DNA of 64,000 bases from Auanema rhodensis (Eukaryota > Animalia > Nematoda). Below the pieces are notes generated by a model, which did not search any database, was not told the origin of the DNA, and saw only the letters and a list, made by a program, of their open reading frames with translations. A program made the position numbers and the translations under genes. Each line of letters opens with the position of its first letter. The first letter of the stretch is position 1. Below are positions 1 to 64,000 of this stretch, one piece after another. The stretch is from the NCBI GenBank assembly GCA_964057225.1, contig OZ059898.1:10788001-10852000 (forward strand), read 5' to 3'.

Positions 1-1895
1 CTGAAAATAAGTAAGAAAAATCAAATAATAGAGTATTAAACGTAAACATTGTAGAAGAATATTTTTAAGTTTGCTTACAAACTATCCACTATTTACCTGT
101 ATGTCTACATATTTTGGTATATTGCATCCTAGGAAGCGGTTGTGGACTTGTACAACCTACAAAATCTTACTCTTTTTCATCTATTTGTACCTTAAAGCTC
201 AACCGTTCATTAAATTTATTAGTAGCTTGCATAGGCGGTAGAGATAAAGTGAGTTCATTGAAATCGTTTTTTTTTAATTTCCGACTTTATCATGGTGTGA
301 ACATTATCGGCTTTCTTTGAACTAAAAGGTTTGTTCAGTTCCAATGATTTTAATAAGACATTCAGATGTTATTCTGATTTCAGCTTCAGTCATATTTCCA
401 AATTTTGCCATATGTTTTGATTTAATTATCATATTATAGTAATCTTTGACATATTTCTTCTGATGCATTTGCAATGCCGGCCATCAACACGGCCCTACTT
501 GTCCTACCGATGCTTTATCTTGCAGGCCGAGACTGAAATGCATTGATAAGATAGAGCTGACCTTTCCATCTTATGTTTTTAATCAAACTTCACTAGGTAG
601 TTCTACAAGAATCTTGCTCATTTGGAGAGGATCGTTCACATCTCTCTTGTTTGATGAGGAGTTGGAAAAATGTATAAGCTTATTTTTGCCCTCCACCTAA
701 CTCAAAAAGAATATTTTGTTCAGCTCAAGATATTGTATTTGTTTATTTTTATTGTATTGCAAAAATATGAATTAAATGAACCAAGGTCTACCTTGCAACA
801 ATTCATCCAACAATTCAAATTTGTTCATCCAGCAATTCAACAAGAACCGTTTGCTCATTTTTCGACATCAGTTTAATGAATCGTTATCAGTTTTTCGTCA
901 TACCATTTAAAGCCATATTAAACGTGAAATTCAGACAATTTTAAGATTTGTTTCTAAGAACCCTTTATTGAATGATCGATAAAAGTATCATTTCATCATA
1001 TCTTTTGCTCTGGATACATTCTTCAAAAATAATTTTGTGTTCATTCAGTGATATTTCATCTGTAATATTAGTTTATTTGTGTGCTTGTTTCTTATTTCAA
1101 CAACATTTACATGCATTTCCCTTGCTGATTAAGTTTTCTGCTTAATAACCAATTGAACAGATTACAATTTCACCCCACATATCGACTTTATAGTGCAGAA
1201 TCAGCCAGAAGCAGAGCCATGGACCATAACTTGAGTCCGCACCTTTCTTGTATAGGTGGTACAAAAGTTTACTGTGCTCCCTACCCTCATACTTCTCTCT
1301 ATCATTCTCTGTTTTCTCTCTCTTATCATCAACTTTTATATTTCTCCCTCTCTCTCTTGCTCTCTTTGTGTTTGACATGTAGTGTTCTTTCTTTTCTAAT
1401 GTTTTTTATCCATACCATGTTCTTGTCTTTCTGTTCCTCTTCTGTCTAATGCAAAAGCCTTTAACCACTCTTCTCATGTTTTTCTTAATAGATATTAGCA
1501 TCGATTGAATTTTCTACTGTTTTATTAGGATTATAGAGGGTACTAGACTGTTTTTCAATTCATTTTTTCCTTATTACTTATTGTGAACATTTTCTGATTA
1601 CGCTACATCTATGATCATATCAATGCAGCCAGCCTTATATTGTCTAACATTTTGAACCAAACTTATAGTAAGCGTAAAACTAATAATATTTTTGAAATTT
1701 GTTTCATATTCTTTCAACTATTTCATGTTTCTCTAGCACGTCTAATGAGTTTTTTGTTTCTTCAAATTTCACTGTTTAATCCCTTCTTATTTTAATTCAA
1801 TCTTTATATCATCGCATAATACTCACTTCATATTGGCAATCCCACACTTATTAAAATTTATTTTTGAAAAACTATTGTTTTATAGATTTAAAGCG

Positions 1896-3244
1896 ATGTC
1901 ACAAATTGAATGGAATCAGATGCAATCATACGATCCATTTACTAACCCATGGCCTAATACTCATACTCATATGCAAGTTCCTGATCAGCAAATAGGTTGG
2001 TATTATAATATTTTTAAAATTTCATCGTTTTTAGAGGTTTTATCAAATATGCAAAAATTAATTGAACTATTTTGATTTAATAGAAAATAAAAAACCAAAC
2101 ACAAATGGAGAAGTCAAGCTCTTTCTTGTTTTTCTTCACATCATCAAACCTCTATGTATCACAATCCGATTGGCAACACGATTTTCTCGATCTTCTTTTG
2201 CATAACCAAGGCATTAAGTCAGGGTTGTTCCAAAGCTTAATACAAATATGATTTTTCTATTTCTGTGTAAAAACTATACAATTATTTTGAAGTTATAGTA
2301 ATAGAGTAGATCAAGAACAGTCTGGAAAGGTGATACTTAATCTAATAATCTCATTGACACCTTTAATTTTACTACTATGACCAAAATTATATTTCGACTT
2401 ATATTCATCACATTTTTGCCCTTTTTTCTCTAATTATCAGTTCATTTTCTTTGAGTTGGACGCTTATGGGAAAGGTCGACTTCTTCCGTCACCTCTTATT
2501 GTAATAGTTCTCCTGATCTCTTCGTCTTCGTTGTCGTCGTATACCTATCATCTTGCCTAACCCCACTTCTTCTTCTTCTTTCTTGTGGCCTCCTCATCCT
2601 TCGACTTTTTTCTTTTTTCTACTTTTCTTTGTTGAGCTGAAAAAAGACAGTTATATCAATATATTACAACAAGTCAAAAAAATGATGGCATTTATGCTTT
2701 TGATCAGGATTTTCAGATTCTAATACTTTATCTGGTTTTGCTCACTTTTACGTCTCATGCTATCAATCTATGATTGGTGATCCAAGACACATCTGGTGCT
2801 GAAAACGTGGCATCAGTAGGTTTAGAATGATCATAGAAAGTTCAAGAGGTTTCATTTACGTCCTTTCGATATTTATATAATACCAAAGTCTATTCTTGCT
2901 CATCTCTCTCAGCTTTGGACTGTTTCTGGATTGCTACTCCATTCTTTTGCTAAAACAAGTCGTTTCCTCATTAATCTTAATATATTAATTGAGTAATATC
3001 ACCTATATTAATACTACGACAATTAGCAACTACTGATTAGAGTTTGCTTTCAAGCTCTGGTTTATTACAACAAACGGGCATTAACGCTGACAACGATGGC
3101 GTTATGGTAGGAGATGACGTTGTCAAGAATACAACATACTCTCTAACACAAGTATTCATCATCACCTTCATGGTCATTTCTCTCCTCTCTATTTCTTTTT
3201 TTCTCTCTTCTGTGATAGCTTAGTTTAAATCATACCTCTCTCTC

Positions 3245-3275
<31 letters not shown>

Positions 3276-6200
3276 ATCTCTCTCTATGTCACAGTCTCAG
3301 TTTTTCTGCTTTTGTACGTAAGGGACCGCGCGCGGGAGTGGTATGTGGCCCATACATGCCTCGCCTGCCTGCAATGATTCCTATTCCCTTTTTCTTTCAA
3401 TTATCTCCCTCTATTTCTATCAAATATAACTAAAAGAGACAGTAGAAGGAAATGATGAAGACGGTGACAACCACGTCGTCGTCTATGTCCACGAAGACGA
3501 TGATAGCTATGATGAGAAGGCGAAGAAGAAGAATATGATGAAGAAGAAGGGAAAGAAGAATAAAAGGGAGACAACCGAATAGATTGCAAATTGTAACATG
3601 ATGAGAGGTCTGATCACCATCTTCACTAGACAACTCCATCTTTCTTCCTTTTCTCTATATGGCACAATGTATAGACCAATATTTCTTCTTCTCTATCAGC
3701 CTATCAGCATCTCTATCAGTCTCTGTGTCTGTTGTCTTTCCTATTGCGGTCTCTATATCTCACTCTTTACCCGCAATGATTGCGGGTGATGGTCATGATC
3801 ATCACTCTCTTCCTCTATCTATCTATCATTCCTTATATGGCTACTACCCCCCCCCCCCCCAACAACCATAATTTGTATTATGTACGTCCCCTCCTACTGG
3901 GAGACAACGACTCTTATCATATTATGACGCATGTTTTTCTCCAGAGTTTATCTTGCCACTCGTTGATTGAACTGACCCTAAGATAGCCGACGATATGATG
4001 ATCCGATAATGGCTTTTCCTTTTTAGTCGTTTTTCCTTTCATCTGAAACGTTTCTAAAATAGTTCCATATCATCGTGCATGTTGTATATGATTATCAGTC
4101 AGCATAATGGTTACAAGACCATCATTACTAGTTTTCTGTTCGATTTCATTTATCTTCTACTCTTGTCTCAAGTCTTCGAGTATCTCTCTTTCTCTATGTG
4201 GATGTTTAACACATAAACTAAAAAATTTTATGTTCTATAGCTAACTACTTTTATGGAAGATGTTTTGGTATAGAGGAAAGATTTATGATCTATCTTTATC
4301 TCTTTCTCTCTCGATGTTCTAAGTCCCCCCTCTCTCTCTCTTAAACTACGATTTTCACTTCGCATATCTTTCATTCTCTCTTCTCTCTTTTGTATTTTTT
4401 CATAAATAAATTCCAAAAAAAGTTAATTGGTTGGACCAAAGTTTGACTGTCCGAAACGCACGAGAGCTTTCAGTCTAAAACATTTTATTGTTCCAGCCCA
4501 CGTTGTCATTTGTCTGCAACTTTCCTTATGTGTTCAAAGCTTTTTCAGACACCTTATCATAACCTATTTTCATTAGTCAATTTGGATTGTAAACGGTTTT
4601 TAGGGAAATCGTCTGCTCCTAGACCAGCCTAGAGACATGGAGCCATTCTACCAAAGGTTTTTGTCGATTTGGCTAGCATCGCCATAGTCATCATCAGTGG
4701 TCGTAGATGATGGATCATTCGACCTGTCTTCAGTCCCTCTTCTTCTTTCTCTATCTTTTGTTCTCTCCCTCTCTTTCTCGCTCATCAGTCTCAAGAAAAT
4801 TTTATTTTTGTTCGTTTAGTCCAATATCAATCCTTTTCCATAAATTTCCGTTCCTCTTCATTGTCCCAAAAAGTAACAGTAATTTTGCCTCCAGCTGTAA
4901 AACAGCCTTTCTCGGTTCTGAACATAGGGGTAGTTTAAAGGTTAACAACTTTTTTCTTGAGCAAAAGCCTCCTATGGTAGACAGCAGTACCATACCCTAG
5001 AATGCTCCATCACCTTCTACATTTATTGGCTCTAAGTGTGAAGTGAAAGCTAACATCATACGTATGGTTTGTGAACCTATTTGCATAGTGCTTGTTGCAT
5101 TTGCTGTAATGTGTTGTGCCTATCTTCACAAACTCTTTACGATGTTAGCAAACTCATAAAAACTGGAGAAATAGATGGTTGAACAAGCTCCTAGGTCTGC
5201 ACCATGTATGTGTCTCCTTCTTCTAACCCGATCTTCTTTGGTTCTAATACTACGTTTTCAACGTCTTCTACGTTTCCGTTTCCATCTCATTCGTTTTTCT
5301 TTTTCATTCTATTTCAGAATAATTTTTTCTTATGTTGTATACTGCAACCAATCATTGTCTTCTTCAGTCTATTTCCATCCACCTGACTTTATTTTTCATG
5401 CTCCTAATAGTCCGTGGAACTGCAAACGAACATATAATGTCAATTATCATCAGATGCACTAAGCGTTCCACTAGCTCAGCTGTAAGATTTACATGGGATT
5501 TGAAAGCTCCCTTCTAACCGATTCATTTCAAACCACCGCTTTGGATCAAAATATCCAACTACGGTTGACGCACTATGTGTTCTGTTGATCTAAATTTCCA
5601 AATTATCTTCTTTTTCCCTAACTCCCTTTGATTATAAAATTAAGTGCTCCGTTAAGCTTTGAAATCTTTTTCAACCCAGACAGCATAACATTGAAGTTCT
5701 GACTCACATTTCGAGCAAATATAAGCCTCATTTTTAATTTTCTCAATGTGTCATCTTCAAATCTAAAATCCTTCTATTTCTTTATGTTCAATTTGATTCG
5801 AGTCTGATTATCTTCTTTTCTCAGATTTAGCTCCTTTTTAACATATCAATATTCTGAATTATCTTTCAGCTCAGCAAAAGCATATTTTTTAATATATTTG
5901 TGTAGCCTCGAAACTTTATCACAGATATTCGAGTCTATAAACGTCCCTTGTATCTTCTTCTTTTAAAAAAAATATTCTTAATTTCTTAACCATATATTTG
6001 TATAACTATATATGGATATATATATATATATATGTCTGTCTTTCTTTGCGAAGTCAGAACGTCACGTAAAATCCTATTGATCCCGATATAATCGACGTTC
6101 GCAGTGCCATCCTTGGACTCTACAAATTCTAGGAAAGATCTGGTTTCACCTCCAAATCTTTCTTTCTTTTCTGCAACCATCCTTTGTTCATTTTTTCGTT

Positions 6201-7703
6201 CATCTTCATCATTATCACCAGCTTTTCTACACTATTTCTGTTGATTCGGCTGATGCCTATGTTGGACACTTTCATCGTTTTCTTTCAATACAAGTTGTCT
6301 GTCAGCCCAGATCGATGCTACAGGCGACTGGCCGCTCGGTCGCTTGCCATTCTTGATTGATTATCAGTGACAAATTAAACATAACGTTTCTCTTTTCAAT
6401 TACTCTATTTCATTGCCCACTAAATACTGTCGTTCGAAAAAATCGTTTTTCGCGACAGAATTCACCGTTGTACTCTGTTCGACATACAAGTTAAGTAAAG
6501 CGCAGCCATGGGTTCAGCATATATGAAATATAAAAGAAAACAGAATAATATAAGATGAAACAGTTCGATACACTAATTTTTTAGTATTTTATCGTTAATA
6601 CGTCAGCTATCTCAAATAAATTTTAATGAAAAACTAGAAATAGTAAATATCTTTTTTTCAGAACAAGAGCAACGTAATTTAAACTCAATAAACCTTCCGC
6701 ATATCCATTCGATTATGATGAAGCCAGAGCCGAAAGAGGAAAACATTGCATATCGTAAGTTGATTAAGATTAAAATATCAAATATTTTAAGAAAAACTGA
6801 GAAATCTGACTTTATACATTTCATTTCTCTTCTTTCAGATTCAACAGCCATTCTTTATCCAACAGTAAAAACTGATCCTGATGATTATCAGCCAATGCAA
6901 GATTTTTACGGGTATGTTTTAATAAATATAAAGCATTGTACTATAATTAAAATAGTAGACAAATAAAAAATACAATTTTAAAAAATGAATATCCTCGGCA
7001 GATATTGTTCTAAACATATTCATAATGAAATTCATAAATTGAAGAATTTCAAAAATAGAATAATTAAATACTTGCATTTTCAGAAGTAGTATCACTGACT
7101 TTCCATTCAATTCTTTAACCTACACAAGTACAGCCCAAATAGCATATGATACAAATCAGGTTTGATTCTTCATTTCGAATTTTTGAAAACATTCTTACTA
7201 ATTTCAGATGCAATTTCTTCAGGAAATGCCATATTACTCACCTGAATTTATTGGCCCCCCTGTTGTTACCTCCACTTCAACTGAATCCTTACCCGCAAGC
7301 CGAGTATTCTACTCAGATATCGGCCAATCTTCACCAAATTATTCTCCACCCCCTCAAGATCCTCAAGTAAAACCAAAGAAAAGAATACCTGTAAGTTTTT
7401 CAAACTTGAACACGACCTATTCAAATGATTTTTCCAGGCCGTTCCTTGCCATTCAAACTCCATATGCGCAAACTGTAAAACAAAAGAAACAACATTATGG
7501 AGACGAAATCATGTTGGTGAAATTGAATGCAAGTAAGTTCTCCTTCAGTAATTTATGTAATTAAATATTGATTTTTCAGTGCTTGCAACTTATATTACCG
7601 TAAAAATAACCGTAAACGACCACTTTCACTGAAAAAGGATGGTATCTTAAAACGGAACCGCAAGCCAAGATGTGAATCTCCAACCACAAGACCAAGATCA
7701 TAA
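1896..7703 (+). CDS. elt-3: Single-finger GATA transcription factor, ELT-3 orthologue (long isoform from distal exon 1896-1995; short isoform from ATG 6715)
   Basis: Exons 1896-1995 or 6715-6754, then 6839-6911, 7084-7159, 7208-7390, 7438-7532 and 7580-7703 join in phase at GT-AG introns. The C-terminus reads KKRIPAVPCHSNSICANCKTKETTLWRRNHVGEIECNACNLYYRKNNRKRPLSLKKDGILKRNRKPRCESP, a CX2CX17CX2C GATA finger plus basic region closely matching the recalled C. elegans ELT-3. Confidence 0.9.
3236..3286. repeat. Interrupted (CT)n microsatellite in the long elt-3 intron
   Basis: Visible CT dinucleotide runs. Confidence 0.85.
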
Positions 7704-8219
7704 GCAATTTTTAATGCATTACCTTAATTTTACCTCATCCGCCACATATAATCTCGACGGGAGTTTAATAATTTAATAACGCTCTACTATTTTCCATCAC
7801 CGTTTATATATATATATATAGTATTGTATTAGGTGTTACCTAATTTGTTGCATTTTTTTTAATTCCCTGCTCTTCTCTAATCAAATCATTCCTGCAAAAT
7901 GACGTCCGAAAGTATTTTCATATGTAGGCATAACAAGTCGATCTATTCGCATACCCACGACGCATATTTGTCTTATGCATCAATGCACTAATATCTATAT
8001 AAATATATATTTTAAAAAATATATATTTATATATATGTATCTATTATACTGATATATGATAGGTATATAAAAATTAAAAATATATATATAATTTGATAAT
8101 ATAACTAAACTTTGCTCAATCTAGAATAATTGTATCGAATAGAATTGTTTATATATTGCGACAATGCAAAGTAAAAATCACAAATTAAACCCGTTTGATT
8201 GGAATTATCTACTACTGAA

Positions 8220-8779
8220 TTATACATAAGCTGAATGTTTAAGAACAACATCTTCAAGACGAGAAGAAAATAGCTCACTTGTGAGAACTTTCGATGTGTC
8301 CAACAAAGGATTCTTCATTATGGTATCAACAAAAACCTTTAAAAAGCACACAATAAATATAGAGTTACAGTATTCAAATACCTGGTATATCTGTCTTAAA
8401 AGCTCAGGCATTCCGTTGGCTCCCGGATCAGAATTCAAAACCATTTTCAAGCCAGTAGATGGTTCCAAAAAATTCATTTTATACGTGGATGTCCGATAAA
8501 ATTTAACTGCCTGATTTCTGAAGAAACAAATTTTTAACAATTACAAATTATATTTTCAAACTTGCCCATCTCTTGGAGTCAATCTTTCACTGAACGACTT
8601 CAATGATATCAACATGCCAAACATTAATTTAAACTCCTATGTAGTAAATTTTAATAAATTAATACTTTATATTAACTGACCTCAGGTTTTGGAATACCTG
8701 ATTGTTTTTCTCTTCTCCATTCTTTGTAAAAAATACACACGCCCTCCTTATTGAAAAGATAGAAATTATACAGAGTCAT
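8220..8779 (-). CDS. trpp-1: TRAPP complex subunit 1 (BET5/TRAPPC1, sybindin family)
   Basis: Four exons: MTLYNFYLFNKEGVCIFYKEWRR...EEFKLMFGMLISLKSFSERL...FYRTSTYKMNFLEPSTGLKMVLNSDP...VFVDTIMKNPL...ELFSSRLEDVV. These are typical BET5/TRAPPC1 motifs. Confidence 0.9.
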
Positions 8780-9919
8780 AGTAAGAGCGTTGGCAGCGAC
8801 TATTGGAACACCGTTAAACCAATCGACCAGTGTGGTTTTCCATCATACTCCACAAATCGTGCCGAGACTTTTAAACATTGAAGGCTCGCTTTCTAAGCAT
8901 TTTGCTGATCAATTACGGTCTTTGCAGAGATTCTGCTTCTTTGAAGAGTTTATAGATTTTTTATACAGTAAGATGTTAAAAGTACATGATAATTCCTTAC
9001 GTAACAAAAAACAGTTATTATATTATTTATATGAATTCTTTTCAGTGTGAAATACCTTTATTAAATTATTTTGTTATTGTTTTCTCGTACATATAAGTTT
9101 ATATGCATTGAATTAAGTAAAGATTTTAAGAGTTTAAGGTTTTAATCCAAATCTTATAAAAGAAAGCAACACTTCCATTTTTTGGCTGAGTCAGCAGACA
9201 AATTCAATGTGTTTTTTCTTATTTTCTTTCTCACCTTCGAAATTGTCGCTGTTGTAGTTTATATTTACAACAAAGACTTCCTCTCTGAGATCCCCTACCA
9301 GGTTTTTCCTTGTGCGCGAACGTTACAAGGATACCGGCCTCTATCCTCGTTGTTGTCCTTCTTTCTTTACTAACTGGCCTTGCTCTCTCATTCATCTCTC
9401 TATCGAATGCTATTCACATAGTTCTTGTATCGTCGATGATGTCCTCTTTTTCAATACTCTCCTTCTCCTCTACGTGTCTCGCTATCGAGCGTCTGTTTCT
9501 TGCGTGCTACCGGCCACGGCGTGGTACGCGCGCAGAGGGCTGTGCGACGCGTATTGCTCCTTTTACTCTGTTCGTTTAATGCGCTGTCAGCTTTGTATAT
9601 ATCGTTTGCAACTTACTTCATCGATTTTTGATGTATACTTTTTCTTATTAATATGCGTTATCTAAATATTATTAATAAGCATGTAACTTTGAAATAATTC
9701 TAATTAATCATTTATTGATATTAATTCAAATATGAAAATTAAAAGTATGCTATCATTAATGATGTCTTAATGTATTTCTATGATATAATGAGACTAGTTC
9801 AATATTTTTTTTACATCACTATTATTTTCATGACAATTACTTTCATCGAATGAGTTAAAAATCTAATACAAATCAGGCTTAAAGCTTTTTAACAATAGCT
9901 TCTATTATTATATTTTCAG
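8780..9919. promoter_or_regulatory. Divergent promoter region between trpp-1 and alg-1
   Basis: Head-to-head genes, a CpG-rich island at 9475-9590, and a TTTTCAG outron-type acceptor ending at 9919. Confidence 0.5.
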
Positions 9920-10261
9920 AAGTGGCGTGATCCCGCTATGTTCTCGTGCTAGTCTCATTGGTGATAGATTGAACGTAACTCAGTCTTAATCACAAATTGA
10001 TCTCACAGTCTTTGTAATAATTCAGGTTCGTTTCCCGCAAAAATTCTTACCTGGTGACCCCTAAAGAGCGTCGCGTCCCCTCAGCGAATAGTTTATATTT
10101 TTGATTGTTTCCCGCTTTTGATTAGTATATCTCCCGAGGTGGTATTCAACCATTTCTGTTTGAGTGACCCAGAGTATAATAGAGCCTGTTCAGTGCCTTC
10201 ACTACTGCCTTACTGGTAGTAGCTTCAATCTTGTCTCGCTATCAACTTTCAACTACTTGCA

Positions 10262-13200
10262 ATGACTGCCGGAATAGATCAGCAGCAACAAGTCTTGAGT
10301 ATGCTAGGTTTGTAATGATCGCTCAGCTTAATCAATTATTTTTTTTTAGAATCATTTAGCTTCCAAGATCCCTCCAATATGTTGGGCGGCCAGCAGTTTA
10401 TTCCTGGTCTTCTAGGAGGACCCATGGGCGGTCAATTTATGAATGGACCAGCTGGATCCCCATATCAAAACCAGAACCAACAACACATGCAGGTGAATTG
10501 ATGTTTTTTATTTGTATTTCAAGCAAAAGCTTCAGGATATATTCTCCTCAAGTCAGGCCAACAATGCTAGTGGAGGTTCTGGAGGCTCTCAGTCATACTC
10601 TGATACTCCTGCACGGCAGGGAGGGGGGAGTCTTGCTCCTGGTGCTCCAATCGCTCCGCCAAACGGAACAGATTCTTCTGGAGCACAACAAACTATTATA
10701 AGCCCATCTCAAGGTGGTGGAATTCCATCGTAAGCTTTCGATTTTCAATTCTGTTTTATGTGTATATGTTTAGTATTGCTTCGGGTGGAGTTCAATTTCA
10801 ATGCCCTCGTCGTCCCAACCATGGAGTTGAGGGAAGATCTATTCTTCTTCGTGCTAATCATTTTGCTGTTAGAATCCCTGGTGGTACAATTCAACATTAT
10901 ACTGTTGATGTCCAGCCAGATAAATGCCCTAGGCGTGTTAATCGGTATGATTGCATATTTCAAAAACAATTTGATTTTTTTAATTTAGGGAAATTATTGC
11001 GTGTATGATCCGTTCTTTCTCCAAATTCTTCAACAATATTAGGCCAGTCTATGATGGCAAACGTAATATGTACACTCGCGAGCCCCTTCCAATCGGCAGA
11101 GAGAAAACTGAGTTTGAGGTTACTTTACCGGGAGACTCTGCTGTAGAGAGACAATTCACTGTATCTGTCAAGTGGTGCAGTCAGGTTTGTTCAAAGTAGG
11201 AAATATGGTATAATTGTATATTTATTAGGTTTCTCTTTCAACTCTTGAAGATGCCATGGAAGGAAGAGTTCGTCAAGTTCCTTTCGAAGCTGTTCAAGCC
11301 ATGGATGTAATTCTTAGACATCTCCCTTCTTTGAAGTACACACCCGTTGGACGATCTTTCTTCTCTCCTCCAATGACATCTCATCAATCTGCTCCACATG
11401 GTCAGTATCACACTGAGAGCAAGCTTGGTGGTGGACGTGAAGTATGGTTCGGTTTTCATCAGTCTGTTAGACCAAGCCAGTGGAAGATGATGCTAAACAT
11501 TGATGGTGATTTTGTTTTACAAAGCTGAAGGTTCTAAATCAAGTTATTTAGTTTCCGCAACTGCATTTTATCGATCTATGCTAGTTATCGAATTCATCGC
11601 TGAAGTTCTTGAACTTCCCGTACAGGCATTGACTGAGCGCCGAGCGTTATCTGATGCACAACGAGTGAAATTCACAAAGGTAATTTTCTTTTTATAATTT
11701 CATTATTTATGCTGCTTCAGGAAATCCGTGGTCTGAAAATAGAAATCACTCACTGTGGACAAATGCGTCGTAAATACCGTGTTTGTAACGTTACCAGACG
11801 TCCAGCTCAAACTCAAACCTTCCCACTTCAATTAGAAACTGGTCAGACAATCGAATGCACTGTCGCTAAGTATTTCTATGACAAATACCGCATTCAATTG
11901 AAATATCCTCACTTGCCTTGTCTCCAGGTATTCCAAAACGAAAAAAAAATTATTTTCAAATCAACTAATTTCAGGTTGGTCAAGAGCAAAAGCATACCTA
12001 TCTTCCACCAGAGGTTTGTCATATTGTTGCTGGACAAAGATGTATCAAGAAACTAACTGATACTCAAACGTCCACTATGATCAAGGCAACTGCTAGATCT
12101 GCTCCTGAACGCGAGAGAGAGATCTCCAGTTTGGTTCGTAAAGCTGAATTCTCTGCTGATCCATTTGCACATGAATTCGGAATTGCTATTAATCCTGCTA
12201 TGACTGAAGTAAAAGGAAGAGTTCTTTCGGCCCCTAAACTGTTGTACGGTGGACGTACTAAGGCAACTGCTCTTCCAAATCAAGGAGTGTGGGATATGCG
12301 TGGAAAGCAATTCCATACTGGTATTGATGTCAAAGTATGGGCTATCGCCTGCTTCGCTCAACAACAACACGTCAAGGAGAATGATTTGAGGAACTTCACT
12401 GCTCAATTGCAGCGCATTTCCAACGATGCCGGAATGCCCATTATTGGCCAACCATGCTTCTGCAAGTAAGATTTATATTAATACTAAGTTTTTTATATTA
12501 TATTTGTTTTAAAGATATGCTGTTGGAGTTGATCAAGTTGAACCTATGTTCAAGTATTTAAAGCAGACATTCCAAGGAATTCAATTGGTTGTTGTCGTTC
12601 TTCCCGGAAAGACTCCAGTATATGGTTAGTTATTTAAGTTTAATTAATCACGTTACTTTTTTCTTTACAGCTGAAGTCAAGCGTGTCGGAGACACCGTTC
12701 TTGGAATTGCTACACAGTGTGTACAAGCCAAGAACGTTATTAAGACTACCCCACAGACTCTTTCCAACTTGTGTTTGAAGATGAACGTCAAGCTTGGAGG
12801 AGTTAACAGTATCCTTTTACCGGCTGTTCGTCCCCGCATATTTAATGAACCCGGTATGATATTTTGAGTTTGAAGAAATGTTACAGTATTTTTTAAGTAA
12901 TTTTCTTTGGTTGTGATATCACTCACCCTCCAGCCGGAGATTCTCGTAAACCCTCAATAGCCGCCGTTGTTGGAAGTATGGACGCACATCCAAGCAGGTA
13001 ATTTTGATTAAATTTTTTTCTATAATACGGTCATATTCTCAGATATGCTGCTACTGTGCGCGTTCAACAACATCGCCAAGAAATTATATACGATCTCACT
13101 TATATGGTCCGCGAGCTACTTGTACAGTTTTATCGTAACACTCGCTTCAAGCCTACCAGAATTGTTGTCTACCGTGATGGAGTATCTGAAGGACAGTTCT

Positions 13201-13935
13201 TCAACGTACGTTGATTTTAGCTCTATCTCAATAATGTTTAACTGTTTAGGTTCTTCAATATGAATTACGTGCAATGCGTGAAGCCTGTATGATGCTTGAA
13301 AGAGGATATCAGCCTGGTATCACCTTTATCGCTGTTCAGAAAAGACATCATACAAGACTCTTTGCTGTTGACAAGAAGGATCAAGTGGGAAAAGCTTTCA
13401 ATATTCCTCCGGGTACTACTGTTGATGTTGGAATTACTCATCCTACTGAATTTGATTTTTACCTCTGTTCACACGCTGGTATCCAGGTAAAACTTCCTGC
13501 GTAGGTTAATATTAACTAGTTCTTATGTGCTTTAGGGAACATCTCGTCCATCTCACTATCATGTACTCTGGGATGATAACGGTTTGACCGCAGACGAGTT
13601 GCAACAACTTACTTACCAGGTCATTTCAATAAAATATATTTTCTTAATAATAGTATCTTCTACAGATGTGCCACACCTATGTGAGATGTACTAGATCCGT
13701 TTCTATTCCTGCCCCTGCTTATTACGCACACTTGGTTGCATTCCGTGCACGCTACCATCTTGTCGATCGCGAGCATGACTCCGGAGAGGGCAGTCAACCT
13801 TCTGGCACTAGTGAAGATACTACTCTAAGTAATATGGCTAGAGCCGTACAGGTATTAACATTAAAAAAAACTCTAATTATTTGTTTAATTGCTTAGGTAC
13901 ATCCTGATGCTAACAATGTGATGTATTTCGCTTAA
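10262..13935 (+). CDS. alg-1: miRNA-pathway Argonaute (N, PAZ, MID, PIWI), ALG-1 orthologue
   Basis: About 17 exons. Diagnostic segments are [70 protein letters not shown] and [12 protein letters not shown]. The N-terminal QDIFSS...[20 protein letters not shown] segment resembles ALG-1 rather than ALG-2. The D-E-D-H catalytic tetrad is present. Confidence 0.95.
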
Positions 13936-14261
13936 ACGTAGTTCAATATTTGGACGGCTTGAGCGTACATCACTGGATGGCTGTTACCGAGTACGCGCCG
14001 GTTAGGTCGACCGCTCTCCATGTCCCAGCGGCCTAGGCCGTCTATAAGCCCGCCTGTGCCCTGTGCCTGCCATATCCCGTATGTTGTCCGCTAAAAGTTG
14101 TTTTTGTAATCCTTTAACCCTCTGGTTGCTACTCTTTAAATTTTTGTTATGTAGAATAATAATACTAATAATCAATATCTCGACCACTTTATACTACCCC
14201 TGTTATGTTGGCCACTCTATATTAAACTACCTGAAACTGAGGTTCATATATCTACAGATAC

Positions 14262-14403
14262 GCTGTGGTAATCCCCTCATACCATCAGCCTTTAGGTAAT
14301 CAATGATACAATCTTTCTTTCTTCGTAATTATGAGGTTAATATCTCAACAGTCATACTAGGCTGTTACCCCTCCTCATTACACCAGCCTTTAGGTAATTA
14401 ATG
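14262..14403 (+). repeat. Imperfect two-copy direct repeat in the alg-1 3'UTR
   Basis: gctgtggtaatcccctcataccatCAGCCTTTAGGTAATcaatg (14262-14305) and ggctgttacccctcctcattacacCAGCCTTTAGGTAATtaatg (14360-14403) share an identical 15-nt core. Confidence 0.8.
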
Positions 14404-17400
14404 TTAAGTTTTCTTTTTTTTTCTCTAATTTGCCAAGACGTTCTTTCTCATAAGCGTTTCACTAAGTCCACTCTGATGTGTTTCATGGCTTAGTGCCCTG
14501 TTTAACATATGTTCTTTAATTTGCTCTATTTCGATTCATTTTGCATATATCGTAAGTGCACACCCCAAAGATAACGGAAACTATATGAAATTATAGCTCT
14601 TATGATGATCTTTTACAGGCAGGCTTTCATATTAGTCACCCAATGTTTCTTTGGTAGCAATAATATTGTATGTTTCCATGAAAGGAATAAACTTCAGCCA
14701 GATATTGTTTGATGCCTGTTTTTATACATTGATTATGTTGAAGAAGGAAATGAGAATTAAGAATTTATAAATATTTAAACCTTCAATTAAAATAAGTTGT
14801 TAACATTGCAAATTTGTCGTTTATGTGAATCATTTTGTTTTGATTCATATTTCGTCACTCTTATCAAGCTTTGCATAATAAAAAAATATTTAAACAAGCT
14901 CTGTTAACTAGCCATGGTAAACAATTTGTCTATAGGTATTGGAAATGGTGTACATCATAATAATTTCATTACCGAAAGTGATTGTATAATTTTTCCTATT
15001 TGGAAATTTGTTACATTTTCCTCGCATTGAATGTAAAATAAAAGTTGCAAACGTTTAATCTTTTATAATTTACATTTTAAATGTTTCGCATCCCTCATGT
15101 GCTTATTATTTACTATGGATGAGTTTTCATTTTTTTTCTATTTCATTATCATTCTTATTGAATTTCGCATTTTACTGTAATCTAGTGCCTGCTTATCTTT
15201 TCCTTATTTTTTATTTAAAACTTTTATTTTGGATTGCATGCATCCTAAAACATTGAATTATGATTCATTAATATAATGGTTAGGCTTATTTGGAATATTT
15301 CTCTAGACATAACGAGTTATTTTTATCTTATCGTCAGTACCAGGTGATACATTCATTATTCATTGAGCGTCACATTATTAATTCAAAACGTATTTATTAA
15401 TTTTTATTATTCATTCTCTTCTTGATTTTGGTTTTTTTTATCTATTTGGTTGAGTTAAATCAAGTATTCTAAACGGTCCCCAAACCCCGGAAAATTAGCT
15501 TTTTGTGTTTGCTTGCCATAAGACCTTTTCGGTTGTCATGGTCACAGAGAGAGGGGGGCTCCGGGGCGTGTTATTGTCCTATGACGTACAATTTCTTTTA
15601 TAAATATTCTTTTTCTTATTTTATAAAAAGTCTTCGTTCAACTGTTTAATAAATTCAATTCATCATCTGAATCATTCATATTGTTATCTTTTTTTCAAAT
15701 ATTGTTAAACAAAGAATTATTTTTCTTATATTCCACACTACATCCGATACCAAATATAATATTATATTTTCTGTTTGTTGAAATGTCAATCCTATACTTT
15801 CCGCTCTCGGTCTATATTAGATGAAGAAGAGGTTATTCAGTTGCTAAGCAACTATAGTTGATTATAAGAGCCAAGATAAAAATAGAATAATAGTTGATGT
15901 ATTTGCTTGAGAATTTCATCTCATTCGTATTATTTTTCTAAGTTTTCGATTAAAATTTCTAAAGTGATATCTAACAAAGTAAAAGCTATATATTTATAGA
16001 TAGAAAATCCAATGTGTTGTGATAAGAGAGAACATGGATGAATTTGAATTTAGAAAATTGTTTTTATAAAATAGCTTAGTGTTTGCTATTAGAAATATAC
16101 GAAGGTGATGTTGTGCCTGTGTTCTAATTTCAGTGATAAAGTAAAATATAAGTTAAACAAGTAATCTGTGTCACAAGCGAACCACAATTTAGATTTCCTA
16201 TGTGTGCACTTAAAATATTGGCGTTACCGTATGTGCAAACAGCTTTTTTAACTTCGGAAAGTATATAGAGTTGATTTTCGTGCTCAGCAGAGAAATGCCG
16301 CATATTAGAGGTAGAGAAGAACAAAAAAATTGAGATGAATGATAGGAAGAGTGTGTCGACTGGAGATGAATTGAGAGTTTGAAAAAGTAGTGATAATGTA
16401 TGTGCTTGAATGCTTTCACTAATCTTCTGTGCCATATGAAATGCACATACATACGTATGTTGTTTTATATATAATATTTAACTAAGATGCTTGAGTTAAC
16501 TCGATTGATTTGAACCCTACAGAATAGCTCGGTGTATTTCTAGTAGTACTTATTGAGAGTAAAAACGAATTGAACCATTTGAAAGAGCCGAAGAACATGA
16601 GAAGAGGGTGTATGAAATCTGAAGAATGAGTGTGAGTTGAATGACAAGTACCAGTTTGAGCATATCGTGTTGAATGTCATCCCGTATGTTCCCGTGTAAG
16701 GCAATCAAAAGTAAATAAACCCTTGCCCTCTATGTAGACTTCTCGAAACAACAGTAAAAGAACAACGAAAAGTACAAGCAACATTCCAATTCATTGAATT
16801 ATGATCAATAGACTATTATGCATCGTACATGAATTCTAAATCTAGTACTCTGTTCGTGAACTGTATCGTCACTGTACAGCTGTTTGTGAAAACTGTCGTT
16901 AACAGCTTCCACGTTCGACTTACTTTTTCTTGAAGTTGATTCATATACCTGGCACATTTAACAGGTTCCTTTTTCCTCACGTATTCTCTCTATATTTCCG
17001 AGAATACACAATGAAATAAGAGGGTCAAAGAGAAATATATAGAGAGATAGAGAGAGAAATATTGATTATTGGTAGAGTGAGGTTGTCGTTGACTGCGCAA
17101 ATAGGCCAATTCTACTATTCTTCATGAGTCACGGTTATACCGCAGCTATTGATACCTTTGCTCTGAATGCAGCAATATTCCATACGTTTCTTGTTTTAGA
17201 TCCAATGAATGCCATTAGATAATTGTGCTATACAAGTCACTTCTCATGTTTCATCTCCTAACCAACTCTCACGTTTTTATGTCACCTAGCACTATGTTAT
17301 CTCATCCAACATCACTTATTTCCTTTCTAAATATATTGAAAAAAGTCTTGAATTTTTTTTAGATTTAGAAAAAATTAAGAAATTCTAAATTTTATAACAG

Positions 17401-17885
17401 TACACTTTTTGCTCGTAAAGCAGATTCTATTTGAGATGCTTGAAACCTGGCTGAAACCTTCTCCTATTTCATTCAGCTTTAAATGGAAAAATAGCCTGAA
17501 TATGACGAGAACAAGACTTGCATACTTCTACTTTTCTCAATACCTATTTCATATGCAAATCATTCGTTCTTTCACTATGTTACAAAAGTACGGGGGGATT
17601 TTTTTAACGTTTCCTAAGCGCTTATTAGCAATCTTAAACTATTTATTGTCATTTATTTTGTATTTACATTGAAATTCTTTAATATTCATTTATCTGCCAA
17701 TTTATGATATATTAACTGACATAACATAAATGTGAACGTACTCTCAGACATTTGGCTCAGCTGTCGATTATTCGTCTTCCGTATTCGTTCCATTGTTTAT
17801 TTGTTCTGACCATCATCCGTACTGTTCGAATTCAATAAAACATGTTAACATTACTTTTTACTTATTTACAGTTTTGGCAATCTAC

Positions 17886-20144
17886 ATGCGTGACAGATTC
17901 GCGGAATTCCAGGTATTGCCTAATTTTGTTTTTCTATAATATATCAAAATAAAAGATAAAAAGCAACCGCCGTTGTATGACTCATGTAAAAAAATGATGG
18001 CGTGGGCGAATTCACGTACTGTATGTAACCAATATTTATAAATATGAAATGGCGTTTTTACGATATAAAACCTATGTACAATACTGATTCTTAGTTTAAT
18101 TTTCAGAAAACCATAGATCATTTTGATGAGGTGGAACTCGGAACTCCTCGGCCGCAATCTGCTGCAGATCGTCTTGATCAACGAATAAAGGTTCGTTTCA
18201 TAAATTTTGTCCAGTTCATTTCATTATTCTTGGCAAATATCAAAGTGTTCAGTAGTAAAATTAACTAATTCAAGTTTGCGAACCCTAGAAACTTAGAATA
18301 ATTTCATTTTTAATTCTCATTATATTCAAAATGGATTATCTAGTAAAACGGAAAATTGTGTTAAAACTTTGTGCGAATATGCTTTGTAATACAAATGATT
18401 TAAACGTTATCCAAAATTAATACAAACAGCCTTCGTTCATAAATATGTATTAGTGTTTCGTATGAAAAAAAAACAGCCAAAATCAATCAAGGAAATCTTT
18501 CTATTTATTCTTCATGCAACATTGCTTAACTAGGATTACACAGTTCTAATAGATTTGTATCAGTGAAACCAATTCAATTTAATGCTCAAAAAACGATTTT
18601 TACTCTTAAATATCTAAATCACTTACAAGATTAAACACACATCTTGCATATACTTACAATTCCTTTTCTGTAGGATGTACGGCTAGCTCTCGATAAAATT
18701 ACATCGGAATTGGAAAATTTGAAACGCAAACAGACACAAATCTTATCTCTCACAATAGCGGATCCAAGAGATAAAGTATGCATTTTTACATTTTGCAACA
18801 AATAATTTAATTATCACAGGATGTTCTTGAAAATCAAATATCTACAATAAGACGAAGCACGAACGATTTGAGGAAAGCAGTTAAAGAAATTGATGACGAA
18901 TTTTTAGAATTTACCCGCGGTTAGTCTTTGTTGTATTTGCTTTGTTTTGTTATTAGTTCTTTAATGTTTCCCAATATGTTTCTATAACATAGTTTAAATA
19001 GCAGATAAGCATAATTATGTTCAGTTGCCCATTCAAATGCTGAAGTTCGGATGAGAAAAAATCAGATCGATTTATTAAGACAGAAGCTTGCTCACCTTAT
19101 GACATCGTTCCATGAAGCCCATTCGGATTACAGAACACGAGTATCAGGTATGCTAACTTGATTTGAAGTAATGTAAGATGATTTAGTAAAGGTGAGTGGT
19201 CAATGACCAAATTTGCATTACTCGGAAACATTACAAAAAAAAGACGGAAGAAAAACTTTGAAACAATTGACTCACAATAACTGTCGCATTCCAATAGAGC
19301 TTTTTTTCTTGATACATGGTGAAAAGTTAAATACAATACATACTTTCGTTCAAACAACTGTTCTACAAGAATTCTTAGCTAACAATGACTATTGAAGAAG
19401 AGGTTTTTGAACGTAGGCAATCGATTGCTCATAGGCACAAAGCTTATGAAGACTTTCCTTTAGGATAAAATGTTTAGTACGTTACTCTGAACAATGCAAC
19501 ACAATTAAATACAATTAACTAAGCTTGGAAATTTTTCTATTGTTTTTGTTTAGTTAGAGTACGACGTCAACTTCAAGCTGTTGGTGGAAACGCTTCTGAT
19601 GCCGATATTGATCGGGCACTGGAAGCAGGGAATGCTGATAAGGTTAGTTATCTTACAGCACACATCAATGAAATAAATCGTCTTTCCATTCAAAAAAAAA
19701 CAAATAACAACAAACTTATCGAAAAAATTGTTTCCTTTTTCAGCTTTTCTATGGTGAGCTGAACCCGCTATCTATAACGGAGCGTGCTACACTAGAAGAT
19801 GTTAAAAAACGGCATAATGAGATAGTAGAATTAGAAAAAAGCATAGCAACTTTAGAAGAAATAGCAACTGATATACAACATTTGGTGGAAATTCAGGTTT
19901 TTTATAACTCTTTAAATAGTATATTTATCCTTTCTAGAGTGAAATGGTGGATAATATAGAAAGGAATGTTGAGGATACAACTCAATATGTACACCAAGGG
20001 TCTCGGAATGTTAAACAAGCAGTTGAGTATAAGAAAAGTGCCCTTCGAAAAAAGATTTGCGTGATCACTATTCTAATAGCCATCGTATTACTGCTCATAA
20101 TTGTAGCCATTATCTTAGCCGTTGTCCTTTCTGGACGAAAATAA
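17886..20144 (+). CDS. syx-2: Plasma-membrane-type syntaxin (Qa-SNARE), SYX-2 orthologue
   Basis: MRDRFAEFQ|KTIDHFDEVELGTPRPQSAADRLD...ILSLTIADPRDK...RVRRQLQ...LEDVKKRHNEIVELEKSIATLEEI...EMVDNIERNVE...KKSALRKK, followed by a C-terminal TM helix. Matches the recalled C. elegans SYX-2. Confidence 0.88.
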
Positions 20145-21365
20145 TTTGTCTTTTCAGGAAACTTCAAACTACTAAAAAGCATATTAGAAATTCCTAGTCC
20201 TTGACACTGGTCCCGATAGTTGAGTATATCTCAACTGACTTTTCATAGATTACTTTGTTGACCAAAACTTAACTTTTGGAAATAGATGTCTTTCTTCTCT
20301 TCTTTGCGCCCCTCTACACATCACCTTTCTTTACTTCAATACAAATTTTAATCTGTTTCTGAAAAGCAGATAATATTTTTTTTCAAAAATTTTAAAATGA
20401 CAAAGAAAAGAAATATACATCTTTTTTTAAAATTTCGCCTTCGCCCTTTATTGTCATGGTTGACCAACTGAGGAACCTGCTGCCGGCTTCGCCTTTTACA
20501 GACTTCAGGGTCCATCCTTCTTCACTTACAAGTGTTCCTTTTGAAAAACTAAAGAATATAATACTGGTACAACCTAACAAAACGAGAAATTCACACAATA
20601 TTGCATATCAAGAAAAATTTATTGTATTATACACATAAAAAGGGAAATAAATATTTTTTTGTATTTCATAAAATTAAATATTTTATTAAATCATTAAGTT
20701 TTTAAGTATAATATTTAAAAAAAACCAGAAATAAATACATGATTTGTGAGCAAGATACATATTATTGACAAACTTTTTAACCAGCTTTACGAAAAAAAAT
20801 CCAACAAGTACAACAGTTTATATCTTGCATTGTTTTTTAATACTATATATATATATAGTATTAAAATCATAAACGTTCTTCCTGTGCTGTCCATGACACT
20901 GAAAATTATCTATAGCGGGGAAAATATTTATGGTTGATCTATTATAGATATATATCTTGCATAAGTCGAAAGGTTATCAAATGGTAAAGAAAATATCTTT
21001 TTTCATATTATTATCAAAATCCAATTATATAATATGAATTAAAACGATAAAATTCTACACAGAGAAATCATTGAAGCTCTCATAGCTTATGCAAACAGTA
21101 AATTATTTTATTACCATTTATATTATGAAATGTTTATTGTGGCACTATCAAGCTATATTCTTTGTAAGCTTGAAGAATGAAAGAAGACTTGGTTGAAAAG
21201 AGAAACTCGTTTTTCCTATTAAATAATTATGGAAATTTCTGTACTCAAATAATGAAACATAGACGTTTAATTATAGGTAACATTACGTATTGAACCCCTT
21301 ATCGTGTATTGACGCAAAAGTCAGCGGGGTGGTAATACGAAATTAATTTTGCTTGGTTAAAAAAG

Positions 21366-22723
21366 ATGAAAGCTACGGGAAAATCAGTTTTATTAGGTGG
21401 AACAACACTTGTGATATGTTATACGATATACAAAAGGTAATTATTGAACTTTTGAAATTACCGATGTTATTTCTTTTTATAGTAAAGAAAATATTTGGAA
21501 ATATTTGAGATATTGCCTAGACTCATATTTAGATTTAGGAACGCCATCCTCTTCTAAAGGTACCTTATTATTGCTTAAAGTAAGACATATGTATCTATAA
21601 ATGCATTATTCTAGAGAAAGTTATAACTGAATATTTGATGATTCCCAATGAAGCTGTAAGCTATATTCTAGGAAAGCATGGTGAAAACATCTTGAATATT
21701 GAAAGACAGACTAAGGTTTTTCTTAAGCATTTTTTCGTTTTCATTATTTACGTCTAGGTATTTTTGAGAGTAGTGAGTTCTTCTTGGAATATAGTAAAAG
21801 AAGAGCCAAAAGAATCCGAACAAAACCCGATGTTTGATAACAACTTGCTAGACTATGGCGATAACTCAGACATGAAATCGGAAAAATATTATTTTGTGAA
21901 AATGCAGTCGTTGCGTCAAGAGAATGTACATTTTTTCATTTTTTAGATTATTAATTCATATTTTCTAGATTCATTTGGCACTTGTGGCCTTGAAATCCTT
22001 ACTTACTCAGTACCACGAAGTTCGGGATGAGGACAAGATTGAAGTGCCAGCAGAAGCAGTAGGACATGTGATTGGTTAGTCATATGTTTCTCTTGAGATA
22101 TCTTTTCGATTAAATTGAGAAACTTCTTGAGGAACTTAAATAGTCCTGTCACATACTTGAAATTTCATTCTAGCTGGTTTTTCTTTCATCAAGTTTCTTT
22201 TTTAGGCGTGCGTGGATGTCATATCAGAAACATTTGTAAAGTAAATAAGGTTCAAATTCGGGTATTAATAATTTTGCGTATTTGTTACATTTCCTTTGTT
22301 CATTTTCATTCTAGATCGAAAATTGTTCCAACTCTAGCGCTGTTTTTCATTTATATGGCCCGACAGAAAGAGTTAGTATTGCAAAGGTATTATTAATTGT
22401 CTCATAATGATTAATTTAATAAATTAACTATTTAAGGACTTGATATGTAGACGAATCCGTTTCTCTAAAAATATATCGATAGAGGAAGAAATCCAACAAG
22501 CTAAACAGGTACTTTTATCTTTTCTTTCCAAATTAATATTTACTGTTGACGACCTTGATAAACAAATATGAAATCACTTAGTAACTTCTTTCCAACCGTC
22601 TTTTATTTGCGACGGTGTTAAGATATTTGAAGACAATGGTAATTTTGTATGCCAAATTAAGCTTCTTCCACTCGAAGCTTACCCTAAATTGTCTCTTCTA
22701 TCGGAAGCATTCATGAGCCTTTA
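21366..22723 (+). CDS. Small protein with N-terminal hydrophobic anchor and two KH domains (TDRKH/Papi-like architecture, no complete Tudor domain)
   Basis: MKATGKSVLLGGTTLVICYTIYK anchor; KH1 ILMIPNEAVSYILGKHGENILNIERQTK; KH2 IEVPAEAVGHVIG|VRGCHIRNICKVNKVQI...IYGPTERVSIAK. The 3' end is ambiguous: stop at 22582-22584 or at 22721-22723, depending on the acceptor. Confidence 0.7.
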
Positions 22724-23788
22724 GAATGTTACAATACTAAAACTACTTCAGTGCTTCCCCTCCCTTTTCATAGAATTCGCATTATTTCCAACTATAACAA
22801 ATAATTTTTAAGGAAATTTCTCACTTTGAGATACAGACAGGAAACGAATGGTGGTAATCACCTTTAAAATCCTCGAGCACTCGTAAAACAACTATAATTT
22901 GTTGATTTCTGATTTTTGAGCTTATGAAGCATTGGTTTGTTTAAATCTTTATTTTGTGTCATTAAATCTTTTTATTAAATCTTATACCAACGACAAAATA
23001 CATGGAGAATTCTTCTAATAACAAAGCAAATCCCTAAGGGAACCAATCTACCGTACAATCTCTATGAGTAAACGAAGTAGTGATCGGTGATAAAGTAGAA
23101 TAAAAAGAAAAAAGAAGAGCAGGTGTCAAAAGAAAAGCGATCACTACCCAGCTTACAAAACAAATCGGAATTGTTAGACGAGAAACTCGAAATGTGGTTA
23201 TATTATTAGAAAAGTTCAACGTGATCACATTTACGAAAAAAGAACAAATCTCTAGAATTGTCCAAAAATTTAAACATGCAGAGTGGGAATTAAGAAGGAA
23301 ACATGGTAGAGACAAACATGTCGTTATGTGAACGACATAAGAATAGATGGATGGACGGGCGGATGAATGAACGAACGAGGGGTAGCAGGAGCAAATGGAG
23401 ATAAACAGAAACACCCTAGACGAAGAAATCCTAAGACATACGGGATGTGGTAGCTTGACTACATCCCAACCTCAAGGCGCCTACTTGGGCTGAGAGACCT
23501 CAAGATACACGCAATGAACTACAACAAAATCAGTCCATACATAGTGGAGAAGACGAAGGTGTGTGAATTACGTAACATTACTACACAAGTGAGCACGTGG
23601 GAGATGGAGAGAAGGAGAAAAGGAGAATAAAGATAGATAGAGAGAGGACGAACAAAGACTGTTTTGAGCAATTTTCGGACATCCAATTCTCATATCATAA
23701 AATCTTTTTTAGGAAGCAAATTAATAGGCTAGGGATTCTCTTATTCTATCGAACTAGGGCTTGGTTAAGACTACACCATGTTAAGAGA

Positions 23789-26700
23789 TTATCGGCTCGA
23801 GCTGGCCACGATTGGCTTGTCTTCTGCGAACACCTCAAAGTGGACCATACCCAATCGAGTGCTAATATCGTGCTCAATGTTCAAAGCATAGGCACGGCAT
23901 TCAACGAATACAAGCTTATTCTTGGGAATCTTCTCAAATTTAACCATTGCCTGAAAAAATATTAATTTCTATCATCAAATATGTTGTTGCAATTTTATCT
24001 CGGCCATTGTAAAATTAATAAAAAAATTCAAAACAATTGATAACAAAGGGTAAATTTAAGCCGTTCAGTTCAGGAAGCCTTAAGTAATCAAAATTACTAG
24101 CATTCCCCTATATCCTTTGAAAGCTTCTCTCAGCTAGTTTATTCAATTCGAAATGCGGAAAATTGATTAGCCCTCTCATTGCACATCCCTGCACTACAAC
24201 ACAACATGACTTGGTTTGGAAAAAGCAAGAGGAAACTGGACTACACTCATACTCTCCTGCATAAGAATTGTAAATTGGATTGAAAACTTACGATAGGTTG
24301 ATGATAGTTGGGGACAAACTTGTATGGATAATATTTTCCATCAATGCCCTCTGGTGGAATGTATTTTGGCTTCCCTATGTTCTCCTTATCTGCATCAGTC
24401 TAAAAATAGAAAAAACTAAAATGAGTTGTGGACATCTGAAGTCAGAATTTGAATTATCAATGAGCCAGAATAAAAGGTATAATCAATAAAAGAACACTTA
24501 CAGTTCCATCACAGTAGATAGCGATAGAGCCATTCTTGTAACGATCCTTGATGGGTTCTGGAACAGATCCAACTGGGTAGTTAAGTGGTTGCCAACCAAT
24601 CAAACGATTCAAAGAAAGAACAACACATGGCTAAAAAACGAGATGAGAAGCTCTTCAAATAATATCACAAGAAAACTTACAGATCCATCCTTAAATCCAT
24701 AGGCGTCCTTAGCTCCACATCCGTTTTTGTTGAAGTCGTCCAAACTGAAGCGGCAGGGCTGCAAAAGTGAAACTTATAACAACTATTTCCAAATGCAACA
24801 GTACCTGGATATCTCCCTCTCCGAGATCGGAGTTGCTTTCGTTTCCTTTGCAGTCTCTGGTTCCATCACCGCCATCATAACGCTTCAAGTACTCAGAAAG
24901 CTGGTCAGTATAGCTTTTGTAAGTGGTCTCATCTCTGACGTTAAACTTGATAAGAGTAGAATCCGGATTCTCTTTGAGCCATGGTTGGTATCCAACTCCT
25001 GAAAAAAATAAAAATAAGCATCCCTGAGAAGAAGGATATTGTAGTGTTTTATCTTTTTCGATTCACCCCTTGTTATTGAGTCCATCGCATCATGAATGCA
25101 AGAACTTCATGACTGAATGTGCCCATAGTTGACAGAAGTGAGGCCTTCATATCTACTAGTCTACCAGTCAATGAAGCAAAAATGATGATATAATAACAAA
25201 CACTGGTTTTCATAGCTCTAATACACACGCGTTCTCATCTTTCCAGAGAATTTGATGCGTGTGATGATGAACGATAGTCTTTTTTTGAATTTTCTTTGAG
25301 CTTTTTCAGTTGGTTTGATAGCGCTCATTTGGCGCCATGACGAAGAGTTGGCAATAGCGTCAGCTCGTACAAAGCAGCTCAACCCAGTAGTATCGATTTG
25401 TTGAGCAAAGGCCATAAAACAAATTTGGTTCGAAAAATGCCATTCATTTCGTTCAATAAAGACCAAACCCTTAAGTATGCGTACTACATTAGCTGTTAAG
25501 TTGGCCTCAACTTCACAAGACAATTGTTTATTTGAGCAATGGATGTCGGAAAACGGATTATATTTTCATGTAGCTCAGAGGATAGATAAACAACAGAGCT
25601 CTGCCAGTGAACCTCTACACCACAACCATCAACACTAGCAGTAGCATTCGTAGAAGCAGAAGCTCCCAATTCAATCCAACAAAAAACATTTGCAGACCCC
25701 TCATCTTCTCAAAGAAAAAACTCGAAAAAGCATGTTGGTAACTCAAATTGCTATTTGTAGTGTAACTTGCTTTACAAAATTCAGATTTGTAGGCATTCTT
25801 ATCAAATGTTTCATGTTTCCCTTTATTTTGGCCCGTGCGAAGGAAAAACCGTCTTGTCTCACATTTCAAACACGCTTTTTATTTGATATGCGAGCACAAA
25901 ACAAACAGAAGTGAATTCACAGTACTGCGGGGCAAACGTAGTTCGAAACTTCCGAACAAACACTACCGTGAAAACTGCGTAAAATTCTGCCCCCGGATGA
26001 GGAGAAGCAGCTTCTCTTTTCCAAGAGAAAAATGAATATAAAGAACCTTGACTGTACCACCGTGAAACAGTGAAATTAAGGATTTTCAGGATTTTTTGAC
26101 TTCTTTCCGGAATTTGTCATAAAAAACTGAAGAAAAGAATAGCGAAAACAAATATATCTGGCACAGCTATTTCTTTTGCATAGTATTTTGACAGCTCATG
26201 AAGTCAATCAGCAATGACGTCAAACAGCTGCACAAAAGGATCTCAAAAGAAAAAGATGATAACAGAGATAGTATTCATTTCCATTTTGATAGAATTTGTT
26301 GCTTTATCTATATAAATATATGTATATATTAATCAATCTCTAATTCTTAGCAAAGCGTAATCCTCTTCAAGATGCTGTTCTGCCTACTTGAGTTATCAAA
26401 TCCTCCTTCTCTTTTCATATATATTAGATCACGAGGGATAAAACAGAATTTAACCTTTTCTGAGAGAAAAGTTCTCACATTAACATTCAATTAAGGTTCA
26501 AAATGCGTAAACTATTAACTTGACCAGTGTAATTCGTCATTTCTCAATATACAAAGTGCTTCAATGATTTTCAAAAGCAGGTATCATGATCAGCGAATGA
26601 CCGGTCAAATTCTCCTGGGCACATCTAATTGAACCCCCAAATACTTACACAAACACGGGACGTTGTCTTTCCCATACCACATGTGATCGGCCATTAAGAA

Positions 26701-27458
26701 CACATATTAAAAGTCCTAATCAGGTACAATTATAAAAAAATCACAGCTTGCGATTCAAGCTCAGAACCCTAGTGTCAGACGGCTACTTTATGCTGTACAC
26801 GATCATTATTAGATTATTTGCTCTCAATAAACTCTTTAGACGTTGAAGTCAATAACGGTAGACATTGTGACTATGACGATAAGACCAAACAGTCTCATAT
26901 GCTTAAGTATTCTTTAGCAAAACTATCATTTCGTGTACGACAATACAGAAATAACAGTCTAATGCAACGACTCACCGGGGTTAATTCCAATGATGGTTCC
27001 TTTTCCGTAATATCTAGGTTCCTTAGGGTCAAGTGTGTTAAGGAAAATAGCGAGACAAGCAATCCAGAAAGCAGCCAGGCAAGCATAGAAGATGATGTAA
27101 AACACGGTAATCTGGACTGAAAAAAATAATGTCATTTCACTAATCAATTATATTCTAATCCAAACGAACACCAAGACTTGGCAGTTCTACCAAGAACAGT
27201 TCCCTTATCCTTGTTGTAAAAGAATTTAGCCAAGGTTTCTTCTCCTTCAGACTCTTTTTTATTGTTTCCGTTCATCAACTATAAAATATTATCGTAAAGA
27301 ATTGATAGTTGCTTTCATCTTTGGGTATTTCCGTATAACACATATGTGAAAAATGTTGATTGAGTACACAAATGTCATATTAACGCGCAAAATCGGGATT
27401 AAAGTATTTCAAAACTGACCGTGTTATTTTCTTCTATTTGATTTCCTTTGCCTGCCAT
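23789..27458 (-). CDS. nkb-3: Na+/K+-ATPase beta subunit (closest to recalled NKB-3)
   Basis: [13 protein letters not shown]|LMNGNNKK...[18 protein letters not shown]|[48 protein letters not shown]|[18 protein letters not shown]...[15 protein letters not shown]...YQQPI|AMVKF...[15 protein letters not shown]. The family is certain; the paralogue assignment is less so. Confidence 0.88.
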
Positions 27459-27956
27459 CTTGGAAGATTTCTGGGGTTACACGGAATGTATCCCTTTACC
27501 GTCTTCTAGCTGCGTTTTAGTTGATTTCCCAAACTGAAAGGCAATCGACAGCAGTCGGTTGTCTGTAATATAGAAATTTAATGATGCAACTAATATTTGG
27601 ATGAATGAAAATGATAAGACGATAAAGACAGGCAGATGATATAAAAAATCAAAATAGCGTAAGCTTTGATGAGATTATTGACATGGGAAGAAGGAATGAA
27701 ATCGATACAGATGAACACATGTCGTGTGAAGAAAACGAGGCCTTACTCTGAGACTTCGGCACGAGAGACCACCAAGCGCAAGATGTGGAAAGCTTGACAG
27801 GAGCGAAAGTAGTAAGCTACACAAATTAATCAACAACTGGGATAAAAATCGATAGCGGCAAACATATTTATCACCAACCAAATATGAGATTCTTATGTAA
27901 AGCTTAGTATGAAAGCCAATTATTGGGCCGTGTTCACAATCACATGACAAATATAT

Positions 27957-27989
<33 letters not shown>

Positions 27990-28821
27990 TTATATATATT
28001 TATATGTATAATGCATACATACAATGATATCACCAGTCAATAAAGTAGTTTCTTCTGTTCCGCTCGATTTCAAATTAACTAGTTTGAAATTGATTTCATT
28101 CGTTAAAGTTTAGCAGACTACAACCTTCGAATACTGAACTGAACTGATTCCTCACTCATCCCATATACTGTAACTAAAACCGTACTAGGTCCTACTTGTT
28201 TCAAATAATCGAAACAAGCTCGAATAAAAACGAGAAAAAATTTGAAATGGAACGACTGACAAGAGGGAGAACAGAAAAGACATGACAGGTAAATGTCGCT
28301 GAAATAGAGGAAAGACTGCTGCTGCTAACTATTGATGCTGTGATTCAAAAGGGAGCAGATAAAACGATAAAACAAATAGTAACGAGAATAGAATGATAAA
28401 GTATGATAAAAATAGAAAAAAGCTATACAAAAGAGTGAGTCTGGAGAATGACAATTAAAAGAAACAACAAATAACTGTGAGGTGTGAAATTGTTAAAAAC
28501 TGTTATATCATATCGATCTTTATAACCCTAGGCAAGGGAAACAAAAAATAAAATAAAATGCAAGGCTTTCCCCGATCTCTTGTCAGGAATAAACGACATT
28601 TTGCGATAGATTGGTATAGAAAGTTTAGTGACAATGAAAACGGTCAAAGGGCGACAGATACAAAGAAGCGAGAAATAGTATAGAACATTGATAGAGTCTT
28701 CTTTAGAAGTGGTAGTGAAGACAGTATCACGGCAAGTGTCTACACATTGAGTTACATGAAGTAAGACATTCGGAGAAAAAGATGAAAAACGTAAAAGCTA
28801 CGAAAGAACGATGCGAGTTCA

Positions 28822-28837
28822 AGATGCTGATGATGTT

Positions 28838-28868
<31 letters not shown>

Positions 28869-28884
28869 ATGATGCGATGATGAT
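28822..28884. repeat. Compound (GCT)n/(GAT)n microsatellite
   Basis: Visible trinucleotide runs; these account for the spurious poly-A/poly-D ORF at 28811-29020. Confidence 0.85.
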
Positions 28885-31800
28885 GGGGCATTGGTGGAGG
28901 AGGAAAAAAGAGGAGGAGGAAGAAACTATGCGAAAGACGGGAACGATAAGGATGGTCACGCAGCGATTAAGAGATGACCGGGCAGGATATGCTCATTCAT
29001 TCTCAATACTTTATCGTTAATCAGAAATTGAGACATATGAGAGAGAACCGGAGTCAAAAGCATGGACCATCAAGGTAAATAATTCCACCATTTATCATGG
29101 AGATGAATTGACCGATCAAACTCGTAAGCTACAAATAGAAACAAAACAAAAGATCAGAAGCCAGACCCATAAAAATAGCAATGTCTTCATATATATATAT
29201 ATATTTTCCTATACATAAATATTAAGAAATATATATTTATATTTAGTTCCAAAGAACATTCGGATTCTAGCGCTTCCTCCCAAAAAACAAGAGGCAAAAG
29301 TAATGCACCAACGTATGTGACATGGATGCCAAGATAATCTGAAACTGCAGAACGCCCGGGATAATACATCCCTAAAACATGTCTTAAGTGTAAGCAGGAC
29401 AAAAAAGTGAACAACTGCCTAGGCTGCCGTTTCCGATTACAAGTCTAGCACAGAAATTGCTCGAAATGGCCGCTTTCCACTACACATAAATCCGGAGAAG
29501 GAATTAGCAAATATACAATGTCGAGTGTACAATGAATGATCATCAGCACAATTCTTCTTATATTCCAAGCCGTATAGCAAAGGAGAGAAGGAAGATAAAA
29601 CGTATACTTATAAGCGTAACGCTGGCATAAGATACATTCAATAAGACTATTAAATTCTCAATGAAGACTCGCTATCAGTTGAATAGAAAAGGTAGACGAC
29701 ATAAACGATATGAATCTGAACTTCGAATCCTGACTGGGTTAGAATTAAGGTTTGGACACAGTAGGCAATGGAAAAGAAAACCCCACAATCAGTCTGGCAC
29801 TTTAAGGCAATTCGCATCGGTAATTTTGACGACCATAGGCATAATGCGCAGCCAACGTTGCCAATTCTCTTTATTTGATATGACAGACCAGAAATAGGAC
29901 GAAGAAAAACAATCACACACAAGCTGTTTTCAAAATATTTACTACATAAGGCAAAGTAACGGACAGAAAGTGATCAGACAACCAGCATTAGAAGGCAGCC
30001 AACCATCGATGACAAAGAGAATGAAAAAGGGAGAATAGAAAAAAGATAGAGAAAAACGACATGACGGCAGAAAACTGTAAGTCTGCAAAAAGAAAGCAAA
30101 TTCAAATCGTGCATAAAACTTCAAATTCATTCATGAGGATGAAATTTCAGGCATAAATTCAAGTTTTAGGTTGTTTCCAGTCATGCTAAGAATACATGCA
30201 CACGCCAATTAACATACTCGACGGAAATGCCGATGACCAGAAAATTTAGAAAAGAATTTCTCATGGCGCGGCATAGCGCAGAACGTAAAATACTTCACCA
30301 CTGATTCCTCTCAATTTCTAGTTTTGCCCATTTTGACAAGGTCGTCGTCAAGAAACGTGTATGCTGCCTCGTCGTCAATAATCATAACACGACAAGCAGG
30401 TAGAAAGAGGTAAGGGAAGCAACAATGAAAGAATATAGAAGAAAGACTAAAGTAAAATCGATAGTTGTGTCCGTACAAACACAAAAGCAACAACGGTTGT
30501 GAACAACTCTTCTCTAGCCCTGACTCATTTCAGCTCAGAAAAACTAAGCATTCAGTCTAAAGCTCTCTTGCCATTGTGACTATATTTGGTGGAAATAATC
30601 AGGAAAAAAAAACTAAAGAAAATGAAAACCTGTGCCACTGAGTTGGATGAATAGATATATTCAAATGCTTGTGTATACAAAATTAGGAAGAAAAGCAAAC
30701 AAAAGTCAATATTACGAACTAGATTGAGGAGATGAAAATTAGGAGTAAACATTAGACAAAATAATCTCTAGCTATGTCTGCGGACGGCAGATCATCTGGA
30801 CAAAACAGCTGTCATAAACACAAGAAAAGGCGAGCAAAATCCATACGAAAACGACACAAGAGACGGGAATCAAAAAATAAGATATCTCGTTCCGAATACA
30901 GAATAAGCTTAAAATAAAGAGAAGGATCGATAAAGCATTTGCATGGCATAGCAACGGGCTGTCGTTCAAGGCATGTGGGAGTGTCAAAATAGCTTACTCC
31001 TGACTTGGTTAGATGCGCAGGTTCAATATTTGCGTAGGAGAGAAGAGGTGCAAAAATGTAAATTCAGAATGGAAGATTCTCTTTCAGCATATGCTTTTCA
31101 CTGCTTTGTCTAACTTTTATATTCAATCCTTTCACCCATGACGATGACGCCTCAAATATATTAAGAGAGCAATCGCTTGATGGCTATAAAATACATTCAA
31201 TAACTAAAAGAAATTTAAAATCGAAAGAAAATTTCAATGTTATAATTTCAGAATTATTTTTGCGCAGATCGCGTGATTTGTTAAATGATATCTCTTAGTT
31301 GTATGGCTCAAACGTGGTGTTGGCGGGAGATTTCAAGTTTTTAGCTCTTGCACTTGTTCAATATCACAAAAGGCCATTCGAAGTTAAATAAGCGGTATCC
31401 CTCCTTTATTTAGATCATTATACAGTATCTGAAGATTTGTTGACTATGGAGGAACAAATTTAAAACAGACAATTTATCTTCGTAATGGTGAGATGCTAGC
31501 GTTAGTGAACCTGCGCCGCGGTGCGAAAGTACTCGAAAACTTGAGATGTAACACCGTTCACTGTGTGCACCACTATCAAACACTAAATGCTCATCATCTA
31601 TGGTTGTCTCTATGTCTTCTTTCTTCTTTTCATTTTTCTTTTTCTTAAGGCACAGAAGCGTAAACGCAGTGAATCTTCTGATGTGAACGAAACATTATCC
31701 TCGTTTCCAGTATATTTTCATTTGGGAATAGATGTCTACAAAAAAACCGCAAAGCTGAGGATGGAATCCTTGTGAATGTTTTGAGAATGGTGTAAACCAT

Positions 31801-33789
31801 TACTCCTTGTAATTGAAATAAATGAAAGCCCGACGGTGGGGGCTTCTAAGAGAAAAGAGAGAAAGAGAATGGACTGACAACAAGCCAACAACACTGCCAA
31901 GATCAATGAACTCGATAGTGTGCGCTTGAAATTGGCGACCTCGAAAACGATTCTACCGCCTGAATAATTTCTGCTCATTTTTTTTGACATGTGAGACAAC
32001 AGCTGGTAGAGTTGGTAAGCTCTTATGTGCTAGTAATCGCATATTTCTCCTTCTAGATTTCTGTATATCCATTAAGCAACATTGTGCCTAGCAGGCTAGT
32101 TGTATCCAATGAAGGAAATCCGATAAGCATTAAGTTTTGCCAGATGAGAAAGGTAGTATGATGCAATGTCTGATAGAGAGGTAGTTCAAACTAATCAAAA
32201 TGCTTAGTTAAAAATAGAACCATAGAAAATATTTCTATGTTCGATCAAGGTCGAAAAAACAAATGCGAATAGATGGCCGGGTGAACTAATCAGTGTTTTC
32301 TGCCTTTGTCATCGGCACTGGCCCGAATCTAATGAATAGTTTTGAAGAAAGATGGCATCATTCAAGTCCATATTGTCAGTACCTTATTGACATTTAACTC
32401 GAACTATGTGATAATATCATGAATGAGGGATTTAAGAGTCTTGGGAAGATGTGACATTGATTGACAAAGGCAACTAGAAAAGTTGAAGATGATCGCAATT
32501 TGAACTGTACGCCCCCTACCCTCGAGCTAGCGAAGACGTTACGTCGTTATATAATCGAAGTATTCACTAAACCCTACATTAAACAGAGTTGAGTAGGCAG
32601 AAAAGACCGCCGGGTAAATGCTTATAGAAAGGATTTTGAGCCTAATCCCTTCTTAAAGGTAGTCGCTCTACGGTGAAAAACACATTATGTTGCAAACTCT
32701 ACATTTTCGCTCGCCTTTCTTTGTATCAGCGCCATCATACAATCAGCGATTGCTTAGAATTAGGCTGAAGAAGTGCCTTTTCAATGATTGCGAAAAGGTT
32801 AGAAAGTAAAGTAACATTTTATTGCAATGTATGTGTAGGGAAAGAGCCTAGCTCACTGGAGTCTCCGAAAAGTAAAATATACCAAGAGAAAAAAGCTAGA
32901 GAAAGTTTGTGAATGAGCCTACTGATAGAAACTCGAAAGAGCTTGGAGATAGAAGAGAGTTGGTGAGAGATAATAAGTGAGTGCGAGACGAAGACACTAC
33001 AAGACGTAAAGAGAAAGTAAGAAAGAAAGAGTGGAAACGAATAAAATATATATTCTCATGATAGAAACCAGAATGTGGATAGATAACAAACTAAAAACAT
33101 TCAAAATGAAAGAATAGGTAGTTTTTTTTTATAAATTGTTGCTGAGCACACTACAGACAAACGTAAACAATAATTTCAATATATATCGCATATGCTAGAT
33201 AATATTTAAACATAACTGACAAAATACTAAAAAACTTTAATAAAACGAAAAAATATTCAAGTTGTTCACTATTCATACATGGAAGTGAGTTCAAGCAGAA
33301 ATGAAAATGAAAGCCGGCAGGTTTTGCGTTAAATATTCTGGAAGGTAAACTGTATCTAACTAATACCAAAGACCACTATCAAACTTTCGGAATTTTGAGA
33401 GGTGTTGGAAGTAACAGTTGATTGCTTATCAGTAGTATTCAGTGTATGATGAAACCCGAATGATAACCGATGTGATCTCGACATTCTCAAGATGCAGCCA
33501 CCATAAAAGCTGTCAGCTAACGATGCTATGGCAAGCAATAGGAATATTAGTAAATTAAAGAAGAAACCAGGAAAATGATGAAAAAAAACTTAGAGATAAG
33601 AAATGAATAGACTAGAGAAAAAGAAACAACTACAACGTAAGCGAAATGCGGAAACAAGTAGAAAAGGATGAAATATTGAGAACATAGTTGAAATATGGAA
33701 TTTTTTAAAGGAAGGAGTATCAATGGATGAAAAAGCAGCAGGAGCGGGTAGTTCTCAATAGTTCATGCATGGAATGGAAGATAACTTTG

Positions 33790-34430
33790 AGCAAGAAGAG
33801 GAGGGGAAAGCCGACGAGCGACGACGAGGGAAGCAGGCAGACGGCCGAGCTAGCGCTAGCTGGGCTCAGCCCGCTCAACCAAGCAATCCACTGCTGCAGC
33901 CCAGTCAGAAGCCTAGAGGGAGAGTGCAGAAAAGAAATAGACTTAGAGAAAAAAGTGATAGAAAGAAAGGAGGAGGCAACAGAAAAAAAGAGGAGAGCAC
34001 TAGAGAGAGCAGAATGAGAAAAGAATAGATAATAGACGAGAGATAAAACGAAAGACTTAAAGTAGCAGAGAGAGTGACAGACTAAGCTGTTGGTGCTGCT
34101 GTTGATCGTAGTTTTGCTGCTGAGGGAAGAAGAGAGTAGAGGGGAGCGGGGCGGCTATAGGAGCCGTCTACGCAAAAGCGTCGCTGCTATCGATTTGGGA
34201 CTCAGAGACGGACGGGCAGGCTCTGCCTTCCCTCTCTAAACCAACCAACAGCACTGCTGGCTCGGTCTGTTCTGACTGGCTTGCTTGGGTTTGGTCTGGC
34301 TCGGCCTATCTGCTGCCGCGCGCCGACTCTAAACCCCCTTTCTCACAGCATGTCCGAGAAAACTCAGCCTATTTGCATAACTTTTGCTCCGTTGACGTTG
34401 TACCCGCGGGGTTGAATGAAGTAACGCAGC
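33790..34430. promoter_or_regulatory. GC-rich non-coding island, possibly the distal promoter or enhancer of the nkb gene
   Basis: GC and CpG content is sharply higher than in the flanks, no spliceable coding frame was found, and it lies ~6.5 kb upstream of the nkb ATG and ~1.3 kb past the gcc-2 stop. Confidence 0.35.
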
Positions 34431-35713
34431 TTAACACACGCTTCTATTTTTTAAATAAAATAAAAATTTCAAAAATTTCAAAAAGGGGAAACTATGTCGT
34501 AAATGATTGCCTGTTGCAGAAGTCGAGCACCGTGCTATAAAATAGATAACGACTATATAGGCATAGTTGTACAGATCTTAGCAATGTATTTTCGGCAACG
34601 AAACGCTTCAGACAACTACGAATTTAAAAATAAATGTACGTCTATATAAACTCGCATATTTACACGCGCGGACGTATACGTGAAATCAGTGGTATCACAC
34701 AAGCTTACACGACAGATGATCACAGAGCGGCTGCTAGCCAGGGTTTTCTAAAAGATAACTAACTCGTCTGCCGAGGGGTACGTTTATTTTGTTCTTTTTT
34801 TTTCTGCTGACTCTGCCTGCCCTTGCTTTCTTTTAGTTTACAAATTCACTCTTCTCCTTTTTTATTCCAGATGTGCGATAAACAAGATAAATAAGCCCAT
34901 GAGGAGAAGTGATTATTTCCTGAAAATATAAGGGTGCTAGCTTAAACATGTTATGTGCATCAAATGATTTCCGGGGTCCTTACACTCTACAAAAAGCCGG
35001 TCAATGGTGACCCAAAGGCTGCAACTGATGTTGATGATAGTGGCCTGGAAAAACAAGCCCATGAGCGGAGAAGCAAAAGGAATTGAAGGGGCTAAAAGAA
35101 AAGAAAGGGAAGCTACTACAGCGAGCACATCAATATAAAAGACATATAGCCTTGGTATTTCTGTGATAAAAAGTTATTTTTAATTTTAGTCAAACAAAGA
35201 CCTAATCTTGGTCGTTAATGAGGTAATTTGGAGAACAAACCACGAGGGAAGACTCGCGTATCACAACACCAAAATCAGCATTTATCATTATTGAATATTT
35301 AGTTACACATCACTCTTTGTGCAGTTATAGATCTGCAACAGCAGTTTTCATTATATTTTATCAGTATGTAAGAAATCAAAATAGTCACTATGTTTCAAAG
35401 GAAGCCGTTGACCCGTGGACACGTCATTCTGAATACTTTATCGGCAAGACACGATTCAATTGCCATCGCATGACGTAAACGGAACTTAAATGTTTGGATC
35501 ACAGCAGTCTTCGAATGATAATAAAATATTTATTACACTTCAATCCCGCAAATGTATATATTATATCACATAGTTAATGCACTTATATCACAGTAATGGA
35601 AACGTAAGATTGTACAATATCCGTGTTAATCAGACAGGAAATGATATTAAAGACGTATGAAAGTGAGATATTTTATAAACATAGTGTGCTCCGCTCCGTT
35701 TTTTAATCCCCAG

Positions 35714-38700
35714 CTAAAACCCACTCCATTTTATATATGATCCCCATGAACCAGCTTGGTTATAAGCTTGACCATCTGTAAAATGATTAATTCTCAGTGC
35801 AAGAAAAGAACACAAAAACAAACCAAACTCGGCGGAACGCTTTAGAATCTCTACTTCATCATTCGAGAGTCGAAGCATAGTGTTCAGAATGGGTATTAAT
35901 TGAAATTTTTCGGCTTTTACTCGTTCTGGTGTCAAAAACTAAAAAAAAAAGATGATAAATTTACACGCTCTCAGCAAAGAAAGTCGGCTTTTTGTAATCA
36001 ATCAATTAGAGTGGTTTTCAAATAAAAATGTTTTCAAAAACATATTTCCAGTTTTTTTAAGACTATTATGCTTCAGAATGTTAAGTGATTTACCTTAATT
36101 ATAACATTCTTTAGATACTCCATATTTTCGCTATGCTCTTTTCTTTCGTCGTTTCTTTCGAGACGCCTAATCTCTTCTTTCAAGAAACGGCTCTGAAAAT
36201 TATATAGTACTAAGAAGTTGACACCTGATCCTCAAAAGTATTCGTTGCCGTCAATGAAATAGTCACCTGTTCTATGAGGCGGCCATTAGCAGCTTCGCTC
36301 TCACTAAGCAATTCTCTAGTATGTTGAGCATGCTTTCTAAGGTTCTCTAATTCATCTATCAATTGCTCAAAAGTCATTGGAGATTCTACATCTATACACT
36401 GTACACCGTCCTTTTCCTGCATTGAGCCTTCTCCAAATAGAACATCTTCCAAAGATGGTTCCTGCAATTTTAACATTAAATTAATTAATAACAGCACCGA
36501 AAGTTTTCTCAATTTAGTAATAAATAATTCTAAATTCAAGTATATTTAGGCTAGATCAGGTCAAGTAAACATCAAGATATGTTTACATACATCGCCTCTT
36601 TCTCAAAAGCAGTACTACGCGCAACTAAAAATAAGCTGCAAGTCGAAAGAAACTGCTTTGTAGACAATGTGACGCAACAGATTTAAAAGAAAAGACACGT
36701 CAAACACAAATGAAGAAAACAGCTTGTTTAACTCACATGAATTTGAGAATCTTCGCCGAATGTTGCATTTGATAACTTTCCGGAGATTGTCGAATGGCAA
36801 CGGAAATCAGATGTATATTCACGGTCACTGAAATTTTGTCACTTCGGTTTCACATGAACAGAATAGTCACACAACTGTCAGTATTCGAGACACCACCAGC
36901 TACTTCGATGAAAAGAATGAGAAAGGAAAGAGATTGGAAGACATAAGAAAAAATAAGAAGGAGAAAGACAAGAGGGGTTGTGAGAGATTTAAAGTTAAAT
37001 TAGCAACAGACCTAAACTGAGGAAAGACAGCTGCTACTGGTGCTGTTCGGGCGGGACGTTGCTCCTTTCGGCTGTCATCCAGCTGCTTTAAAGCTTCCTC
37101 ACGCAGTTTTCTCTCTTCCCCTAACTGTTAAATAAAGAATAAGTCAAAGAACTTATTTTAGAAGTAGAAATTTTCATTGATATTTTTGAAAAATCAATGA
37201 AGAAAGCAATCAGATCTTCAACAGAAATAATAGAAAAAACATTTTGGGAGTCAGCATTTGAAATATATGAGCGGAAATACCTGTTTCTCAAGCTGATTTA
37301 TCTTGAAATTGCTTTTTTCTCGTTCGGAAGATAACAAATGTTCCACCTACAAACAAAACAACACATCATCGTAAGTACTTCAATGAACAACCTTATCATT
37401 ATGTATTTTAAGTGTGTCAATTTGACAAGTGAGACTATGTATATGTGCAGATAATTGAGTTTTTTCTATTGCGCCTTTCTCAAGATCTGATTTCGCAGCT
37501 CTAAGATCATCCATCCTAAATCACAGGTACTGAATTACAACTTAAGCTACTAGAGCTTACGTTGAAGCTAGAGACAGTTGAGCTTCATCAGATTCGCGAC
37601 GATAATTTCTATTCTCAGTTTCCAGATGTGATACTTGCTCACGAGCTCGGGACACATCATGTTGAAGGCTAGATCTATTCTCTCTATAATAAGTAAATAA
37701 ATTATATGAATTGAAGCTAAAATCCAATAACAAATAGTAAATAGCTGAAGGATTTTTATAATATAATTTATAATAGAGAGGCTATAGTGAGAAAATTAAA
37801 ACAACACTTCATTTTCCATTACGATTCTTAGAAGAGTTATTCAGATGATGCTGCTTTTTTTTAAGTATTTAACCAAATAATTCTTACTTTTTCAATTTTA
37901 TTAGATATTTGAAAAAGGGGTAGGGTGAAAACTTTTGATACATATTTAACACATACTTCAGTTGAGATATTGTTTCCTGCAGTTCACTAATTGTCATTTC
38001 CAGCTTTTCAATCTCCGTAGATTCGGATTCATGATTTTCCTGTTTTACTTTTTGTTCCAAAACAAATCTCGCTCTAGTCTTCCAATAAAAATAATAAGAT
38101 CTTGTAAAATTTAATAGAAAACACCTTGAAGTTTTCGTAATCTCTAGATAAATCATCAGCTCTACTCTCTGCAGAATCACGATCTACTCGTAATCTTTTA
38201 TTTTCTTCACGTTGAGTATCCAGAGTTTCTTCAAGTCTATAAAAAATATTTAAAAAAAAAAATGAAATATTTGATTTGTACTTATTAATCCTTCGTTGAG
38301 CAGTTGCCAACTCTTTACTAAGCTCCAAACGCTCAGAACCTCTATCATCTTCTACAGAACTCAAGCGTACTTTTACCTGTTCTAACTCTTCTCGCATTTC
38401 ATTTGTTCGAGCTCTCTCTTCTATAATAGAAACATAAGTAAAGAACAATAAAAGAAAAATTAAGACCTAATAGATCTTTGTTTAATCGTTCTACTTCAGC
38501 TCGAGACTCCATACTCTCCTTTGTCAACTTTTCCTCTGATGTTCTGAATAAAACTTTTTAATAAAACAAAGAAGAAAAACAATTAAAACTTTGTAGTGTG
38601 ATGTTGGCTCTTCAGCTTGGATAACTCCTCTTGTAAATTAGTAGTATTTATCAATGCTTCTTTCAATTCTTTTTGGAGATTATTGACCTAAAAAAGAATG

Positions 38701-39490
38701 TATAGAATCAACTTCAAGAAATCTAACAAACCTTTTTCTCATAATCCTTAATCTCAAGAGAAAATACATCAGCCACAGTTCGTTTTTCACGCAGAGCAAC
38801 AGTTTCTGCCCGTGCATCATCAACTTGGGATCGTAATTCCAAATTCAGAACACCAGCAGCTTCCAAGTCATTTACTAATTTTATTCTCTAAAAAAATGCA
38901 GTTAAAAACGGAAACTTTTTAAAAGTCTGGTGAACCTGTTCCTCAAATTTTTGTTTTTCGTCTCTAATGCTAACCAATTCAGTCTCTAACTCTACTATTC
39001 GGTTTCTTAAAATAAGCTCATTAGCTGTGCATTCATTATTACTTTCCGCAGCACTCTGTAATTATCAAGAAAAAGGTTTTCTACGAGAAAGAGACAATGC
39101 GACTACCATATTAAGAAACTCCAACTTCCCGGTAAGTTCTTCTATTCTTCGAGTAAAAATGACATTTTCATTTGAAACAGCTTCAAGCTGTGATTGAGCA
39201 GAAGTCAAGTCGTCTTGTTTCGTTTTCTGAATTCAGCAATTTTCTAATGATATGCAGTTTGAACAAATTTAACCATGCTTTCTTTTAATTGATCAACTAC
39301 TCGTTTACATTCTTTGGTATGTTCCACTTGTTTTTTTGCAAATCTAATAAGATCTTCACGACTTAAAGAGTCAAGCTAAAAATAAACAAAAAGGAAAATA
39401 GGAGAGAAAAAGTGAGTTTCTTACTTTTGATTTCGGGGCAGGCTTTTGAGAAGCTGGAAGCTCCGGTTTAACCTCTTCCTGATCAGGCAT
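35714..39490 (-). CDS. gcc-2: GRIP-domain trans-Golgi golgin, GCC2/GCC185 orthologue
   Basis: The N-terminal KSK|LDSLSREDLIRFAKKQ matches the GCC185 N-terminal motif. A long coiled coil follows, then a C-terminal GRIP domain (NMEYLKNVIIK|FLTPERVKAEKFQLIPILNTMLRLSNDE...WGSYIKWSGF). Confidence 0.88.
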
Positions 39491-39494
39491 GACC

Positions 39495-39607
39495 CTGATA
39501 TACGCATAAGTACAAATGTCTCAGCTTTGCTCCAAGATATTAGACCGTAGTTATACGAGATTTATAAAAAAACATATTATAATATACAGGAATAATGAAG
39601 CTTTATT
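39495..39607 (-). promoter_or_regulatory. Probable operon intercistronic region (hda-4 poly(A) signal, Ur-like element, gcc-2 trans-splice acceptor)
   Basis: On the minus strand: AATAAA at 39607-39602, TATCTT (UAYYUU) at 39539-39534, and acceptor TATATCAG ending at 39495, 4 nt before the gcc-2 ATG. The ~100-nt spacing is typical of SL2 operons. Confidence 0.6.
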
Positions 39608-39790
39608 ATTTGCCAATAATATGTACATGATTAATAGAAATCTGGGGTTAACATTGAGGAAAAGATCACAATATCAGAATCACATGCCTCATTTACAAAA
39701 TATCTATACAGAAACTTACAGTGCAATAGACTAGATCAGACAAGACATCCACACAACAAAATGTTTTTTAAACGTGCAACCTAGTCAGGA

Positions 39791-42700
39791 TTATAAATCT
39801 ATCATGTCATGCTGAGCAGCATTTGAATGAGATTCAAAACGCAACACCTGAGACATTGTGTTGAGTTGTTCACCCATGATAGGTGATAGAGAACTGTGTT
39901 CAACAGCATTATTAGTGGAATGAATATCACAATAAATTTCTTTTTGTTCTTTTTTAACTTGTGTCCATTGTAAGATTTTGTAGCTGCTGTCTGATGGCCT
40001 GCCATTGAATTTCGCTAGTGCTGAGGCCATGTTGAAGTGTAAGCGAAGGCCAGTAACCTTTGTGAATGGCGATTACCTGAAAGCATTGCAAATGTGTCAA
40101 TGACAACTATTGAATAAAAAAACCTTTTGAATTGTCTCTTGTGCGCATATATTGGGAGTGGTATCTAGGGAACTGTAGGTTAACTTTCCAGCATCGTTAT
40201 CTTCTCCAACTAACACCTGCAATATAATACAGTTATATCAAAAATATAATTAGTCAATTCACTTTTACACATTGTTCAGCAGCATCAGAAATAGATTCCA
40301 AGTCATAGCCCCCTTCTAAGGCAAGAACTACTTTACCATCAGCATAGTTTAGAAGTTGACGTGTCATGTAGCCAAACATTGCTGCCGATACCTCGTATCC
40401 ACCAAGAACTTTAGGATGATTTCGAGCAGCATCGAAACCAGCAGACACAAGAATGAAACTCGGCTGAAACTGATCTAGTACTGGCTCAACTATTGCTCTC
40501 CAAGCAGCCAAGTATTCGGGATCTCTCATAACATCGCCAGAAAAGGGAACATTAATCGTATAGCCCTAAAAATAACAAATACAAATAAAATAAAAATTAG
40601 CGTTCTAACTTTTCCAGACCCACGCCCCAATTCGGTGACAGCACCAGTACCAGGATAAAAATTGCCATTATCGTGACGATGAAGAGAGATATAGATAACA
40701 TTTGGATCATCTTCAAAACATTGTTGAGTTCCGTTTCCATGATGTACATCCCAATCTATGATGGCAATCCTCTTGCATTTTTGTGGATATTTAATTTGCA
40801 ACTGTCGAGCACAGATTGCCACATTATTGAAGAAACAGAAACCCATAGCCTTAACAAATTACATAGTTTTATAGAATCAAGAGTTTAAATCTAACATGAT
40901 CAGGTTCTGCGTGATGCCCGGGAGGTCTAATACAAGCAAAACCATTTTTTAATCGTCCTTCCACCACTTGAGATGCTAATTCGATAAGGGAACCAGTAGC
41001 AATTCGAGCAGCAAGTTGAGTACTATTGTCGTTAAAATAGGTATCTGTATCAATTCCTATCCCTCCGCATCCTAGCTGAAATAAAAGGCTATAAAGTAAA
41101 AAGATAGGCACTACTTCATACCTGTACAAAACTTTTCACCGGTAATTGTGATGTCTCAATTTTTAGGCAAGCAGTAGGCGACACAGCGAAAAAGGTTACA
41201 TATGTTGGTGTATGCACCAAACGTAATTGGTCAAGAGAAGCTTTTTTAGCTAATACTTTCTCACATCTGTAAACTACATTTGGTTAAATGAACGAGCGAG
41301 TTTTTTTTTACTTTTGCACCAATCCTGATTCTAATAATCTAGCCCAAATACTTTGAACTCTACCCCCATGTTCAATATGAGTGTTGGTCTCTCCACAGGT
41401 GCATTCATGTTTCGACATTGCAATATCATAAGTTAAACCAGTAGCACTTGCTGATATGGCAGATTCAGAGGTTGTAGCGAGTTGTTTAGAGGATAAAAGA
41501 CTGTTTGAGTATGCATCATCATCTTCCTGTTCTTCTCTAAATTTTTTCACAATTTTCGAGAGATAATAAAAAAATACTTACCTTACAAGACTTTTACGCC
41601 TCAAAACAAGTTCTCGAAGCTGCTGCTTCAGAAGTGATGGGTATCCACCAACTGGCAGGTTTTGGGATAAACCCAAAGGGAAACGAGGATCAAGCTTATT
41701 TTTATCAATTGCTGACTAAATAATATAGTAAAATTTAATAATTTTGTGGGCAAACCAACATCATCAATACCAGCTCCTAAACCGAGTTGAGCTTGAAATA
41801 GACTAGGAAGACTCAAAAACGGTGTTAATTGAGCTGCAGCAAGAAGCGAAGGTATATCTTTAAAAAAAAAAGTAAACATAAAAAAATGCCTTTTAAAAAC
41901 CGAGAGGCAGTTGAGTTGGAATTGTATTCGCTGCTAAGTTTGGTAAACTTGGAGAAGGGACCATTAAGTTTTGTGCTAAAGCAGTATTCGCACTCAATAA
42001 TGCATCAACTGGTAAATTGCCAGCAGCTGAAGTCTCGCTGTCGCTTCTAAAAGAATGAAAACTTAATAGTTACCTAAAAGTACAATACCGTTTCAAGGGT
42101 GGATGTGAATAGTTGAAGGTGGGAGGGTTTTGAACAGGACTGCTACCCTTGCTCAAGAGTTTTGCTCTAATTCTCATCTTCAGATTTGGTTCACTGTTCA
42201 CCTGAAAACATTCATCATGATTTATTTTTAAAAAACAGCATTTTCATAATTTCTGATCACTTGTTTAAAACCGAGAAATCATTGCACCAGAAAATGTGAC
42301 TGCGTAAACTTGACGCAGACATGAACTTCTACTTTTCAAGTATTTTTTTTAACATGAACAAGGTTGTGCCTGTTGTAATCTCACCAAATTTTGAAAAGAA
42401 TCAATCAAAATTAAAAAAAAAGATAGTAGGAGTAGAAAAAAAACAATATACCTTTCTTAATTGGTGAAATTCAGGTTGTTGCGAGGATTGCTGTGTTGTT
42501 TGATGGTGGGAAGATGGAACCCTATATGGTTCAAAATGAGGAGAACTAACATTAACCTAAATAAATAAAATTGAGACATGGCATAAAAATTATTGAAATA
42601 CCTGTGGACTCATGGGTTGATGAGGTGGAGTTCCAGATAGACTTCCTTGACTGCCTTCTTTATTTCTTTGGGCAATCATATTTTTTAATCTATCTTTTGT

Positions 42701-43317
42701 ATGTTGCGATATCGTTTGGGTACCCGAAGAGCCAGAAAAAGATCTCATTTCTCTGAAAAAAAGTTGATGATTATTAATACAATAGGTGAAATAATAGATA
42801 CTAACGCTTTTAATTTCATCGGATGTGTTTGAGATGGAGTTACTGACTGTGATACAGGAATATCGCGAGACGTTGTGGGGACCTGGGGTAGACTGGAGCT
42901 TAACAGGCTACTCACAGAAGATGAACGAGAAGAAGGATTATCTGAAAATACAATTGCGAATTCTGAGGAAGAAACCAAAAAAAATATATATATATAAACT
43001 AATCCTTACTATCACTATCTCTGCTATCCGTTGATAGCAAAGGAGTTCCTTGATTATTAGCCATATTCTGATAGTACTGCTGGAGATGTTGTAAATTCAA
43101 AACTTGTTGAGCTTGTTCGAATGTAGTGACCATCTCCATTTGCTTTTGTTTGAAAGCCTGAAAAGGGAAAAAACGAATAATATTAGCTCAGTTCCGGTTA
43201 GCAACAAACTAAGCAAGTGACGTTTAAATTTATAATTTTTCAATCATATAATATTTTTAGATAATTTCAATGTATCCCGAAACTCACCCTCGTGATCATA
43301 TTCGATTTTAATTTAAA

Positions 43318-43348
<31 letters not shown>

Positions 43349-44147
43349 CATTTAGTATACTTTGTTTTTGCTATCTATCGTTCATTAATTATATCCGCAT
43401 TGGTAATATGCAGTATTCGAGCCATATTCTATTATAGTTGGCCTAGCTGATGCAAGCAAACGAGTTTCTATAAATACTCCGCTTTTGCTTGAATGTGCTG
43501 GCGCACAGCAATCGATACGCGAGGCTCAGCAAATAAATGCTAAAAATAGGTATTCCACTCAAGAAGCGAGAACTTGACTGAAAATAAATAGAGAAACTTT
43601 TAAAAGGAAGTGTAGAGAAGCCAGAAAACTGTTTCTACTTTTTTCTATTTTTGGCCAAATACATACAGATAACTCTGAATTTAACAAAAAATATATATAT
43701 AAATACCAGAACATAATATAAAATCTGAGTCTAAATCTAGGAATAGAGGATATCTAAAACTAATAAACAACTGGTAAAGGATTTTGTTATAGTAACAACT
43801 TGGTGAACGAACATTAATACGAGATCAGCTGATCTATATGTTAATATACCTTACAAACTGGAGAATAAGCCCAGGTTTGCCACCGATTTAATTAATTTAC
43901 ATGATTAATGTGGAAAGAAAGCAAAATTACACTATAAGAATGAATACTTACATGTGAAAAAATATTTCAAAATTGAAATAGTAAAGTTTTTAAATTATAA
44001 ATATAAAATATAAATGAAATAAGTCGATTAAAAGCTAATCACCTCTTGAAGTTGCTGTTGGAACAAAGCGAAATGTTCCGGATCTTCTAGTACTGAAGAG
44101 GGAAACTGGAACATATTTCCGGAGCCAGAAGGACCAGGTTCACCCAT
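39791..44147 (-). CDS. hda-4: Class IIa histone deacetylase
   Basis: Q-rich N-terminus, 14-3-3 site LRK|[12 protein letters not shown], and a catalytic domain with [56 protein letters not shown] and LEGGYDL. Confidence 0.93.
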
Positions 44148-44705
44148 AGTAAAAGGCTTATCCTGCAAATTAGATATATTAAAGATGCCACCTGTCATCA
44201 CGTGTGCTATGGAAAAATGATCACATGATTAAATAATTTTCATATAGATTTTTAATATAAAATAAAAGATGTACTTCTTCTAACTTCAATAGAGCTTTAA
44301 CTTTGACTTCAGATTGAAAAGTAGGCTTTCAGGAGAAGAAGCACGGGACTTCAGATGAATCCGAACAGCATGTCTGCGAGTCTGACTAGCTCCGCCCAAA
44401 TTTCTATTCGTCTGTCTCTTTTTTTTGCAATGGAGCGCATATTAAGCAAAAATTTTAAGACGTTCGATCTTCATAAAATCTTTTTTTTCTAAAGAGTTGT
44501 TAATTCTTTGTGTTTTATTATTCTTCATCAATAAATTAGGTTTTTTTTGCATCATATTCGAATTTCTATTGGTTCCAACCTACCTATCACGTTAATGTTG
44601 TAATACAGGAATTATATGTTTATAGATTTCTGTGCTTTCCAAAGTTATTGATTCACAACATTTATCAAGGCTTCTAGTCTTCTATGAATATTCTAAATTC
44701 ATAGA
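44148..44705. promoter_or_regulatory. Divergent (bidirectional) promoter region between hda-4 and COP1
   Basis: The start codons face away from each other ~560 bp apart, with a GC-richer core around 44340-44440. Confidence 0.55.
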
Positions 44706-47534
44706 ATGGAATTGCCGTTTATGACAAAACGAAAGCGTAGGGCAAATGATACCATTAATGGTCAGAAATAGCACCAAACCGTAAGCATAAATCATTTTTT
44801 CAAGATATTTTCGACCCCACATCTGTTAAACCTTCAACATCTGAGCTACTACATTGGAAACATCCAACGGGTGATATTTGGTGAGTATAAATTTCTGATA
44901 AGCCTTATTGCTTTTTTTAAGTGAAATTTGTTTACAAGATGTTCGACAACCAATAATAACCCCTTGTATGCATGTGTTCTGCTATGGATGTATAGAGGAA
45001 AGTATTAAAGTTCGACGAGTATGCCCTAAATGTTCTCAAGGTCCCCTGGATGTAATGGTAAAAAGGTCCTCAGTCTTGAATTATGATATAATCTCATTCA
45101 GGACCTTGTTTCAGTACCTCCTCAACCAGAGGAAAGGAAACAGGAGAAGGTAAAATAATCTGAAAATTAAACAATCACTCTAATATAGGTGGATATGAAC
45201 GATATATCTGAAATATTTTCAATTATTGCTCGTTCTAATCTTGTGACTTCGGAAATTGATGATATGATTAAAGTGCTATCTAAAAAACGAGCAGATCTTT
45301 GTGTTGGACAAGCGACCACCACTGATTCATTAGTAGGCATGTTTTATCCTATACCAATCTTAATATTATTTGGATAGTTTAGATATATTCACGAGAGAAA
45401 TTTTACGAAGGAAAGAATTACAACTATCTAATATTGTTAGGCAATGTGATATTATCAAAAAAGATCGAGATGTCGTTACTTCTGTGAGCTTAATGCCTTA
45501 TTTTAGTCTTTTATAAATCTTTCATGTAAAAACGAATTTGTTTAGAGGTTGCACACATCTATTGGGACATCACGTGGAACACGAACACAGGTGATTTTAC
45601 CCGTATTTATATATCGCTAAGATTTAATACTATTCATTTATCTCTCTATAATGAAGTTGCATAAATGAGTTCGTAAAATGAACATTCAGGGAGTCGATAA
45701 TTTGACGGAGCGCATGCTGAAACATTTTGACGGACTACAAGCATACTACACAGAGCTATTAAACCGAACTCCTAATGGATCAGGCACGTTTCTGTGTTAA
45801 TTTTTTTCATTTAAATTATCTTAAGAAAACGACGTGTCACAAACTACTGTGTGTCCAGAATGTGAAGGTGGATGTAAAAACGATGAAGATAGACTAGATC
45901 GTATGGGAAATGTAAGGCGTATATTTTCATGTAGACACAAAATGTATTACTTGTCAGGTTATCAAAGGAGTGGCGAAGTATGGACAGGTAGAACGAATAG
46001 CATCATTAAATTATGATATTGAAATTCCTCCACAGCAATCCATAGTCTCGAGGTATGGCATAAAAAGACAATTTTTATTCATTCTTTTTTGCAGTTTGGA
46101 ATTTGACAAAGATGGAGAATTATTCGTTGTTGCTGGTGTAACAAAAAGAATAAAAATATTCAGTTATGATAGTGTTGTGAGCGCCCCCGATGGCCTGCAT
46201 TATCCCTTAGGTCAACTTCGATGTCGAAGCAAAATAAGGTAAGTTATTACTTCTTTGTTTGTTAGTACTTTTTACTGTTTGTAGCAATGTGTCATGGAGT
46301 CAATTTCAAAAAGAATTGTTATGTAGTAGTGATTATGATGGAACCATTAATGTTTGGGATATAAACACGGTATGTTTATACTTTTGCTTTTTGATATTTG
46401 AGATAATTTTTTTTACAGCAGCAAGTTGTAAAAACATTCCACGAGCATGAGAAGCGTTGCTGGACTGTACATTTTAATAACGTTGATCGGCATTTATTGG
46501 CAAGCGGCAGCGATGATGCTAAAGTATGGCTATTATTAAGTTGTTTTAGTTTATTTGCTATATCACTTAATTATGGGTAGTATTTCTGAGATATGAGCTT
46601 GAAAGAAATCTGTCTTCTGGTTTACTGAGTCTAAGTATAATGTTTAAAAAGCGAAAATAGTATGCTTGTTCTAACTACATATCTACCATCTTTAGTTTTT
46701 CCTAATTTTTAACATTTGAGTTCATTTTATGACATGACCTTGTTCAAGTTTACGCTAACATATTTCATTTTCCCTTATTTGAAATATTTTAGGTAAAAAT
46801 CTGGAGTCTAAATTGTGACAGATCTGTTACTAGTATTGATGCAAAAGTTAATGTATGTTGTGTATGCTTTAGTCCAACTAACAAATTTCATCTTGCATTC
46901 GGCTCAGCTGGTAAGATAGTTGATATTCGAAATGTTTCAATATTCGTAGTGTTTCAGATCATACTGTACATATGTATGATATTAGACAACCAACTTCTCC
47001 CTTAAATATCTTTAAAGGACATAAAAAAGCCGTATCCTATGTTCGCTATTTGAATGAAGACCAAATAGTCTCGGCGTATGTGTTCTATCCACTTGAAGAA
47101 TATTTTATTCCGAGCTTTCAGATCGACGGATAGTACTTTACGCGTATGGTGTGCCAAAACGGGAAGATGTATTCGAATATTACGGGGACATATCAATGAG
47201 AAAAACTTTGTAGGACTTAGTGATAATGGAAGTGATCATGTTATGTGTGGTATAGTCCGATGTTTAAATATGAAGTTCGTTTTTATTTTTTCAGGAAGTG
47301 AAAACGGAAGTGTTTTCTTCTATCATAAGTATATCTCAGAGCCTGTGCTTGCCAGTTATGTAGGAAAAGATGATTCTGTTGGAGATCCCGAAGGCTTCAT
47401 CTCTTCCGTTTGTTGGAAGAAGGTATTGTCATCTATTGGTTTCAATATATAAACTTATCTCTTTCTTTCAGAACTCAGATATTGTTGTTGTTGCAAATAG
47501 TTATGGAAGTGTGCAATTTTTAAAGCTTTCATAG
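44706..47534 (+). CDS. COP1: E3 ubiquitin ligase COP1/RFWD2 (C3HC4 RING, coiled coil, WD40)
   Basis: [45 protein letters not shown]1-specific WD40 segments: [29 protein letters not shown]...CRSKISNVSW...[26 protein letters not shown]...[37 protein letters not shown] and [11 protein letters not shown]. Confidence 0.93.
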
Positions 47535-47895
47535 TCTTTTGGTTGTGAATAGTTCCCTGTGAATGTTATTTTCTTTTCCCGGTTTTGATGACTGTATAAA
47601 TTAATAAAAGAGAAAAATATATAATTTTTACTTAGTTATTATCTGGCTGAAACCCCAATTTAAATATCTTATGGGTATGTACTCTTTGAATATACATAAT
47701 AATGAAAATGAGGATTGTATTCCTTCCAAAGAGTTCCTCTGTCGTCCATTTGGTATCCATTTGCTCTGAACAATATTGTTTAACAAATTGAGCTTGAAAT
47801 GGAATTAACTCACAGGTACTTCTGATAAAATGCGGGAGGTGTTTCCGTTGTTGTCGTATAACTCATTAAAGGATTAGGAAAATTTTGAATATTAA

Positions 47896-50800
47896 ATGGA
47901 TTCATCAAATATGGGATTAAGGTTTGACAGGAAATAGATTGTATAAAAAGTAAAAGGAATATAATATGCGCCATTTTAAAATTTATAAATACAAATCACC
48001 AGCTTATTTTATTCTATATATATATTAGATTTGAACCGTTGAAGAAGATTTATTACAAGTCAATGTTACTTACTCAAGTTGATGATCGGGTTGTTTTAGA
48101 TAAGCTGCGGGTGAGAAATTGTTCGAGATTCGCTTAATCCTGTTTTTCTTCTCCAGTTATATCATCAGCAGTTAATCAAAGGTCAGGATATCGATAAAGA
48201 TGAAGTTTTGAACGAAGCTCTTGCTGTTCTCTCTTCTTCAAAGGTGTGAACTTATTTGTTATTATTTGGAAAAGAATATGGATTTATTTTTAATTTCGCA
48301 GTTCTCTACAGCGACGAAAAAAGTTGCTTCTCAAGTGAAAAATATTATCAATCCTACAAAGCCCAATGATTGGATTACTATGGCCACGTTTGTTGGCTCA
48401 TGCTGTTCTGATTCACTTGTCAAATTTATCAAACATTGGCTTTCGGTTTCTTCTAAGTACACTATAGGGTATTATTATTTATCAGTCTCTACAATTCGTC
48501 CGAAATATTACAGACAAAGTGATTCAGAATTTCTTTTCCTATCAGATTTTATTCTCCGTGCTGGAAAAGTTAGCAAGGAACTTCTAACCGTATTAGATAG
48601 GGAAACTTTATATTGTTTTCGCGAGTAAATAATGTAGAAGTATTTGATCATATTTTGACATATGATTTCAGAAAACTTTTACTAGTTTCTTTCACATTAT
48701 TCGAATGTAGAGATGAAGATGTGACGCATTTGGTAAAATCTGTTCTAAAACTTTATTCTACAGATGAAGAAAGGAAAGAAGTAAGTTTATGATTAATCTT
48801 AACATATCTCAAGAAGAGTAGTTGATTTATTCCATTCAACGAATGTGTCAAATCTCACATGAGCGGTTTTTTTGACGATTTGTTAGTTAGCAAAGCGGTT
48901 CATCCACTATGATATATGATAAAACCACAAAGAAAATATATTCGATATGAATAGAATAGTATTGATGAGTAAAAAAAAACAGGTTTAAATGCTTATTAAT
49001 AATTTTTTATTTTTCAGTTAGTACTTTTCTTGCTAGATCAATTTCCTAGAGATTCTCCATGTGCAGTGTTTACGTTAGGTTTACTATGTGACCATGCATT
49101 GGTTCGCTAATCTTTAAATTATATTATCATATATCAAATATTGAAGGACCAGACTCTGAAACATAGATTATTGACTAATTTATTTTTCTGGGCTCTCAAC
49201 CAGGAATTGGCCAGTTTAACCTCTGGCGTTTTTTGCACTGTATTCTCTGATGACAGCTTAAGAGAGCAAGTAGTTGAAATTATAGTTAAACTGTTGCTTT
49301 CAAACAGAAGGTGATTATTTTAGCTTTTCAAAAGTAATGTAGACGTTCAAGATGTGTACGGAACAACTTAGTTCGAGTATGGCTGCCTCGTATTACTGTA
49401 TCTAAAAAAGCTGCAAATATATTAAAGCAGAGTTTAGAACGTATTGAGAATGAATGGCAAAAGCATAAAAAGGGGGAGGGTGATCTGGTATGGCCTTTGC
49501 ATATTTGGAAATATCAGGTTAATCAAGAAAAATATAATTTTTTATTATTTAGTTTTAAGGATGTAACTTGCATTGATCTTGAATGGCAATGGTCAGAAGC
49601 GGAGTACGTTATGCAGCCAAGAGACAATATTATCGTTGCTTATGCCAGCATATGTCTTCTGCTTTCCAGACGGTTCAAGAACTATGATTTTGATAAAAAA
49701 GTTAGTAGTTTTTAACAGAACTTATTCATTTAAAACTTGATTTTTAGATGTTAAAACAAGCTTTATTTTGGCCATTATCTGAAGCATCAGTTCCAGCTTT
49801 TCAAACATTTTGTGCTCTTCCGAGTTCGGAATCAAAGACGGAACCTTTAGGTTAGTAGCTAACAGATAGAGGCCTGATTATTATTAAATTTTAGAGCAAT
49901 TCTTTGAAGCAAATTGTCATAATCCATCTGAGGATATTCGCAAAGAGATCGATACTGCTTTTAAGGCCGGTTATTTCAGTGAGGCTTGTCGCAAAATATG
50001 GAATGAACGGCCTGAAATGAGTCTACCATGCAATGATGTTAACTCTGACACCATGGCGGATGAATGGGTATAAAGATTCACGTCTTTGAAAAATGATAGA
50101 TTTTTTTTGAGGATTGTACACAAAAAGTTGTTCATCATGAGAAGATAATGCCTAATTTGAACAGTACTTCTGAAAAAATTTTGCATCTACTTTATATCTC
50201 TGGATCTCACTCAGATGAAATATGCCCTACATTTCCAGTACTCTATGAAAATCTATTAAAAGCAAACATACACCATCGTGCATTCGCCAATGAATTAAAT
50301 GTAAGTTTTATATTCAAATCCAATATCTATAACGTTTTCCTACCCAGAAGCTAATTGATCATTTCAAAAACTCTGACGAAACTCTTAGATGTAAAATATC
50401 TCTTATCTGGAAAGTAGTAACTAGATGCCGCATGAAAGCGGTTGTCGATCATGGGTGCTCTACTTTGGGAGTTCTTCTTCCTCAGGATTACACTCTTCTC
50501 AATTTTTTTTTCAATGAGGTTTCTATTTTCATTTGTATTGCTGAATTATTTTATTTTACTTTAGGCATCAGCTTTTCTTTTTTCTGAGAGTACTGCTGTC
50601 AGAACTTTATGTATTTCTAGAGTGTTATGGTGTTGTTGTTCTGCGGCTGGCCCTGAGCTATATAAAAAATTATGGAATCAAATAGTTGAGTTCATCGACT
50701 CTCCTCAACGAAACCCAACTGTAATGTCACGGGTTTTGAAAACATTGAAACTGTTTTTCTCCAAAGCTGACTGCGGTTTGACATATGACTAGAACTCTAC

Positions 50801-52125
50801 CACACGATGCATTTGTTTAGCGTTTCCTCTGGAATCCTACACAAAACTCTTCTCTTTTTGTATTGCTGTACAGATAAATTCTGACTTCTTGGTCCGTAGT
50901 TCTGCTACGATATTATTCGGCATGTTACAATATACTTTTTATATTCAATTTAATATTATGTTTAGGTTTTATTATCAAAGCAATAACCGGTAGCAGAAGT
51001 CGACCTTTGTTTTATTTGACTGTCAAATGGCCTGACATCTGGAAGCAGGTACATTATTTAACTCACAAATTAATCGCTTACAGAAGAATTCGATTTATAG
51101 GTCAAAAGTTTGTTGGAGCAACCATTTGAGAATTGGATTCTACCTAAAAAAATATTGTTCTTAACATTCTTATCTCAGTTTTATGTTTGTAATGAGCAGT
51201 TCTATACTTGCCATGAATATGAGTATGCTTTGAGAACCTCTTTCATGATAAATTCATAATTTTCAGAATAATCAGGAATATCCGGGATTTAGTTAATACA
51301 TGGATCAATATATCACCTAATATCCGAGAGCGAAGATTCTGTATTGATGTTCTAATTAACTTCATTCCTATATACCATCGTGAAATTATCTTTAGTACGG
51401 TGAAGGTTTGAGATGATGAGACGACGACATGAATATATAAGCCACTTTCAGACAAACATCTCAAAATGTAATGCAAACAGCTATTATGATTCTGAATATT
51501 TCATCGATGTACTAAAAGAGTATAGCTGTTTTCTGAGGAAAAAACTGAAACATATTGTTTTTAGGGATCCAACTATTAGAACTGGTGAAAACATGTTGCT
51601 CTTGCCATCACAATTACTCAAATCAGCATTTGTTAGAAGAGTAAATGAAGCAAGTACATTGGAATCAAGTTTCCCAAGCCCCACGTTTATGGAGGAGTTT
51701 GAACTGATACTGCAGAAGTAATAAATGATTCATCTAAAAATTGAATACAATCTTATTTTTAAGAGCTTATGCTTTTATATGTGATGAGCGCACAGGAGAC
51801 GATTCAAAAGGCATATGTGCATCTTATATGCTGGTACTCTTAGCACGATGTCTGAAGTTGTGCAGGTTAGTTAAATGTGGAAAAAACTAGCAAATTATTT
51901 AAAATATCTTTCAGTGTGTCATCTAATATTAAGGAACAGTATAAAAACGCAGTGAATCGGTGTTTAATGTTTGGTGATCGAGCTAGACATGTTCTTAGTG
52001 TACTCCCAATAGAGTTAGGTCTCACTGACAGCTTGCTCAATTCTTATCACTTTATTCAAGTATTTTCTACACTCTAATTTATCACCTCTAACTAGATTTT
52101 TCAGTTAATCAAAGAATGGGACTAG
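47896..52125 (+). CDS. Large HEAT/ARM-repeat protein, probably THADA/Trm732-like (DUF2428)
   Basis: A many-exon helical protein. The segment NPTVMSRVLKTLKLFF...NSDFLVRSSATILFGFIIKAITG...FYLTVKWPDIWKQV...ILFLTFLSQFY resembles the THADA 'VHALNILRALF...WAVRNSSTLLFSALITRIFG...FFSRFPEL' region. It is diverged, and the exact ends are approximate. Confidence 0.55.
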
Positions 52126-53029
52126 CTGAGTGTATTATATCAAAAATGTTGTTTCAAAAATGTTAATTGTTTTCCTTTGAATTGTTTTGAACTGTTTATA
52201 AATTTTAATACTCAATTTTTTAATGTTTTGATCGTTCGGTGATTTAACTATAAAAAGAGGTTCATGTACACATTTACATATACATCGAATAAACCGGCTT
52301 TTGTAGCAAGGTGAGCGCTGGTTTTTGGTGTATGTGTTTTTTTTGCAATTTTATTCATAAACAGATAGTAATATTATGGAAACTCAAGTTGTCAAAAAAG
52401 AGAAGAAGACTAAACAGTGACATCATCTAGCTTGTCGTGCTTGTGCTCCTTTTAATAAAAAAATTGATGATAAACAATCTGAGAAAGCCTTGTATTAAAG
52501 TTATTTATAACCAACAATAAGAATTGCTTAGCAGTTATTCGCCGAACACTCGAACCCCCCTGACAGCCCGGTCAAGACTTAAGCAAAAACTTAGAATAAG
52601 ACATGGCTAAATTAATGATACATTTATTTTCATTTTCAAATAATTATATAACAAAAAAATAATGAATAATTACTCAAATACTATATGGGAAAGAGCCTAA
52701 AAAATACAGTATTTTTTTCTTAAACAGTTAATTGTATCTTTTGTTTTTAATGGCGGTGGAACCATGAAGACTAATAATATTTTCAGTCATTATTTCACAG
52801 AAATTGTGTTACTTTTTTGATTGATCATGATGAAATATATACTTAAAAAAGAATTAAAAATATCACCATTGTTTGCAATCCGTCTAACTTCAAGTTTTAT
52901 GGGAGAAAGGGCTGATATAAAAAGTTTTATGGTTACACTTATTCGGCTTCTTAATTTCTATAAAATTGACTTCATACTTTCAAATAAATATCTTTAAACC
53001 TTCCATGAATCTTTTAATTATTATTTCAG

Positions 53030-53327
53030 TTTTAATTACCTCTGTTTACAGCCAAGTAAATGCTGTAAGTTCAAACTATTTTCCCTTTAAATGTTTTTCT
53101 ACTTTCAGCCTCAAATTTCTCCCCAAATGATAGCTGCTATTCAAACACGTGCTCATTTTTGTCTGGGAGAACATCTACCAGCTTCTCCTGAAGTAGAGCT
53201 CATTAAATCTAAAATTCTTTCTTGTCAAGATATTTATTGCGGACAAATGCTTGTTGGACGAGTGATTCAGCTTTATCCTACTTACGTACCAGCTATTCGC
53301 GAATGTTTTCGAGCTGCCGGATTTTAA
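53030..53327 (+). CDS. Small, probably secreted 4-Cys helical protein (first exon not resolved)
   Basis: Exons 53030-53064 (xLITSVYSQVNA, like the end of a signal peptide) and 53109-53327 (PQISPQMIAAIQTRAHFC...SCQDIYC...IRECFRAAGF*) have consensus TTTCAG acceptors and a GTAAGT donor. Confidence 0.6.
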
Positions 53328-53451
53328 AACTTAAGAATTCCACATTACTTATAATTTAATAATTGACTTAGAATTTTTTAATCACATATACATACATATA
53401 AAAATTATAAATTTAAAAGTGTTATTGAAACATTTTGTAATTATGACTGTG

Positions 53452-55412
53452 TCATAGTATGCCAGCTACTACTTCTTCTGGTATTTCATCAAATGCAACT
53501 CGGAAAAAACCTGAACCTGCGCCGTTTAGATTAATTTGAAATATGAATTATACCGTTCTCTCCCCAATCCCTTCCCCATGTATTGCTGTAAAGCCAATAT
53601 TTCTTGTTGTTCTCTATACCCCAGCCAAGAAGCTTGGCACAATGGCCATAAAGTTGTTCTGATAGTTCATCTACCGAATATATTCCTTAAAATGGTTTGC
53701 ATTTAGTTTTTGATTTAGTTTAATATGATAAATTACCACTGGAGTAATGCTGAAAATCTTCATATAGTGTAAAGCAGGCTAGTACAGGTCCATGTAATAG
53801 TATTTCTTTTTGAATTAGTGAGACATACTTTTCTATAAAATGACTTTTTCCATTTTAAAATTCTTTTCAGAAAGAACGGTTGTTTAGAAAAATGTCTAAC
53901 CTCCGATTAATTCATCTAGAGTAACTTTGACTAATGTGAATTCTGCACTTCCATGGAAAGCTCTTAACCAGTACGCTTGACTGGCTCAAAACAAAAGTTT
54001 TGTTTGAAAAAAAGAGTATAGAAATATACATTTTGTTATATCATCCTCATATTTGGTCCCATAATGTGGTCGACATTCACGATTACACGTCGGAGTTCTT
54101 TCTTTTGAGTATTGACTCGAAGAGCACGGACTTCCACAGTTTGGTTCAATTGAATATGGTCTACATCCTTCATGAGATCCATAAGAACCACCTAAATTAA
54201 TTCAATAATTTCAAATTGAATATATAACTTAAGTGGCTTTTCTATGAGTATTCAATGTATATACCTGAAACTACTCCATGCTCTTTCCAGTATGTGAATG
54301 CTGAAAGAGCCCAGTGTGTTCCTTGACACCTAGGTATAGTTTAATACATTTATTTTTGGAATATTAGAATTAAAATTATATATCTTACCCCCCACAAGTA
54401 TGACAACATGAAGTTAGATCAAGAGCACTAATTTGGACTTGTTTTGTACCATTGCTAGAAATACAAGTCCGATCTGACATAACTGAACTGGCTGCCACAG
54501 ACTAAAAGTAATACTTATGAACGTGTAGTTGTATATACTTTTTAAGATATAAGAAAAAACATGAAAGAAGAGAACAAACCCAACAAGAACCACATCCAGC
54601 CTGATTATAGATTTGATGCACTGACCAACATTGAGGATACTTTAAACGAATATCATATGTGTCCGGAATACTTAAGTTTGTTCTATAATCCGATATTTGA
54701 CTTAGAATACCATATAATTATGAATATTACTGTAATAAATCTTTTAAATGTTGTTTTGTATCTTGAAGTAATTGCTGTGGAGACATTTTGAGCCTTTCTA
54801 AGATTGGTCGGCTTTCAGAATTTTCGGAACTTGACCCGTCATCTATGCTTCTCGAAGCAAATTGATTATATGTTGCCTGAAGTAAGAGTCATTATTTTCT
54901 TACCTTTTTATTTTTTATTTTTAAATTATAAAGCTCTCACGAACCTTCCAGGCTAAATGTTGTGAATTCACTTTATCGACAATTTTCTTATGGTATTTCT
55001 CATCGTCTGTTGAATGTGGATGAACATTAGTACGAAGTTTATTGGTGCTTCTGAAAACAAAAAAAATTTTTCACAAACATAGCATATTGTGAAAAAATGA
55101 CAAAAAGCCTTACATATAAGTTTCAATTGCTACACAACCGATAATGACGACAAGTACAATAATTCCAATAATAATAACCTGGAGAAGGCAATAGAACTTG
55201 AGAAACAAAAAAATTTATACCTGATAGAAAGAAAGAGGATTTCTATTGAACTTTTTTGCCAATTTATTTTTTTTCTTTTCTGCTCGGCTGACAATCGTTA
55301 TACTATCAACAGCTGAAGATTCTTCTTCACCAGGAACATCTGAAGATTTATTAAGATTCAATGATACAAATTGTTGTGTTTGGCCAACCTCGAGGAACCA
55401 GCGCAATCTCAT
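53452..55412 (-). CDS. Papain-family (C1A) cathepsin B-like cysteine protease with N-terminal cytosolic tail and TM anchor
   Basis: MRLRWFL...KKFNRNPLSFYQ|VIIIGIIVLVVIIGCVAI (TM); propeptide VDKVNSQHLAWK|A; IPDTYDIRLKYPQC...NQAGCGSCW (catalytic Cys); YGHCAKLLGWG (His); YWLYSNTWG (Asn); GFFRVAFDEIPEEVVAGIL*. Confidence 0.9.
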
Positions 55413-57385
55413 CCACAATGGGAAGCGTTTCCATTATTAAGATGATAGCTTTTTAGCTTGTCACTTGTCAAATCTTCACATTTGGATAGGTCTTGTTCGT
55501 CGAACAATCATTGATATTTTAAAATGGCCTATATACTATATTAAATGTTAATAAAAATATGAAATAAGAGGATTTATAAGAAAGTTCAAAAACAAAATGA
55601 ATAAAATTGTAATTCTTCTTAAAGAAGGCGGTCTATTGGTTGAAGAATGCATGTTTTCAAAACATGAAGAAAAATAGAAGAAAAATAAAATTCGGACAAT
55701 CTATGCAAATTTACAAAGTTTGATCATTGAAAGGAGTTCCTTTAGATAATTCTTTTTCTTTTCTTCCGCTCCACCTTTGCTAACTTTTTTCATTCCTATT
55801 TCTTACTAGATTTATTCAAGCTTTTATATATTATAGTTTAATTCCAACTAACTCTTTGATTATAAAGCATTTACATTGATAAGTTTCTCTCGTACTCGTA
55901 AAACTTGAACTTTTTTATACTTGTAGGTTTAAGAGTTTAATTCGAGGAAAATTGATCAGATATCGAAATTCTTTGGAAATTAAATTCAAAAATTAAAGTT
56001 TTCATTGAATAAATGGATAAAACGTTCGTTTCGTTTTTGGACATCAGTTTCAGTATGAAGTTTACAATTTGAAGAATAAATAAATTTTATTTTTTCCTGT
56101 CAATCTTATTACCTATGTAAATTCTATTTTGAGACTATAACTTTAAACATATGAAGGGACAACACATAGATCTTAAAAAATGATAAATACTGAGCTATAA
56201 AACAGAAACTCTAATAAAACACCCAAAAATGTGAAAAAGCATGCTGCTTAAGGTTTATCCTGAACTTTTCAAAAAGGGAAATTCACTTTTTTAAAAAAAA
56301 ATTAAATAGATTAATAAGAAATATAAAAGCTTTATATTGTATTAATCACAAAGTTTTTAAAAATTATGTTTTATGCTCAATAGCTACATGTATGTAGCAG
56401 CGAAGGTGGGTTCTAAGTTATAATTATGAATGGTTGTGATTCCAATATCAACAAGTAAAAGTAATTTGCACTCTGGTTAACATGAAATATTAAGAAATTT
56501 GATTAACCAAAGTGAGAAAAATGAAGATGGACAAAGAAAAATATTAAGACAATATAAGGATGGAAGAAAAGGAAATATATGAAAGAATGGAATGAGAATG
56601 ATGCGATCAGAGAGTAGAAAGAGAACGAATATAACTACTTGCCAACGACATATTGCTGAGGGCAGTAGAATATTCCCCGTTTGTTTCATTCTTTTTCAAG
56701 AATAATAGCCAATTTATTTGTATAAAGAATCATAAATAAGTTTATTTATGTATTAAGGCATAATAGTTAAGTGTAAATTCTAAAGAATCAAAAGATTTAT
56801 GGCTCATAAGAAGGCTAATAATCTCCCTCTTCCCCACTCTGGCTGTGTCGTCTACGCATAAGGAACATCATAATACAATTCAAGCTTTTCCGAAATGCCT
56901 TTCTTTTCCAATTTTTTGTTATACTTATAAGTATAGTCTTATTTTTTTTTCGTGAATTTCGCTATCCTCTAAATGTTTGAACGAATGACGAAAACAGAAG
57001 ATTAGTTTTTTTTTTCCGAGTTTTTCTCCGTGAAATACTTAAATAAAATACTGAAAAAGGGAATCTTCATAAATTAACTAATCAGTTTAGCTATTTTAAT
57101 TGAATAACTTAATAATAATTCTCTTTAATGATATAGTTAAAAAAGTTCATACGTCTTTTAAATTTTAAATTTCTTCACTAATTAATAACGTGATTGATCG
57201 TCTACAAATACGAATAATAATTGAAAGAAAAAGACAAAAATTTTAACATCAAGAAAAGAAATTATAAACAATTGCTTGATATATACAACGCTTGCTTACT
57301 CATGTCAAGACATCTAAGAACTATCAGAATATTCGTGTGAATACACGGAAAGAAACGTTTAAGATTGCTTAGTAAATTGGTTATA

Positions 57386-57388
<3 letters not shown>

Positions 57389-57440
<52 letters not shown>
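57389..57440. repeat. (AT)n microsatellite
   Basis: Uninterrupted AT dinucleotide run. Confidence 0.95.
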
Positions 57441-57443
<3 letters not shown>

Positions 57444-58803
57444 TATATATAATGTATGTAACGGTTGAAATAGCGGTTTGGTTTATAGCTAATACAAAGA
57501 ACTAATCAGTAACGAAATATTAGCTTTACCCTCTTTTGTCTAATATATAATTAGGCTATTGTAAATATGAATATTTCGTACAACTTACGAAATATTCTGA
57601 AACCTTCTATGTATTTTGAAGGTCATATTGTCACGAGTATATGTTTATGAAACGTTGTTGCAACTGCAAAAATAACAAAGAAGATTCAAGCAACTTTCAG
57701 CATATAACAGAATAAAACGAAGAGTTTTTTATGTGTGACACAAAAAAAAAGAAAAATATGAACTACACGAGTAAACTGCAGCATGCAATTAAAAAAAAGC
57801 CTAGTATACTTCAACCTTCCTAAAATATTTTCAATAATATAAAACTATTATTCATTGAAATAATTTAAAGCAAACGTGTATGTTATTACTATAAATATAA
57901 TAACTAACATAATGGATAAATGAACATATTATGAAGATATAGGAATAAAAATATATTAATAAAATATTATTGATCAGTTGGTATATAAAATAATAACATT
58001 TAAACTATTTGGTAAAAAGAAGAGAAGAATTAAAGGTAAACTAGATATAAGCCATATTGTGATGAAAAACTTTTGATTGTGAATGTTCGTTTAAGCATTT
58101 CGCAAGAACTTTTCCAAACTTAACCAAAACTTTTATATTTGTTTTTAATTTACATTACATGGATGTGTGATGGTTTGAGAATAAGAAATTTTTAATAAAT
58201 AAATAGTTTTAAAGTTCAAATAGATTATAAACGATTTAGAAAGGTATACTATTATAAAAATAAAAATATTAATTTTTCTTTTATTTTTAAAAATAATTTA
58301 AAATACTATTGAAAGCTATCCATGCTTCAGAGAGGGATATCATTAATGTTGTTCGCTCGATCAGTAGGCTTAAATGAAAGGGTCACGTCAGGCTCCAATC
58401 AAAATGAAACAGCATTAGAGTGAAAATTTTCAAATTAAAATAAATATTTTGAAATTAGAAATAACTATATACTAATAAACAATATAATATGAACGAGAGT
58501 ATGATTAGTTCACTTCAAATAATGTTTAACATTAATTGCAAAAGAAAACAAAAATCAAAATGGTAATGATTTGAATTAACTCTGATTATATTAAATGCAT
58601 CTGATTAATGATATAATTGAACAAGACTGCTATTTAGTTTGAATTCAAATAGTTATTCATTTCTACTTTTTATCAAAAACAAATATGAGAAAGAATTAGT
58701 GAAATCTTTTAACTAAATGGCAGTATTACGGCAGCAGATCCTTCAGGCTAATTCTTCTACGAAATTTGATTAACGAATATGGATAAAAAAAGTGAAAAAA
58801 AAC

Positions 58804-58837
<34 letters not shown>

Positions 58838-60782
58838 ACATCATATATCATATAAATACTGACCGGAAACCTATATACCAATTGAGTGGAATAGGCGGAA
58901 CTGAGGGAGAAGAACAGAATATCAGCATCAAATATTCAATTATACCATAACTTTAAATTTCCTTTTACAGTTTCACTTACTTACTATAAATCTGATTCCT
59001 ATTCGATTATATAATATTATGAAATAGAAAAATCTTCATCTCATAGAAGATGTTCACAACGTATGGATGAATGGAAAAACGATGATGCGAATATATGATT
59101 TGAACATCGCAACAATCTGAAATTCTTCCGGAACATTAACGACAGTTTACATAGATGCCACCGAATGGCCAGATGGTGAGACAAATATTTCTTTTTTTTC
59201 GCTTAAAACTCGTCATAGATTATAGTGCATGCATTTGTATATAGTATATAGTATATAGTTATATATAATATTAAAAATAGTTGATATTTGGTATATTACA
59301 GTACAAAATGCCTATATAAGAAACTTAGATAAGTAAGCACATGTACATACATACATATGTTATATGACTGAGAATAACCAAGAACATGTCAATGTGATAT
59401 AAGAATTTTGAAAGAAAATACTTATGAGCTTTAAAGATATTCATAAGGTTATTTAACTGAAAATTATATTAAATTATTTTGTCGTCGTCTAGCAGTTTGG
59501 AACACAATTCAATGGATATAATGTAATTGTTTGAGAGAGAAAAATCGTTTTCCTAAAAAGGATATTACATTCAATCGTTCTTCTTTCGAAACTGAATTTA
59601 GTATAATGAAGACAGAGAAATTTTTTTTTCTGTTTTAAAAAGAAAACAAATTTAAATAAAAAAAAAAGAGAAATTTGTTTTTTTTTCGTAGATGGTTTAT
59701 TTAATTTGATAACAACACATAATAAAATGATATACAAATAATAATCTGAAAGAAATATAGGAAATAGGAAAGTTTGAAGGAAAATTTGAAGTTTGTTTTT
59801 CCAGTAATTTGCTTGGGGGCCCTTTTCTGAAGTTCATAGACACCAGACACTATTATTTAACTAATATCTATTTGTAAATTGAACTTGAAAGAAAAATCAA
59901 TTTAATTCTAAAATATGTATATTCTCGTTGGAAGGGTCAGATAGATTCTCTTGATGTTTCATTGGGCTTTGTCCTTTTCAAATAACAAAATCCGAATAAC
60001 TAACAGCTTTTATCCGATTAGGAATAGAAATCACAAATTGAAAGCTATATTCTATTTGAAAACGAGACGAAGTTGATGATGATTATGACGCTGGCGAAAA
60101 AAGAAGAAAAAATGTTGTTGAGGCTTTGCAAGTTGTGAAACTTGCTAATTCTTGTTTTTGAAGTATTTATGAATTTGTATTCTATTATGTTAATTATATT
60201 ATTAAATTAATAAATTTGTTATAGGATTATATTTATATATTCGATGACGATAACTTGACCATAACTATAACTCTTTCAGAATACAATGCAAATATTCTTA
60301 TATTTATGCTGACAACAAAGAAAAATACTATCAGTTTGTTTAGTTGTATACGTTATTTCGTTGTTAAGACAAGAAAACGAAGAAGAAAAATTAATATGTT
60401 TGTTTACATAGTATATTTTTAGTATATGCATTATTTAGGAAATGACACTGCACATTATATTTTAGAAAAAAAAAGCTTGAAATAAAATTATTCAACAATC
60501 AACTTTATTAATAAAAACCACAACTTATTTGGTCTTGAAACAGAAAGTTCACTTTTCTTTTGTATGGAAGTATCATCATTTAAAACAATTTTTACATCAT
60601 TATCAAATGACATGATGGGAAGTACACAATTTCGTTTATGATATCAGAAGGTTCTGAGAGAAGAGATTCAGCACGAGATCTACAGCTTAATAAGCCTTTC
60701 TTTGAGATGTAAAATGGCATTTTATACGATCAGCTAGAGTTTTCATCTAATTTTACTGAATGCTTGTTGAAACAGATGCGGC

Positions 60783-61711
60783 TCACAAGTACAATCGATC
60801 AGTCCAATCTTGTTCCTGAAACAATTGTCTTATTCAGTCTAATGAAAGCGATTGCTTGAAATGGCTAGTATATATATATATATATAATACATATAGTTTT
60901 CAAATTATGTTGTTAAAATCAAATAGCTTACATAAAATCCCGGTAGCCATCCTCGTCCTGAAATTAGAAGACCACTTCGTGGAGTTCCAACTGATCTTCC
61001 ACTTCGTTTATCTTCTTGAACCTTGAAACATTAGATATATGTATATGTATGTTAAAATAGTTAATTTACATTTAAATAGCCTACACCACGTTTTCTTAAG
61101 AGAATAGACGATGTGGGCATATCAGAGAAACCAGGCATGTAACCTCGACCAGAGATGAGCAATGAACTCCGTGGAACAGTGGACTGTTTCTGTAAAATAT
61201 AAAAATTTAGTGTTATATTCAATAGTTTTCATAATATTATTCAAAGTTTTATGATTCAAATACAAAAAAAGTAGAATGATTAGAAGCATTTTGTCCAATT
61301 TTTCTTTAAATATATAATGATATAGAATTTGACTGAATTTGATCATATTTGTGTATGAATGTTTTAACAACTAGAAAGATCTTATTTAATTGCAAAAAAA
61401 TTGAGATTAGATATATGTTATAGAATATAAGATATAAGTATTTAATAGGGAAAAGAATAAAAATAAATTATTCAAAAATGAAAATTGGCTTTCACATCAT
61501 AAGGAAATATAATCTGATGTGCTCAAAGTAAATTAAATTTTCTTTTTATTCAAGAACGTTATTCATATAGAAGATATGTATGAATTTTGATTGGTAGAAA
61601 AATTCTTCTCTTTGATGAAACACTTACATTCCTATAACGATAAATGCTGCTGGCTTGAGCTAATGCCATCCAAGCCACTAAAAGACAAAACACGTAAATG
61701 CAACGTGACAT
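60783..61711 (-). CDS. Neuropeptide-like precursor, 103 aa, with signal peptide and two related peptide repeats
   Basis: Four phase-0 exons (61711-61628, 61189-61085, 61021-60932, 60815-60783) encode MSRCIYVFCLLVAWMALAQA-SSIYRYRN|KQSTVPRSSLLISGRGYMPGFSDMPTSSILLRKRG|VQEDKRSGRSVGTPRSGLLISGRGWLPGFY|EQDWTDRLYL*. A TTTCAG acceptor lies 7 nt before the ATG. Confidence 0.8.
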
Positions 61712-64000
61712 GATTTACCTGAAACTTTAATTTTATTATGATGAAAACAATGTTTAATATCTAACAGATATTAATAAGATTAACAGAATTATTTTCACAA
61801 TTAATCCTTCATTAATAAAATTTATAGAAATTGGTGAAAAAAAAGGGAAAAAAATCAGGGATATCGAGAATAGAAATTGAAATGAGAAATTAACATGAGA
61901 AGCCAAATATTTTGCTTATAATAAAATTGGAACTGAAAATAGACAGAGGACAATAGAAATCGGATGTGAAATAAGTTACGACTGTTTAATACTGAAGCCA
62001 AAGATTATGCAGATTGTGACGTTTTCACAAGTTTCTTCCATTAATGCTACAAGTAGTACGATCTGATGTTGCAAAATAAAGTAATTTCACAAATTCGCTG
62101 GCTCAAATATTATTTAGGAAACTAATTATCAATTTAAACATCTTGAGAAATAATAATCATGAGAATTCATTCTTTTTTAATTATAAATTTTATTTAATGA
62201 TATCAGAATTAATAAAAAGGGTTAAAAAAGTTGTTCCTTTGAAATGTTTGGTCAAAACAAAAAGTTGCCGTAAAATGAATTTTTTTTTGAGAAAGTTGTT
62301 CCCAAGTTCATTCGGATATCTATTTTGGTTCATGAAAGCTTAACATTCTGGAATCGCTATGAAGAAGGATGCTATAAAGCTGTCAAATTTATGAGCAACA
62401 TTTTTTGATAGAACAAGAATTTAAATAATTCTTTTTTTTTTGGGAAAAAAATGCGAAATGAATTGAAAAGAGAAGATGATGCTGTGTTGGGGAGAAAGTT
62501 AAACTGTTCATGACAATTTAATAATTTAGTTTAAAGATTGTATAATTTATATAATATATTATCTTCAATATACTTTAAATGAATATATGACGTAGATAAA
62601 AATATCTGTTTTAGACAGCATATTGAATGACTATGAATGAATGAATGAAAGATAAAATTATATATTGTTTTGGTTATTATGGATGTACATATCTTGTAAA
62701 GAAATTATCAAATAAAGTTTTTTGTTTCTTATTTTGTAAATATTGAGTTTGAAATTAGAATCGTCCTCATCTGAATTATGTAGTCAGTTGCCAATGTTCG
62801 GCTTTTCGTGAACTTGCAATATCGTAGGCTGGGTGAATGAATGCTTCACACAAATTTTGTATACGAACGTGTTGGTAAACATCAAACAAAGTAGCTGAGG
62901 GAGACAAAAAAACTAAAATTTGTTGAAAAGTTGTAAAGATGCTCAGAATTTGATGTGGTTCATGTGTGTGTATACAATTAGATATTACGCTAAACAAGGA
63001 CAAGGTAGAATTTAATTTAAATTCTAAAATACGACCACAATACTACGTCTTCAGATGAAAATCTTCATTGACTGAATAGTTTGACGTGGAAGAACAGCTT
63101 TATTAAGATTGTGGATCAGGCAACACACTCCAGATTCTGATTAGCTGAAGAATCTCTGAAGTTGATGAGTAATAAGAGAGCAAGGATTGCAGGAAAGGAA
63201 GGGGGGAGGACAAAATAAGTGAAGGGGGTCTAAAAATGAATATAAACTGCAAAAAACATTGAAAGGTAGAAAGAAGTTTGAAATGTCAAAAGTCAAAATG
63301 TTGACCACAATGTAATTAAGATAAAAGATTCCTTTATTATTTTAATTATGAAAACAAGAGAACTGTTCAAATGAGTATATTAAACGTATAAATGTAAATT
63401 GTCAACTAGAAAAGTATTAGTTTCCCTAGTAAAAGGATATTGTAAGTTGAACAGGCACTTATAAGGTTCAGACATTGAATAGAAAAGTTTAATAACTTGA
63501 AGTAAGTTAAAAACTAAAATAGACATGAACAACAATCACAATTTGACTCGGTGAAAATTATAGGAAAGTATAATTAAAATTCTGAATAGCAGAATCTTTA
63601 TACTAAGTGCTGAAGTAAACATAAATTGGAATAATACGATGTGGGGCTGTAACTATGATGTGAAATTCTTGATTCTGATAAATATATTATTTTAAATAAG
63701 CTAGAATGAACAGCATAGGTGTGGAAAAATGACTGAATGAATATGATGCGAAGGTGAGTGGGATGTAAGGGTGGGGGGGCAGCATTGAACCAGCATGTCT
63801 ATGCTTCAGAACGACGTTATATGATCATGGTGAAGATAATGAAGACATTAGTGAAATCATTTACCGCTATTATGGGAATATTTAGAAAGTAATAGACCAA
63901 CAATACTTGTACATGACATGGAACTGAAAGATATCCTTTTATAGTCTCAGGCTTCTAAACACACCCACCATAAAGATTTCCCCGCCCATGAAAAAATGCA

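Follow-up and report, generated by a model that had tools for sequence, protein, structure and literature searches.

An intact, transcribed orthologue of the COP1 (RFWD2) ubiquitin ligase gene in the nematode Auanema rhodensis

In plants, the E3 ubiquitin ligase COP1 has SPA proteins and photoreceptors as its partners; to our knowledge, animals are without SPA proteins. Human COP1 (RFWD2; PDB 5IGQ, 5HQG, 9LTR) is built, in this order, of a RING finger, a helical middle part and a seven-blade WD40 propeller. In Arabidopsis COP1 (PDB 6QTO, 5IGO), the pocket for Val-Pro (VP) motifs consists of the hydrophobic residues Trp467 and Phe595, the anchoring residues Lys422 and Tyr441, and His528 (Lau et al., PMC6745501). 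Cryo-electron microscopy of human COP1 with DET1 assigns E492, T494, E511, H512 and D525 to a first DET1 contact and V686-R691 to a second, and COP1 is able to act independently of CRL4 (PMC12808801). A sequence-only reading of the locus described here proposed an intact COP1 gene and noted that Caenorhabditis elegans is reported to lack one; the latter agrees with a published HMM search, which found no homologue of COP1 or of DET1 in C. elegans (PMC4232591, Table 1). The fly, too, is reported to have no COP1 in its genome (PMC7923445, with reference to Yi and Deng 2005).

In the 64,000-nucleotide stretch of A. rhodensis DNA that was analysed (the window), an 18-exon gene whose exons were derived by hand from the sequence extends on the forward strand from a start codon, ATG, at 44706-44708 to a stop codon, TAG, at 47532-47534, exactly the ends (44706-47534) given in the sequence-only reading. 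The summed exons amount to 1773 nucleotides, which specify 590 codons plus the stop; the exon phases agree with one another, and no stop arises at any of the nine split codons. From its N-terminus onwards, the encoded protein has a basic patch resembling a nuclear localisation signal, a RING of the C3HC4 type, a linker of helical character and a WD40 domain of seven blades. The best explanation overall is, very probably, that this gene is a vertically inherited orthologue of COP1, with the function that this implies. Nematode COP1 is no novelty, and what the window contains is an unexceptional orthologue of a ligase that has been studied in depth.

All features described below lie on the forward strand. 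Exon 1 (44706-44760; from the sequence and the joint 44761-44804) contributes the start codon and the basic patch KRKRR, and aligns with residues 1-17 of the closest public protein (P0001, 588 amino acids, 'unnamed protein product', from Auanema sp. JU1783, GCA_943334845.2), which matches the window gene collinearly from residue 1 to residue 588. Contig joints define exon 2 (44805-44880), a variable N-terminal segment. The first RING cysteine is a split codon, with 44879-44880 at the end of exon 2 and 44922 at the start of exon 3 (44922-45057), which encodes the RING finger (Pfam zf-C3HC4, PF00097, E 2.5e-10) with all eight zinc ligand positions readable. Residues 138-174 of the human COP1 RING are among its PDB hits. 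As a family marker the RING exon alone was rejected: RNF4 and others rank above COP1, and RINGs are too short to discriminate. The window RING reads CMHVFC, whereas most COP1 proteins have CGH[ST]FC.

A short linker (exon 4, 45102-45149; contig joints) is followed by the post-RING helical region, which comprises the first part of the COP1 coiled-coil region (exon 5, 45189-45336; collinear with P0001) and its second part (exon 6, 45383-45483; joints, 82% identical to P0001). Then come a variable linker (exon 7, 45546-45590; contig joints), a conserved helix reading …HFDGLQAYY… ahead of the WD40 domain (exon 8, 45690-45783; contig joints), a linker with a cysteine triad (exon 9, 45826-45911; from the sequence) and the lead-in strand of the propeller (exon 10, 45958-46052; 84% identical to P0001). 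The helical middle part (exons 5-8) is collinear with COP1 orthologues, and dimerisation would be expected to occur through it.

The WD40 blades are encoded by exons 11-18. Exon 11 (46095-46238; PDB search) encodes a COP1-specific first blade containing the lysine that corresponds to Arabidopsis K422. When positions 46096-46236 were compared with PDB at E values up to 1, all eight distinct sequences returned were COP1/RFWD2, the best being human COP1 (E 1.6e-11); because this exon matches COP1 chains only, chance similarity is excluded. An exhaustive protein search with exon 11 gave 198 proteins at E<=1e-3, with P0001 at the top. Exon 12 (46285-46369) encodes a blade with SSDY, whose tyrosine corresponds to Tyr441 of Arabidopsis and Tyr491 of human COP1, and aligns without gaps to human residues 476-499. 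Exon 13 (46419-46523), aligned to human residues 506-537, contributes EHEKRCW, with the counterpart of Trp467 of Arabidopsis and Trp517 of human COP1, as well as the DET1-face residues E511, H512 and D525 (human numbering). Beyond the joint 46524-46792, exon 14 (46793-46910; 92% identical to P0001) encodes a further blade. Exon 15 (46958-47075) begins with the codon for the counterpart of Arabidopsis H528 and includes GHKKAVSY; its best eight PDB matches are all COP1 (E 5.5e-11 to 2.8e-8), followed by plant RUP2 at 0.002. Exon 16 (47122-47249; 100% identical to P0001) carries STDSTLR and NEKNFVGL, the latter with the equivalents of Arabidopsis K593 and F595. Exon 17 (47295-47422) encodes the last blades with a shortened surface loop and matches only COP1 in PDB, and exon 18 (47472-47534; from the sequence, with contig pieces from 47470) encodes the closing strand and ends with the stop codon.

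A protein of another RING-WD40 family, such as TRAF7 or RFWD3, that merely resembles COP1 has next to no probability. What speaks for it is that exons 12 and 16, taken singly, find designed or generic WD40 proteins first in PDB, for which reason they were rejected as family markers; this ranking reflects the summing of repeated matches, a property of short WD repeats, and does not count against COP1. All searches with window sequence used single exons, and exons 11, 15 and 17 match COP1 chains first or exclusively, with no TRAF7 or RFWD3 chain among the matches of the COP1-specific exons even at E values up to 1. The gene is also collinear along its full length with proteins that their sources name COP1 or RFWD2. 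The named relatives listed for P0001 are COP1/RFWD2, plant SPA proteins appear only in the search with a second protein (P0061), and in the tree described below, which has plant SPA proteins for its outgroup, P0001 is placed within the COP1 clade. The grouping with TRAF7 or RFWD3 that the sequence-only reading had itself considered was looked for in these comparisons and not found, and its proposal of a complete COP1 gene is borne out by the RING, the COP1-type WD40 domain, the VP pocket and 18 open exons.

Compared with human COP1, the window protein keeps the order of domains, the first blade, a 23-residue motif, NEKNFVGL, the VP pocket and one face that contacts DET1 (face a). It differs in having no Gly/Ser-rich N-terminus (590 versus 731 residues), in a short and unlike loop at the DET1-touching residues 686-691 and in the cysteine triad of its linker. 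The last-blade loop of Arabidopsis COP1 is similar in length to that of the window protein. All the COP1 proteins examined retain NEKNFVGL, which in Brugia takes the form NERNFVGL. The residues of the VP-degron pocket are identical to those of Arabidopsis at five of five positions: K422 in …CRSKI (exon 11), Y441 in SSDY (exon 12), W467 in EHEKRCW (exon 13), H528 as the first codon of exon 15 and F595 in NEKNFVGL (exon 16).

Face a reads D, T, E, H, D, which is four of five identical, with a conservative replacement of E492 by aspartate; because of this agreement, a complex with DET1-DDB1-CUL4 is probable. The loop that matches human residues 686-691 is shorter and has no alignable counterpart. 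By comparison with the known systems, the RING would recruit an E2, the top face of the propeller would bind proteins with VP motifs (a Tribbles adaptor, or factors of the bZIP or ETS type), and proteins so bound would be marked for the proteasome.

Transcript data consisted of assembled contigs from four public runs of one study, which were compared with positions 44400-47800. The RNA label of the runs is itself a guess, but spliced contigs led by SL1 can sensibly come only from RNA. The runs contain roughly half of the words sampled from the gene, as fits sequence made up of exons only. The contigs are 1938-1942 nucleotides long and have all 17 introns removed exactly as modelled, 15 of them as directly listed contig joints and the other two by record-length arithmetic: a record of 1939 letters is accounted for by 8 loose SL1 letters, the 2 letters of an AG shared with SL1, 80 of 5' untranslated region (44626-44705), 1773 of coding sequence and 76 of 3' untranslated region.

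Every full-length contig starts at 44624, the first letter of the acceptor AG (44624-44625), and is preceded by unmatched 5' letters, CCAAGTTTG, which in two runs read CAAGTTTG; CCAAGTTTG corresponds to the 3' end of SL1, the spliced leader of nematodes. Because the contigs begin at this position with the SL1 end, the mRNA is trans-spliced there. The 3' end of the mRNA (47603-47612) comprises AATAAA at 47603-47608 and the contig ends just past it, at 47609-47612. No base differences or indels between the contigs and the window were reported. The gene is intact, and its mRNA carries SL1, has all introns removed and is polyadenylated; absent or frameshifted transcripts, which the sequence-only reading named as a possible refutation, are ruled out by spliced, in-frame contigs in all four runs.

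Most introns are 39-49 nucleotides long, like those of the neighbouring genes, and the sole long one has 269 nucleotides (46524-46792, between exons 13 and 14). The description of the introns as short and of native style therefore stands as to length, with the amendment that two are GC..AG rather than GT..AG: 45337-45382, after exon 5, and 45784-45825, after exon 8. The contig joint of the former (45333>45380) has three ambiguous letters and that of the latter (45781>45824) two; neither allows a GT..AG solution, and GC..AG fits both and alone preserves the frame. The GT..AG models that were tried for them (37 nucleotides from 45341 for intron 5; a donor at 45788 for intron 8) lose the frame given the observed joints. 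In the JU1783 contig (L002), the two introns inspected, which correspond to this GC-donor pair, have the same positions and phase, and both have GT donors where the window has GC.

An exon-by-exon comparison with P0001 found 410 of 494 aligned residues identical (83%); the variable N-terminal segments (exons 2, 4 and 7) are alignable only with gaps. Nonsynonymous divergence is low (pN 0.10) and synonymous sites are saturated (pS 0.82), which indicates that purifying selection has been strong ever since the window gene and its counterpart in Auanema sp. JU1783 diverged. A decaying gene whose transcription persists is highly improbable: the weakness of the two GC donors and the presence of low-depth contigs across the long intron 13 could be taken to favour it, but the frame is open throughout the 18 exons, the main contigs are fully spliced in four of four runs, pN stands at 0.10 with synonymous sites saturated, and in exon 16 the sister species shows 100% identity.

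The gene order Rab_bind(-), Hist_deacetyl(-), COP1(+) is found in both genomes. On the JU1783 contig, a gene for a GRIP/Rab-binding coiled-coil protein (-) and a histone deacetylase gene (-) precede COP1; in the window, the GRIP/Rab-binding gene lies at 36.2 kb and the histone deacetylase gene at 40.3-40.8 kb, arranged and oriented as in JU1783. An origin of the gene from contamination of the assembly or from horizontal transfer was considered solely since C. elegans is without COP1; no support for it was found, and an mRNA with an SL1 leader, introns of the length usual among the neighbours, synteny and intron positions that match those of Auanema sp. JU1783 and a gene tree in line with nematode systematics leave it barely credible. 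The sequence-only reading had already held the gene to be native, and SL1 trans-splicing, synteny and the shared intron positions confirm this.

The phylogeny is a maximum-likelihood tree of 44 proteins from a quick search with SH-aLRT as the sole measure of support, in which P0001 stands in for the window protein. Nematode COP1 proteins form one clade (SH-aLRT 100) inside animal COP1, with sub-clades that follow nematode systematics; SPA proteins fall outside the group of animal and fungal COP1. A rhabditine group (support 97) unites Auanema, an unnamed transcript (P0151) and Caenorhabditis auriculariae on long branches (1.21 for Auanema, 2.31 for C. auriculariae). Entries from Aphelenchoides, Brugia malayi (Bm9906), Steinernema, Bursaphelenchus, Plectus and C. 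auriculariae belong to the same family and to the one nematode clade; with P0001 and its nearest kin P0151, rhabditine proteins that evolve faster, they share 38-46% identity.

The expectation that COP1 would be surprising in a nematode did not hold. COP1 orthologues from more than 20 nematode species are present in public proteomes, among the matches listed for P0001 in a word search; they include Steinernema, Bursaphelenchus, Acrobeloides, Plectus, Ditylenchus, Meloidogyne, Heterodera, Globodera, Syphacia, C. auriculariae and, among the matches listed, seven filarial species with Brugia malayi (Bm9906) as one of them. Some are named RFWD2 where they are deposited (the Aphelenchoides entry reads "E3 ubiquitin-protein ligase RFWD2"), and Brugia Bm12912 is labelled DET1 by WormBase (PMC10073474). 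Literature searches for a paper on nematode COP1 found none, and the NIPI-3 literature examined makes no mention of COP1.

The COP1 of C. auriculariae, a representative of the basal lineage of Caenorhabditis (PMC7991662), shares 57% identity with the Auanema protein across the propeller, and its pocket residues are conserved. Because this basal lineage retains COP1 with an intact pocket, the loss of COP1 looks late, as had been suggested from the window alone. The protein comparisons support vertical inheritance of COP1 in nematodes, with its presence at the base of Caenorhabditis and a later loss in C. elegans. This places the loss inside the genus Caenorhabditis and corrects a common shorthand: COP1 is missing from the model worm C. 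elegans, not from nematodes as a phylum. No COP1 from other Caenorhabditis species, strongylids, Pristionchus or Oscheius was among the matches listed in word-index searches with P0061 and P0151, which considered at most 8000 candidates; there is a hint of repeated loss of COP1 in the rhabditine clade. A wider proposal, tentative and on balance doubtful, is that COP1, probably with DET1, was kept in rhabditines to the base of Caenorhabditis and then lost in several independent events, one in crown Caenorhabditis and others perhaps among strongylids and diplogastrids.

Because the rhabditine branch of the tree is long, partners or substrates of COP1 may have shifted. It is conceivable, though unlikely, that the window gene is a true COP1 orthologue that serves as a RING E3 without partners or has rewired substrates, with DET1-CRL4 or the VP tail of Tribbles already lost or changed in rhabditines as a step towards the loss in C. 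elegans. The long branches, the unconserved DET1 contact loop at human residues 686-691, the lack of COP1 among the listed matches from the rhabditine relatives named above and the known CRL4-independent action of COP1 (PMC12808801) are consistent with such a change, but face a is identical at four of five positions with the fifth conservative, purifying selection has been strong since the split from Auanema sp. JU1783, and the intact VP pocket makes changed substrate capture unlikely. We therefore prefer an orthologue that functions as COP1 does elsewhere.

The sequence-only reading proposed that the Tribbles (NIPI-3)/CEBP-1 axis may depend on COP1 in this worm. A loss of COP1 inside Caenorhabditis offers a natural comparison of the Tribbles/C-EBP module with and without its usual ligase, and Auanema species are culturable, which makes a knockout or a pull-down feasible. 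If the reading of multiple losses is true, Auanema-like worms would be rare free-living, culturable rhabditids in which Tribbles drives C/EBP turnover via COP1, and NIPI-3 of C. elegans would, through rewiring, have come to act by way of a different ligase or by simple sequestration.

The variable linker of exon 9 had been singled out in the sequence-only reading for a Cys-rich segment. This segment, VCPECEGGC at 45849-45875, is real and forms a C-x2-C-x3-C triad, which is kept in the orthologue of Auanema sp. JU1783 (LCNECEGAC) and absent from the other COP1 proteins examined (0 of 9). Beyond the window it is found in JU1783 only among these proteins, and on the sequences compared it is a lineage-specific feature.

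The linker preceding the WD40 domain of A. rhodensis COP1 contains a C-x2-C-x3-C triad (VCPECEGGC, encoded at window 45849-45875 in exon 9) that is common, among the COP1 proteins examined, only to that of Auanema sp. JU1783; the COP1 linkers of the nine other species examined are without it. Two of the genes neighbouring COP1 are common to both Auanema species: a Rab-binding/GRIP coiled-coil gene (36213-36539, minus strand) and a histone deacetylase gene (40257-40846, minus strand) have the same order and strand in JU1783 as in the window. A third neighbour is an Argonaute gene (11709-12466, plus strand) encoding PAZ, L2 and Mid domains. Immediately past the 3' end of COP1 there is a downstream neighbour gene (47654-47800 and beyond), probably on the minus strand, whose contigs are far deeper than those of COP1 in run X3, one of four public runs of a single study (about 210-230 versus 31). 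A loose contig end within this neighbour, at 47765, resembles another short intron.

Two of the 17 COP1 introns (45337-45382 and 45784-45825) have GC..AG splice sites, and contigs of all four runs show both introns removed; in the JU1783 orthologue the same two introns start with GT (near 10635 and 11111 of contig L002). Most of the other introns are 39-49 nt long, the single long one (46524-46792) being 269 nt. Low-depth contigs (depth 2-4) cover this long intron in each of the four runs, and could stem either from precursor RNA that is not yet spliced or from a small transcript of its own. Intron 12 has a tandem CAGCAG acceptor (46416-46421). The contigs are spliced at its first AG, which places the exon start at 46419, whilst splicing at the second would remove one glutamine from COP1.

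The predicted COP1 of Caenorhabditis auriculariae (827 amino acids; L001 8001-16114, CAJGYM010000136.1) sits at the tip of a very long tree branch and possesses about 135 additional residues in the loop of its last blade, which may be either a real insertion or intron sequence retained in the gene model.
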